A stretch of DNA of 64,000 nucleotides from Pristiophorus japonicus (Eukaryota), in contig NC_091977.1 of NCBI RefSeq assembly GCF_044704955.1, forward strand, positions 195,176,001 to 195,240,000. The letters are read 5' to 3'. Numbering within the stretch: the stretch's first letter is position 1; each line of letters opens with the position of its first letter. Shown here piece after piece: positions 1 to 64,000 of the stretch. A program made the position numbers and the translations under genes. The notes under the pieces are model-generated. The model saw only the letters and a list, made by a program, of their open reading frames with translations, was not told where the DNA came from and made no database searches.

Positions 1-700
1 CAATTATTTCTTGCAGTGTCACCAAGCGATTAAACATAGTCTCCTTTCTGATGTGAGATTTGTTTATACAATAAATGTAAAATCAGTTGTGATGGCATTT
101 GTGAAGATAAAACACCACCATCTAAATGTAATCTGAACTTCCAGAGCACTGCTAATATTAAATGTACTCTTTTTTTTTTTATATAAATTGTGATTTTGTC
201 CATTCTACAATTGCATATATGCAGAGTTTTATTAAAACAGCTACACAAACCAATCATTATCTTGTCAATATAAACCAGCCATAACTAATAAGTTGAATTG
301 CATGTGTTCTAGTATGGAGCAAGCATTTATGAATATATATGAGGTTAATAACACCTTTTCAAAGCTATTATCTATATAAAACCTACAATAAATGTATAGG
401 GGCTCTGTAATCTGTGAAGTATGTATATTTAGCAAGCTGGTTCTTGCTTCCTTACACAGTGATGGCCTTTTTGTAGCTTCCTGGTGCTCATTTCAATAAG
501 TTTGTGAACTCTAAGGAATTTGAGTTTTTAATAAAGACAAATTACTTCTGATTAAAACATCCACAGACTTGTATTCTTTCAAATCTGTAAATATTTTTGA
601 TTTTCATAATGCAAATTTTATGAATGTATCTGTCACTTGTCTTTTAACTCTGTGCCTGCAATAAATATGTAATATATAAATTCTATTTGAGTACTGTGTA
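1..700 (+). other. AT-rich unique sequence, candidate terminal 3' UTR / polyadenylation region of an upstream gene (possibly FCHO2 by synteny)
   Basis: No recognisable repeat. AATAAA at 70-75, 530-535 and 660-665, with UGUA motifs upstream and a GT-rich tract after the last signal. FCHO2 lies just upstream of TMEM171 on the same strand in mammals; gene identity is inference only. Confidence 0.3.
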
Positions 701-819
701 TTGTACAAAATTTATGTATGCGAATGTTTTTAGATGAAATCTAGTAACCTTACATTGATGACTATTGGCGCCATATCGTACTCGCCCCGAACTGGAAAAT
801 TTCAGCAACTTGGCTTCAA

Positions 820-1930
820 ATTCCACACCTCCCTCACCTTCACATAGTCCAACTCCAACTACCCTTATCTTCCTCAACTTCTCTATCACCATGTCAACCA
901 ACATCCGCTATATGCCGACTGACTCCCACAGCTATCTTGATTACACTTCCTCCCACCCCGCTTCCTGTAAGGATTCTATTCCAGTTTCTCCATCTCTGTT
1001 GCATCTGTTCTGACAATGCCATCTTCCATACCAGTGCTTCCGATATGTCTTCCTTTGTCCTCAAGCAAGGATTCTCCTCCATCATGGGGCCCTCGCCAAT
1101 GTCTGGCCCATTTCCTGAACTTTTGCTTTCACGCCTTACCTTCCCTTCCAGAACCACAATGCGGTTCCCCCTGTCCTCACCTTGCACCCCACACGCCTCC
1201 ACATTCAATTTCCTTCACTTCCAGCATAATGCAGTCTCCTCTACAAAATGCAGATTGGGTGATCGCTTTGCTGAACACCTCTGTTCAGTCCGCAAGCGTG
1301 ACCCTGTGCTTCCAGTCGCTTGCCATTTTCATCTCTGCCCCACTCCCCTTCTGTACTCAGCCTCCTACACTGTTCTATTGAAGCTCAGCGGAGCACCTCA
1401 TCCTTTGATTCGGCACTTCACAACCTTCTGGATTCAATATCATCATAGGCAGTCCGTTGGAATCGAGGAAGACTTGCTTCCACTCTTAAAATGAGTCCTT
1501 AGGTGGCTGAACAGTCCAATATGAGAGCCACAGCCCCTGTCACACGTGGGACAGATAGCCGTTGAGGGCAAGGGAGGGTGGGACAGATTTGCCACACACT
1601 CTTTCCACTGCCTGCATTCAACAATTGTTGAAAGTTTACAGCTCCTTTAGACCTATCTTTTGTTTCATTGTTCCATTACCACCCCATTTTGCCTTGCACC
1701 ATCATCACTTTTGTCATTTAATCACCTTAGCCTTCCACTCTATCACAGATCTTCCCTTTTGTTCTTTCCTCCCTCCCCACTTTCCCTGCCTCTGCACTTG
1801 CTTAAAACCTGTTATATCTCTAACATTTTCAAATTCAAAGGAAAGGTCACCAACCTGAAACATTAACTCCGTTTCTCTCCACAGATGTTGCCTGACCTGC
1901 TGAGTGTTTCCAACATTTTCTGTTTATATT
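820..1930 (+). mobile_element. Decayed Penelope-like retroelement (RT C-terminus, GIY-YIG endonuclease, 3' terminal repeat), interrupted by an RTE fragment
   Basis: Translations STNIRYMPTDSHSYLDYTSSHPASCKDSIP (Penelope RT C-terminal region) and TKCRLGDRFAEHLCSVRKRDPVLPVACHF (GIY-YIG R..EH motif). The terminal segment aaggtc..acctgaaac..ctccacagatgttgcctgacctgctgag recurs at 45150, 46340 and 60470. Confidence 0.8.
1441..1615 (-). mobile_element. RTE-clade LINE 3' end
   Basis: Minus strand encodes ...ICPTCDRGCGSHIGLFSHLRTH (C-terminal CCHH finger) followed by a (gat)n-type tail. Same family at 29405 (+) and 58308 (-). Confidence 0.75.
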
Positions 1931-2659
1931 AACCTTATTTATACTCAATTTGATCTGGCATGTACCATAAGTCTTTCCATGCTGTTTTGGTTGTTAGCAT
2001 TGTAAATAATAGTATTTGAAAATAAGTTACTAGTATGGTAGAACATTTCCTTACCAGCTAACCAGGAACTAATTAATGTTTCAACTTTGGCAAATTGAAA
2101 ACTCAAACAACAAGCTAGCTTGTAATTGTGTTTGTTCTATTTTTAACCTCTCATTTTGTTAACTATTGGCTTTACTAGGCTGCATGTGAAACGTTCACAT
2201 TATTTTCTCTCTTTGCACCACCTTAACCAAAGCTGTCAATTAATTTCCTGTAGGTAAAGTTCAAGTAATATATGAATAAGATACTAACATTTAAATAAGT
2301 CCTCACCAAATGGTAACTGCCCTGGGATAACTACTGGAAACACTATCTGACATGTTGTAAAGAGTCTAATGGCTTCACATCTTGCAAACTGAACCCAAAA
2401 TACTGGAAGATGTATAAGTGGAGTGCTGCATAGCATATGATGAATCAGAAAAAAACAAACCAAATTGTGCCTTGTATTAAGATGGCCTCAGACTCAGTAA
2501 AAATGCATCAAATTTAAGATCAAACTGGGCACCTGGTATTATTAGACACCTGCAGTTATGACTGAATCAACACACTATTCTGTTGTGCTCATGGCGCTGA
2601 GGGAGCAGCAAACTGGGGGTTAGATCTTTGCACCATTTTGCATCGTCCCCAGGTGAGAA

Positions 2660-3040
2660 AGAATGAATGAACTTGCATTTATTTAGCACCTTTTACATCC
2701 TCAGGACAACCCAAATACTTCACAACCAATTAATTACAGTTGCAGTAGTGACTGTTATGCAGGCAAACACAGCAGCCAATTTGAGATGAATGGCCAGATT
2801 TGATGGTGTTGGTTGAGTGATACCAGAAGAACACCACTGCTCTTTTTCAAATAGTATAGTAGGATCATTTATGATTTAATATCTCACAGGAGAGATTGTA
2901 TCTCCGACAATGCAGCATCCTCTTAGTGCTACAATGAGGTGTCGGCAAAGATTATATGCTCAAATCCCATGCTGGGGAATGAAACCACAACTTTAATGAA
3001 TTTGAAGCAAGAGCACTGCGACTTACCCATGTTGATGATC
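2660..3040 (-). mobile_element. Degenerate DeuSINE (SacSINE1-like)
   Basis: Reverse-complement similarity to the 47031-47481 copy (cttgcatttat tail; ctgctct..tcaaatagt...ggatc Deu segment). Confidence 0.6.
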
Positions 3041-3281
3041 CAAACAAAAGCCTCGTTATCATATGCATTTAGGGCTTAACTTGTGCTTTTGGCAATTGCA
3101 TGCTTTAGTTCATTGGATCTAGGTGCACTGAAAATGTTGGGAGCAAGAAGTACCTCCCTTCACTTAAGCTATCTTGGTCTCGGGTTGGTGAGCATAATTT
3201 TTTTTTAAATTATTTTAAGTTGATTGTAATAGTATAAAGGTCAGAGAAGGGGAAGAATTTGTTCAGGAGAACTTGATCAGT

Positions 3282-4140
3282 ATAGAAACATAGAAATTTA
3301 CAGCGCAGAAGGAGGCCATTTCGACCCATCGTGTCCGTGCCGGCCGACAAAAGCCGCACGGCCGGTCAGCAGCCCTAAAGGTTACATATAAACCTATGAA
3401 CAATGACGGAAAGGCAAAGAGCATCCAGCCCAACCAGTCCGCCTCACACAACTGCGATATCCCTTATACTGAAACATTCTACACTCCACCCCAACTGGAG
3501 CCATGTGATCTCCTGGGAGAGGCTAAAACCAGATTAAAAACCCAGGCCAATTTAGGGAGAACAAAATCTTGGAAAATTCCTCTCTGACCCATCCAGGCGA
3601 TCGAAGCTAGTCCAGGAGATCACCCTGGCTGTATTCTAATCCCAATTACCAGCTCTGGGTCCGTAACCCTGCAGGTTACTGCACTTTAAGTGCCCATCCA
3701 ACCATCTCTTAAAAGTGGTGAGGGTTTCTGCATCCACCACTCTTCCAGGCAGCGAGTTCCAGATCCCCACAACCCTCTGCATAAAGAAGGCCCCCCTCAA
3801 ATCCCCTCTAAACCTTCCACTAACCACCTTAAAACTATGCTCCCTCATAATAGACCCCTCCACCAATGGAAATAGACCCTTACTATCAACTATATCCAGG
3901 CCCCTCAATATTTTGTACACCTCAATGGGGTCTCCTCTCTCAACCTCCTCTGTTCCAATGAGAACAAACCCAGCCTATCTAATCTGTCCTCATAACTAAC
4001 TAAGATTCTCCATTCCAGGCAGCATCCTAGTAAATCTCTTTTTCACCCCCTCTAGTGCAATCACGTCCTTCCTATAATACGGCGACCAGTACTTCACGCA
4101 GTACTCCAGCTGTGGCCTAACCAAAGTATTATTCAAGTAT
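3282..4140 (-). mobile_element. CR1 LINE 3' fragment with a long 3' UTR
   Basis: Minus ORF 3636-3920 has YKILRGLD...FFMQRVVGIWNSLP (CR1 ORF2 C-terminus). Tail atagaaacatagaaa at the left end. Confidence 0.85.
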
Positions 4141-5012
4141 GTTTCCAGCCTGACGAGGAAGGAGGCATTGCTGGATATGGTTCGAGAATGAGATAGGTCA
4201 AGTGGAGCAAGTGTCAGTAGGTGAACATTTAGGGAACTGTGATAATAGTATCATGAGTTTTAGATTACCAAGGTAAAGGACAGGGAGCAATCTAGATTTA
4301 AAATGTTTAACTGGGAGAAGGGCAATTTCAGTAGGATGAGAACGGATCTGGCCTGGATAAACTAGAATCAAAGATTGGCAGGCAAAACTAGTGGAACAAT
4401 GGATTGCCTTTAAAGAGGAAATTGCGCAGGTACAGTCGAAGTACATTCTTACAAGGGGGAAAGGTAGGGCAACTAAAGTTAGAGCTCGCTGGATGAAGAA
4501 ACAGAATATGATGAAGCAGAAAAAGAACGCGTATGACAGATGTCAGGTTGCAAATACATCTGAGAATCAGGTTACATATATATAGAAAGCTCAGAGAAGT
4601 GAAAAAAATAAGGGGCAAAGAGAGGGTATGAGAATAGAATGGCAGCCAACATAAAAGGTAATCCAAAAGTCTGCTATAGGCATATAAATAATAAACGGTT
4701 AGTAAGAGGAGGGGTGGGGCCAAAAAGGAGACCTACGCAGGCAGAGGGTATGGCTGAGGTACCATATGAGTACTTTGCATCTGTCTTCACCAAGGAAGAG
4801 GATGCTGCCATAGACATAGTGAAGGAGGAGGTGGTAGAGACACTTGGTAGAATAAAAATTGATAAAAGAGGTATGAGAAAGGCTGGCTGTACTTAAAGTA
4901 GATAAATCACCAGGAGGACATGGGATGCATCCTAGGATGCTGAAGGAATCGAGGGCGGAAATTGCATAGGTACTGGCCGTAATATTCCAATCCTCCATAG
5001 ATACGGGAATGG

Positions 5013-5787
5013 TGCCAGAGGACTGGAGAATTGCAAATAAGAACATAAGAAATAGGAACAGAGGTAGGCCATATGGCTCCTCGAGCCTGCTCCGCCATTC
5101 AATAAGATTATGGCTGACTTGATCATGGACTTAGCTCCACTTCCCTGCCCGTTCCCCATAACCCCTTATCGTTTAATAAACTGTAATAATAATGTTACAC
5201 CAATGTTCAAAAAAGGATGTAAAGATAATCCCAGCAACTACAGGCCTGTCAGTTTAACCTCGGTAGTGGGGAATCTTTTAGAAACAGGAATCAGGGACAA
5301 CATTAACAGTCACTTGGATAGGGGTGGATTAATTAAGGAAAGCCAGCATGGATTTGTTAAAGGCAAATCATGTTTAACCAACTTGATCGAGTTTATTGAT
5401 GAGGTAACAGAGTGGGTTGATGAGGGTGATGCGGTTGACGTAGTGTATATAGATTTCCAAAAGGCGTTTCCTTAATTAATCCACCCCTATCCAAGTGACT
5501 GTTAATTTTTTCCCTGATTACTGTTTCTAAAAGATTCCTCACTACTGAGGTTAAACTGACAGGCCTGTAGTTGCTTTACATCCTTTTTTGATCAAAGGTG
5601 TAACATTGTTGTTACACAGTTTCTTAAATGATAAGGGGTTATGGGGAACGGGCAGGGAAGTGGAGCAGAGTCCATGATCAAATCAGCCATAATCTTATTG
5701 AATGGCAGAGCAGGCTGGAGGGGCCATATGGCCTAACCCTGTTCCTATTTCTTAGGTTCTTATTTGCAATTCTCCAGTCCTCTGGCA
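5013..5787. repeat. Inverted duplication: arms 5013-5341 and 5467-5787, 125-bp spacer
   Basis: tttccttaattaatccacccctatcc...tctccagtcctctggca is the reverse complement of tgccagaggactggag...ggtggattaattaaggaaa, including the nested CR1 tail. Confidence 0.92.
5038..5205 (-). mobile_element. Short nested CR1 3' end
   Basis: taagaacataagaaatagg tail plus 3' UTR, inserted into host ttgcaaat/gttacacc. Confidence 0.85.
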
Positions 5788-5915
5788 AGTGCCACATAAT
5801 AGGCTCACCAGCAAAATTGAAGCCCATGGACAGTGACAGCCTGAATACGAAATTGGCCAAGTGACAGGAAACAGAGAGTAGTGGTGAACGGTTGTTTTTC
5901 GGACTGGAGGAAGGT

Positions 5916-8136
5916 GGAGAGTGACACAGTTAATTCGGAAACTAGGGTCCTGAACTTAAGGAAAGGTAATTTTGACGGTATGAGATGTGAATTGGCTAGA
6001 ATAGACTGGCAAAGAATACTTAAAGGGTTGACGGTGGATAAGCAATGGCAAACATTTAAAGATCACATGGATGAACTTCAGCAATTGTACATCCCTGTCT
6101 GGAGTAAAAATAAAACAGGGAAAGTGGCTCAACCATTGCTAACAAGGGAAATTAAGGATAGTGTTAAAACCAAGGAAGAGGCATATAAATTGGCCAGAAA
6201 AAGCAACAAACCTGAGGACTGGGAGAAATTTAGAATTCAACAGAGGAGGATTAAGGGTTTAGGGGGAAAATAGAGTATGAGAGGAAGCTTGCAAGGAACA
6301 TAAAAACTGACTGCAAAAGCTTCTATAAATATGTGAAGAGAAAAAGATAAGTGAAGACAAACATTTTCAGTCGGATTCAATTGAATTTATAATGGGGAAC
6401 AAAGAAATGGCAGACCATTTGAACAAATACCTCGGGTTCTGTCTTCACGCAGGAAGACACAAATAACCTTCCGAATGTACTAAGGGACAGTGGGTCTAGT
6501 GAGAAGGAGGAACTGAAGGATATCATTAGGCGGGAAATGGTGTTAGGGAAATTGATGGGATTGAAGGCCGATAAATCCCCGTGGCCTGATAGTTTGCATC
6601 CCAGAGTACTTAAGGAAGTGGCCCTAGAAATAGTGGATGCATTGGTGGTCATTTTCCAACAGTCTATCGACTCTGGATCAGTTCCTATGGACTGGAGAGT
6701 AGCTAATGTAACACCACTTTTTAAAAAAGGAGGGAGAGAGAAACCGGGTAATTATATACCGGTTAGCCTGACATCAGTAGTGGGGAAAATGTTGGAATCA
6801 ATCATTAATGATGAAATAGCAGCGCATTTGGAAAGCAGTGACAGGATCGGACCAAGTCAGCATGGATTTATAAAAGGGAAATCATGCTTGACGAATCTTC
6901 TGGAATTTTTTGAGGATGTAACTAGCAGAGTGGACAAGGGAGAACCAGTGGATGTGGTGTATTTGGACTTTCAAAAGGCTTTTGACAAGGTCCCCCGCAC
7001 AAGAGATTTGTGTGAAAAATCAAAGCACATGGTATTGGGGGTAATGTACTGACTTGGATAGAGAACTGATTGGCAGACAGGAAGCAGAGTCGGGATAAAC
7101 GGGTCCTTTTCAGAATGGCAGGCAGTGACTAGTGGAGTGCTCAGTGCTGGGATCCCAGCTCTTTACAATATACATTAACGATTTAGATGAAGGAATTGAG
7201 TGTAATACCTCTAAGTTTGCAGATGACACTAAACTGGGTGGCGGTGTAAGCTGTGAGGAGGACGCTAAGAGGCTGCAGGGTGACTTGGACAGGTTAGGTG
7301 AGTGGGCAAATGCATGGCAGATGCAGTATAATGTGGATAAATGTGAGGTTATCCATTTTGGGGGCAAAAACAGGAAGGCAGACTATTATCTGAATAGCGG
7401 CAGATTAGGAAAAGGGGAGGTGCAACGAGACCTGGGTGTCATGGTTCATCAGTCATTGAAAGTTGGCATGCAGGTACAGCAGGCGGTTAAGAAGGCAAAT
7501 GGTATGTTGGCCTTCATAGCTAGGGGATTTGAGTATAGGAGCAGAGAGGTCTTACTGCAGTTGTACAGGGCCTTAGTGAGGCCTCACCTGGAATATCATG
7601 TTCAGTTTTGGTCTCCTAACCTGAGGAAGGCGTTCTTGCTATTGAGGGAGTGCAGCGAAGGTTCACCAGACTGATTCCAGGGATGGCTGGACTGTCATAT
7701 GAGGAGAATTGGATCAACTGGGCCTTTATTCACTGGAGTTTAGAAGAATGAGAGGGATCTCATAGAAACGTAGAAGATTCTGATGGGACTGGACAGGTTA
7801 GATGCAGGAAGAATGAACCCGATGTTGGGGAAGTCCAGAACCAGGGGACATAGTCTTAGGATAAGGGGTAGGCCATTTAAGACTGAGATGAGGAGAAACT
7901 TCTTCACTCAGAGAGTTGTTAACCTGTGGAATTCCCTGCCGCAGAGAGTTGTTGATGCCAGCTCATTGGATATGTTCAAGAGGGAGTTAGATATGGCCCT
8001 TACGGCTAAGGGGATCAAGGAGAGAAAGCAGGAAAGGGTTACTGAGGGAATGATCAGCCATGATCTTATTGAATGGCAGTGCAGGCTCGAAGGGCCGAAT
8101 GGCCTACTCCTGCACCTCTTTTCTTTGTTTCTATGT
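5916..8136 (+). mobile_element. Nested younger CR1 (5'-truncated ORF2, several frameshifts)
   Basis: ORFs 6537-7052 and 7132-7674 contain DFQKAFD and KFADDTKLGG. Tail tttctatgt. Host ggaggaaggt/atacagtggtg rejoins on removal. Confidence 0.9.
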
Positions 8137-10357
8137 ATACAGTGGTGTTCTCCAGGGGTCGGTTCTAGGACCACTGTTTTTCTTGATATATATATTAATG
8201 ACTTGGACTTAGGTGTACAGGGCACAATTTCAAAATTTGCAGATGCCACAAAACTTGGAAGTATAGTGAACATTGGGGAGGAGAGTGATAGACTTCAGGA
8301 AGACATAGACAGGCTGGTGAAATGAGCAGGCACGTGGAGGATGAAATTTAATGCAGAAAAGTGTGAAGTGATGCATTTTAGTAGAAAAGATTAGAGGACA
8401 TAAAACTAAAGGGTGCACGAATAGAGAGACCTGTGGGTATGTGTGCATAAATCGTTGAAGTTGACAGGGCAGGTTGAGAAAGCAGTTAAAAAGGCTTACG
8501 GGATCCAGGACTTCATAACTAGAGGTATAGAGTACAAAAGTGTGGAAATGATGATAAACCTGTATAAAACACTAGTTTGGCCCCAACTGGAGTACTGTGT
8601 CCAATTCTGGGCACCACATTTCAGGAAGGCCTCAGAGAAGGTCCAGAAAAGAGGGACTTCAGTTATGTGGATAGACTGGAGAAGCTGGGATTGTTACCCT
8701 TGGAGCAAAGAAGATTGAGAGGAGATTTGATAGAGGTGTTCAAAATCATGAGGGGTCTGGACAGAGTAGATAAAGAGAAACTGTTCACATTGGCAGAAGG
8801 TTTGAGAACCAGAGGACACAGATTTAACGTGATTAGCAAAAGAACCAAAGGTGATGTAAGAAAAAAAATTTTTACACAGCGACTGGTTTTGCCCTGGAAT
8901 GTACTGCCTGAAAGGTTGGTGGAGGCAAACTCAAATATCTTTCAAAAGGGGGTTGGATAAGTATGTGTAGGAAAAAAATTGCAGGGCTATGGGGAAAGAG
9001 CAGGGGAGTGGGATTAGCTCAGATTGCATGGGCTCGAATGGCCGCCTTCCATGTGGTAACCATTCGATGATTTTTAAGTATTTCTTTTGGTCTATTGCAG
9101 TTCCAATTACTGCTTATTTTTGACTCATTTTACCATCAATTAGTCATGTGTTTCACTGTCCTGTGCAACAGCCTTCACTGATATGATAGCCTTTCTTGGA
9201 AATTCCAGTTGCCCTGTGGAAATAGGAGAACTTGTGTGAATCCTTTGACAAGCTCAAGGTGGTCTGGTGGATTCTGGGTAATGTTGGATGTGTGCCACCT
9301 GCCTCAGCTGCAGTCCTACGAGTTACACCCAGAATAAATTCTTAAAGGATAACAATGGGGACTTCTGGTGTTCAAGTGCAATAAGGTAGTTCACAGAGAG
9401 AATTACTGTAGGTACAAATGAAAATTCAAGGATTTTGACCCAGTAACGATGAAGGAACGGCAATATATTTCCAAGTCAGGATGATGTGTGACTTGAATGG
9501 TAATGTGCATGTGATGGCATTCCCATGTTTCTGTCGCTCGTCCTTCTGGATGGTAGAGGCTGCGGGATTGGGAGGAGCTGCAAAGAAGCATATTCCATTT
9601 GGGGAGGAGGTAGAAGTTTAGGGGTGAAATACTGATCAAGTGGACTGTTTTATTCTGGTTGGTATAGAGATTGTTGAGTGTTGTTGCAGCTGCACCAATC
9701 CTGGCAATTGGAAGTATTCTGCCACACTCCAGATTTGTGTCTTTTGTGCCTTATGTTCGGCCCAAGGCTGCAATGAAGCAGAGTAATCCTGTTGGAACAC
9801 AAACTGAGCATGAGTGAGCAGGTTATTGGTGAGTGCTGCTTGATAGCACTATTGGTTACTTCTTCCAGCACTTTGCCGATGATTGGGTATAGGCTAATAG
9901 GGTTGTAATTAGCAAGGTCGGATTTGTACTGCTTTTTGTGCGCACGACATACGTGGGCAATTTTAAACATTGTCAGGTGGATGCCAGTGCAGTAGCTATA
10001 CTGGAACAACTTAGCAAGTGTATGTCTAGTTCTGAAGCATAAGTCTTCACCACGACAGCTAGGGTGTGTCTAGTGCACTCAGCTGTTTCTTGGTATCACA
10101 TGGAGTAAATTCAATTGGCTGAAGACTGACATCTGTGATGGGACTTCAGAAGGAGTCCGAGAAGGATTATCCACTTGGCACTGCTGCCTGAAGATGTTTG
10201 GAAATGCTTCAGCCTTGTGTTTTGCACTCACGTGCTAGGCTTCACCATCATTGAGGATGGGGATGTTCATGGAGCCTCCTCCTCCTGTTGTTTGCTTAAT
10301 TGTTCACTATCATTCATGACCAGCTGTGGCAGGGTTGCAGAGCATTGACCTGATTCG

Positions 10358-11084
10358 GGAGAAGGCGGGGGTCCACACGGGAGTCCTCCCTCTATCTATT
10401 GGAGACTTGGTCTGGAGGGTGTTGCACGGAGCAGTCCCATGCAATAACTTTTTAAGTCAGTTCACGGACTCCCAGGCCGCCTGCAATTTCTGCGGCCTGG
10501 AAGATTTCGTGTTCCATGTCTTTATAGAGTGTGCGAGGTTGCAGCCCCTCTTCCATTATTTAAAGGGGTTGCTCCTCAAATTCTGGTTGCACTTCAGTCC
10601 CACACTCCTGATCTTTGGGCACCCTGTGCAGAGGGGAGCGGGTAGGTCCGAGGGCCTCCTCATAGGACTGCTCCTGGGCAAGGCCAAGGGGGTCATCAGC
10701 CGGTCCAGGCAGTGGGCAGTCGAGGGGGCCATTCAGCCCGACTGCCTGCCTCTCTACCGCAGTTACATCTGAGCCAGGGTGTCCCTGGAGATGCAGCACG
10801 CGGTGTCCACCAGTACGCTCGCGGCCTTCTGTGAGAAGTAGGCGCCGGAGGGACCGGAGTGCATCATCACCTCCGGCAACCAAATTTTAATTTGATTTTA
10901 TTGTCTAAAGTTTAATTTGTTTAATTTTCTGGTTTCAGTGCCATCCCCCCTTTAGCCAGGAGGCACTTGTATAATTTGTGTGTTGGTGCCCTCAAAAAAA
11001 AAGGGGCACTGGAAAAAATATATATTTTGGAATGTGACACCCCCCTTGCAGGGGGCATTTGTTTAAAGTGCACAACTAAAATAG
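10358..11084 (+). mobile_element. Tx1/L1-clade LINE 3' fragment with 13-bp TSD
   Basis: zf-RVT-type WRVLHGAVPCN...CNFCGLEDFVFHVFIEC. TSD TTGACCTGATTCG at 10345-10357 and 11085-11097. Confidence 0.88.
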
Positions 11085-11794
11085 TTGACCTGATTCGTTG
11101 GTTATGGGATGGCTTGGCTCTGTCAGTATTTTGCAGCTTTTGTTTCAGTGGTGGTACTACCAAGCCATGCTTGCCGATGAACATTGAAGTCCCCCACCCA
11201 GAGTACATTCTGTGCCATTGCTACCCTCCGTAGTTCCTCCAACACGGAGGAGGTTTTTTTTATTCGTTCATGGAATGTGGGCGTCGCCGGCAAGGTCAAC
11301 ATTTATTGCCTATCCCTAAATGCCCTTGAGAAGGTGGTTGTGAGCCACCTTCTTGAATCGCTGCAGTCCGTGTGGTGAAGGTACTCCCACAGTGCTGTTA
11401 GGGAGGGAGTTCCAAGACTTTGACCCAGCAATGAAGGAATGGCAATATATTTCCAAGTCATGATGGTGTGTAACTTGGAGGGTAACGTGGAAATGATGAT
11501 GTTCCTATGCACCCGCTGCCCTTGTTCTTCTATGTAGTAGAGGTCATGGGTTTGGGAGGTGCTGCTGAAGAAGCCTTGGTGAGTTGCCCTAGTGTAACTT
11601 GTAGATGGTACACACTGCAGCCACGGGTGCACGATGGTGGAGGGAGTGAATGTTTAAGGTTGGGTGTCAATCAAATGGGCTGCTTTGTCCTGGATGGTGT
11701 TGAGCTTCTTGAGTGTTGTTGGAGCTGCACTCATCCAGGCAAGTGGGGAGACTGCCATCACACTCCTGACTTGTGCTCTGTCGATTGTGGAAAG

Positions 11795-12073
11795 TGTTGT
11801 GTATGCATGCCTGTTTACTGTGTGATGTCTGTAACACTGTTATGCAATACTAAATGTACCCTTACACTGTACACACCTTGCCTGTACACCAGAGGGTGCT
11901 GCAGCTGGAGACCTAAGGGTTACCTGCACACTGCAGGTAACCCAGTATAAAAAGGAACACACAGCTTGTTGTCCTCACTCAGGAACTGCAAATAAAGGAC
12001 TACAGGTCTACACAGTTTAAGTATCATACCCTGCCTCGTGGAGTCATTACTAAAGGTGCCTACATACACTATA
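11795..12073 (+). repeat. 5' LTR
   Basis: Starts TG, contains TATAAAAA and AATAAA; about 18 mismatches versus the 3' LTR (manual count). Confidence 0.93.
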
Positions 12074-13775
12074 ACTGGCGACGGGAATACAAGGTCACGA
12101 ACCACACGCTCAGCATGTCGAATCTCAGCAACTTTCAGCAATTTACCGATGGGGAAGATTGGGACACTTTTGTAGAAAGATTGGAACACTTAAGGAGACT
12201 GGCTGCACCGTGCGACTTTGGTGACCACCTAAATGAAGTACTGAGGGACTCTAAACCGACGAGAGCAGTGCACCACATTGATACTTCTAAGGGCAGAAAT
12301 GCTGCCCCGAGTCCTGCAACCGAGTCCGCCACATGGGGCAAACCGGCTAGCCCCGTGCTGGTGCTGTGGAGGAAACCACAGGGCCCACCAGTGCCGCTAC
12401 AAAGACTATGCATGCAAAGAGAAAAGGCACCTTCAAAGGATGTGCAGAAAAAGCTTTACTCACAGCGTCCCTGATGAGTTGGCTGATCACCAGGGCTCCG
12501 ACACAGAGGAAGGTGAAGTTGCTCAACCCCTGGAAGAAGAGTATGGAACTCATACCTGCTCCACCGAAAGTTCTCGGTGGGCGATGAAGGTAGACGTCGA
12601 CGGGGTCCAGTTTCTATGGAAGCGACACGGGGGCGAGCCAGTCTGCGATGAGCCAAGCGACCTTTGAAGAACTTTGGATGAATCCCACCAATCGACCACA
12701 ACGGCAGCCTGTCCAAGTGAAGCTGCTCCCAGGCCTCCGGGCTCCAGCAATCGACCTCGAACATGGATCCATCGCAGCATCCGGAGGTTCCACTGTCCAG
12801 CTCGACTGCCCACAGCACCCCAGCGAAATCTCCGAGACCGAGGATCCAAACTTCACTTTCTGGGCCGGGGCAGCACTCCAAGAGGTGAACATCGACGAAA
12901 GAAATGGATTCCCAACATCCAGGATCGAACCTGTGGAAGAAAAGAGCACCACAGCCTACCTGCAGCAAGACCAGAAAATGGCTGCAGCACCACAAGCAGC
13001 AGAACCTGTAATCAAAATGGCCTCTGCCATGCCACAAGTGAACATGGAGGAGCAGCATGTGACATGGAGTGGCCAATCGGATTTGAAGGCTCCCTTAAAG
13101 GAGACCGGGAACCAAAAAACTTTAAAGGGGTAGTTTCAACTATTTGAGTACATGGACTTTAAAGCTAAAGATGCAATTAAAGGGTGCAAGTATGAAAATG
13201 TATGCAATGTAACCATGAATTTGATGCTGGTTTAACTAATGTGACTAATTAGATGAATGCAGGTGTCAGTAAGGTTAAGAACAAGTTTATTATGCTTAAC
13301 AATATTGATAAAGAATGTGAAATGCCTAATGTAACCATGTCTGTTGAAACCAGGGCACCCAAAAGTGATGCAAATGCTGGAATGTATAATGCAGGCTCGA
13401 CTATGTGTGATCAGAGCCAAGGTGTCATGTATACCGGTAGGACACTGCCAAAGGACATTGGGTCCTACAGGGACCATGCTGATGCCAATGGAATCCCCCT
13501 GTGGGAGACCCCCAGGTCCAGCAGGCTACCTGACCATGTAGCCTGGACCTTTGGAACGAATGTGATGCCCCTTGCAGGACACACACACAGGCAGTGGGAG
13601 CAGACCTATTACAGGGACAGTGGCCAATGGGCAGCCCAGCCACCACCAATGACAACCTGCACCAGATCAGCTCTACAACCCCTGGCCACCAGGGCCAACA
13701 CCAGGAGCATGAGGCCAATACACTCCAGCTTCCCTGGCAAATCCTGGGATGACCTGACCTTCATCCCAATTGGTG

Positions 13776-13883
13776 GACAAGGAGCCCACCCAGTCTTGTG
13801 GCCCTGCCCACCACCCCACAACAACAGATGACAAGGAGCCCACCCAGTCTTGTGGTCCTGCCCACAACTACCCACATCACAAT
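13776..13883 (+). repeat. 54-bp tandem duplication inside the LTR element
   Basis: gacaaggagcccacccagtcttgtgg(c/t)cctgcccac at 13776 and 13830. Confidence 0.9.
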
Positions 13884-14113
13884 GTATACACACCACCCAC
13901 TGCTGTCGTGGCTATCCCCCCGAGGAATCCCACAACAGTGACACCTACTTGGTCTGTGTGTGAGGGAGGGGAAACGTACGAGGCCAGCCTCAAGCACAGG
14001 GGTCACACCTGGCAACCACACAACCCACATCACAACCTCCCATAGCCCACCACTGATCACCTCCCCAGGTCATAACAACTAGGATATGAAAAATGCTCAG
14101 GGGGAGGAAGTGT

Positions 14114-14392
14114 TGTTGTGTATGCATGCCTGTTTACTGTGTGATGTCTGTAACACTATTATGCAACACTAAATGTACCCTTACACTGTACACACCTTGC
14201 CTGCACACCAGAGGGTGCTGCTGCTGGAAACCTAAAGGTTACCTGCACACTGCAGGGAACCCAGTATAAAAAGGAACACACAGCTTGTTGTCTGCACTCA
14301 GGAGCTGCAAATAAATTACTGCAGGTCTGCAGAGTTTAAGTATCATACCCTGCCTCGTGGAGTCATTACTAAAGGTGCCTACATATACCACA
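14114..14392 (+). repeat. 3' LTR
   Basis: TG...CA, preceded by the polypurine tract and followed by TSD GAAAG. Confidence 0.93.
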
Positions 14393-16446
14393 GAAAGACT
14401 ATGGGGAGTTGGAAGGTGAGACACTTGCTGCAGAACCCAGCTTCTGACTTGCTTTTACAACCACAGTATCTGCATGGCTGGTCCAGATAAGCTTCTCAAA
14501 TCGTGACCCCCAGGATGTTGATGGTGGGGGATTTGGCGAAGGTAAACCCATTTCATTTCAAGGGGTGGCTGTTAGACTCTTGTTGGAGATAGTCATTGCC
14601 TGGCACTTGTGTGGTGCGAATGTTACTTGCCATTTAAGGAAGGTCGTTGATGAAGCAGCTGAAGATGGTTGGGCAAAGGACACAACCCTGAGGAAATCCT
14701 GCAGTGATGTCCTGGGGCTGAGATGATTGGCCCCCAACCACCACAACCATCTTCCGTTGTGCTAAGTGTGACTCCAACCAGTGGGGAGTTTTCCCCAATT
14801 CCCATTGACTTTAATTTTACTACGGCTACGTCAAATGCTGCCTTGATGTCAAGGGCAGTCACTCTCACTTCACCTCTGGAATTCAGCTCTTTTGTCCATG
14901 TTTGGACCAAGGCTGTAATGAGGTCTGGAGCCTGACAAAACCCAAAGTGTGCATCAGTGAGCAGGTTATTGGTGAATAAGTGTCGCTTGATAGCACTGTC
15001 AACGACACCTTCCATCACTTTGCTGATGATTGAGAGTAGGATGGGGTGGTAATTGGCCGGATTGGATTTGTCCTGCATTTTGTGGACAGGACATACCTGG
15101 GCAGTTTTCCACATTGTCAGGTGGATGCCAGTGTTGTAGCTGTACTGGAACAGCTTGGCTAGAGGCGCGGCCAGTTCTGGAGCACAAGTCTTCAGCACTA
15201 CAGCTGGGATGTTGTCAGGGCCCAAAGCCTTTGCTGTATCCAGTGCGCTCAACCATTTAGTTATAACACGTGGAGTGAATTGAATTGGCTGAAGACAGTC
15301 TTCTGTAATGGTGGGGATCTCAGGAGGAGGCTAAGATGGATCATCCACTCGGCACTTCTGGCTGAAGACGGTTGCTAACGCTTCAGCCTTGTCTTTTGCA
15401 CTCTCATGCTGGGCTCCACCATTATTGAGGATGTGGATATTCATAGAGTCTCCCGTTAGTAGTTTAATTGTCCACAACCATTCGCGACTGGATGTGACAG
15501 GACTACAGAACTTTAATCTGATCCGTTGGTTGTGGAATCACTTAGTTCTGTTTGTAGCATGTCGTTTCCACTGTTCAATGTGTATGTAGTCTTGTGTTGT
15601 AGCTTTACCAAGTTGGCACTTCATTTTTATGCCTGGTGCTGCTCCTGGCATGCTCTTCTACACTCCTCATTGAACCAAAATTGGTCCCCTGACTTGATGG
15701 TAATGGTAGAGTGAGTGATTACAGATTATGATGGAATATAATTCTGCTGCTGCTGATGGCCCACAGCACCTCATGGATGCCCAATTTTGGGTTGCTAAAT
15801 CTGTTCTGAATCTGTCCTATTTAGCCCATCGGAAGTGCCACAGAACTCGATGGAGGGTATCCTCAGCGTGAAGATGGAACGTTTATCTCCATAAGGACTG
15901 AACAGTGGTCACTCCTTCCAACACTGTCATGGACAGATGTATCTGCGCTAGGTAGATTGGTGAGGATGAGGTCAAGTAGGGTTTTCCGTCATGTTGGTTC
16001 TCTCACCACCTGCTACAGACCCATTCTGGCAGGTATGCCCTTCAGGATGCAGCCAGCTCAGTCAGTCGTGGTGCTACTTGGTGATGGACATTGAAGTCCC
16101 CCACCCAGAGTATGTTCTGTGTCCTTGCTACCCTCAGTATTTCTTCCAAAGTGGTAGTGGGTGGTAATCAGCAGGAGGTTTCTTCTCCCATGTTTAACCT
16201 GAACCTTTGAGACTTCATGGGATCCAGAATTAACATTGAGGGCTCCCAAAGCCACTCCCACCTGACTGTATTCCACTGTGTTCCACCTCTGGTAGATCTG
16301 TCCTGCCGGTGGGATAGGACAGACCATGCAATGGTGATGGAGGATTTTGAGACATTGGCTGATAAGTATGATTCTGTGAGTGTGACTAAGGCTGTTACTT
16401 GAATATTCTGTGGGACAGCTCTCCCAACTTTGGCACCAGTCCCCAG

Positions 16447-16698
16447 TGTAATGTATGCATCTGTGCGTATGCTCATAGGTTTGTAGAGCTGTTGCATTGA
16501 GTGGCTTAGCCAGTCACGTGATGTTAACAAGACTCGGTAAAACCCCAGTCAATTGAGTTTAGGTCATCCACAATGAGGAATGCAGTTGTGAGCCTAGTGG
16601 ATGAACTGGTAATGTGTGGTGTGATAAATCTTTGTGAATAAACCAACTAGTTCTTAATAGCAATGTGTTGCTATGAATTCTTAAGCAAATACATTACA
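16447..16698 (+). mobile_element. Solo LTR
   Basis: TGTAATGTAT...ATACATTACA 10-bp terminal inverted repeat, internal AATAAA, flanks CCCCAG / TCCCAG. The host LINE rejoins on removal. Confidence 0.8.
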
Positions 16699-17619
16699 TC
16701 CCAGATGTTAGTGAGGAGGACTTAGCAGGGTCGACTGGGCTGGGTGAGCCTTTGTTGTGTCCTGATTAAATGCCAATGTCACAGCTAAGTGGTTCGTCCA
16801 GTTTTTTCTTTTTCATTCTAGAGGTTTGGTACAACTGAATGGTTTGCTAGGCTGTTTCAGCGAGCAAGTAAGAGTTAACCATGTTGGTGCGGGACTGGAG
16901 GCATGTGTATGCCAGATTGGGCAAGCACGGGAGGTTTCCTTCCATAAAGGATATTCGTGAACCAGTTGAACAATCTGACAGCTGCACCCCCACTCTTCCT
17001 GATTCCAGCTTTTATTTCTATATTTCTTAAACTGAATTCAAATTCTCAGACTGCTATGGTGGGATTTGAATTTGTGTTCTCTGAATTATTAGTCCTGTAA
17101 CATAACCACTATGCTGTCATACTTGTTAAGTGTGTGTCAAGCCAGTTACAGAATAGCCTTCAGTTCATGACTCCAGTAATTGTTAGTAAATGTCCCTCAT
17201 TGGATTTACGGGCTTCAGAGTGTAAACTCACAGTTAATATCGGCAAGATCATTACCTGAAGGCGCCTTTGGCCTTAATTTCCATTTGCCATCTGAAGCTG
17301 TGAGAGGGTGCAGTCATCGAATTTTATATCACAGAAGGAGGCCATTCAAGCTGTTGAACTTATGCCACCAATCCATTAGACCCATTCTCCTGTCCCTTGT
17401 AAATTTTTGTAACTGTGTATCCACTTCCCTTTTAAAAAGCTATTATAGATTCCACTTCCGGCACTGTTGTGGTCATGTCCTAAATTTTGCTTAAACTCTT
17501 TACTTCTTTTTGTGATGATTTTAAATTATGTCCTCATTACCAACTCACTGACCAGTTTTTCCTATTTATCTCATAAAGTCCTTCATAATTTAAACGTGTT
17601 TATAAAACCACCTTTTTCC

Positions 17620-18097
17620 AAAATGCACAACCTTGGCATCATGCTCAACCCTGAATCACTTTCAGGCCCCATTTCTCCCCTTCTGCTGCTAAAACCCTAG
17701 CACCTAGCTTCATAAAGTCAAAGCTTCATAAAGTCAAGGCTTCACCTTTGCAACATCCTGCCAGTTGCCCCCCCTGCGTCCCACCCCCACCTCAACCCTC
17801 CACAAGCTTCAGGTTATCCAAAAAGCCACATCCTCCCCTGAACCACATTCCTCTTTCCATCCTCTTACACTGGGGCATGGTAGCCACTGGATCAATTTCA
17901 ACATTTCCCATCTTTGCTATAAAATCTCTCTGCTCTTTAAAACCTACCTTTTTGACCAAGCCTTTAGTCATCTGCTGTAATTTCTTCTTATGTGGCTTGA
18001 TGTCAAATGTATTTGTTTTGTCTTATAACACTGCTGCGAAGCGCCTTGGGACATTTTACTATGTTAAAGGCGTTATATAAATAAAAGTTGTTGTTGT
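17620..18097 (+). mobile_element. L2 LINE 3' fragment
   Basis: ttaaaacctacctttttgaccaagc...gaagcgccttgggacattttactatgttaaaggcgttatataaat..gttgttgttg, the L2-type 3' end also seen near 48900 and 50450. Confidence 0.75.
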
Positions 18098-19867
18098 ACA
18101 ATAGTGATCTCCTCTTGCCCTACATTTCCATTCATACCTGTCCTTCCCCACCAGATCTCTCCCAATGCCAACGCGAGAACAAATGATATCTTTGAGTATC
18201 ATCGATTGGATAGCACCAAGCTAGCTTATGGTTAACAAACTGACCCCATACTCAAGCAACATAGGCCATCAGTGGCTCCAGCCTAAGCTAGTCAAGTGGT
18301 ATTGTTAGAAGAAAGAGCTTTTGATTTGACAATGGAGATCAAAACCAATTGAAGGATAGGAACTGGAAGTGTAAAACAGATAGTGGTACCTTGAGCTACT
18401 GCCAAGTTTCATTAAAGCTAGCCATGACTTTACATTTGCAGGACTTCAAAGGATGAAATGCACCAAAGGCAGATTGTTGAAACACTTTTATTCAACCAAT
18501 ATCACTCAGGATGTCAGCAAATGTTATAGCATGTGACCAATGTCAACGAATGGGTAAACTAGGGATCACAATAAAGCACTGCTTCAACCTTTACCTTATT
18601 ACCAGCTAACCTTTCAAGAGAAATGAACAAAATACTGCAGATGCTGGAAATCTCAATATCTTAAATAAATTATTTTAATTCACTAAGAAATTGACTAGTG
18701 TACAGCACTTAAACTAGTAAATGGTTTTGTATAGATTTTTTAAGTCATTTTCAATTATTTAAAATCTGGTTACTCATAGGTGGTGGACTAGACACTCTCT
18801 TATTTAAAAAGCTATTTCTGTGATAAACCCATTTTCAGCTGATTGATAAAAATGCACCAGGTTACCAATATTAAATATTTCAAGGATTTTTTGAATGCAA
18901 GGGGAAAAAATAAACAATTATATTCTAAAATGCTACCTGATTGCACTGGTTCATGGAAGATGTTTGATTATGCAAATGAGCTTGAGCGGAAACTTGAACT
19001 TCGGACATCCAGCGCAATTTGCTCCTGGATTGCCGATTGCGCCAAAAGCGGAAACTCTACCTCAAACAGTTTTTAAGCAAGTACAGAGTCAGAGAAAGGG
19101 AGAAGACAGATCAAAGGGAAAATTCTGTGATAGGATGGAATGCAGGAGTGATTCATTGACAAAAAAGATGATGTTGCAAGGCAAAAAAGGGTAGTAATGG
19201 AATAAGTAAAGAACCAAAAAGTGGGTCTAGAGGAGGTGTAAATGGTTACAACAGAATAGCAGAGGGAAGCATGGAGAATGGCAAGACAGAAAAGACTCCT
19301 GTCTCCCAGGAGCGTGGCAGAGAAAGGTGGGTAGACCACAGGGGTGCGACCGAACCGCTTGTCATGTATCGATAGTGGATTCCAACGCATGCTTCAGGTC
19401 ACACGTCCACCGCTCTCAATGGCTCTGATGCAGCCATCCTTCATTGCCAGCATCTACTGTCCAAGAAAATGGCAGCTTATGCCAGCTCTGTGAGAGAGTT
19501 AATCAAGAATTCCACTCCCCTGCTCTGTCCCCATATCCCTTTACATTTTTCCTTTCATAAACAACATCTTAAGTTATTCAATTTAATTTTGTATTCTCAA
19601 GCAATTAGCATTTTTGTACTTTATTGTATTCTTAAGAAGTGATTACTATGATTGTGGCAGTGTTTCGACAAAAAAAACTTTGATTAACCAGTTGAGCTAT
19701 AATAGTTCACTAGCTTAAATACTTTGGGATCAACAAAGGAGAATTATTCAAGGATGTGGACAAGTTGAAAAGTAGATAACACACAGGCCAGAGCATTGTG
19801 ATGTAGCTATGTGGTTCATTTTATAACCAGTTTACAAATTCTATCAGCATAAGATTACATAATTGGA

Positions 19868-20770
19868 TAATCATAGGATGATACAGCGCAGGAAGAAGCC
19901 ATTTGGCCCATCATGCCTGTGCCAGCTCTTTGAGAGAGCTATTCAATTACTCTGATCTTTCTTCATAGCCCTGTCAAAATTTCCTATTCAAAAATATATC
20001 CAACACCCTTTTCAAAGTTATTATTGAATTGGCTTCCACCACCCTTTCAAGCAGTGTGTTCCAGATCATAACCACTCACTGCGTAATTTTTCCCCCCTCA
20101 TGTCGCCTCTGGTTCGTTTGGCAATTACCTTAAATCTGTGTCCTCTGGTTATTGACTCTCCTGTCAGTGAAAAAGTTTCTCTTTATTTACTTTATCAAAA
20201 CTCTTCAGAATTTTGAACACTTATTAAATCTACTCTTAACCTTTTCTGGTCTAAGGTGAATTATGCCAGCTTCTCTAGTCTCTCCATGTAACTGAAGCTC
20301 CTCATCTCTGGTACCATTCTAGTAAATCTCCTCTGCACCCTCTCTAAGGCCTTGATATCCTTCGTAAAGTGCTGTGCCCAGAATTGGACACAATACTCCA
20401 GCTGAGGCCCAACCAGTGATTTATAAAGGTTTAGCATAACTTCCTTACTTTTGTACTCTCTGCCTCTATTTATAAAGCCCAGGATCCCATATGCTATTTT
20501 AACAGCCATATTAACTTGTCCTCCCACCTCTCTCTGTTCCTATGCCCTCTTTAAAATGGTACCATTATATCATATTTTCTCTCCTCATTCATCCTTCCAA
20601 AATACATCACTTCACACTTTTCAGCATTAAATTTCATCTATGTGTCTGCCCATGTCACCAGTCTGTCTATGACTTCCTAAACTCTTACTGTCCTCCTCAC
20701 TATTTACTACATTTCCAAGTTTGTGGCATCTGCAGACTTTGAAATTATTCCCTTTATATCCAAGTGCAGA
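19868..20770 (-). mobile_element. CR1 3' fragment
   Basis: Minus ORF 20261-20527 has LYKSLVGPQLEYCVQFWAQHFTKDIKALERVQRRFTRM. Confidence 0.85.
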
Positions 20771-21676
20771 TAATTTTTGTATGTGACGTAAGTGTTTACT
20801 TGGTTCAAATCAGTGTCAATCTCCTGTTAGAAAGTTCTCACTGCTTACTATGAGATAAAGGAAATGGTTATTTAATTGAATTGTTTGTGTACTGTAGATC
20901 TAAAACTGCTTTGCACAGTCCGGCAAGATAAAACTTCCTATCTGTACCCCCATGTCATGCTTACATCATGTTTTTAATTATGATTAGCCAGCAAATTAAG
21001 TGCATGATACACACCTATGAATTTATATTGGGTTCAGTGGCAATAGTGCAGATGTATAGGTGAAGGAGATGAGTTTTTCTCTCTACACTTCCAATCTTAA
21101 GCGTTTATTTGCAGTGTCTGATTCTCACATACATTCCACAATGTAGATTAATGTATTTTGAACAGCCCTTTCATTATTGTTGATAGCATCAGTTTAAAAA
21201 AGCAGTTTTAAAATAAATGCTTGGATTCTGCTTTAGACTGGTCTTGCCTTACCCTATAAACTTAGATAATGCCCTTGTACTGCGCTTCCGTGCATAAGTG
21301 GATAGAGACTGTCAAAACTCTTTTCAGATAATATCTTGATCGCTGTCATAAAAAGATTTTCAACGCATTCGCCTGGTATAGATTCAACATTTATTCAACA
21401 GTAAAATAAAATGAATTACATTGGCAATGTTCCTGTATCAAAATATAACCTAAACCTCCCAAAGCACTTAATTGTAATCTGTTTTAAAGATTGTGATCTT
21501 TGGCATTCTCTAATCAAATAAATGCTCTATTTTACTAAGTCAGTCTTAAACGAATCATTATCAACTTAACTAATAGCTAAGTTAACAAATAAATGCCTGT
21601 GTTCTAGTTTGTTCCAATGGTCGGTCAGTATTTTTTCACATCTGTTATATGAACATTACAATAAATATATAGAGGT

Positions 21677-21701
21677 CTATATATGTATATATATATATAT
21701 A
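21677..21701. repeat. (TA)n microsatellite
   Basis: tatatatgtatatatatatatata. Confidence 0.9.
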
Positions 21702-22834
21702 CCTCGAGTCATGTTCAGTTCTAGCCCAGGCTGATGCTGAGGTAGGCATACCTCTTTGGCTGCAAGAAAAAGCCTTTGCAAATCCCACAGCCAGAATGAG
21801 AAATACAGGGTTAGGGAAAAGTAAAGAAATCGAGAGAGGAGGGAATATAATCACGGTGGGGGAAAACAAAGAAGAAAAGGATACATTAGAAAATAATTAT
21901 CTCCTACATTATAACAGTAACTACATTTTAAAAGTATTTCATTGGCTGTAAAATACCTTGGGATGTGCTGAGTTCATGAAAAGCACTATATAAATTCAAG
22001 TCTTTATCTATCTCACTTTTAACCATGTTTATGTTTTGTGACACAAGGCAATGCTTTAGGTTTCTGACTTGGAACTGAAAATATCACCCTGGAATGCCAG
22101 CTCTGCATAAAATGTTTACAAAGCAGCAGGCCTGCCATCACTTCTAAGATGGTCATGGAGCCTTGCAAATGTCTCTCAACATAGCTGCTAGGCAGCTCAA
22201 AAGAAAGTGTGGGAAAACAATGTAATTCCTTTTGACCATTGGGATAAAGATCAGAGGAAGAAAAGGAGAAACGAATGGTCCCTTCTCTTACTCTCAGCAA
22301 AAATGATTCAATACAGAACCTATTGAGAACCCTGAGAGCATAAGCTTGCGACACGCAACAAATCTCTCTCTTTCCCTGACCCCCTCCAACAAAGTTCTTG
22401 CAGATTAGCAGCAGGAACATTCTGGCTGCTGTGCAAAGCCACAAACCACTCAATCTTTACAAGCATATCCCATATGGCATTGATTCCCATTATCCTAATG
22501 CCCAAGGAAACGGCAAACTATGACTGACGAAGATAGCAAAGCTAACTATGTTAAAGAGCGGTGCAAAAGAACAACACCTTGCATTTATATAATTCTTTTA
22601 ATGTACATAAACATCCCAAAGCGCTTCATAGAGGTTTAATCCCAAAAAAAATGGACGTTGAACCAAAGCATGAGATATTAGGAGGGGTTCTCAAAATGGT
22701 TGGTTTTAAGGAGGATCTTAAAGGAGGAGTGAGAAGTATATAGGTTTAGGGAGAGAATTCTGGAGTGTGTGGTCTATATGGCTGAAGATATAACAACCAA
22801 TTGTGGGGCAAAGATATGGGAAATGCACACGGTG

Positions 22835-25371
22835 GAAACATAGAAACATAGAAACACAGAAAATAGGTGCAGGAGTAGGCCATTTGGCCCTTCGAGCCTG
22901 CACCGCCATTCAATGAGTTCATGGCTGAACATGCAACTTCAGTACCCCATTCCTGCTTTCTCGCCATACCCTTTGATCCCCTTAGTAGTAAGGACTACAT
23001 CTAACTCCTTTTTGAATATATTTAGTGAATTGGCCTCAACAACTTCCTGTGGTAGAAAGTTCCACAGGTTCACCACTCTCTGGGTGAAGAAGTTTCTCCT
23101 CATCTCAGTCCTAAATGGCTTACCCCTTATCCTTAGACTGTGACCCCTGGTTCTGGACTTCCCCAACACTGCATCTAACCTGTCTAAACCCGTCAGAATT
23201 TTAAACGTTTCTATGAGATCCCCTCTCATTCTTCTGAACTCCAGTGAATATAAGCCCAGTTGATCCAGTCTTTCTTCATAGGTTAGTCCCGACATCCCGG
23301 GAATCAGTCTGGTGAACCTTCGCTGCACTCCCTCAATAGCAAGAGTGTCCTTCCTCAAGTTAGGAGACCAAAACTGTACACAATACTCCAGGTGTGGCCT
23401 CACCAAGGCCCTGTATAACTGTAATAACACCCCCCCTGCCCTTGTACTCAAATCCCCTCGATATGAAGGCCAACATGACATTTGCTTTCTTAACCGCCTG
23501 CTGTAGCTGCATGCCAACCTTCAATGACTGATGTACCATGACACCCAGGTCTCGTTGCACCTCCCCTTTTCCTAATCTGTCACCATTCAGATAATAGTCT
23601 GTCTCTCTGTTTTTACCACCAAAGTGGATAACCTCACATTTATCCACATTATACTTCATCTGCCATGCATTTGCCCACTCACCTAACCTATCCAAGTCAC
23701 TCTGCAGCCTCATAGCATCCTCCTCGCAGTTCACACTGCCACCCAACTTAGTGTCATCCACAAATTTGGAGATACTACATTTAATCCCCTCGTCTAAATC
23801 ATTAATGTACAATGTAAACAGCTGGGACCCCAGCACAGAACCTTGCGGTACCCCACTAGTCACTGCCTGCCATTCTGAAAAGTACCCATTTACTCCTACT
23901 CTTTGCTTCCTGTCTGCCAACCAGTTCTCAATCCACGTCAGCACACTACCCCCAATCCCATGTGCTTTAACTTTGCACATTAATCTCTTGTGTGGGACCT
24001 TGTCGAAAGCCTTCTGAAAGTCCAAATACACCACATCAATTGGTTCTCCCTTGTCCACTCTACTGGAAACATCCTCAATAAATTCCAGAAGATTTGTCAA
24101 GCATGGTTTCCCTTTCACAAATCCATGCTGACTTGGACCTATCATGTCACCTCTTTCCAAAAGCGCTGCTATGACATATTTAATAATTGATTCGATCATT
24201 TTACCCACCACCGATGTTAGGCTGACTGGTCCATAATTCCCTGTTTTCTCTCTCCCTCCTTTTTTAAAAAGGGGGGTTACATTGGCTACCCTCCACTCCA
24301 TAGGAACTGATCCAGAGTCTATGGAATGTTGGAAAATGATTGTCAATGCATCTGCTATTTCCAAGGCCACCTCCTTAAGTACTCTGGGATGCAATCCATC
24401 AGGCCCTGGGGATTTATCAGCCTTCAATCCCATCAATTTCCCCAACACAATTTCCCGACTAATAAGGATTTCCCTCAGTTCCTCCTTCTTACTAGACCCT
24501 CTGACCCCTTTTATATCCGGAAGGTTGTTTGTGTCCTCCTTAGTGAATACCGAACCAAATTACTTGTTCAATTGGTCTGCCATTTCTTTGTTCCCCGTTA
24601 TGACTTCCCCTGATTCTGACTGCAGGGGACCTATGTTTGTCTTTACTAACCTTTTTCTCTTTACATATCTATAGAAGCTTTTGCAGTCCGTTTTAATGTT
24701 CCCTGCAAGCTTCCTCTCGTACTCTATTTTCCCTGCCTAAATCAAACCCTTTGTCCTCCTCTGCTGAGTTCTAAATTTCTCCCTGTCCCTGGGTTCGTTG
24801 CTATTTCTGGCCAATTTGTATGCCACTTCTTTGGCTTTAATACTATCCCTGATTCCCCTTGATAGCCACGGTTGAGCCACCTTCCATTTTTTATTTTTAC
24901 GCCAGACAGGGATGTACAATTGTTGTAGTTCATCCATGCGGTCTCTCAATGTCTGCCATTGCCCATCCACTGTCAACCCCTTAAGTATCATTCGCCAATC
25001 TATCCTAGCCAATTCACGCCTCATACCTTCAAAGTTACCCTTCTTTAAGTTCTGGACCATGGTCTCTGAATTAACTGTTTCATTCTCCATCCTAATGTAG
25101 AATTCCACCATATTATGGTCACTCTTCCCCAAGGGGCCGCGCACAACGAGATTGCTAATTAATCCTCTCTCATTACACAACACCCAGTCTAAGATGGCCT
25201 CCCCCCTAGTTGGCTCCTCGACATATTGGTCTAGAAAACCATCCCTTATGCACTCCAGGAAATCCTCCTCCATTGTATTGCTTCCAGTTTGGTTAGCCCA
25301 ATCTATATGCATATTAAAGATAACTGCTGCACCTTTATTGCATGCACCCATAATTTCCTGTTTGATGCCCT
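22835..25371 (-). mobile_element. CR1 LINE, 5'-truncated, same young subfamily as 52707-56243, inserted in an L2 remnant
   Basis: Minus ORFs 24737-25429, 23360-24448 and 22939-23517 are near-identical in translation to the 968-aa ORF2, with frameshifts and small deletions. (gaaacata)n tail. Confidence 0.95.
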
Positions 25372-26015
25372 GTCTCTGGAGGAGATTAAAGATAGAAAGG
25401 GATGAAACCATGAAAGGATTTAAACACAAAGATGAGAATTCCTGGATGGGAAGTCAGCCAGAGGAACTTAGGAAACTAGGGCTCAATTTTCCCTGGTCAT
25501 TTGCTCCGTTTTTTTGGTGCGTGCTGTTTTTTCTGGCGTATTTATTTTTTTCCATGTTTCCCCTTGTGATCTATGCTGGCTTAACTGACATAGTTATGAT
25601 TTTTCTAGGCCAGTTTTTTTTGACGACATAGGGGGGCGTTCACTCATGTCTGTGCCGGTTTTTCAATTGTTCGCAGTTTGGCCCACATTTTTTTCTCTTA
25701 GGTCGGCATATCTGGCCACTCCCGAAAAACCTTCTGGTGAGTTAAGAAAACCAGTACACATTCACAAATCTGCGCTGAAAGACGCCATTGTTTTTAAATC
25801 GAAGATTTTGGAGCGAGTCAAGAAATCTGTCAAAATCAATAATAAAGCTCAATTTTTTTTACCTGTCAACGTAGAAGTGTAAATTGGAGAGAGAGAGAGA
25901 GATAACTAACTAACAAGGTGTGGTCCATCCATATAGACCTGGAGAGGTACAACTGCAAACCTGTGCTGCCTGCTTTCCTGCCATTTTGAGCTTCTTTCAA
26001 AGGTTAAATTTAAGT

Positions 26016-26717
26016 ATGGGGGCAATACTGACAATGCCACATCTTGTGCGAGCTTTATGCATCATGGTGCTATGTAGGAGACAATTGATTCGACTTCAAC
26101 GCATCAGGAACATCAGAGCCCGTAGAGTGCTGGCAGGAGGCCTCCGAGACAGGCGTTCGTACCTCCACCTCAGTGATGCAGATGGTGTCAGAAGGCTGCG
26201 CTTCCACAAAAAAGTTGTAAGTGAGATCTATGAGTTGGTCAAAGCAGTCCTGCAACCTAGTTGCATCAGGAGGACTGCTTTGTCAGTTGAAGTGAAGGTT
26301 AAAGCTGCACTTTCATTCTATGCCTCCGGATCGTTTCAAGCTACAACTGGGAATGTGTGTACCATCTCTCAACATGCAACACATGTCTCCATTCGCCAGG
26401 TCACGGCTGCACTGTACGCGCGTAGGAATGACTTCATAAAGTTCCCCATGACCGCCCAAGCAATCCATGACAGGGCTTCGGTCTTCTCCAGGATTGCTGG
26501 CTTCCCAAAGGTACAGGGCTGCATTGATTGTACCCACACCACCTTTCGAGCACCTTTGAAGGATTCTGAGATGTACAGGAACAGAAAAGACTTCCACTCC
26601 ATTAATGTGCAGCTCATATGTGATGACATGCATGACAGCGGAAGAGGGCGTGCTCCTTTAACGATTGCTCGAGCCTTGCACCAGCAACTCATCCGTGAAC
26701 GCTATACTGATGCCTGA
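26016..26717 (+). pseudogene. Harbinger (HARBI1-like) transposase with an internal deletion of most of the DDE domain
   Basis: RRLRF...ALSVEVKVKAALSFYASGSFQ...AGFPKVQGCIDCTH...YRNRKDFHSINVQLICD, then a direct jump to a C-terminal ARALHQQLIRERY. The GD.GY and E-containing catalytic blocks are absent. Confidence 0.88.
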
Positions 26718-27029
26718 GGGCTCAGCGACAACTATTCCACATGGACATGTTTACTGTTTGGAGCTGTTCCGTAATGTGTTGTGTTAATGGAACATGATTC
26801 AGTTTTAATGTAAAATATATGTTATTCAAAAGTTTAGAATGTACTGAACTTAACTTTAATAAAATTATTCTTGTATCAAATTTTACTTTAATATCACTCT
26901 TTAAGATCACTTATAAACTTGTAAATTTACATAACTTACAAAAAACTTTTAATTTGAGAAGAGTTACAACAGTAACAACAACAACATCAGCAGCAAAGAA
27001 AGGCTGCACCCATCTCTCCTCCCCCTCAG

Positions 27030-28640
27030 TCTAAGGACCCCTGCTGCGCTTGGTCTTGGACATTCCACCACCAGGCGGTGGCGCAGTATTTCTGGGCTTG
27101 ATATCAAGCTTATTCTTTCTAACATCTCGGGTACTGCGCACCTCTTGAGGGTGGGGGAGGGGTGGGGGGCGTCAGTGTCAGACGGCAAGTTGGAGGGCCC
27201 AGCTTTGGGCTCTTCAGGGGTTGGTGTGAGGATTGCAGTGGGAGTGACAGTTGATTCTGTCAATGGGCACGGGGTCTGGGCGTGTTCCCTTATTGCAGCA
27301 ACATGCCGTCCCTCACATGTCCTGACAGTGTCTCAATGACCTGCAACATTCCTTCGCTCATGTTGAGCAAAACTATCTGAACTACCTGCAACATTCCCTC
27401 TCTCATGGTCAGTGACGTGGTTTGCACTACCTCTGACATTCCCTCCCTCATGGCCACCAGTCCTTCACTGATGGTCCCGGATATCATTCCCATTTCTCGT
27501 ATCATTGCTGTTACTTCTCCCGACAGTCCGGCTACCTCATCACTCACCCCACTGATGCCGTCCAGGAGTGATCGGGTAAGGTCAACGCTCTCTGCACTCA
27601 ATTACATCATCTGAACCACATCTGTTAGATCCTGCACCTCAGGAGAGCACGGTCGAGCTCTCCTTCCCCTCCTCCCCACGGGTGTGGCTCACATCCCACC
27701 ACTGGGACCCGCAACCTCGGAAGGTGGGGCTCTCACTGGGACCCGCAACCTCGCAAAGTGGGGCCATGGGTGTGCCTCGCTGCACCACACCACTAGGACC
27801 TGCAACCTCAGAAGGTGTGTAACCATGGAATGTTCCACCAACACTCAAACCACTAGTCACAGAAGGGGTTGTCACCTCCATGAGCGGCACTTCCTCCAAA
27901 GTCAGTACAACAGTGGGAGCTTCATCCAGCTTCATCCCCTCCTCCTCGTCCCATGGATGGATTGGAAGATGTTATCTTCAGGCTCGTCCGCATCTGAATC
28001 ATCTTCTGCATCGTCAGGGTTGGCCTCGAGTTCCGCAAAATATAACAGAACAGTCAAATGGTTAGCAGCAGAGGAGGGGGCAAGATGGGTAGCATCAGTA
28101 GGCTCACACATCGCAGGCCAGGCAGCAGGTTGATTTGAAGGACCATGATGAATTTGCAGGGCTTACCCTCTCCCTCGAGTGTGGGCCCCGCTTGTGCAGT
28201 GGTGGTTGTTTTTTCCAGGTAGGACCCATCAAAGCAGCGACCCTCTCTTCCAAGGATGTCAGTGGGTGCAGATTTGCCGGGCCTCCTCCTGTTCGAGTTC
28301 TTTCCCTTTTATTATGTGTCACCTTCCTCTGCAAAGATGAAAATGCAACTTTTTAGAGAGAGTGTCTTTCTGTGGGGTCATATACAGCTGGTCACATTTA
28401 CAATTGCATTGAATAAATGAAAATATTACTTGCACTAACTACTTAACCAAGGTCCTGCCATTTCTTTTTACACTGGCTCCAGATCTCGTGGTGGTGACCA
28501 TTGCACCGTAATCTTCTGCAACTTGCTTCCAGCGTTTCTTCATTTCTTTTGGTGGGATTTTTATGTGACCTCTGCTGGTGTCCAGCTCCTGCCATCTGTT
28601 CTCAATCACAGTAACTAGTGTCTCCACTTCTTCCTGTCAG
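27030..28640 (-). pseudogene. Harbinger Myb/SANT-like DNA-binding protein gene, 3 exons (approx. 28640-28434, 28328-28167, 28032-27030), degraded
   Basis: KKRWKQVAEDY...RS..QCKKKWQDL joined to RKVTHNKRERTRTGGGP. Acceptor ttttcatctttgcag and donor G/gtaagc are intact; donor 1 reads GCAAGT and acceptor 2 tttgcgg (mutated). Acidic linker and 11-aa MREGM repeats. Confidence 0.8.
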
Positions 28641-28962
28641 GCGCAGCACTTGTAACACACACAACTGGCTCTTTAAAAATGGCCGATTGCCAAATCCGAG
28701 CTGTACTGAGCATGCGCGTCCATTGGTACGACGTCAAAAACATAACTTTTTTTCCTGCACATGCGCAGAAGGTACGGCATTGTTTTTTTGCCATAAACAG
28801 CAGGCTCCACCCCCCGAGGCGACTGGACACGCTGTGTGGCGTCAAATTCGAATTATACATCGGGGAAACTTTGGCAAAATATTTCTGCCGCATTTCTGGC
28901 CTGGACAAATGGGCGTAACTCTGGCAATACGCCAGAAAACGGGCTTGGGGAAAATTGATCCC

Positions 28963-29329
28963 CTAGAAACAGGAGTAGGCCATTTGTCCCTGAAGTCTGC
29001 TCTGCCATTCACTTTAGATCATGGATGATCTGTACTTCAACTCCATTTATTTGCCCTTGCTCCATATCCCTTGATACCCTTAACTAACAAAAATCTATCA
29101 ATATTCGTCGTGAAAATTTCAACTGACAGCATCCACAGTCTTTTAGGGGAGAGAAACCCTAATTTCCACTACCCTTTGTGTGAAAAAATACTTCCTGATT
29201 TTACTCCTAAATGACCTACCTCTAATTTTGAGATTATGCTGCTTATTATGGATTCCCCCACCAGTGGAAATAGTTTCTCTATATCTACCCTATCTGATCC
29301 CATTAACATTTTAAAGACCTTGATTAAAT
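28963..29329 (-). mobile_element. CR1 3' end (continues at 31489)
   Basis: DLIKVFKMLMGSDRVDIEKLFPLVGES. Host of both the Harbinger and the hAT-like insertions. Confidence 0.8.
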
Positions 29330-29404
29330 CAGTGATATCAAATTTTTTAGTTGAAGGACCCCTATTCAAATGGATTAGTAATCAAGGACCCCCGATCTAA
29401 AACG

Positions 29405-29612
29405 TCACCGAGAGCATGCACAAAACAAGCACAGGCAGTGGAAGGAGCGTGCGGCAAACCAGACTCCCCAACCACCCTTTTCTTCAATGACTGTCTGTCC
29501 TACTTGTGACAGAGACTGTAATTTCTGCATTGAACTGTACAGTCATCTGAGAACTCACTTTTAGAGTGGAAGCAAGTCTTCCTCGATTTCGAGGTACTTC
29601 CTATGATGACGA
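29405..29612 (+). mobile_element. RTE 3' end nested in the hAT-like element
   Basis: CPTCDRDCNFCIELYSHLRTHF and tail atgatgacgat. Confidence 0.75.
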
Positions 29613-29855
29613 TAATCTAAAATTTAATTCTAATAAATCATAATACAAAAGTGCTGCATGTAAAAAGTGTTTTAATAATGCTTATAAGAACACAGGTAAT
29701 GCCAGCCCCGCCATAAATCAAGGGACAAACTCTTAAAAATTAAGAGATTTGGTATAGAATTATGAGTTGCTATTTTTTCAAACATTTTTTTCTTTCTGGA
29801 AGTGATAAATTCTTCAATTCAGAATGAAGGGACTGTGTGTGTGGGGTCCGTGTGT

Positions 29856-29947
29856 GTATCCAACCTTTTGACACACCAGCAAGCTCACACTGGCGAGAGG
29901 CCATTCAGCACCTCCGTGTGTGAGAACAGATTCACTAATTCATCCTG
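29856..29947 (+). pseudogene. C2H2 zinc-finger gene fragment
   Basis: SNLLTHQQAHTGERPFSTSVCENRFTNSS: HxxxH, TGERPF linker and a degenerate next finger. Confidence 0.75.
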
Positions 29948-30094
29948 TTGGAAAAACGTGATCCACGCCTCAGGGTGGGGGGAAAAAGTGATCCGTCATC
30001 CCATCTGGATTATGTTTTGCTCTCATCCCCCCCGCCAAACCCCACCCACCCTTATATCTGGATCACGTTCTTCACCCATTCACGCTGTTCTCTC

Positions 30095-31305
30095 CATACT
30101 CCATAACAGCCTAACCCCCCACTCCCCCCCCCAGTTCCTGACCTCCCAACCCCTGCTGAGTTCCTAACCTTCCCCCGCCCCCAGTTCTTGACCTTCCCCT
30201 CTCCCACCCCCCCCCCAACCCACACCCCCCAGTTCCTGACCTTCACACCATCCCGCACCAGTTGATGACCTTCCTCCCTCACCGAGTTCCTGACCTTTCT
30301 CCTCCCCCAACACATTCCTGGCCTCCTCCACGCTCCCCCCCCCCCCACCCACTGCCCCCAGTTCCTGACCTACGCCCCCTCCCCCCACACCAATTGATGA
30401 CCTTCCCCCCCCTCCTCTCAGTTCCTGACCTTCACCCCTCCCCCCCACCAGGTTCCTGACCTTTGTCCCTCCCCCCGGGTTCCTGACCGTCTCCTCCACT
30501 CCCTCCCCCAGGGTTCCTGACCTTCCAAACCCGCCCCCCCCCGAGCCTTACCTTCCCCCCACCACCCTCCCCCCCATGTTTCTGACCTTTTCTCCCCGAG
30601 TTCCTGACCACCCCACCTCCCCAGATCCTGACCTTCACACCTTCCTCCCCCACCGAGTTCCTGATCTTTCCCCTCCTCCGCCATTAAAACTGAGATGAGG
30701 AGGAATTTCTTCTCTCAGAGGGTTGTAAATCTGTGGAATTTGCTGCCTCAGAGAGCTGTGGAAGCTGGGACTGAATAAATTTAAGACAGAAATAGACAGT
30801 TTCTTAACCAATAAGGTGATAAGGGGTTATGGGGAGCGGGCAGGAAAGTGGACCTGAGTCCATGATCGGATCAGCCATGATCTTATTGAATGGCGGAGCA
30901 GGCTCGAGGGGCCGTATGGCCTGCTCCTGCTCCTGTTCCTTATGTTCTTATGTTCCTGGCCTCCTCCACCATTCCCATCTACCACTTCCCCCCCCCCCCA
31001 CCCCGTTCCTAACCTGGTCTCCCCAGATCAGTTGATGACCTTCCCTCCCCCCGCACCCCCAGTTCCTGACCTTCGCCCCCCCCTCATGTTCCTGACGCCC
31101 TCCCCCCCCCCCCGCTGAGTTCCTGACCACCCCCTCCCCCATCAGTTCCTGATGTTATTACCCCTCCCCTGAGCCGTACCTTCCTACTCCCCACCCCCCA
31201 CCCCCACAGCCTTACTCCCCCCTCCCGCACGCCAGTTCCTGACCTTCTCTCCCATGTTCCTGACCTTGCCTTCCCCTCCAACCGCTGAGTTCCTGACCTC
31301 CCCAT
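30095..31305. repeat. C-rich degenerate minisatellite (core agttcctgacc plus poly-C)
   Basis: More than 20 copies of (c)cagttcctgacct(t) separated by C-runs; interrupted by a CR1 3' end. Confidence 0.9.
30684..30953 (+). mobile_element. CR1 3' end inserted in the minisatellite
   Basis: aaaactgagatgaggaggaatttcttc...cctgttccttatgttcttatg. Confidence 0.9.
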
Positions 31306-31797
31306 CCCCTATAATATGACTATTATTGGGGATTTTGGTGGGCGAGTACACTGACAATTCAAGGAACGCACCTGTTGCGGATTGGACAGTTTAAAGAGGA
31401 CTGGCTGCTGATTTCAAAGCAAGGACGTGCTGCTGCTCCCAATTTATTTCCCAGATCCTTCGCGGACCCCCCAGTTTGAGAAATGCAGGATTAGATCACC
31501 CCTCAACCTTCTAAACTCAAGGAAATACTAATCAAGTTTATCCAAGGAGGATTGGAAGATTGTGGCGAGTGCCTCTGCAATTTCCACTGTTGCTACCCTC
31601 AGTAACCTAGGATGCATCCTACCAGATTGGGTGACTTTTCTACTTACAATCCATAAATGGTGCTGATATAGTTAAAGGATTAAAATAAAATGTATCCTTG
31701 GATATGGGGGTGGTGTCAGAGGACTGCGGGATCTCCCTCTTGCTAGTTTGGTACAATCTGTAAAGTTGACCACTTTGAATTGAGTTTCTAAATCCAT

Positions 31798-32617
31798 GGG
31801 GGAAATTTTAACCCCCAGTAATGGGCAGTTTGTGGTGGGTGGGATGTGAAAATGTTCCACTTCCAGCAGCGGGAGGAGGGGCAGGCAACCAAGCTGTTTG
31901 CAGGAGGGGAGGGGGCTTGCTTGCAGGAGGGGGGGGGGGGGCTTGCTTGCCGGAGGTGGGGGGGGCTTGCTTGCAGGAGGGGGGGGTTGGCAATTTAAAT
32001 ATAATGAGCCGGGCAGCCCCATATTTACCCACCATTTTAAATTTAACCCTTGCCACGAGAAACCTGGCAATGAAAGGGGGGTGAGGACTACTGGATCCAG
32101 GAGGTAAGTGCCTTTCCACTTAACAGCTGGATCCAGCTTACCTGTTTCACCCACCGCAGCAGATACTCCCCTGACCCTTCCGATCTCCTCCACGCGGCCT
32201 CCAATTTCACCCGCCCCCGATTCTTACAATCTCCTCTCTGCTCTGGACTCCGACCTTCCTTGTGGCATCTGGACTCTGATCACTCCGGCCTCTGATCTCC
32301 CCAATGTTGCCCGGCTCATGACTCCCCGATCTTCCTCACCCTGCTCCAATTTCCCCCTCGGCTCAAAAGTCCCGATCTTCCTCCCCCCCACAATCCCTCC
32401 TTTTCACACCCCGGCTGCGGCCTGCTCCCAAAGGCCTACCTGCCCAATAGCCAGCCAACCTCTCAATCTGGCTGGCTGTGGTTGGGAAACGGAGACACAA
32501 AATATTAATCAGGTTCTGCCGTTAAATTCGGTAGGGCTTGATGGAAATCTATTTTCTGGGTTTCCCAACCTTAATTTAGCAGCCGCCCCCCCAGCTCCCA
32601 AGTTAATATCCAGCCCC
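31798..32617. mobile_element. Probable MITE (Harbinger-like ends) with an internal ggggcttgcttgcaggagg tandem repeat
   Basis: Imperfect TIRs GGGGGAAATTTTAAC / GTTAATATCCAGCCCC; GC-rich, non-coding. Confidence 0.5.
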
Positions 32618-33609
32618 AAGTCTTTGGTGTAAATTTAAAAATAGCAGTAGTCCCAGCATATAGCCTTGGGGTACCCCACTCTGTATTTCCTCGCCTGACA
32701 TAACACCTGTAACAAGTACTTATTTTCTTTTAATCCTTCAGCTAGTTTCTTATCCATTCCCAGATTTACACTGAATCCCTGCAGCTTTGAGTTGAAGTAA
32801 TAGTTTCATGTACACCATGTTGAGGTTACCACAGTTCACTTAGGTTGCCAATTCCTCAAGGAGATTGGTCAGGAGTACATACCCCTTCTGAATGTTGACT
32901 CCCATTTACTAACTTATATAGAAGCTACTCAAGTTTATTCCTGATTAATTCTGATATTGTACGCAGAACAGAAGTCGAATAGGTTTGTACCATGTCTAAA
33001 TGGGTGCCACTTTTGTCCCCTTTTTGAATTCGGGCACCACATATCCTGTTTCCAATTTACTGGTACCTCACCAGTGTCATGATACCCTTAATCATTGTCA
33101 GTGCCTCACAAATCCTCTTCTCTGTCTCTCTCAGCGCTCTGTAATTACTACCATCTATCACTGGGGACTTACTGGTTTCAGTCATTTGTTCAGGAAGGCC
33201 TGTTGCTCATGTTTTGCCTTGCAAGAAAAAGTCACATCTCAGCATTCTCACACGTTCGCTCAGACATTTACACCATGCACTTTGTATCAGTTCGTAGCAC
33301 TGTCAGCTTCACCTTGATGCAATGTTTATGAATGCAGCTGAATTGCATCTAGGCAAGTGGTGCCTTCTGGAATATAGCTTCACATCCACTGTAATATAAT
33401 GACAACCGTTACAAAGCAAAATTTGAAGAGTTCATAAGTCCACTGGACTGCCTTGGAAATTGTTTTCAATTTTTGCCCTAATATTTTCCCTTTTTTCTTT
33501 TGAAGACACACACTTCTGTTGGGATATTGTTCCACAGGCACCAGCAGCCATCTAGAACCCCTCCAATTGGCCATTCTTCTGTAGTGAGCCTGGACAATGA
33601 GTGGTAGCA

Positions 33610-33981
33610 GAATAAATGATAAATAAATCAATAAATCAATCAACAAATTAATTTTAAAAAAATTTAAAATTAAAAATAATTTTAAAAAATCAATCAATAA
33701 AAAATTAAGTTTCTACTTACTGACTGCAGCACCGGGAGCACTCCAGCAGTGTGCTGGGACGGCCCCCACCCCCAGTGTCTATCTCTCTCTGTCTGTCAGT
33801 GTCTCTCTCTCTCTCTCTCTGTCAGTGTCTCTCTCTCTCTGTCAGTGACTGTCTGCTTCTGACAGCAAGGAGTGGGGGAGGGGAGGGGAGAGGAGAGGGG
33901 AGGGGAGGGGAGGGAGAGAGAGGAGGGGAGGGAAGGAGGTGGGAGAGGTGAGGGAGAGGAGGGGGGGGAGAGGAAAGGGAG
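33610..33981. repeat. Low-complexity tract (A-rich, (CT)n, polypurine), probably an internal fragment of a DNA transposon
   Basis: (aatc/aata)n, tctctctgtcagtg repeats and ggggagg runs. Confidence 0.6.
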
Positions 33982-36900
33982 GGAGGGGGGGGAGGAAGGA
34001 GAGGGCCTTCATAGCTAGGGGATTTGAGTATAGGAACAGGGAGGTCTTACTGCAGTTGTACAGGGCCTTGGTGAGGCCACACCGTGAATATTGTGTTCAG
34101 TTTTGGTCTCCTAATCTGAGGAAGGACATTCTTGCTATTGAGGGAGTGCAGCGAAGGTTCACCAGACTGACTCCCGGGATGGCGGGACTGACATATGAGG
34201 AATGACTGGATCAACTGGGCCTTTGTACGCTGGAGTTTAGAAGGATGAGAGGGGAACTCATAGAAAATTACAAGATTCTGACAGGACTGGACAGGTTAAT
34301 ATAAGAACATAAGAACATAAGAATTAGGAACAGGAGTAGGCCATCCAGCCCCTTGAGCCTGCTCCGCCATTCAACAAGATCATGCCTGATCTGGCCGTGG
34401 ACTCAGCTCCACTTATCCGCCCGCTCCCCATAACCCTTAATTCCCTTATTGGTTAAAAATCTATCTATCTGTGATTTGAATATATTCAATGAGCTAGCCT
34501 CAACTGCTTCCTTCGGCAGAGGATTCCACAGATTCACAACCCTCTGGGAGAAGAAATTCCTTCTCAACTCAATTTTAAATTGGCTCCCCCGTATTTTGTG
34601 ACTGTTCCCCCTAGTTCTAGTCTCCCTGACCAGTGGAAACAACCTCTCTGCCTCTATCCTGTCTATCCCCTTCATTATTTTAAATGTTTCTAGAAGATCA
34701 CCCCTCATCCTTCTGAACTCCCAGTCTACTCAATCTATCATCATAAGGTAACCCCCTCATCTCTGGAATCAGCCTAGTGAATCGTCTCTGTACCCCTTCC
34801 AAAGCTAGTATATCCTTCCTTAAGTAAGGTGACCAAAATGGCACGCAATACTCCAGGTGTGGCCTCACCAATACCCTGTACAGTTGCAGCAGGATCTCCC
34901 TGCTTTTGTACTCCATCCCTCTCGCAATGAAGGCCAACATTCCATTCGCCTTCCTGATTACCTGCTGTACCTGCAAACTAACAGTTTGGGATTCATGCAC
35001 AAGGACTCCCAGGTCCCTCTGCACCGCAGCATGTTGTAATTTCTCTCCATTCAAATAATATTCCCTTTTAATGTTTTTTTTTCCAAGGTGGATGACCTCA
35101 CATTTTCCGACATTGTATTCCATCTGCCAAACCTTAGCCCATTCGCTTAACCTATCTAAATCTCTTTGCAGCCTCTCTGTGTCCTCTACACAACCCGCTT
35201 TCCCACTAATCTTTGTGTCATCTGCAAATTTTGTTACACTACACTCTCTCCCCTCTTCCAGGTCATCTATGTATATTGTAAACAGTTGTGGTCCTAGCAC
35301 CGATCCCTGTGGCACACCACTAACCACCGATTTCCAACCCAAAAAGGACCCATTTATCCCGACTCTCTGCTTTCTGTTAGCCAGCCAATTCTCTATCCAT
35401 GCTAATACATTTCCTCTGACTCCACGTACTTTTATCTTCTGCAGTAACCTTTTGTGTGGCACCTTATCGAATGCCTTTTGGAAATCTAAATACACCATAT
35501 CCATCGGTACACCACTATCCACCATGCTCGTTATATCCTCAAAGAATTCCAGTAAATTAGTTAAACATGATTTCCCCTTCATGAATCCTTGTTGTGTCTG
35601 CTTGATTGCACTATTCCTATCTAGCTGTCCCTCTATTTCTTCCTTAATGATAGCTTCAAGCATTTTCTCCACTACAGATGTTAAACTAACCGGCCTATAG
35701 TTACCTGCCTTTTGTCTGTCCCCTTTTTTTAAACAGAGGTGTTAGATTAGCTGCTTTCCAATCCGATGGCACCTCCCCAGAGTCCAGAGCATTTTCGTAG
35801 ATTATAACGAATTCATCTGCTTTAACTTCTGCCATCTCTTTTAATACCATGGGATGCATTTCATCAGGACCAGGGGACTTGTCTACCTTGAGTCCCATTA
35901 GCCTGTCCAGCACTACCCCCCTTGTGATAGTGATTGTCTCAAGGTCCTCCCTTCCCACATTCCCTGTGACCAGCAATTTTTGGCATGGTTTTTGTGTCTT
36001 CCACTGTGAAGACCGAAGCAAAATAATTGTTTAAGGTCTCAGCCATTTCCACATTTCCCATTATTAAATTCCCCTTCTCATCTTCTAAGGGACCAATATT
36101 TACTTTAGTCACTCTTTTCCGTTTTATATATCGCTAAAAGCTTTTACTATCTGTTTTTATGTTTTGCGCAAGTTTACTTTCGTAATCTATCTTCCCCTTC
36201 TTTATTGCTTTCTTAGTCATTCTTTGCTGTCGTTTAAAATTTTCCCAATCTTCTCGTTTCCCACTAACCTTGGCCACCTTATACGCATTGGTTTTTAATT
36301 TGATACTCTCCTTTATTTCCTTGCTTATCCACGGTTGGTTATCCCTTCTCTTACTGCCTTTCTTTTTCACTGGAACATATTTTTGTTGAGCACTATGAAA
36401 GAGCTCCTTAAAAGTCCTCCACTGTTCCTCAATTGTGCCACCATTTAGTCTGTGTTCCCAGTCTACTTTCGCCAATTCTGCCCACATCCCACTGTAGTCC
36501 CCTTTGTTTAAGCATAGTACGCTCATTTGAGACACTACTTCCTCACCCTCAATCTGTATTACAAATTCAACCATACTGTGATCACTCATTCCGAGAGGAT
36601 CTTTTACAAGGAGATCATTTATTATTCCTGTCTCATTACACAGGACCAGATCTAAGATAGCTTGCTCCCTTGTAGGTTCTGTAACATACTGTTCTAAGAA
36701 ACAATCCCGTATGCATTCTATGAATTCCTCCTCCAGGCTACCCCGTGCGATTTGATTTGACCAATCGATATGTAGGTTAAAATCTCCCATGATTACTGCC
36801 GTTCATTTTTCACATGCCTCCATTATTCCCCTGATTATTGTCTGCCCCACTGTGAAGTTATTATTTGGGGGCCTATAAACTACACCCATCAGTGACTTTT

Positions 36901-37441
36901 TCCCCTTACTATCTCTAATCTCCACCTACAATTATTCAACATTTTGTTCATTAGAGCCAATATCGTCTCTCACAACTGCCCTGATATCATCCTTTATTAA
37001 CAGAGCTACCCCACCTCCTTTCCCTTCTTGTCTATCTTTCCGAATTGTCAGATACCTCTGTATGTTTAATTCTCAGTCTTGGCCACCCTGCAACCATTAG
37101 ATGCGGGAAGAATGTTCCCGATGATGGGGAAGTCCAGAACCAGGGGACACAGTCTTAGGATAAGGGGTAGGCCATTTAGGACTGAGATGAGGAGAAACTT
37201 CTTCACTCAGAGGGTTGTTAACCTGTGGAATTCCCTACCGCAGTTCATGATGCCAGTTCATTGGATATATTCAAGAGGGAGTTAGATATGGCCCTTACGG
37301 CTAAAGGGATCAAGGGGTATGGAGAGAAAGCAGGAACCGGGTACTGAGGGAATGATCAGTAATGATCTTATTGAATCGTGGTGCAGGCTCGAAGGTCCGA
37401 ATGGCCAACTCCTGCACCTATTTTATATATTTCTATGTTTA
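33982..37441 (+). mobile_element. CR1 3' fragment split by a nested antisense CR1
   Basis: AFIARGFEYRNREVLLQLYRALVRPH (33982-34298) resumes as LDAGRMFPMMGKSRTRGH at 37097. Confidence 0.9.
34299..37096 (-). mobile_element. CR1 LINE (different subfamily), 5'-truncated within the EN domain, TSD TTA
   Basis: MGDFN and SDHS (EN); DFQKAFD, GVPQGSVLGP and KFADD (RT); (ataagaac)n tail. Confidence 0.95.
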
Positions 37442-37754
37442 CTTGACCATGGATTACTTCACAGCTCACCCAATACTATTCTCATCTGACATTCACCCAC
37501 GAGCAAGAGTCATTGGTTAGCAATCAGGAGCAGGAGCCTGGCTGAAATTCTCCTTTCCTTGCCATTATCCCAAGGAAACGGAGGCCAATTCTAGTGCCCA
37601 ACTTACTGCACCAGCTGAGATTAGGAATCATCGAAAGACCTTCTGGTGCTTGGTGCTACACCAGGTGCTTACTTTCAACCATTAGCCCATTGCCTAAACT
37701 GCCTGTAACAGAGAGCTAACAGGATAGTCAAATTTTTACCATCACTGAAATTTA

Positions 37755-39057
37755 ACCAGCCTTCACAGGAGTATTATAAGAAAAAATATTTGCCACCTTG
37801 CCACATAAGCAGAAATGAGGGCAAGTGACCAAAAGCTTGGTCAAAGAAGTAGGTTTTAAGGAGTGTCTTAAAGGAGGAAAAAGAGGCAGAGAGGTTTCGG
37901 CAGGGAATTCCAGAGCTTAGGCCCTAGGCAACAGAAGGCACGGCCACCACTGATTGAGCGATCATAATCAGGGATGCGCTAGAGGCAGAATTAGAGGGGC
38001 GCAGATATCTTGGGGTGGGGGGTGGGGGATTTGTGGGGCTGAAGGAGATTACAGAGATGGGGAGGGGCGAGGCCATGGAGGGATTTGAAAACAAGGATGA
38101 GAATTTTGAAATCGATGTATTGCTTAACTGGGAGCCAATGTAGGTCAGCGAGCACAGGGGTGATGGGTGAACAGGACTTGGTGTGAGTTAGGACACGGGC
38201 TGCCAACTTTTGGATGATCAAGTATACGTAGGGTAGAATGTGGGAGGCCAGCCAGGAGTGTGTTGGAGTAGTCAAGTCCAGAGGTAACAAAGGCCTGGAT
38301 AAGGGTTTCAGCAGCAGATGAGCTGAGACAAGGGTGGATGTTGCTGAGATGGAAATAGGTGGTCTTAGTTATGCTGCAGATATGTGATCGACAGTTAATT
38401 TCAGGTTCAAATATGACACCAAGGTTGCGAACAGTCTGGTTCAGCCTCAGACAGAGGTTGTGGAGAGGGATGGAATCAGTGGGTAGGGAATGGAGTTTGT
38501 GGCGGGGACCAAAATCAATAGCTTTGGTCTTCCCATGATTTAATTGAAGAACATTTCTGCTTATCCAGAACTGGATGTCAGACAAGAAGTCTGACAATTT
38601 AGAGACAGTGAAGGGGTCAAGAGAAGTGGTGGTGAGATAGATCTGGGTGTCATCAGTGTACATGTGGAAACTGATGCTGTGTTTTTGGATGATTTCGCCA
38701 AGGGACAACATGTCGATGAGAAATAAGATGGGGGCCAAGGATAGATCCTTGGGGGACACCAGAGGTAACGATGCTGGAGCAGGAAGAGAAGCCGTTGCAA
38801 GTGATTCTCTGGCTACAATTAGATAGATAAGAATGGAACCAGGTGAGTGCACTGCCACCCAGCTGGATGACGGTGGAAAGGTGTTGGAGAAATAGAGTGG
38901 TCAACTGTGTCAAAGGCTGCAGACAAGTCAAGAAGGAGAGGAGAGATAGTTTGCCTTTGTCACAGTCACAAAGGATGTCATTTGTAACTTTGATGAGAGC
39001 CGTTTCGGTCTGTGGCAGGAGCATAAACCGGATTGGAGGGATTCAAACATGGAACTA
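37755..39057 (-). mobile_element. L2 LINE fragment
   Basis: TETALIKVTNDIL, GVPQGSILGP, HMYTDDTQIYL, HWLPVKQYIDFKIL. Confidence 0.9.
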
Positions 39058-39060
39058 CTC

Positions 39061-40405
39061 ATAAGAATATAAGAAATAGGAGCAGGAGTAGGCCATTTGG
39101 CCCCTTGAGCCTGCTCCGCCATTCAATAAGATCATGGCTGATCTGATCATGGACTCAGCTCCACTTCCCTGCCTGCTCCCATAACCCTTTACTCCCTTAT
39201 CGCTCAAAAATCTGTCTATCTCCGCCTTAAATATATTTAATGATCCAACCTCCACAGCTCTCTGGGGCAGGGAATTGCATAGATTTACAACCCTCTGAGA
39301 GAAGAAATTTCTCCTCATCTCAGTTTTAAATGGGCGGCCTTATTCTGAGACTATGTTCCCTAGTTTTAGTTTCCCCTATGAGTGGAAATATCCTCTGTGC
39401 ATCCGCCTTGTTGAGCCCCCTCATTATCTTATAAGGTTCAATAAGATCACCTCTCATTCTTCTAAACTCCAATGAGTGATAGGTTGAATAGGTTGGGTCT
39501 ATCTTCATAAGTCAACCCCCTAATTTCCGGAATCACCCTAGTGAACCTTCTCTGAACAGCCTCCAATGCAAATATATCCTTCCTTAAATACAGAGACCAA
39601 AACTGTACACAGTCCTCCAGGTGTGGCCTCACCAATACCTGTACAGTTGTAGCATGACTTTGCTGCTTTTATATTCTATCCCCCTTGCAATAAAGGCCAA
39701 CATTCCATTTGCCTTCCTGATTATTTGCTGTACCTGCATACTAACTTTTTGTGTTTCGTGCACAAGGACCCACAGGTCTCTCTGTACTGCAGCACTTTGC
39801 AATTTTTCTCCATTTAAATTATAAGTATGCTTTTCTGTTATTTCTGTCAAAGTAGATAACTTCAAATTTTCCCACATTATACTCCATCTGCCAAATTTTT
39901 GCCCACTCACTTAGCCTGTCTATATCCCTTTGCAGATTTTTTGTGTCCTCCTCACAATTTGCTTTCCCACCCATCTTTGTATCATCAGCAAACTTGGCTA
40001 CATTACACTCGGTCCCTTCATCCAAGTCATTAATATAGATTGTAAATAGTTGAGGACCCAGCACCAATCCCTGCGGCACCCCACGTCACTGTTTGCCAAT
40101 CGGAAAATGACCCATTTATCCCGACTCTCTGTTTTCTGTTAGTTAACCAATCCTCTATCCATGCTAATATATTATCCCCAACCCTGTGAGCTTTTATCTT
40201 GTGCAGTAACCTCTTAAGTGGCACCTTATCGAATGCCTTCTGGAAATCCAAATACACCACATCCACTGGTTCCCCCTTATCCACCCTGTCACTACATCCT
40301 CAAAGAACTCCAGCAAATTTGTCAAACATGATTTCCCTTTCATAAATCATGCTGACTCAGCTTGATTGAATCATGCTTTTCCGAATGTCCTGCTACTGCT
40401 TCCTT
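39061..40405 (-). mobile_element. CR1 3' fragment
   Basis: DFQKAFDKVP, KFADDTKMGG, RRNFFSQRVVNL; ataagaatataagaaatagg tail. Confidence 0.9.
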
Positions 40406-40446
40406 ATACTCCTGCTCCTACTTCTTATGTTCTTAAGTACAGAGAC

Positions 40447-43400
40447 TGTTATATATGAATAAAGAGTCAGACTGGATAATGTGAGCTCAAAGTAAAGTGT
40501 GACCTTAATCTTTTATTGCAGGTCTCCAGAGTGCCTCTCCATCCTGTGAGGCCTCCTTAGGTACCTGTGCTCCCAAGGGATTGTGGGATCCCTTGGGACT
40601 CCAGGGGATGAGCCCTCTGGTGGCTGTACAAGGTATATACAAGTTTGCATACATAACAACACCCCATCCCCCCAAAGTCAATAGTGTAACTATTTACAAG
40701 GTGAGTCGATCTGGGGCCTTTCTTTCCCTGGTTGATCGTCTCGGTGCAAATGCTGGTTTTGGTGAATCGTTTGTTGGGCCCTCGCTGGGCTGCTGTGCAG
40801 CTGGCCTTGCTGGGCTGCCTGGTGTGGTGAGTCCTGCTGGGCTTCTGCGGGTGATGGGTTCTGTTTCGTGGCCAACCGCGGTGTATGTTGCGGGGTCAAA
40901 GAAGGTAGGATCCAAAGTGGGTTGCTCAGGATAGTCTGTGAATCTGAGTTTCATTTGGTCCAAGTGTTTCCGATGAATGAGTCCATTTGAAAGTTTGACC
41001 TGAAACACCCTGCTCCCCTCTTTGGCCACAATAGTGCTGGGAAGCCACTTGGGACCTTGTCCATAATTCAATACAAATACAGGATCATTGATTTCAATTT
41101 TGCGTGACACATTAGCGCTATCATGATATGTACTTTGTTGAAGCCGACTGCTCTCTACCTGTTCATGTAGATCAGGGTGAACTAACGAGAGCCTTGTTTG
41201 AAGTACCCTTTTCATGAGTAGTTCAGCAGATGGAACCCCAGCGAGCGAGTGGGGTCTCATGCGGTAGCTGAGCAGAAATCAGGATAGACGAGTCTGCAGT
41301 GAGCCTTCAGTTACCCTCTTCAAGCCCTGCTTGATACTTTGCACTGCTCTCTCTGCCTGACCATTGGATGCTGGTTTGAACGGGGCAGATGTAACATGTT
41401 TGATCCTGTTGTGGGTCATGAACTCTTTGAACTCAGCATTGGTAAAACATGGCCCGTTGTCGCTCACAAGAACATCATGTAGTCCGTGCAAGGCAAACAT
41501 GGCCCGCAGGCTTTCATTGGTGGCAGCGGACGTGCTTGCCGACATTATCTCACATTCAATCCATTTGGAATACGCGTCTACAACCACGAGGAACATATTA
41601 CCCAAAAACAGGCCTGCATAGTTGACATGGACCCTGGACCACGGTTTGGAGGGCCAAGACCATAAACTTAGTGGTGCCTCCCTGGGTGCATTGCTTAACT
41701 GTGAGCATGTGTTACATCTGTGCACGCAGGACTCTAAGTCTGCATCGATACCGGGCTACCACACGTGGAATCTGGCTATTGCTTTCATCATTACGATGCC
41801 TGGGTCGGTACTGTGGAGGTCACTAATGAAAGTGTCTCTGCCCTTCTTGGGGATACTATCTGATTGCCCCACCGAGGCAATCTGCCTGTACAGACATTTC
41901 AGCTTTGTGCCGCTGGAACGGCTTTATCTCTCCCTGCATTTCCACTGCGACACTGGACCAGCTCCCATGAAGCACACAATTTTTTACTAGGGACAGTAAG
42001 GGGTCCTGGCTCGTCCAGGTTCTAATCTATTGGGCTGTAACGGGTGACTGCTCACTCTCAAATGCTTCCATTACCATGACTAAATCTGCGGGTTGTACCA
42101 TTTCCACCCCTGTGGTGGGCAATGGCAGCCTACTGAGAACATCGGCACAGTTTTCTGTGCCTGGCCTGTGGCGGATGGCATAGTTGTATGTGGACAACGT
42201 GAGCGCCCATCTCTGGATGCAGGCCGATACATTCGTATTTATCGCCTTACTCTCGGAAAACAGGGATATTAGTGGCTTATGGTCCGTTTCCAATTCGAAT
42301 TTTAGACCAAACAGATATTGATGCATTTCCTTTACCCCATAGACACACGCTAACGCTTGTTTTTCAATCATGCTGTAGGCTCTCTCAGCCTTAGACAGAC
42401 ATCTGGATGCATAAGCAACTGATTGCAATTTTCCAGATTCATTAGCTTGTTGCAATACACACCCGACACCGTATGATGACACATCACATGCTGGTACCAA
42501 ACGCTTACATGGATCATACAACACAAGCAATTTGTGTGAACATAACAATGTTCTAGCTTTCACAAAGGCATTTTCTTGGCTTTTGCCCCAAACCCATTCA
42601 TCCCCTTTTCATTGTAAGACATGCAGTGGTTCTAACAGTGTGTTGAGACCCGGTAAGAAGTTACCAAAGTAGTTCAGGAGTCCTAGAAATGACCGCAGCT
42701 CCGTCACGTTCTGTGGCCTTGGTGCGTTCTCGATTGCCTCCATCTTCGAATCGGTGGGCCCGATGCCGTCTGCTGCGATTCTTCTCCCCAGGAACTCCAC
42801 TTCAGGCGCCAGGAAAACACACTTTGAGCATTTCAACCTGAGCCCCACACGGCTGAGTCGACTAAGAACCTCCTCCAGGTTCTGCAGATGCTCGACTGTG
42901 TCCTGGAAGACCACTGTGTAAAAGACTGGCTTCAGTAAGCTTTCCATGTTTCTCTGGAATATCGCCGTGGCTGATCGAATTCCAAACGGGCATCTGTTAT
43001 AAATGAAGAGACCTTTGATGCAGTTGTGGCCTTTCGATGATTCCTCCAGCTCCTGCGTCATGTAGACCGAGGTCAAGTCCAGCTTCGTGAACATCTTTCC
43101 TCCTGCCAGCGTAGCGAAAATATCATCAACCTTTGGTAGTGGGTATTGAACCTGCAGGGAGAAACGATTGATAGTTACTTTGTAATCACCACATATCCTG
43201 ACAGTGCCATCTCCCTTGAGGACTGAAACAATTGGACTGGCCCACTCATTGAATTTGATCGGTGAAATGATGCCCTCTCATTGCAGCCGGTCCAGCTCGA
43301 TCTCTATCCTTTCTCTCATCATGTACGGTACTGCTCTCGCCTTGTGATGGATGGGTTGCGCCCCCAGAATTAGGTGGATCTGCACTTGTGTTCCTTGGAA

Positions 43401-44970
43401 CTTCCCGATGCCTGGTTCGAACAGCGAAGGGAACTTGTTTAAGACCTGGGCACACGAAGTGTAATCAGCGGACGAGAGCGCTCGGACGTCATCCCAGTTC
43501 CAGTGTATCTTTCCCAGCCAGCTCCTGTCGAGCAGCGTGGGACCATCGCCCGGTACCACCCAGAGTGGTAGCTTGTGTACCGCTCAATCGTAGGAGACCT
43601 TTGCAGTAGCACTGCCGATTATGGGAATCAGTTCCTTTGTGTAAGTTCTCAGTTTCATGCGAATGGGAGTCAAGACTGGCCTCGAGGCCTTGCTGCACCA
43701 CAATTTTTCGAAAGTCTTTTTGCTCATAATGGACTGGCTCGTGCCCCTGTCCAGCCCCATTGACGCCGGGAGTCCATTTAATTCAACCTTCAGCATTATC
43801 GGGGGACACTTTGTGGTAAGTGTGTGCACCCCATATACCTCTGCCTCCTCGGTCTGAGGCTCTGGTTCATCGTGATCTGCTGTGGATCTGTCCCCCTCTG
43901 CAACATGGTGGTTTGCAGGATTAACAGGGTTTGCAGCTTGCCTGCACATATGTTGGAGGTGTCCCATTGTTCCACAGCCCTTGAAAACATACCCTTTGAA
44001 GCGGCATGAATAGAAATGATGATCACCCCCGCAGCGTCAACAAGGTGTTAATGGCCTTGCATTCATCACCCTTGATGGTGGACGCTGAGGCACCTGCGGA
44101 CGTGCAGCTGCAGGCATGTGGGGCCTGCCTTGTACAATACGATTTGAAAACAACTTCACTTTGTTCACAGTACTTGTAGCAGCACTTGTGTGCTGAGAGA
44201 TTAGCTTAGTATTGTCACTGGTGGCAATGAACACCTGGGCTATCGCTATGGCCTTACTCAAGGTTGGGGTCTCTGCAGTCAAAAGTTTGCAAAGTATCAC
44301 TTCATGGCCAGTGCCAAGTACGAAAAAGTCTCTGAGCATGTGCTTCAAATGTCCTTCAAATTCGCAATGTCCTGCAAGGCGTCTTAGCTCGGCGACATAA
44401 CTCGCCACTTCCTGGCCTTCAGATCTTTTGTAGATGTAGAACCGGTACCTCGCCATCAGAACGCTTTCCTTCGGGTTCCGATGCTCCCGGACCAGTGTGC
44501 ACAAATCATCGTACGATTTCTCTGTGGGTTTCGCTGGAGTAAGCAGATTTTTCATGAGGCCATACGTTGGTGCCCCACAGACGGTGAGGAGAATCGACCT
44601 TCGTTTGGCAGCATTCGCTTCTCCTTCCAGCTCGTTGGCCACAAAGTATTGGTTGATCGCTCCACGAAAGTTTCCCAATCATCTCCCTCCAAGAATTTCT
44701 CCAGGATGCCCACTGTTCTCTGCATCGTTGGGATCGTCATCTGTATCTCGTCACCAGTTGTTATATATGATTAAAGAGTCTGACTGGATACTGTGAGCTC
44801 AAAGTAAAGTGTGACCTTAGTCTTTTATTGCAGGTCACCAGAATGCCTCTCCAGCCTATGAGCCCTCCTTAAGTACCTGTGCTCCCAAGGGATTGTGGGA
44901 TCCCTTGGAACTCCAGGGAATGAGCCCTCTAGTGGCTGTACAAGGTATATACAAGTTTACATACATAACA
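40447..44970 (-). mobile_element. Full-length but decayed Gypsy/Ty3 LTR retrotransposon
   Basis: 212-bp LTRs at 40447-40658 and 44759-44970 (TGTTA...TAACA); TSD GAGAC; PBS actggtgacgag; PPT; domain order gag-PR-RT-RH-IN. Confidence 0.96.
40694..44740 (-). pseudogene. Gypsy gag-pol, frameshifted
   Basis: Gag 44037-44740; protease MGLDRGTSQS (DTG mutated); RT FTKLDL...PFGI...VFQD with the catalytic segment deleted; RH ACDVSSYGVG...TDHKPL; IN VDAYSKW...SDNG...SNGQAER. Confidence 0.93.
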
Positions 44971-45149
44971 GAGACGTTGATAGATTAAGTGAGTGGGCAA
45001 AACTGTGGCAGATGGATTTCAACACAGGTGTGAGGTAATCCATTTTGGAATTAAGATAGATCAGAGTAGTTTTCAAATGGTGAAAAGCTGGGAATAGTGG
45101 GGATCTAAAGACATATAGGGGTCCATGAACACAGATCACTAAACTGTAG

Positions 45150-45235
45150 TGTCATCGACCTGAAACGTTAGCTCTTTCTCTTTCCATAGATGCTGCCTGA
45201 CCTGCTGAGTCTTCCCAGCATTGTTTGTTTCTACC
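45150..45235 (+). mobile_element. Penelope terminal-repeat fragment (3' half of the hammerhead motif)
   Basis: gtcatcgacctgaaacgttagctct...gatgctgcctgacctgctgag. Confidence 0.7.
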
Positions 45236-45479
45236 TAAAATAAAATATTGGTTTGTGAAAATCTGCTCAGTGTTTTTTTTACTAGAATCCTGTGCACTAA
45301 TGTTAAGTTTGGACCACAAATGTCATTATTAATATGTTCGTTTTTATATACTATCTGATGGCAAAGCGATTTAGAAGTTTTGATTCGTCTCCTTCATCAA
45401 ACACTTTCGGGGTTAAGACAGGAGAATTGGGTTGCAGACGGGATCAGTCAGAACGAGTTGAGAGTGGTTTAACCAGGTA

Positions 45480-45565
45480 GGCACGTAACTATCTGTCTGT
45501 CGCATCAGGGGCGTGAACGTCCCCCACTTCTGCTAGGTATAAATAACTGCTCGAGAGCTGCTATA
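45480..45565 (+). promoter_or_regulatory. Candidate Pol II core promoter (likely TMEM171)
   Basis: GC box GGGGCGTG at 45508-45515 and TATAAATA at 45538-45545, at the start of a non-repetitive CpG-rich patch (about 45400-46300). Confidence 0.6.
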
Positions 45566-45569
45566 CCTG

Positions 45570-45709
45570 TGTTTATCTGGTTACACGTCCCTGGTAGATC
45601 GTCGGCGGCACATGTTTAACATGAGCCGGATGAAGCAGTGATCCTCCCGGTGGTTCCCGGTAATTGCAGCTGTTGCATGGTCCAGCGCCGCTCCGCACAG
45701 CCCAGCAAG
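45570..45709 (+). other. TMEM171: Candidate first exon of TMEM171 (start approximate)
   Basis: Starts about 30 nt after the TATA box and ends at donor AAG/GTAACC. ATG 45677 plus 11 codons would join the 61355 exon in frame. Confidence 0.5.
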
Positions 45710-46339
45710 GTAACCCCTCCAGTCTGTCCGCCCGCCGCACCCGCTCTGCTCCCGGGCACTGTCTGCACGGTGTGGCGGGTCAGTCTGCCAGCCTTTGTAT
45801 CATGGACATTGCACATCTAGGTCGCTCGGTGTTCATTTCCAGGCAAAGCTGAGGCGTTTTCTCTCACCTTTCTAATCGCCGTCGCACTGCTTGAAATCTG
45901 GGATTTTTCACCCTTTGCTGCACCATCTAGCGAGTTGGAAAAGTCCTTTCATTTATCTTCAGTGTCATTTAGATTTGCCTTTATTTTACCTGTAGATTGG
46001 AATCTGGCCTGATTCTTTCTGTGCCCCGACTGTTCTCCTGACCCAGCCCTGAAATTGCGGACACTGCTTTGTCCGCTCCACCACAGTGAAGGCTGTTCTT
46101 GTTTTGCCAAAAGTTTCCGTGTAACATCAAAGTTCGGGAAGTAATCCGGCGCCTCTAGGTTTTGACCGTGCATGGAGTAAAATTTCAGTGTCGTGTCAAC
46201 CTGTTTTTTAAAAAATGCCATTGGACAATCCACAGCAGGCGCAGACCCCCTGGCACTTTCGAAATTTAGGCAGAGTTCTTTTAAATGTTTTGAGACAGCA
46301 GGCGCTCCTGGTCATGCTCTCAAAACATTCAAAATGTAA

Positions 46340-46436
46340 TAAAAACAGAAAATGCTGGAAATACTCAGCAGGTCAGGCAGCATCTGTGGAGAGAGAAACA
46401 GAGTTAACGTTTCAGGTCTGACCTTTTGTCAGAACA
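46340..46436 (-). mobile_element. Penelope terminal-repeat fragment
   Basis: Reverse complement of the 1830-1925 and 45150-45235 segments. Confidence 0.8.
46403..46435 (-). ncRNA. Degenerate minimal type I hammerhead ribozyme motif
   Basis: Minus strand GTT-CTGACAA-A-AGGTC-A-GACCT-GAAA-CG-TT-AAC. The core CUGANGA carries a G>A change. Confidence 0.6.
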
Positions 46437-47030
46437 TTTAAAATGTAGCAACTGGGAGAGGAGCTCAGCATTTGTGTGTAAGCGAGAATGTGCTCAGTTC
46501 TGTCGGACTGGAAGCCAGGGGAAGCCAGGGCAGTAGTGCTGGGAGTGATCCTATAGCTATTGGTCTTGTTGGTATGTACACTATCAGAAGTCACAGAATA
46601 ATTGCACTTTAAAAATATAGAATTGACTAACATGAACAGTTTGCCTCTTGTGTCATCTCTGCCTTTAAAGAATTATCGTAGTAATTTTTGTAATTGTGAA
46701 GATCTTCAGTTGATGTAGACTTTCTTTAGGTTGGGTGAGAGGGGCTTAGTTATGGTTTAAAGGGAATAATTAAAGTAACTTCCTACAGCGTTTCATATTA
46801 AACTAAGGTTACAAGTTATACTGCAAAGCAGTTTCAGGTGCATGTTGATGAACGTGCAATTATAACTTGTCAGGGTCTCATCTAATGCCTGAGCACACTA
46901 AAGCCTAAGTGTTGTGAACCCATCACCAGGAAACTATACTGCACTAGTTTGAGTTTGCACTAGCTGTGATATAGGTCCAGTGCAGTACACCGCCACATTT
47001 TAAACATGGAGCAACTGAGAACTTTTAAAC

Positions 47031-47481
47031 CGTGGCCCGGTGATAGCACACTTGCCTCTGAGGTTCGAGGTTTCAGTCCCACTCCAGAGTCTTGAGCACA
47101 TAATCCAGACTGACACATCAATGCAGTACTGACTGAGTGAGTGCTGCACTGTCAGAAATGTCATTTGGATGAAACGTTAACGTACGCCCCAACTGCCCTC
47201 AGATATGGACATAAAAGATCCCATGGCACTATTTCACAGAAGAGCAGGGAAATTCTCCTCTGTGTGCTGGCCAATATTTATCCCTCAACTAACATTACTA
47301 AAACAGATTATCTGGTCATTATCTCACTGCTGTTTGTGGGGCCTTGCTGTTTGCACATTGGCTGCCACCTTTCCTACATTACAACAGTGATTACACTTCA
47401 GAAGCACTTCATTCAGTGTAAAGCACTTGGGGATGTCCTAAGGTTGAGAAAGGTGCTATATAAATGCAAGACTTTCTTTCT
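47031..47481 (+). mobile_element. Near full-length DeuSINE (SacSINE1-like: tRNA-derived head, Deu domain, L2-like tail)
   Basis: Head with box A/B remnants (gtggcccggtgatagca; ggtttcagtccc). Deu domain gatcccatggcactatt..gaagagcaggg..ctggccaatatttatccctcaac. Tail gctatataaatgcaag(tctt)n. Confidence 0.8.
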
Positions 47482-48059
47482 TAAACTTTCTTAAATGCTC
47501 CACCTTATGCTCTCCCAACACCAAAAATTAGCCAGGAGAGAAATTCTATTGATCTCTCAAAGTATGTATGTGGAATGCTCCCTTGTGGTGGAGCTTGCTG
47601 TGACATGGACTGTTGCACTTAGCACCCTGGTCTGCTGGGTGCACATTGTACTTCACAAATACTCGTCTGAGGCTTTCTGATCTCGGTGTCTGTTTCCTTT
47701 GCAAACTTGTGAAATGACTTGGGTTATTCCTTACCTTAAATATGCGAGCTGCAATAGAATGCAGCCTTAGAGGCTCTGAATTTCAATCATTAATGCATTA
47801 TAGTTAGAAGTAAATTGAAATTTGATCCAAGGGACATTGTTTTTTTTTGTTCAGTTAAACAATCTGAGAGCAAGGGAGTGAAGTTGATTTGATAGCAACA
47901 AATACATCTTTTTAAACCCTCCACACTTCTTTAACAAGAAGTAGAAGCTCACAAAGCTTCTTTGCTAATAAGCTAGAAACCATCCATTTGGCTGTCTCTG
48001 CTGCTTCCCTCCGAAGTTTGCCCTTGCCCACTAAGCTAAGCCTACCTTTGCCTATCTCT

Positions 48060-50510
48060 TACTGTTAACCTGAACCCCTGCCCATCTCAAGTTACCTCCA
48101 GACTCAATTATTCCAATGTTCTCATAGAAACATAGAAAATAGGTGCAGGAGTAGGCCATCCGGCCCTTCGAGCCTGCACCACCATTTAATAAGATCATGG
48201 TTGATCATTCCTTCAGTACCCCGTTCCTGCTTTCTCTCCATACCCCTTGATCCCTTTAGCCACAAGGGCCATATCTAACTCCCTCTTGAATATATCCAAT
48301 GAACTGGCATCAGCAACTCTCTGCGGTAGGGAATTCCACAGGTTAACAACTCTCTGAATGAAGAAGTTCCTCCTCATCTCAGTTCTAAATGGCTTACCCC
48401 TTATCCTTAGACTGTATCCCCTGGTTCTGGACTTCCCCTGCATCGGGAACATTCTTCCTGCATCTCCTGGCCAACCTCTCACCTTGCATCCTCCGTATAC
48501 TTGAGCTTATCCAAAATTCTGCTGCCCGTGTCCTAACTTGCACCAAGTCCTGTTCACCCATCACCCCTGTGCTCGCTGACCTACATTGGCTCCTGGTCCT
48601 GCAACACCTCAATTTTGAAATTCTCATCTTTGTTTTCAAATCCCTCCATGGCCTCGCCCCTCCCTATCTTTATAACCTCCCCCTGGCTTACAACCTTCCG
48701 AGATCTCTGTGCTCCTCCAATTCTGTCCTCTTGTGCATCCCTGATTTTTTTGGCTCCACCATTGCATCCGTGCCTTCAGCTGCCTAGGCCCTAAGCTCTG
48801 GAATTCCCTCCCTAAACCTCTCTACTTCGCTCATCTCCTTTAAGACTGTCTGAAAAACCTACCTTTTTTTACTGAACTTTTGGTCATTTGTCCTAATCTG
48901 TGGCTCAGTGTCAAAGTTTTTTTGATAAGGCTCCTGTGCAGCATTTTACTATGTTAAATCCACTGTATAAATACAAGTTGCTGTTGTTACTACTTCCATG
49001 TCTTCTTCAAGCTCATCTTGTCCTTGAGACCTACCTCCTGCTCCCACGATCCCATTCCCACATGCCCTGACCACCCAGCTTTCCTTTCAAGCCCCCATGT
49101 TAATTGATATTGTGAATAGTTCCCTCTCCTTGGGCACTGTTCCCCTCCCTTTCAAAACCATATCACACCCCTCCTTTTAAACAAATAACACACACACTCT
49201 ATCCCTGTGTTTTTGCTGACTATTGCCCTATTTTCAATCTTCCTCCACCCCCCCACCCCCCCCCCCGCCCCAAGTCCTTGAATGTGTGGTTGTCTCCAGA
49301 TCCACCGCATATCTCCTGAAACTCAGTTTTCAATTCCTCCAATCTGGATTCCACCCCTCCTCCAGAGTTTATCATGGCCTGTATCAAAGTGATTGTGACC
49401 ATGGTTCCTTATTCCTCCTTGATTTCTCTATAGCTTTCAACACGGTGAATCACACCATCATACTCCAAAACTTCTGCTCTGTTGGATCTGCCATCATTTG
49501 GTTCCACTATTACCTATCTGATTCTAGCCAGAATAGCTCTAGTAATGGCTTCTTTTCCCACTGTTTCTCTGTTGACCATCTACATGTTGCCCCTTGGTGA
49601 TATTGTCCACAGAAATGGAATCAGCTCTACCTCTGACCTCTCAACCCCTCCACTGCCTCTGTTCTATCAAACTGCTTGTCTGACATTCTGTATCAGATGA
49701 TGTAATTTTCTCCAGTTGTTTTTGTCTTCCACTACAAATTGTATACTCTTGCCACTGACTTCATCCTGTTCCCTGGCTAATTTCTCAGGCTAAACCACAC
49801 TGTTCGCAGCCTCGGTGTCCTGTTCGGCATTGAGCTGAGTTTCCAACTCTATATAGTCTCTATCACAAAAACTTCCATCATCACCTCACCTGCTTCTGCT
49901 CCAACCTCAGCCCATTTTCCGCAGAAACCCTCATCTATGCCTTTGTCATCGCCAAACCCGATTGCTGCAATGGTATCCTGGCCAGCTTTCCATCCTCCAC
50001 CCTCTGCAAACTTCAGCTCATCCAAAACCATGATGCTTATGTTTTATCCCACATCAATTCCCACCACCCCATCCTCACTTACCTGCACTGGTTCCCGAAG
50101 AGCATATGAGGTTGACAGCTCATCTCCGGGGTCAAGCAGGACACCTCAAATTTAAAATTCTCACCCTACTGTTTAAATTCCTCCATGGTCTCCGCCCTCC
50201 CTATCTAACTTCCTCCAACCTTACAATATCTTCCCCCCCCCCCTATATTTCTGCCATTCATTCCACCATTGGTGTCCATTTCTTCATTCACCTAGCTCCA
50301 TGCTATGAAATTATCTCCCTAAACCCCTCTGCCTCTCCACTTTCATCTTCGCCTTTAAGATCCTCCTTAAAACACACTCTTTGACAATGCGTTTAGTCAC
50401 ACTTCTTGATCTTTCTCTTTGGCCCAGCCTATTTTTCCCTCATGCTGCTGTGAAGCACCATGGGACATTTTTCTATGTTAAAGATGCTGTAAGAAGCAAA
50501 CTGTTGTAGC
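48060..50510 (+). mobile_element. Two consecutive L2 fragments; the first is interrupted by a CR1 3' end
   Basis: LIQNSAARVLTCTKSCSPITPVLADLHWL and LLDFSIAFNTVNHTI; L2 tails at about 48990 and 50505. Confidence 0.8.
48123..48463 (-). mobile_element. CR1 3' end
   Basis: DAGRMFPMQGKSRTRGYSL...RNFFIQRVVNLWNSLP; catagaaacatagaaa tail. Confidence 0.9.
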
Positions 50511-51274
50511 ACTATACTTTCAAAAACATTTTGAAAGTGGTACTGAAAGTGTGAAATATAAACAAGTCCTGGATATACACTGCATCACTAAAGAGCAAAT
50601 AACAAAAAGGCAGATTAATATTTTAAATATAGACCCTTCATCTATAGTTAGCCCCGATTCAAACAAGTAGATATGTTATACAATCATCACACTTGTCTGT
50701 GTTGCCACATATTGGAATGCACATCATTTATATTTAATTTCAAAGCTCCATTAAAGAATATATACATGAAATAGCAAACTTTACAAGCACCAATTGGAAG
50801 AAATAGATTTTAACTTTGCTTTGAGTATGTTAATGCATAAAAATGAGAACGGATTTTCAGCAAAATGGGAGTATGAAAAAAAACTTGCAAAGGTATCAAA
50901 TCTAATGTTTCCTCTTGGTTACAGTTTTCATTACATTTTTCTGTATAGTTTAAGGAAATAATAGAACTGATCAGGCTTTGAGGATCAGGCACATCACCCA
51001 CAAATTCTGACATCCATAATCATAATTCAAAAGTCTTCAAGCGTACCATGCATGACATCTTCTGAGAGAGCAGGAAGAGACAATAATGCTTCTCTTTCAC
51101 AAAATATTTTTCCTTTGACTTGTTATGGGCAGCCAGTTGACCCCGCTTGGGGAATTCTTCACTGGAAAGACGAGCTATGTGTAATTACATGAGCTTCCTG
51201 GAACTCTCTTATCATGAGCATTCTGGTCAACATTTTCAGCATTTTATGTTTTTAATTTATTTCCAGAGTACTCA

Positions 51275-51712
51275 ATGACTGAGCATCCACAGCTCTCTGG
51301 GGTAGAGAATTCCAAAGATTCACAACACTTGAGTGAAGAAATTTCTCCTCATCTCAGTCCTAAATGGCCGACCCCTTATTCTGAGACTGTGTCCCTTGGT
51401 TCTGGACTCCCCAGCTAGAGGAGACATTCTCCCTGCATCTACCCTGTTAAACCCCTTAAGAATGTTGTATGTTTCAATTAGATAACCTCTCATTATTCTA
51501 AACTCTAGGGAATATAGGCCTAGTCTACTCAATCTCTCCTCATAGGACAATCCCCCGTCCCAGGAATCCGTTTAGTGAACTTTTGTTGCACTCCCTCTAA
51601 GGCATGTATATCCTTCCTTGGGTAAGGAAAACAAACTGTACACATTACTCCAAGTGTAGCCTCACCAAGGTCCTATATAATTGCAGTATGACTTCTTTAC
51701 TCATATACTTAT
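51275..51712 (-). mobile_element. CR1 fragment
   Basis: MSYEERLSRLGLYSLEFR. Confidence 0.85.
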
Positions 51713-52706
51713 GTATATTGGCAGGCAAAATAGTATCAAACAATGGGCTGCCTTTAAAGAGGAGATGATTCGGGTACAGTCGAGGTACATTCCCAACTAA
51801 AGCCAGAGCTTCTTGGATGATGAAAGAGATAGAATAAGATGAAGTAGAAAAAGAGCGCATATGAAGTTGTCAGGTTGAGAATACAAGTAAGAAACAGACT
51901 GAATATAGAAAGCTCAGGGGGGATGTGAAGAAGAAAATGAGAGGCAAAGAGAGAGTATGAGAATAGATTGGCAGCCAACATAAAAGGGAATTCAAAAGTC
52001 TTTTATAGGCATATAAATAATAAACAAATAATAAGAGAAGGGGTGGGGCTGATTAGGGTCCAAAAAGGAGACATATGCATGGAGGCAGAGCATGGCTGAG
52101 GTAATAAATGAGTATTTTGCATCTGTCTTCACTATGGAAGAAGATGTTGTCAAAGTCATAGTGAAAGAGGAGGTAATGGAGATACTGCATGAGAGATAAA
52201 TTGATAAAGAGGAGGTTCTAGAAAGGCTGGCTGTACTTAAAGTTGATAAGTCACCAGGACCGGATGGGATGCATCCTTGGATGCTGAGGGAAGTTAAGGA
52301 GGAAATCGCGGACATACTGGACATAATACTTCAATCCTCCTTAGATACAGAGGTGGTGCAAGAGGATTGGAGAATTGCAAATATTACACGCTTGTTCAAA
52401 AAAGGATGTAAGGATAAACCCAGCAATTATAGGCCAGTTAGTTTAACCTCGGTGGTGGGGAAGCTTTTAGAAACGATAATCGGGGACAAAGTTAACAGTC
52501 ACTTGTACAAGTGTGGATTACTTAACGAAAGCCAGTACATATTTGTTAAAGGCAAATCACATTTAACGAACTTGATTGAGTTTTTGATGAGGTAACAGAG
52601 AGGATTGATGAGGGAAATGCGGTTGATTTGGTGTACATAGACTTCCAAAAGGCATTTGATAAAGTGCCACATAATAGGCTTGCCAGCCAAAGTTGAAGCC
52701 CATGGA

Positions 52707-53159
52707 CGCAACCGAGACTCCAGGATGGTATGTTGCCTCCCTGGTGCAAGGGTCAAAGATGTCTCGGAGTGGGTGCAGGACATTCTAAAAAGGGAGGGAG
52801 ATCAGCCAGTTGTCGTGGTGCACATTGGTACCAACGACATAGGTAAAAAAAGGGATGAGGTCCTCCGAAACGAATTTAGAGAGCTAGGAGCTAAATTAAA
52901 AAGTAGGACCTCAAAAGTAGTAATCTCGGGATTGCTACCAGTGCCACGTGATAGTCAGAGTAGGAATCGCAGGATAGCGCAGATGAATACGTGGCTTGAG
53001 CAGTGGTGCAGCAGGGAGGGATTCAAATTCCTGGGGCATTGGAACCGGTTCTGGGGGAAATGGGACCAGTACAAACTGGACGGTCTGCACCTGGGCAGGA
53101 CCGGAACCAATGTCCTAGGGGGAGTGTTTGCTAGTGATATTGGGGAGGAGTTAAACTAA
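52707..53159 (+). CDS. CR1 ORF1 C-terminal SGNH/GDSL esterase-like domain (5'-truncated)
   Basis: CLPGA (block II), VVVHIGTND (block III) and DGLHL (block V). The first 17 codons of the called ORF come from the host CR1. Confidence 0.9.
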   Translation, partial: RNRDSRMVCCLPGARVKDVSEWVQDILKREGDQPVVVVHIGTNDIGKKRDEVLRNEFRELGAKLKSRTSKVVISGLLPVPRDSQSRNRRIAQMNTWLEQWCSREGFKFLGHWNRFWGKWDQYKLDGLHLGRTGTNVLGGVFASDIGEELN

Positions 53160-53236
53160 TATGGCAGGGGGATGGGAACCAATGCAGGGAGACAGAGGGA
53201 AACAAAAAGGAGGCAAAAGCAAAAGACAGAAACGAG

Positions 53237-56143
53237 ATGAGGAAAAGTGGAGGGCAGAGAAACCCAAGGCAAAGAACAAAAAGGGCCACTGTACAGCAAA
53301 ATTCTAAAAGGACAAAGGGTGTTAAAAAAACAAGCCTGAAGGCTTTGTGTCTTAATGCAAGGAGTATCCGCAATAAGGTGGATGAATTAACTGTGCAAAT
53401 AGATGTTAACAAATATGATGTGATTGGGATTACGGAGACGTGGCTCCAGGATGATCAGGGCTGGGAACTCAACATCCAGGGGTATTCAACATTTAGGAAA
53501 GATAGAATAAAAGGAAAAGGAGATGGGGTAGCATTGCTGGTTAAGGAGGAAATTAAGGCAATAGTTCGGAAGGACATTAGCTTGGATGATGTGGAATCTA
53601 TATGGGTAGAGCTGCAGAATACCAAAGGGCAAAAAACGTTAGTGGGAGTTGTGTACAGACCTCCAAACAGTAGTAGTGATGTTGGGGAGGGCATCAAACA
53701 TGAAATTAGGGGTGCGTGCAATAAAGGTGCAGCAGTTATAATGGGTGACTTTAATATGCACACAGATTGGGTTAACCAAACTGGAAGCAATACGGTGGGG
53801 GAGGATTTCCTGGAGTGCATAAGGGATGGTTTTTTAGACCAATATGTCGAGGAACCAACTAGGGGGGAGGCCATCTTAGACTGGGTGTTGTGTAATGAGA
53901 GAGGATTAATTAGCAATCTCATTGTGCGAGACCCCTTGGGGAAGAGTGACCATAATATGGTGGAATTCTGCATTAGGATGGAGAATGAAACAGTTAATTC
54001 AGAGACCATGGTCCAGAACTTAAAGAAGGGTAACTTTGAAGGTAGGAGGCGTGAATTGGCTAGGATAGATTGGCGAATGATACTGAAGGGGTTGACTGTG
54101 GATGGGCAATGGCAGACATTTAGAGACCGCATGGATGAATTACAACAATTGTACATTCCTGTCTGGCGTAAAAATAAAAATGGGAAGGTGGCTCAACCGT
54201 GGCTATCAAGGGAAATCAGGAATAGTATTAAAGCCAAGGAAGTGGCATACAAATTGGCCAGAAATAGCAGCGAACCCGGGGACTGGGAGAAATTTAGAAC
54301 TCAGCAGAGGAGGACAAAGGGTTTGATTAGGGCAGGGAAAATGGAGTACGAGAAGAAGCTTGCAGGGAACATTAAGACGGATTGCAAAAGTTTCTATAGA
54401 TATGTAAAGAGAAAAAGGTTAGTAAAGACAAACATAGGTCCCCTGCAGTCAGAATCAGGGGAAGTCATAACGGGGAACAAAGAAATGGCGGACCAATTGA
54501 ACAAGTACTTTGGTTCGGTATTCACTGAGGAGGACACAAACAACCTTCCGGATATAAAAGGGGTCGGAGGGTCTAGTAAGGAGGAGGAACTGAGGGAAAT
54601 CCTTATTAGTCGGGAAATTGTGTTGGGGAAATTGATGGGATTGAAGACCGATAAATCCCCAGGGCCTGATGGACTGCATCCCAGAGTACTTAAGGAGGTG
54701 GCCTTGGAAATAGTGGATGCATTGACAGTCATTTTCCAACATTCCATTGACTCTGGATCAGTTCCTATGGAGTGGAGGGTAGCCAATGTAACCCCACTTT
54801 TTAAAAAAGGAGGGAGAGAGATAACAGGGAATTATAGACCGGTCAGCCTGACATCGGTAGTGGGTAAAATGATGGAATCAATTATTAAGGATGTCATAGC
54901 AGTGCATTTGGAAAGAGGTGATATGATAGGTCCAAGTCAGCATGGATTTGTGAAAGGGAAATCATGCTTGACAAATCTTCTGGAATTTTTTGAGGATGTT
55001 TCCAGTAGAGTGGACAAGGGAGAACCAGTTGATGTGGTATATTTGGACTTTCAGAAGGCTTTCGACAAGGTCCCACGCAAGAGATTAATGTGCAAAGTTA
55101 AAGCACATGGGATTGGGGGTAGTGTGCTGACATGGATTGAGAACTGGTTGTCAGACAGGAAGCAAAGAGTAGGAGTAAATGGGGACTTTTCAGAATGGCA
55201 GGCAGTGACTAGTGGGGTACCGCAAGGTTCTGTGCTGGGGCCCCAGCTGTTTACATTGTACATTAATGATTTAGATGAGGGGATTAAATGTAGTATCTCC
55301 AAATTTGCGGATGACACTAAGTTGGGTGACAGTGTGAGCTGCGAGGAGGATGCTATGAGGCTGCAGAGCGACTTGGATAGGTTAGGTGAGTGGGCAAATG
55401 CATGGCAGATGAAGTATAATGTGGATAAATGTGAGGTTATCCACTTTGGTGGTAAAAACAGAGAGACAGACTATTATCTGAATGATGACAGATTAGGAAA
55501 AGGCGAGGTGCAACGAGACCTGGGTGTCATGGTACATCAGTCATTGAAGGTTGGCATGCAGGTACAGCAGGCGGTTAAGAAAGCAAATGGCATGTTGGCC
55601 TTCATAGCGAGGGGATTTGAGTACAGGGGCAGGGAGGTGTTGCTACAGTTGTACAGGGCCTTGGTGAGGCCACACCTGGAGTATTGTGTACAGTTTTGGT
55701 CTCCTAACCTGAGGAAGGACATTCTTGCTATTGAGGGAGTGCAGCGAAGGTTCACCAGACTGATTCCCGGGATGGCGGGACTGACCTATCAAGAAAGACT
55801 GGATCAACTGGGCTTGTATTCACTGGAGTTCAGAAGAATGAGAGGGGACCTCATAGAAATGTTTAAAATTCTGACGGGGTTAGACAGGTTAGATGCAGGA
55901 AGAATGTTCCCAATGTTGGGGAAGTCCAGAACCAGGGGACACAGTCTAAGGATAAGGGGGAAGCCATTTAGGACCGAGATGAGGAGGAATTTCTTCACCC
56001 AGAGAGTGGTGAACCTGTGGAATTCTCTACCACAGAAAGTTGTTGAGGCCAATTCACTAAATATATTCAAAAAGGAGTTAGATGGAGTCCTTACTACTAG
56101 GGGAATCAAGGGGTATGGTGAGAAAGCAGGAATGGGGTACTGA
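53237..56143 (+). CDS. CR1 ORF2: APE endonuclease plus reverse transcriptase, 968 aa (frame open from 53138)
   Basis: EN: LNARSI, ITETW, VYRPP, MGDFN, LDWVL, SDHN. RT: SPGPDG, YRPVSLTS, QHGF, DFQKAFD, GVPQGSVLGP, KFADD. C-terminal RTRGH and RNFFTQRVVNLWN. Confidence 0.97.
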   Translation: MRKSGGQRNPRQRTKRATVQQNSKRTKGVKKTSLKALCLNARSIRNKVDELTVQIDVNKYDVIGITETWLQDDQGWELNIQGYSTFRKDRIKGKGDGVALLVKEEIKAIVRKDISLDDVESIWVELQNTKGQKTLVGVVYRPPNSSSDVGEGIKHEIRGACNKGAAVIMGDFNMHTDWVNQTGSNTVGEDFLECIRDGFLDQYVEEPTRGEAILDWVLCNERGLISNLIVRDPLGKSDHNMVEFCIRMENETVNSETMVQNLKKGNFEGRRRELARIDWRMILKGLTVDGQWQTFRDRMDELQQLYIPVWRKNKNGKVAQPWLSREIRNSIKAKEVAYKLARNSSEPGDWEKFRTQQRRTKGLIRAGKMEYEKKLAGNIKTDCKSFYRYVKRKRLVKTNIGPLQSESGEVITGNKEMADQLNKYFGSVFTEEDTNNLPDIKGVGGSSKEEELREILISREIVLGKLMGLKTDKSPGPDGLHPRVLKEVALEIVDALTVIFQHSIDSGSVPMEWRVANVTPLFKKGGREITGNYRPVSLTSVVGKMMESIIKDVIAVHLERGDMIGPSQHGFVKGKSCLTNLLEFFEDVSSRVDKGEPVDVVYLDFQKAFDKVPRKRLMCKVKAHGIGGSVLTWIENWLSDRKQRVGVNGDFSEWQAVTSGVPQGSVLGPQLFTLYINDLDEGIKCSISKFADDTKLGDSVSCEEDAMRLQSDLDRLGEWANAWQMKYNVDKCEVIHFGGKNRETDYYLNDDRLGKGEVQRDLGVMVHQSLKVGMQVQQAVKKANGMLAFIARGFEYRGREVLLQLYRALVRPHLEYCVQFWSPNLRKDILAIEGVQRRFTRLIPGMAGLTYQERLDQLGLYSLEFRRMRGDLIEMFKILTGLDRLDAGRMFPMLGKSRTRGHSLRIRGKPFRTEMRRNFFTQRVVNLWNSLPQKVVEANSLNIFKKELDGVLTTRGIKGYGEKAGMGY

Positions 56144-57337
56144 AGTTGCATGTTCAGCCATGAACTCATTGAATGGCGGTGCAGGCTAGAAGGGCCGAAT
56201 GGCCTACTCCTGCACCTATTTTCTATGTTTCTATGTTTCTGTGAATAAAAGGGACAGTGATAGCATGGATACAAAATTGGCTAAGTGACAGGAAAGAGCA
56301 AGTAGTGTTGAACGTTGTTTTTCAGACTGGAGGAAGTATACAGTAATGTTACCCAGGAGTCAGTACTAGGACCACTGCTTTTCTTGATAGATATTAATGA
56401 TTTAGACTTTGGTGTACAGCGCACATTTCAAAATTTGTAGATGAAATCAAACTTGAAAGTATTATGAACAGTGAGGAGAATAGTGATCGACTTCAAGAGG
56501 ATATAGACAGACTGGTGGAATGTGTGAACACATGGCAGATTAAATTTAATGCAGTAAAGTGCAAAGTGGTACATTTTGCTAGGAAGAATGAGATATAAAC
56601 TAAAGTGTGCAATCCTAAAGGGGGTGCATATACAGAGAGACGGGGGTGTATGTGTACAAATCGTTGAAGGTGGCAGGGCAGGTTGAGAAAGTGGTTAAAA
56701 CAACGTAAGGGATCCTGGGCTCTATAAATAGAGGCATTGTACAAAAGCAAGGAAGTTATGTTGAACCTTTCTAAAATACTGGTTCGGCCTCAACTGGAGT
56801 ATTGTGTCCAATTCTGGGTACCGCACTTTAGGAAGGATGTGAAGGCCTTAGAAAGGGTGCAGGAAAGATTTACAAGAATGATTCCAAGGATGAGGGACTT
56901 CAGTTACATGAATACATTGCAGAATCTGGGGTGGTTCTTCTTAGAGCAGAGAAGGTTGAGAGGAGATTTGATAGAGGTGTTCAAAATCATGAGGGTTCTA
57001 GACAGAGTAGATAGAGAGAAACTGTTCCCATTGGAGAAAGGGTCAAGAACCAGAGAACACAGATTTAAGGTGATTGGCAGAGGAACCAAAGGCGACATGA
57101 GGAAAAACCTTTTACATAGCGAGTGGTTAGGATCTGGAATGCATGCCTGAAAGGGTGGTGGAGGCAGACTCAATCATGGCTTTCAAAAGGAATTGGATAA
57201 GTACCTGAAGGGAAATAATTTGTATGGCTACGGGGAAAGTGGGACTAGCTGTAGAGCTCTTGCAGAGTGCCAGCACGGGCTCAATGGGCCGAATGGCCTC
57301 CTTCTGTGCTGTAACCATTCTATGATTCTACTCCAAT

Positions 57338-59672
57338 CATAAGAACATAAGAAATAGGAGCAGGAGTAGGCCACTTGGTTGATCTGATCCTGGCCTCAAC
57401 TCCACTTCCCCGCCCGTTCCCCAGAACACTTGACTCCCTTATCATTCAAAAATCTGTCTATCTCCACCTTAAATATATTCAATGATCCAGCCTCCACAGG
57501 TCTCTGGGGTAGAGAATTCCAAAGATTCACGACTCTTTGAGAGAAGAAATTCCTCCTCATTTCTGTTTTAAATGGGCGACGTTTTATTCTGAGACTATGC
57601 CTTCTAGTTCTAGATTCCCCCACAAAGGGAAACATCCTCTCTGCATCTACCCTGTCAAGCCCCCTCAGAATCTTGTATGTTTCAATAAGATCACCTCTCA
57701 TTCTTCTAAATTCCAAGGAGTATAGGTCCAACCTGCTCAAACTTTCTTCATATGACAACCCCTTCATCTCAGGAATCCACCTTGTGAACCTTCACTGAAC
57801 TGCTTCCAATGCAAGTATATCCTTCCTTTAAATAAGACCAAAGCTGTACGCAGTACTCCAGGTGTAGTCTTACCAACACCCTGTACAGTTGGAGTAGGAC
57901 TTCCCTACTTTTGTACTTCATCCCCTTGCAATAAAGGCCAGCATTTCATTTGCCTTCCTGATTACTTGCTGTACCTGCATGCTAACCTTTTGTATTTCAT
58001 GCACAAGAACCCCCAGATCCCTCTGTACTACAGCATTTTGTAATCGCTCCCCATTTAAATAATAATTTGCTTTTTTATTTTTCCTACCAAAATGGATAAC
58101 CTCACATTTTCCCACATTATAGTCCATCTGCCAAATTTTTGACCACTCACTGAGCCTATCTATATCCCTTTGTAGATTCTTTGCATCATCCTCACAACTT
58201 GCTTTCCCACCTATCTTTGTATCATCAGCAAGTTTGGCTACGTTACACTCAGTCCCTTCATCCAAGTCATTAATATAGATTGTAAATAATTGAGACCCCA
58301 GCCCTGTCATCATCACCTTGGAATCGAGGAAGACTGCTTCCACTCTTAGAATGAGTCCTTAGGTGGCTGAACAGTCCAATACAAGAGCCACAGTCCCTGA
58401 CACAGATGGGACAGACAGTCGTTGAGGGTAAGGGAGTGTGGGACAGGTTTGCCGCACATTCTTTCCGCTGCCTGCACTTGTTTTCTGCATGCACTCGGCG
58501 ATGAGACTCGAGGAGCTCAGCGCCCTCCCGGATGCACTTCCTCCACTCCTTCGGGCGGTCTTTGGCCAGGGTCTCCCAGGTGTCGGTGGGGATGTTGCCT
58601 TCATCGAGGCTTTGAGGGTGTCTTTGTGACTTTTCCTCTGTCCACCTTTGGCTCGGTTGCCATGAAGGAGTTCCGAGTAGAGCACTTGCTTTGGGAATCT
58701 CATGTCTGGCATACGGATAATGTGGCCTGTCCAGCGGAGCTGATCAAGTGTGGGCAATGCTTCAATACTGGGGATGTTGGCCTGGTTGAGGACGCTAATG
58801 TTGGTGTGTCTGTCCTCCCAGGGGATTTGTAGGATCTTGCGAAGGCATCGTTGGTGGTATTTCTCCAGTGACTGAGGTGTCTACTGTACTGGCCAGCTCT
58901 GTGGCACCCCACTAGTTACAGTTTGTCAGCCTGAAAATGACCCATTTATCCCGACTCTCTGTTTTCTGTTAGTTAGCCAATCCTCTATCCACACTAATAT
59001 ATTACCCCAACCCTGTGAGCTTTTATCTTGTGCAGTAACCTTTTGTGTGGCAGCTTATCGAATGCTTTCTGGAAATCCAAATATACAACATCAGCTGATT
59101 CTCCTTTATCCACTCTGTTCTTTACATGCTCAAAGAGCTCCAGATTTGTCAAACATGATTTCCCTTTCATAAAACCATGTTGGCTTTGATTGACTGTATT
59201 ATGCTTTTCCAAATGCCCTGCTAATATTTCCTTAATGATGCATTTCCAGCATTTTCCTAATGACAGATATTAGGTTAACTGGTCTATAGTTTCCTACTTT
59301 CTGTCTTTCCCCCTTGCTTAAATAGAGATGTTACATTTGTGGTTTTCCAGTCTGCTGGGACCTCTCCAGAATTTAGTGAATTTTGGTAGATTACCACCAA
59401 TGCATTCATTATCTCTGCAGCTACTTCTTTTAAGACCCTAGGATGTATGCCATCAGGTCCACCTTTAGTTCCATTAGTTTGCCTAGTACTTTATCTCTAG
59501 TGATAGTGGTTGTTTTAAGTCTTTCCCCCCCCCTCCACGCCCCCGCCCCCGCCCCTCTCCCCCCACCCCCCAATAGCTCCTTGATTATCAATTATTGGGA
59601 TGTTTTTAGTGTCTTCTACCGGAAAGACCGATACAAAATATTTGTTCAAAATCTTTGCCATTTCCTTGTTTC
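57338..59672 (-). mobile_element. CR1 fragment interrupted by an RTE
   Basis: QHGFMKGKSCLTNL, KLADDTKIGG, RRNFFSQRVVNLWNSLP; cataagaacataag tail. Confidence 0.9.
58308..58898 (-). mobile_element. RTE-clade LINE 3' fragment
   Basis: QLRWTGHIIRMPDMRFPKQVLYSEL...GGQRKSHKDTLK; CPICVRDCGSCIGLFSHLRTH. Confidence 0.9.
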
Positions 59673-60129
59673 CCATTATCAATCTGAGTAACTTTCATTC
59701 ATATTGGTCTTTAAAGCCATTACTCCCATCGCCATTTCTGCCAAAATATTGTGAACTTTGTCTGCATGGGAAATTAAGTCCAGCTCACAGATATTCTGGA
59801 AACAAACACTTGGATTCGGTCCCGGGTGCCATACACAGGACAAAATACAAAGTTGCATAATGTCTGCAAATACGTTCATTATCTGCTCCCACAATTAACA
59901 TGCCAACCGCCAAGAAATTACAGACATTTTTATCTCCTTTTGACACGAAGTGGAATGTCTCTCTTATAATTTGTTGTGTGTCTTCACTATAGCTTTCATA
60001 GAATTTGGAGAGGCGTGACTTGCCGTGTTCATGTTTGGTAGAGCTATATCATTTCACATGGTTAGGATGATCTATTTTTATATTGGCTATATGTTTTGGA
60101 TGTTAACTTTTAATTTTACCACAGCTACT

Positions 60130-60410
60130 GAAAGAAAGATATACATTTACACAGCACCCTTCAAGTCCTCAACATGTCCCAAAGGGCTTCAATAAATTAC
60201 TTTTCAAGCAGAAGAATGACCAATTAATTTGTCTTGGTGGTGTTGGTTGAGGAATAAATGTTGGCTAGGACATCAGAAGAGCTCTCTTTCCTTCGAGAAA
60301 GTGCCATGGGATCCTTTATATCCACCTGAACATGCAGATATGGCCTCAATTTAATATCTGATCCTAAAGACTGTAACTCTGCGGCACTCTCTCAATACTG
60401 CACTGAAGAT
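60130..60410 (-). mobile_element. Degenerate DeuSINE
   Basis: gttggttgaggaataaatgttggctaggaca...agtgccatgggatc is the reverse complement of the Deu domain. Confidence 0.65.
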
Positions 60411-60469
60411 GTTAATTCATAAAACATAACTGATTTACAACAAAAAATAATTTAATTAATAGCCTAATA

Positions 60470-60587
60470 CAAAAGCAAAATACTGCAGATGCTGGAAATC
60501 GGAAATAAAATCCGAAAAAGCTGGGAACACTCAGCAGGTCAGGCAGCAAATGTGGGGAGAGAAAAAGAGTTAATGTTTTAGGTCATC
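60470..60587 (-). mobile_element. Penelope terminal-repeat fragment
   Basis: aaaagcaaaatactgcagatgctggaaat...ctcagcaggtcaggcagca. Confidence 0.75.
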
Positions 60588-60649
60588 TGTTTTTATTACT
60601 TAATAACTTGTTTTTTAATGAAGAGTGCTAGCCATACTGAATTTTAGAG

Positions 60650-61291
60650 ACCAAATGATAATTTGTGGCCCCTACAGGTGTGTACGAGGTGCGCATGCAT
60701 CCGTAGGGTTTAGGCATGCGAAGCGCGTGCGCGAAAACCCATAACTTGTGATCTGTCAAGAATTCTCTTGACAGATTGCACGCACCCGAGCAAAAGGGCC
60801 TCCATGGGCAGAGACTTCTGCCTGGTAAAAGCCGGAATAAGGCCTGCTTTTACCAGCATTCCAGTTCAATACAAATAAATAATTTATACATTAACAACCC
60901 TGTGCCATAAGGTAAGTTAATTTTTAGCCCCATTAAAACGTGTAAAAAAAATTAAATTACATTTTTGTTTAAAATATGTAATTAAATGCCATCTTAATTA
61001 ATTTTAAATATGTAATCTTTTTTTATTTATTTGATGTCTAGATGTACTTTTTATGTGAGCATGAATGAGGATTCCCTTCTTTGATTGGTTGGGCTGGCCC
61101 ATGTGATGCCAGGGATGCTTGCGAACCGCATGCCCCCCCCCCTGGGATACAAGGGCCTTTACGCAGGCCTGTGCTTGCAGGCCCAAGAGCGCGAGTCTCC
61201 GTGAATCCCGATGCAGAAGGTAAGTTCGTAGATTTTTTTGCTGTTTGGAGGCATCCGTCCGCGGGAAGCCTCCGACCGCAAATTTAGCCCC
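60650..61291. mobile_element. Probable MITE (GC-rich arms, AT-rich core)
   Basis: Right end gaccgcaaatttagcccc resembles the TIRs at 63182-63884; left TIR degenerate (aatttgtggcc). Confidence 0.5.
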
Positions 61292-61405
61292 GAAGTGTTT
61301 GACATTATATGTGCTAAAATGAAAACTTGCTACAATATTTCATTACATTCACAGGTTCAGCCACATCAGATTAAAGAAGAACATTTCACGGCTGAGAAGT
61401 TGATA

Positions 61406-62024
61406 ATGTGTACTGTTCCAGCGTTGGAGAGAACAGAAGGCAATGGAAGCTCTTGTAAAACAGGATTATTTCTACTCCTATTTGGAGTTTCATTTCTATC
61501 CGCTGGAGTCATTATTGCTACTGTTGGGTACCAGTCATGTGATCATCATGGTGGCAGCTGCAATATGACCCTAAAGGCAACTGGACCCAGTCTATGTGGT
61601 ATTGCATTGTTATTCATACTGCTGTCAAGATCCAGGACTCTGATTAATCTGAGACAGCTGGCAAACTCAGCAGATCGATGGTGCTATCTTTCTTGCAGCA
61701 AACAGGACTCTTTCATCCGTTTTCTCATCTTTGGTGTCCTCTTTTGTTTTAGTGGAGTGCTGCTAACTATGATTGGTGTTTGGGCTATCACCTGCCCTGG
61801 CATCATGGAAGGTCAAGGATTCAATTTAACTAGTAAAGCTAATGGAAATGAGAAATGTAAACTGCTGTTCTTGCAAATCATGGGCCCAGTTGTAACGTTT
61901 ATTGGTATTTGCTTCTTATTGATTGCTCATTTCAAAAGGAAGGTAGCTTTAAGTGCAGAGGAAGAAAGTACATCCACAAATGATCAGCAGCCACAAAGAA
62001 CAGGACCGTGTCAAATTGCAATAG
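61406..62024 (+). CDS. TMEM171: Transmembrane protein 171, main coding exon (exon 61355-62024; the gene continues beyond the window)
   Basis: Four hydrophobic segments. Motifs LKATGP, LSRSR, LIFGVLF..SG.L...G.W...C, LQIMGP....G.CF...AH.K.K and PCQIAIG parallel human TMEM171 as recalled (LKVAGP, LARSR, LIFGFLF, LQIMGP, PVQVTVG). Acceptor ttcacag/ at 61354; phase-1 donor G/GTAAGT at 62024. Confidence 0.92.
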
Positions 62025-62111
62025 GTAAGTGAAATGAATAAAACTGATGGTAACCTGTGAATTATACAGAATAGTACCTTGAAAAAGTGGTTAATTAAAC
62101 TCTAGTAAATA

Positions 62112-62225
62112 AGAAAAGAAGGAACTTGCATTTATATAGCACCTTGCACAACCTCAGAACACCCCAAAGCGTTTTACCACCAATGAAGAACTTTTGATTG
62201 TAGTTACTGTTGTAATTTAGGGAAA
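62112..62225 (-). mobile_element. DeuSINE/L2-type 3' tail fragment
   Basis: gaacttgcatttatatagcacctt...cccaaagcgttttac. Confidence 0.65.
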
Positions 62226-63181
62226 TATTTGTAATGGGCCTTCCTCTTCTCTGCCCTCTCCCACAACAACAATGTTGGAAGAAGTAGCAGAGTCTTTACA
62301 AGAGCTGTGTATCCCTCCTTTAGCTCTGTTTAATTCTCCATCCATCTGCCATGGACACAAACTCAGTAAGTTAGAACTGTTTCATGAACTGTTAGCACAC
62401 TGACAGGCAGACAAAAATTATGAATGCACACACCTGGTCTACCGACCATGAAGTGCTTGTACAGTAATGTACTTTGATAAGAATCAAGTAAACTCCTTCG
62501 GCCCTTTCGGATTATGTGCAATGAAATTGGGCTCTTTCAATATTAGCATAAGAATGCTTGATGTGTTTGTATATCATCCCTTTTTCCCTCTTCTAACTTC
62601 GGTTAATTGGGTTAACTTTTTTTTCCTGTGGGGTGTAAAGAATGGACCAAGGAGTGTGTGCTAAAATTCCAAGCTCCTAACTACAAGACATTAGTTTCAT
62701 GAACTCTTGTTTTCAGTATGCATTGAACATTGCATTAAAAAAAAACAAATACAATTATGTTGCATGATATCTAGCTACTGAATATGTCTTCTCCATTGTT
62801 TTTGTGGGGCTAAATATTTTAAGAGCTAATAACTATTTTAGGAGATAATAGCATTTAGGTGGTTTAGGTGCAAATTTGAATCCAATATGGACTGATGGGG
62901 TGAATGTCAATATTGGTGCCAAATTGGAGAGTGGGGGGGTTTCTCAGCCTGATTTCCAGAAGCCCATGAGGGCAAGTACAGACCAAGCCCATGAAGGTAG
63001 CTGAAAGGAACATTAGATTTCAAAGGAAACTATTCAACTCAGCAGATATTGACGCTGTTTGCTGGAGGAATTCAAAATATGTCCCACTGCTGTCTACCTA
63101 TATCCCTGTATCTTCCTCTACTTAAAATGTTTATCTAAGCTTCCCTTAAAAGTTGCAAGTTTCTTGGTATTTAAATACATT

Positions 63182-63884
63182 GACCTGGAGTTTGCAGTCA
63201 GCAGTGAATCGAAGGTGTTTGCTGTTGACCCCGAAGTACGCTTCACACAAAGGTATCACAATCCCTGTGTCGAGAACTTTGGGTTTTCCGACCTTCAATT
63301 CAAATCAACGGACTAGTGGCGATCCTCTTGTGCGAGCTGCTGTGACGTCAACATGCTGACTAAGCAGCCAATTAAAATGCAGAATTCTCACAGACAGCGA
63401 ACAAGGTAGTGAGTTAAGCTCTTAAAATTCTAACTTAAACAAAATTTTAGAGAGCAAAACCGAGATTGGGATTCTCACATGGGGAAAAGGCAAACCTGAA
63501 ATAAAGATGGACAAATTAAAAAAAAAAAAATAATTTCTGAAGTTTCTTACGTTTAATTTCACACTACACAAAATGAAAATTAGTTTTCCAGGTCCTCAAC
63601 ATTTGTTTAGCAGTCAATACACTTTTAAAACCCCAGTTACACCTAATCCCTTGGGGTCTAACTTTTAGTGGGGACTTTAACAGCATACTTACTGCGGAAG
63701 AGCCAGAGTTTGTGTCAGTTTCAATGTTTTGGCTGAATGCACTGATTGCCAGCTCTGGGGGGGTGTAGGGGGCACAGCACAGCCTGTGTCGGAGCGGCAA
63801 ATCCCGAAATTGCAGTCAGTTTCAAAGGCTGAATGATGGTGAATGCTGCCAATTCGCCATCATCCCGACCACAAATTCCAGGCC
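63182..63884. mobile_element. Probable MITE (Harbinger-like) in the TMEM171 intron
   Basis: Imperfect 18-bp TIRs GACCTGGAGTTTGCAGTC / GACCACAAATTCCAGGCC; AT-rich centre. Confidence 0.55.
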
Positions 63885-64000
63885 TTTATTAACTTAATAT
63901 GAGGTGGCCTCGAGAGAACTGGAGTTAGAAACACTGCTTGAATGAGCAACAGTGCCACCTAATGTTGGGGGAACCTGAAAAGTAGGATCAGTACAGAAAC

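Follow-up and report, generated by a model that had tools for sequence, protein, structure and literature searches.

Reviews call the translation of LINE ORF2 an open question (PMC3894237), and the working model, drawn from L1 and SART1, is reinitiation: in both, translation of ORF2 depends on that of ORF1 (PMC2881922, PMC3894237, PMC10275272). Both elements share with CR1 a bicistronic RNA, and in SART1 ORF2 is also placed −1 relative to ORF1. Frameshifting in a LINE has a precedent: according to a review, ORF2 of two APE-type non-LTR elements of the L1 group in Dictyostelium, TRE5-A and TRE3-A, needs a −1 frameshift (PMC5911963); these differ from CR1 in clade and in ORF1. The canonical signal for −1 programmed ribosomal frameshifting (PRF) has an RNA structure 5-9 nt downstream (PMC7618472). 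In arteriviruses and coronaviruses, G_UUA_AAC (EAV) and U_UUA_AAC (IBV) are the ORF1a/1b −1 sites, the −1 product carries the polymerase, and the heptamers on which mammalian ribosomes shift most readily include U_UUA_AAC and G_GGA_AAC (PMC5009743). The PRRSV nsp2 site works with nsp1beta and PCBP on a C-rich motif with a 10-nt spacer and no RNA structure, and is efficient at 9-11 nt (PMC4937337).

CR1 is described as the dominant retrotransposon of most chordates. The vertebrate esterase-type CR1 (CR1 subgroup 7, ORF1 type IVB, PMC4120745; ‘Canonical-CR1’, bioRxiv 10.64898/2026.01.13.699120) has an ORF1 with Cys pairs and an SGNH domain, an ORF2 with APE and RT, and short 3′ repeats, as does the element analysed here. 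The available text of these two sources on esterase-type CR1 gives no account of how ORF2 is translated, and that of the second, a 2026 chordate survey, does not contain the words ‘frameshift’ or ‘overlap’. A literature search found no paper describing this junction for CR1.

The window is a stretch of 64,000 nucleotides of the Pristiophorus japonicus genome (NC_091977.1, positions 195,176,001 to 195,240,000). The features relevant to the junction are the following.

51944-52690 and 56245-57237 (tblastn): ORF2 pieces of an older CR1 copy, flanking the young copy
52704..56240, + strand: young CR1 LINE copy, 5′-truncated; 95-96% identity to four copies with a longer ORF1 begins at 52704
52704..53159, + strand: 3′ half of ORF1, SGNH/GDSL esterase domain and TAA (residues 165-315 of the full copy)
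53138..56143, + strand: ORF2 frame (−1), with basic linker, APE endonuclease and reverse transcriptase; 1001 open codons
53150..53156, + strand: candidate slippery heptamer G_TTA_AAC, in phase with the last two ORF1 codons; T_TTA_AAC in other lineages
53157..53159, + strand: ORF1 stop, immediately following the heptamer; 17/18 representatives have TAA or TAG
53167..53171, + strand: GGGGG, candidate stimulator, nt 11-15 after the heptamer (10-nt spacer)
53174..53199, + strand: three further G3 runs, the first common to most relatives, the last two specific to the window family
53237..53239, + strand: first in-frame ORF2 ATG, whose position varies between lineages
53354..53356, + strand: codon for the Asn in the first endonuclease motif (CLNARS); it lies 204 nt after the first base of the heptamer
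56221..56240, + strand: 3′ end, 8-nt repeats (TTCTATGT unit, 2.5 copies), no poly(A), read from the sequence

The element carries PF13472 in ORF1 and PF03372, PF14529 and PF00078 in ORF2; its esterase matches PDB 4C1B (E 1.4e-39), and the zinc-finger-like ORF1 N-terminus of a full copy, P0001, has two CxxC pairs, the window copy having only the esterase half. In a tree of esterases, the window ORF1 falls among proteins of birds, reptiles, amphibians and fish and is separate from those of L2 type. By its domains, the element is an esterase-type CR1 LINE, its probable placement in CR1 rather than L2 being based on the esterase tree. Short tandem 3′ repeats without poly(A) are typical of CR1. The copy has no 5′ UTR and keeps only residues 165-315 of ORF1. 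It is nested in the older element, whose tblastn alignment breaks off at aa 649 and continues from aa 655. Truncation and nesting had escaped the earlier note; they make this copy a record of the family's design rather than a likely source of a fusion protein.

The earlier note had proposed that the ORF1/ORF2 junction (53135-53240) has the architecture of a −1 frameshift cassette, and its description proved exact at every coordinate. ORF1 ends GAG TTA AAC TAA, with the stop at 53157-53159; the ORF2 frame is −1 to ORF1 and open from 53138, a 22-nt overlap; its first in-frame ATG, at 53237, is codon 29, counting the heptamer's first codon as 0. The ATG at 53161 is out of frame, as are those at 53172 and 53182. 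The four G-runs lie at 53167-71, 53174-76, 53187-89 and 53197-99, and the sequence does yield the predicted junction peptide, EELN-LIWQGDG. The heptamer has the form X_XXY_YYZ in phase, with one mismatch in the window's G_UUA_AAC (the EAV form), and the downstream ORF is open in −1 from the slip site. Heptamers of the relaxed form occur in phase at 13 of the 995 codon positions of the window element's ORF2 (2/995 for the strict form), so that one at the junction would be a chance event of about 1%, before conservation is considered. Heptamer, phase and the polymerase in the −1 product are as in the arterivirus and coronavirus sites, although the host is a LINE and not an RNA virus. Within the P. 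japonicus genome, 44,721 exact matches to the junction pattern were counted.

Conservation was examined in 18 lineage representatives: nine subfamily majorities from this genome and nine metagenome loci, the latter a selected sample, chosen for carrying the site. The frame anchor was the Asn of the CLNARS motif. The last Leu-Asn of ORF1 is encoded TTA AAC in all 18, and the preceding base is T in 16, across six different amino acids, and G in the two of the window family. As a control, all six Leu codons occur at the invariant Leu of DGLHL, and three codons at the invariant Gly, in the same representatives. An unselected check was made with 47 loci fetched by ORF1 alignment, seven of which also carry the endonuclease. 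In all seven of these outside loci T_TTA_AAC is followed by a stop and the endonuclease lies in the −1 frame, with linkers of 35-90 codons where measured. Five loci found in prokaryote genome contigs had no endonuclease, and a search of viral contigs for CR1 found none. The ORF1 ending TTTAAACTAG, which the earlier note had ascribed to other vertebrate CR1s, is real, being seen in bird-type and sturgeon-type loci.

Three families of this genome were sampled by the ORF1 motif alone, A being the window family and B and C older ones. (G/T)TTAAAC was found in 27 of 28 copies of A, and exact TTTAAAC in 26/43 copies of B and 26/47 of C, the remainder being mostly one or two changes off. Within the window family, exact matches have G as base 1 in 21,791 cases and another base in 4,900; that base was T in 90 of the first 100 listed. 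In contigs of two other organisms, base 53150 is T at ~93% and ~98% of depth. The −1 frame is kept up to the endonuclease in 18/28 (A), 19/30 (B) and 16/34 (oldest family) measured copies, its loss in many old copies being due to decay and indels in the G-run. Judged by codon use, it is the nucleotides of the heptamer that are conserved, beyond protein need. Heptamer, phase and open −1 frame thus held across subfamilies and distant lineages, and the candidate slip site is common to shark-, bird- and sturgeon-type CR1 relatives. None of the sequence observations that the earlier note had named as contrary to its proposal was made: a proximal in-frame ATG does occur in some lineages, but is not conserved.

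A protein-level need for the terminal Leu-Asn was considered and ruled out by the codon fixation and by structure 4C1B. This related L2-type esterase ends without LN, and the tree branch with L2-type and non-LINE esterases has LN in 0/15, which means that the esterase fold does not need it. Of 173 homologues of ORF1 whose esterase end is complete, 109 end in LN and 11 in GN. Once these are collapsed, LN is preceded by a residue incompatible with a T-ending codon in only 1 of 55 (the Glu of the window family), and GN by Gln in 8 of 10, the residue expected from G_GGA_AAC. The Fisher p for the GN group is 8e-8, a value that overstates independence because this group is essentially one clade. In that clade 13 of 24 proteins end otherwise, as does another clade of 11. 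The Gln-Gly-Asn end of this sister group, known from proteins only, would fit G_GGA_AAC; a search for DNA of the group found none.

We now turn to where ORF2 could begin. In nine of 13 lineages the first in-frame Met is at codon 3, 4, 4, 4, 19, 22, 29, 43 or 52; in the other four (two subfamilies of 20 and 11 copies, L071 and L091) no AUG precedes the endonuclease Asn. As the earlier note expected, there is no conserved AUG for ORF2 across the lineages compared, and this holds for subfamilies and distant lineages. ORF2 might instead start at the internal ATG 53237, reached by leaky scanning or by reinitiation over a long range; heptamer and overlap would then be incidental or serve the ORF1 C-terminus. 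This ATG lies 39 codons before the endonuclease Asn, and 27 of the 29 closest scored copies have it, the other two being frameshifted upstream of it, but these copies are 96-98% identical and its retention reflects shared descent. Given that the position of the ATG varies between lineages, four of which have none, and that codon choice is fixed beyond protein need, an internal start is largely refuted for the clade, and we hold it to be very improbable.

A restart beside the stop, at an AUG or non-AUG codon, with TTTAAAC-stop and the G-run as the signal, would follow the model of SART1 and L1, and it equally predicts a frame open from the stop onward. The SART1-type stop-start TAATG is found in the ORF2 frame in one of nine subfamily majorities (5 copies), where the window has TAATA, and in four of seven bird-type loci an in-frame ATG lies 2 nt past the stop. 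However, the codon that overlaps the stop can be ATA, ATT, GCT, AAT, GAT or ATG, mostly followed by TGG or AGT, so that no near-cognate start is shared at or after the stop. Such a restart also leaves unexplained the exact X_XXA_AAC, the preceding T or G, the switch to Gln-Gly-Asn and the fixed −1 relation. We consider it unlikely, although less so than an internal start.

The two frames could also be joined at the RNA level, by splicing at the AG of TTTAAACTAG or by polymerase slippage on the T/A runs. TAG-ending lineages do supply a YAG, and two ray gene models (P0032 and P0296) run from the esterase directly into the −1 frame. Both models may represent individual copies that carry an indel in the G-run preceding the site. 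Moreover, 8 of the 18 representatives, window family included, have TAA and no AG at the site, the T/A runs amount to three T and three A, and joints across the site came from single low-depth contigs, in runs of unspecified kind. This is the least probable explanation of those considered. A search for longer fused proteins gave two matches, both host gene models, which cannot tell the readings apart. As to expression, four RNA runs, all labelled as other species, gave 0 matching reads, a result that does not bear on the question.

We come back to a frameshift, and to what could stimulate it. All five positions nt 11-15 after the heptamer are G in 13/13 vertebrate-type representatives, including two synonymous third positions, and a run of at least four G starts at nt 11 in 26/28 copies of the window family and 30/41 of family B. 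The earlier note had suggested a G-quadruplex made of the four runs, which did not withstand comparison. Four G3 runs with loops of at most 12 nt occur in 2/15 representatives, both of the window family, and none of the 15 has them with loops of at most 7 nt; in L071 there is just one G-run. Four other places in the element equal the G4Hunter-type score of 1.40 obtained in the window. The four-G3 quadruplex was rejected as stimulator, being unconserved; a two-tier pattern is present in 9/15.

Folding without pseudoknots gave no fold common to the 13 vertebrate-type representatives, so that, in contrast to the arterivirus and coronavirus sites, they have no conserved structure 5-9 nt downstream. 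Folding z outside the window family ranged from −1.1 to +1.3, and the window family's hairpin (5 bp, −7 to −8 kcal/mol) is weak and unshared. With no Rfam match at the junction and only this weak family-specific fold, a local hairpin or pseudoknot was rejected. Hairpins at nt 10-11 exist in two distant lineages only, L091 (z −2.45) and L101 (z −1.42). A long-range partner for the G-run was rejected as well, the best duplex having −17.5 kcal/mol vs −16.7 +/− 2.7 for control 18-mers; the sole shared C-run, ~410 nt upstream within the coding sequence of ORF1, probably reflects constraint on the protein. The GGGGG does have the form required for protein-stimulated PRF, an unstructured motif at a fixed 9-11 nt spacer. 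The likeness to PRRSV nsp2, a short homopolymer-rich motif without structure at a 10-nt spacer, is an analogy and not membership, as the CR1 motif is G5 and not C-rich, the heptamer is another one and a binding factor is only putative.

Based on the junction sequences, we conclude that ORF2 of esterase-type CR1 is likely translated by a programmed −1 frameshift on (G/U)_UUA_AAC, giving an ORF1-ORF2 fusion. The majority of ribosomes would terminate at UAA or UAG and release ORF1p, while a minority would slip one base back on UUA AAC and continue into ORF2, producing a fusion of esterase, linker, endonuclease and RT. Slippage would set a high ORF1p:ORF2p ratio, like gag-pol frameshifts. The pause may come from the unstructured G5 run at the 10-nt spacer, probably protein-bound by analogy with PRRSV nsp2, a step with less support, and slow termination at the adjacent stop possibly helps; in the two distant lineages a hairpin at about the same place would act instead of G5. 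We counted against the frameshift the imperfect G_ form of the most abundant family in this genome, the lack of a conserved stem-loop in vertebrate-type lineages, the TAATG subfamily and the bird-type ATGs near the stop, as well as the GN-clade proteins ending otherwise and the loss of the −1 frame in the oldest family. Some CR1 lineages have lost ORF1 entirely (bioRxiv 10.64898/2026.01.13.699120), which implies that ORF2p does not need an attached esterase.

If the frameshift is true, a virus-type slip site in CR1, within a cassette of less than 100 nt, would be a second route to LINE ORF2 translation and would account for ORF2 frames without a start codon. The predicted ORF2 protein would be an N-terminal esterase fusion of ~1,310 aa, not a free EN-RT, and CR1 mobility would become sensitive to host frameshift inhibitors. 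Should the G5 run be the stimulator, it would represent a new kind of frameshift signal in animal cells. Much more tentatively, this clade, one of the commonest among vertebrate retrotransposons, might make its RT as a Gag-Pol-like fusion by a −1 shift driven by a G5-bound protein and not by RNA structure, with a signal that predates vertebrates and relatives that use G_GGA_AAC or a hairpin.

The junction lies in a CR1 copy that is truncated at its 5′ end and inserted in an older element:

52704-56240: CR1-type LINE copy, 5′-truncated in mid-ORF1, nested in an older CR1

ORF2 of the older host element is interrupted at 52690 and resumes at 56245. What is left of ORF1 in the younger copy corresponds to residues 165-315 of a full copy and encodes a GDSL/SGNH esterase, whose closest named protein is from Pristiophorus japonicus itself (sawshark, 96%), while ORF2 encodes an APE endonuclease and RT over 1001 open codons. 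Since it has neither a 5′ UTR nor an ORF1 start, this copy is a record of the family design and not a likely source of protein. On rechecking the sequence, all coordinates in the earlier note (heptamer, stop, frames, ATGs and G-runs) were correct: the heptamer G_TTA_AAC occupies 53150-53156, the ORF1 stop follows at 53157-53159, and ORF2 is in the -1 frame. The surroundings are rich in related debris. Another young member of this family (22942-25372, minus strand, ∼91% amino acid identity to ORF2) is truncated within the endonuclease and hence lacks the junction, and many older CR1-like ORF2 fragments, several of them nested, lie on both strands between 3648 and 59682; the window holds a single ORF1 remnant. 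At 59788-60048 on the minus strand lies an intronless-looking fragment with a match to PF01217, the clathrin adaptor small chain family; it is probably what remains of a processed pseudogene for an adaptor sigma subunit.

A 21-nt junction pattern gave 44,721 exact matches genome-wide, and its reversed control none. The motif (G/T)TTAAAC was kept in all of the 30 closest copies, window included (25 G, 5 T). As these had been chosen by similarity, loci were resampled by an ORF1 motif ∼70 nt upstream of the junction, yielding 130 loci, or 118 once duplicates were removed. In family A, to which the window copy belongs (n = 28), 25 copies had G_TTA_AAC, 2 had T_TTA_AAC and 1 another sequence. In the older family B, exact TTTAAAC was found in 26 of 43 copies and a recognisable junction in 41; in C, the oldest, the figures were 26 and 42 of 47. 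The distance from the junction to the asparagine of the first endonuclease motif was a multiple of three in 18/28, 19/30 and 16/34 measured copies of A, B and C respectively, the others carrying indels, many within G-runs. The -1 frame was open to the endonuclease in 6 of 9 subfamily majorities, the other three being small, old clusters of 5, 3 and 3 copies.

Among genome-wide exact matches of family A, the first heptamer base was G in 21,791 and another base in 4,900; the first 100 non-G matches listed comprised 90 T, 10 A and no C. From these counts, the two amplified states of family A correspond to the two heptamer forms known from viruses (excerpts of PMC5009743), and few master lineages may have been involved. 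Ten family A copies (L178, L181, L183, L187 and six more) form a cluster whose majority sequence departs from the endonuclease directly after NARSIRN and then runs into sequence unrelated to it; the cluster may represent a non-autonomous derivative, internally deleted and amplified, in which the slip site is retained.

ORF1 homologues ending in Leu-Asn (LN) occur in sharks, rays, coelacanth, frogs, birds, turtles, a snake, a monitor lizard and sturgeon; in most of them the His motif of the esterase stands 26 residues before this ending. Of 263 ORF1 homologues in all, whatever their ending, 173 had the His motif 20-45 residues from the end, and of these 109 ended in LN and 11 in Gly-Asn (GN). 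A shark-type CR1 ORF1 protein whose database record names it a Pseudomonas aeruginosa SGNH hydrolase (P0007) probably reflects host contamination of that record. Outside DNA was fetched with the ORF1 alignment (42 metagenome and 5 genome loci); many loci were cut by contig ends or were distant esterases, and 7 held the endonuclease. In all 7, T_TTA_AAC is followed by a stop and the endonuclease lies in the -1 frame; this includes L091, with only 27% identity to shark ORF1. TTTAAAC stood at the last profile position in 9 of the 10 loci reaching that far, L086 being the exception. In contigs of two further organisms aligned to the window, T made up ∼93% and ∼98% of depth at 53150, among the differences listed. 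The heptamer and the -1 phase, first seen in a single copy, held up in the family resample and in the outside endonuclease loci. One locus, L093:1325, has an esterase ORF, a TGA and an endonuclease-like continuation in the same frame, with no heptamer; its sequence suggests a different junction type, using readthrough or reinitiation.

Constraint at the codon level was examined in 18 representatives (subfamily majorities and metagenome loci). The last Leu was TTA and the last Asn AAC in 18/18, and the preceding base was T in 16/18, over six different amino acids. Within the same sequences, the invariant Leu of DGLHL used all six codons and an invariant Gly three; in the window ORF2, 15 of the 89 Leu codons are TTA, and 20 of the 49 for Asn are AAC. 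LN is absent from the C-terminus of 4C1B, a solved esterase of L2 type. Among 55 collapsed proteins, a residue with no T-ending codon preceded LN once (the family A Glu); one residue further back this class was found 19 times, and two residues back 20 times. The residue ahead of GN was Gln in 8 of 10 collapsed proteins, and a CAG codon would complete G_GGA_AAC, a heptamer predicted here from protein sequence. The GN proteins (P0165-P0257; listed alongside, P0166, P0189, P0216 and P0241) form essentially one clade in the esterase tree, and so count as one or a few events; the clade also contains one SKN and one FLN ending, and 13 of its 24 members end otherwise.

How ORF2 is translated was weighed against its start codons. 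A start at the internal ATG 53237 is very improbable: among the 13 representatives whose ORF2 start could be assessed, the first in-frame Met fell at codon 3, 4, 4, 4, 19, 22, 29, 43 or 52, and 4 (two subfamilies of this genome, L071 and L091) had none before the endonuclease Asn, so this ATG is not the start of the clade. Reinitiation adjoining the ORF1 stop, rather unlikely as the general route, finds support in one subfamily with TAATG at the junction and in 4 of 7 bird-type loci with an ATG two bases past the stop; it may therefore operate in some lineages or alongside frameshifting. Joining of ORF1 and ORF2 at the RNA level seems least probable of all. We consider it likely, from layout and conservation, that a -1 shift on UUA AAC would yield an ORF1-ORF2 fusion as a minor product beside the major ORF1p.

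The stimulator proposed with this frameshift cassette, a four-G-run quadruplex, did not hold: it fits 2 of 15 representatives, both from family A, with loops up to 12 nt. A two-tier quadruplex pattern is possible in 9/15, and L071 has a single G-run after the heptamer. No shared RNA fold, Rfam match or long-range partner for the G-run was found. Counting from the end of the heptamer, all 13 vertebrate-type representatives have GGGGG at nt 11-15, the run beginning at nt 11 in 10 and earlier in 3; it fixes two synonymous third positions in the -1 frame. The usual frameshift signal has an RNA structure 5-9 nt downstream of the slip site (excerpts of PMC7618472); the CR1 arrangement better fits PRRSV nsp2, where a similar 10-nt spacer leads to an unstructured motif and the stimulator is a protein complex (excerpts of PMC4937337). 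By analogy, a protein bound to the G5 run would be a candidate stimulator. Two distant loci have a hairpin instead:

L091:1628-1672: distant esterase-LINE-like locus, T_TTA_AAC, then hairpin from nt 11 (z -2.45)
L101:1513-1561: distant esterase-LINE-like locus, T_TTA_AAC, then hairpin from nt 10 (z -1.42)

Both are single sequences; L101 has a stop two codons past the heptamer, and its contig ends before any endonuclease.

The 1990s papers first describing chicken and turtle CR1 and Anopheles T1/Q may already mention the overlap or a frameshift. Among the matches listed in literature searches, most of them on the translation of CR1 or LINE ORF2, no paper described slippery sequence or frameshifting where the two ORFs of CR1 meet; the sources excerpted include PMC3894237, PMC2881922, PMC4120745, PMC10275272, PMC2734521, PMC4255032, PMC1925062 and two preprints (bioRxiv 10.64898/2026.01.13.699120 and 10.1101/2024.02.09.579686), whose supplements could bear on junction annotation. 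Dictyostelium TRE5-A and TRE3-A are stated to use a -1 frameshift (excerpts of PMC5911963), so among LINEs at large the idea has a precedent. The signal at the CR1 junction is real, resembles a recoding site and extends across the clade, within an element already known; new are the amplified G_ form of EAV type, the control by codon usage, the LN/QGN switch and the distant loci with a hairpin.
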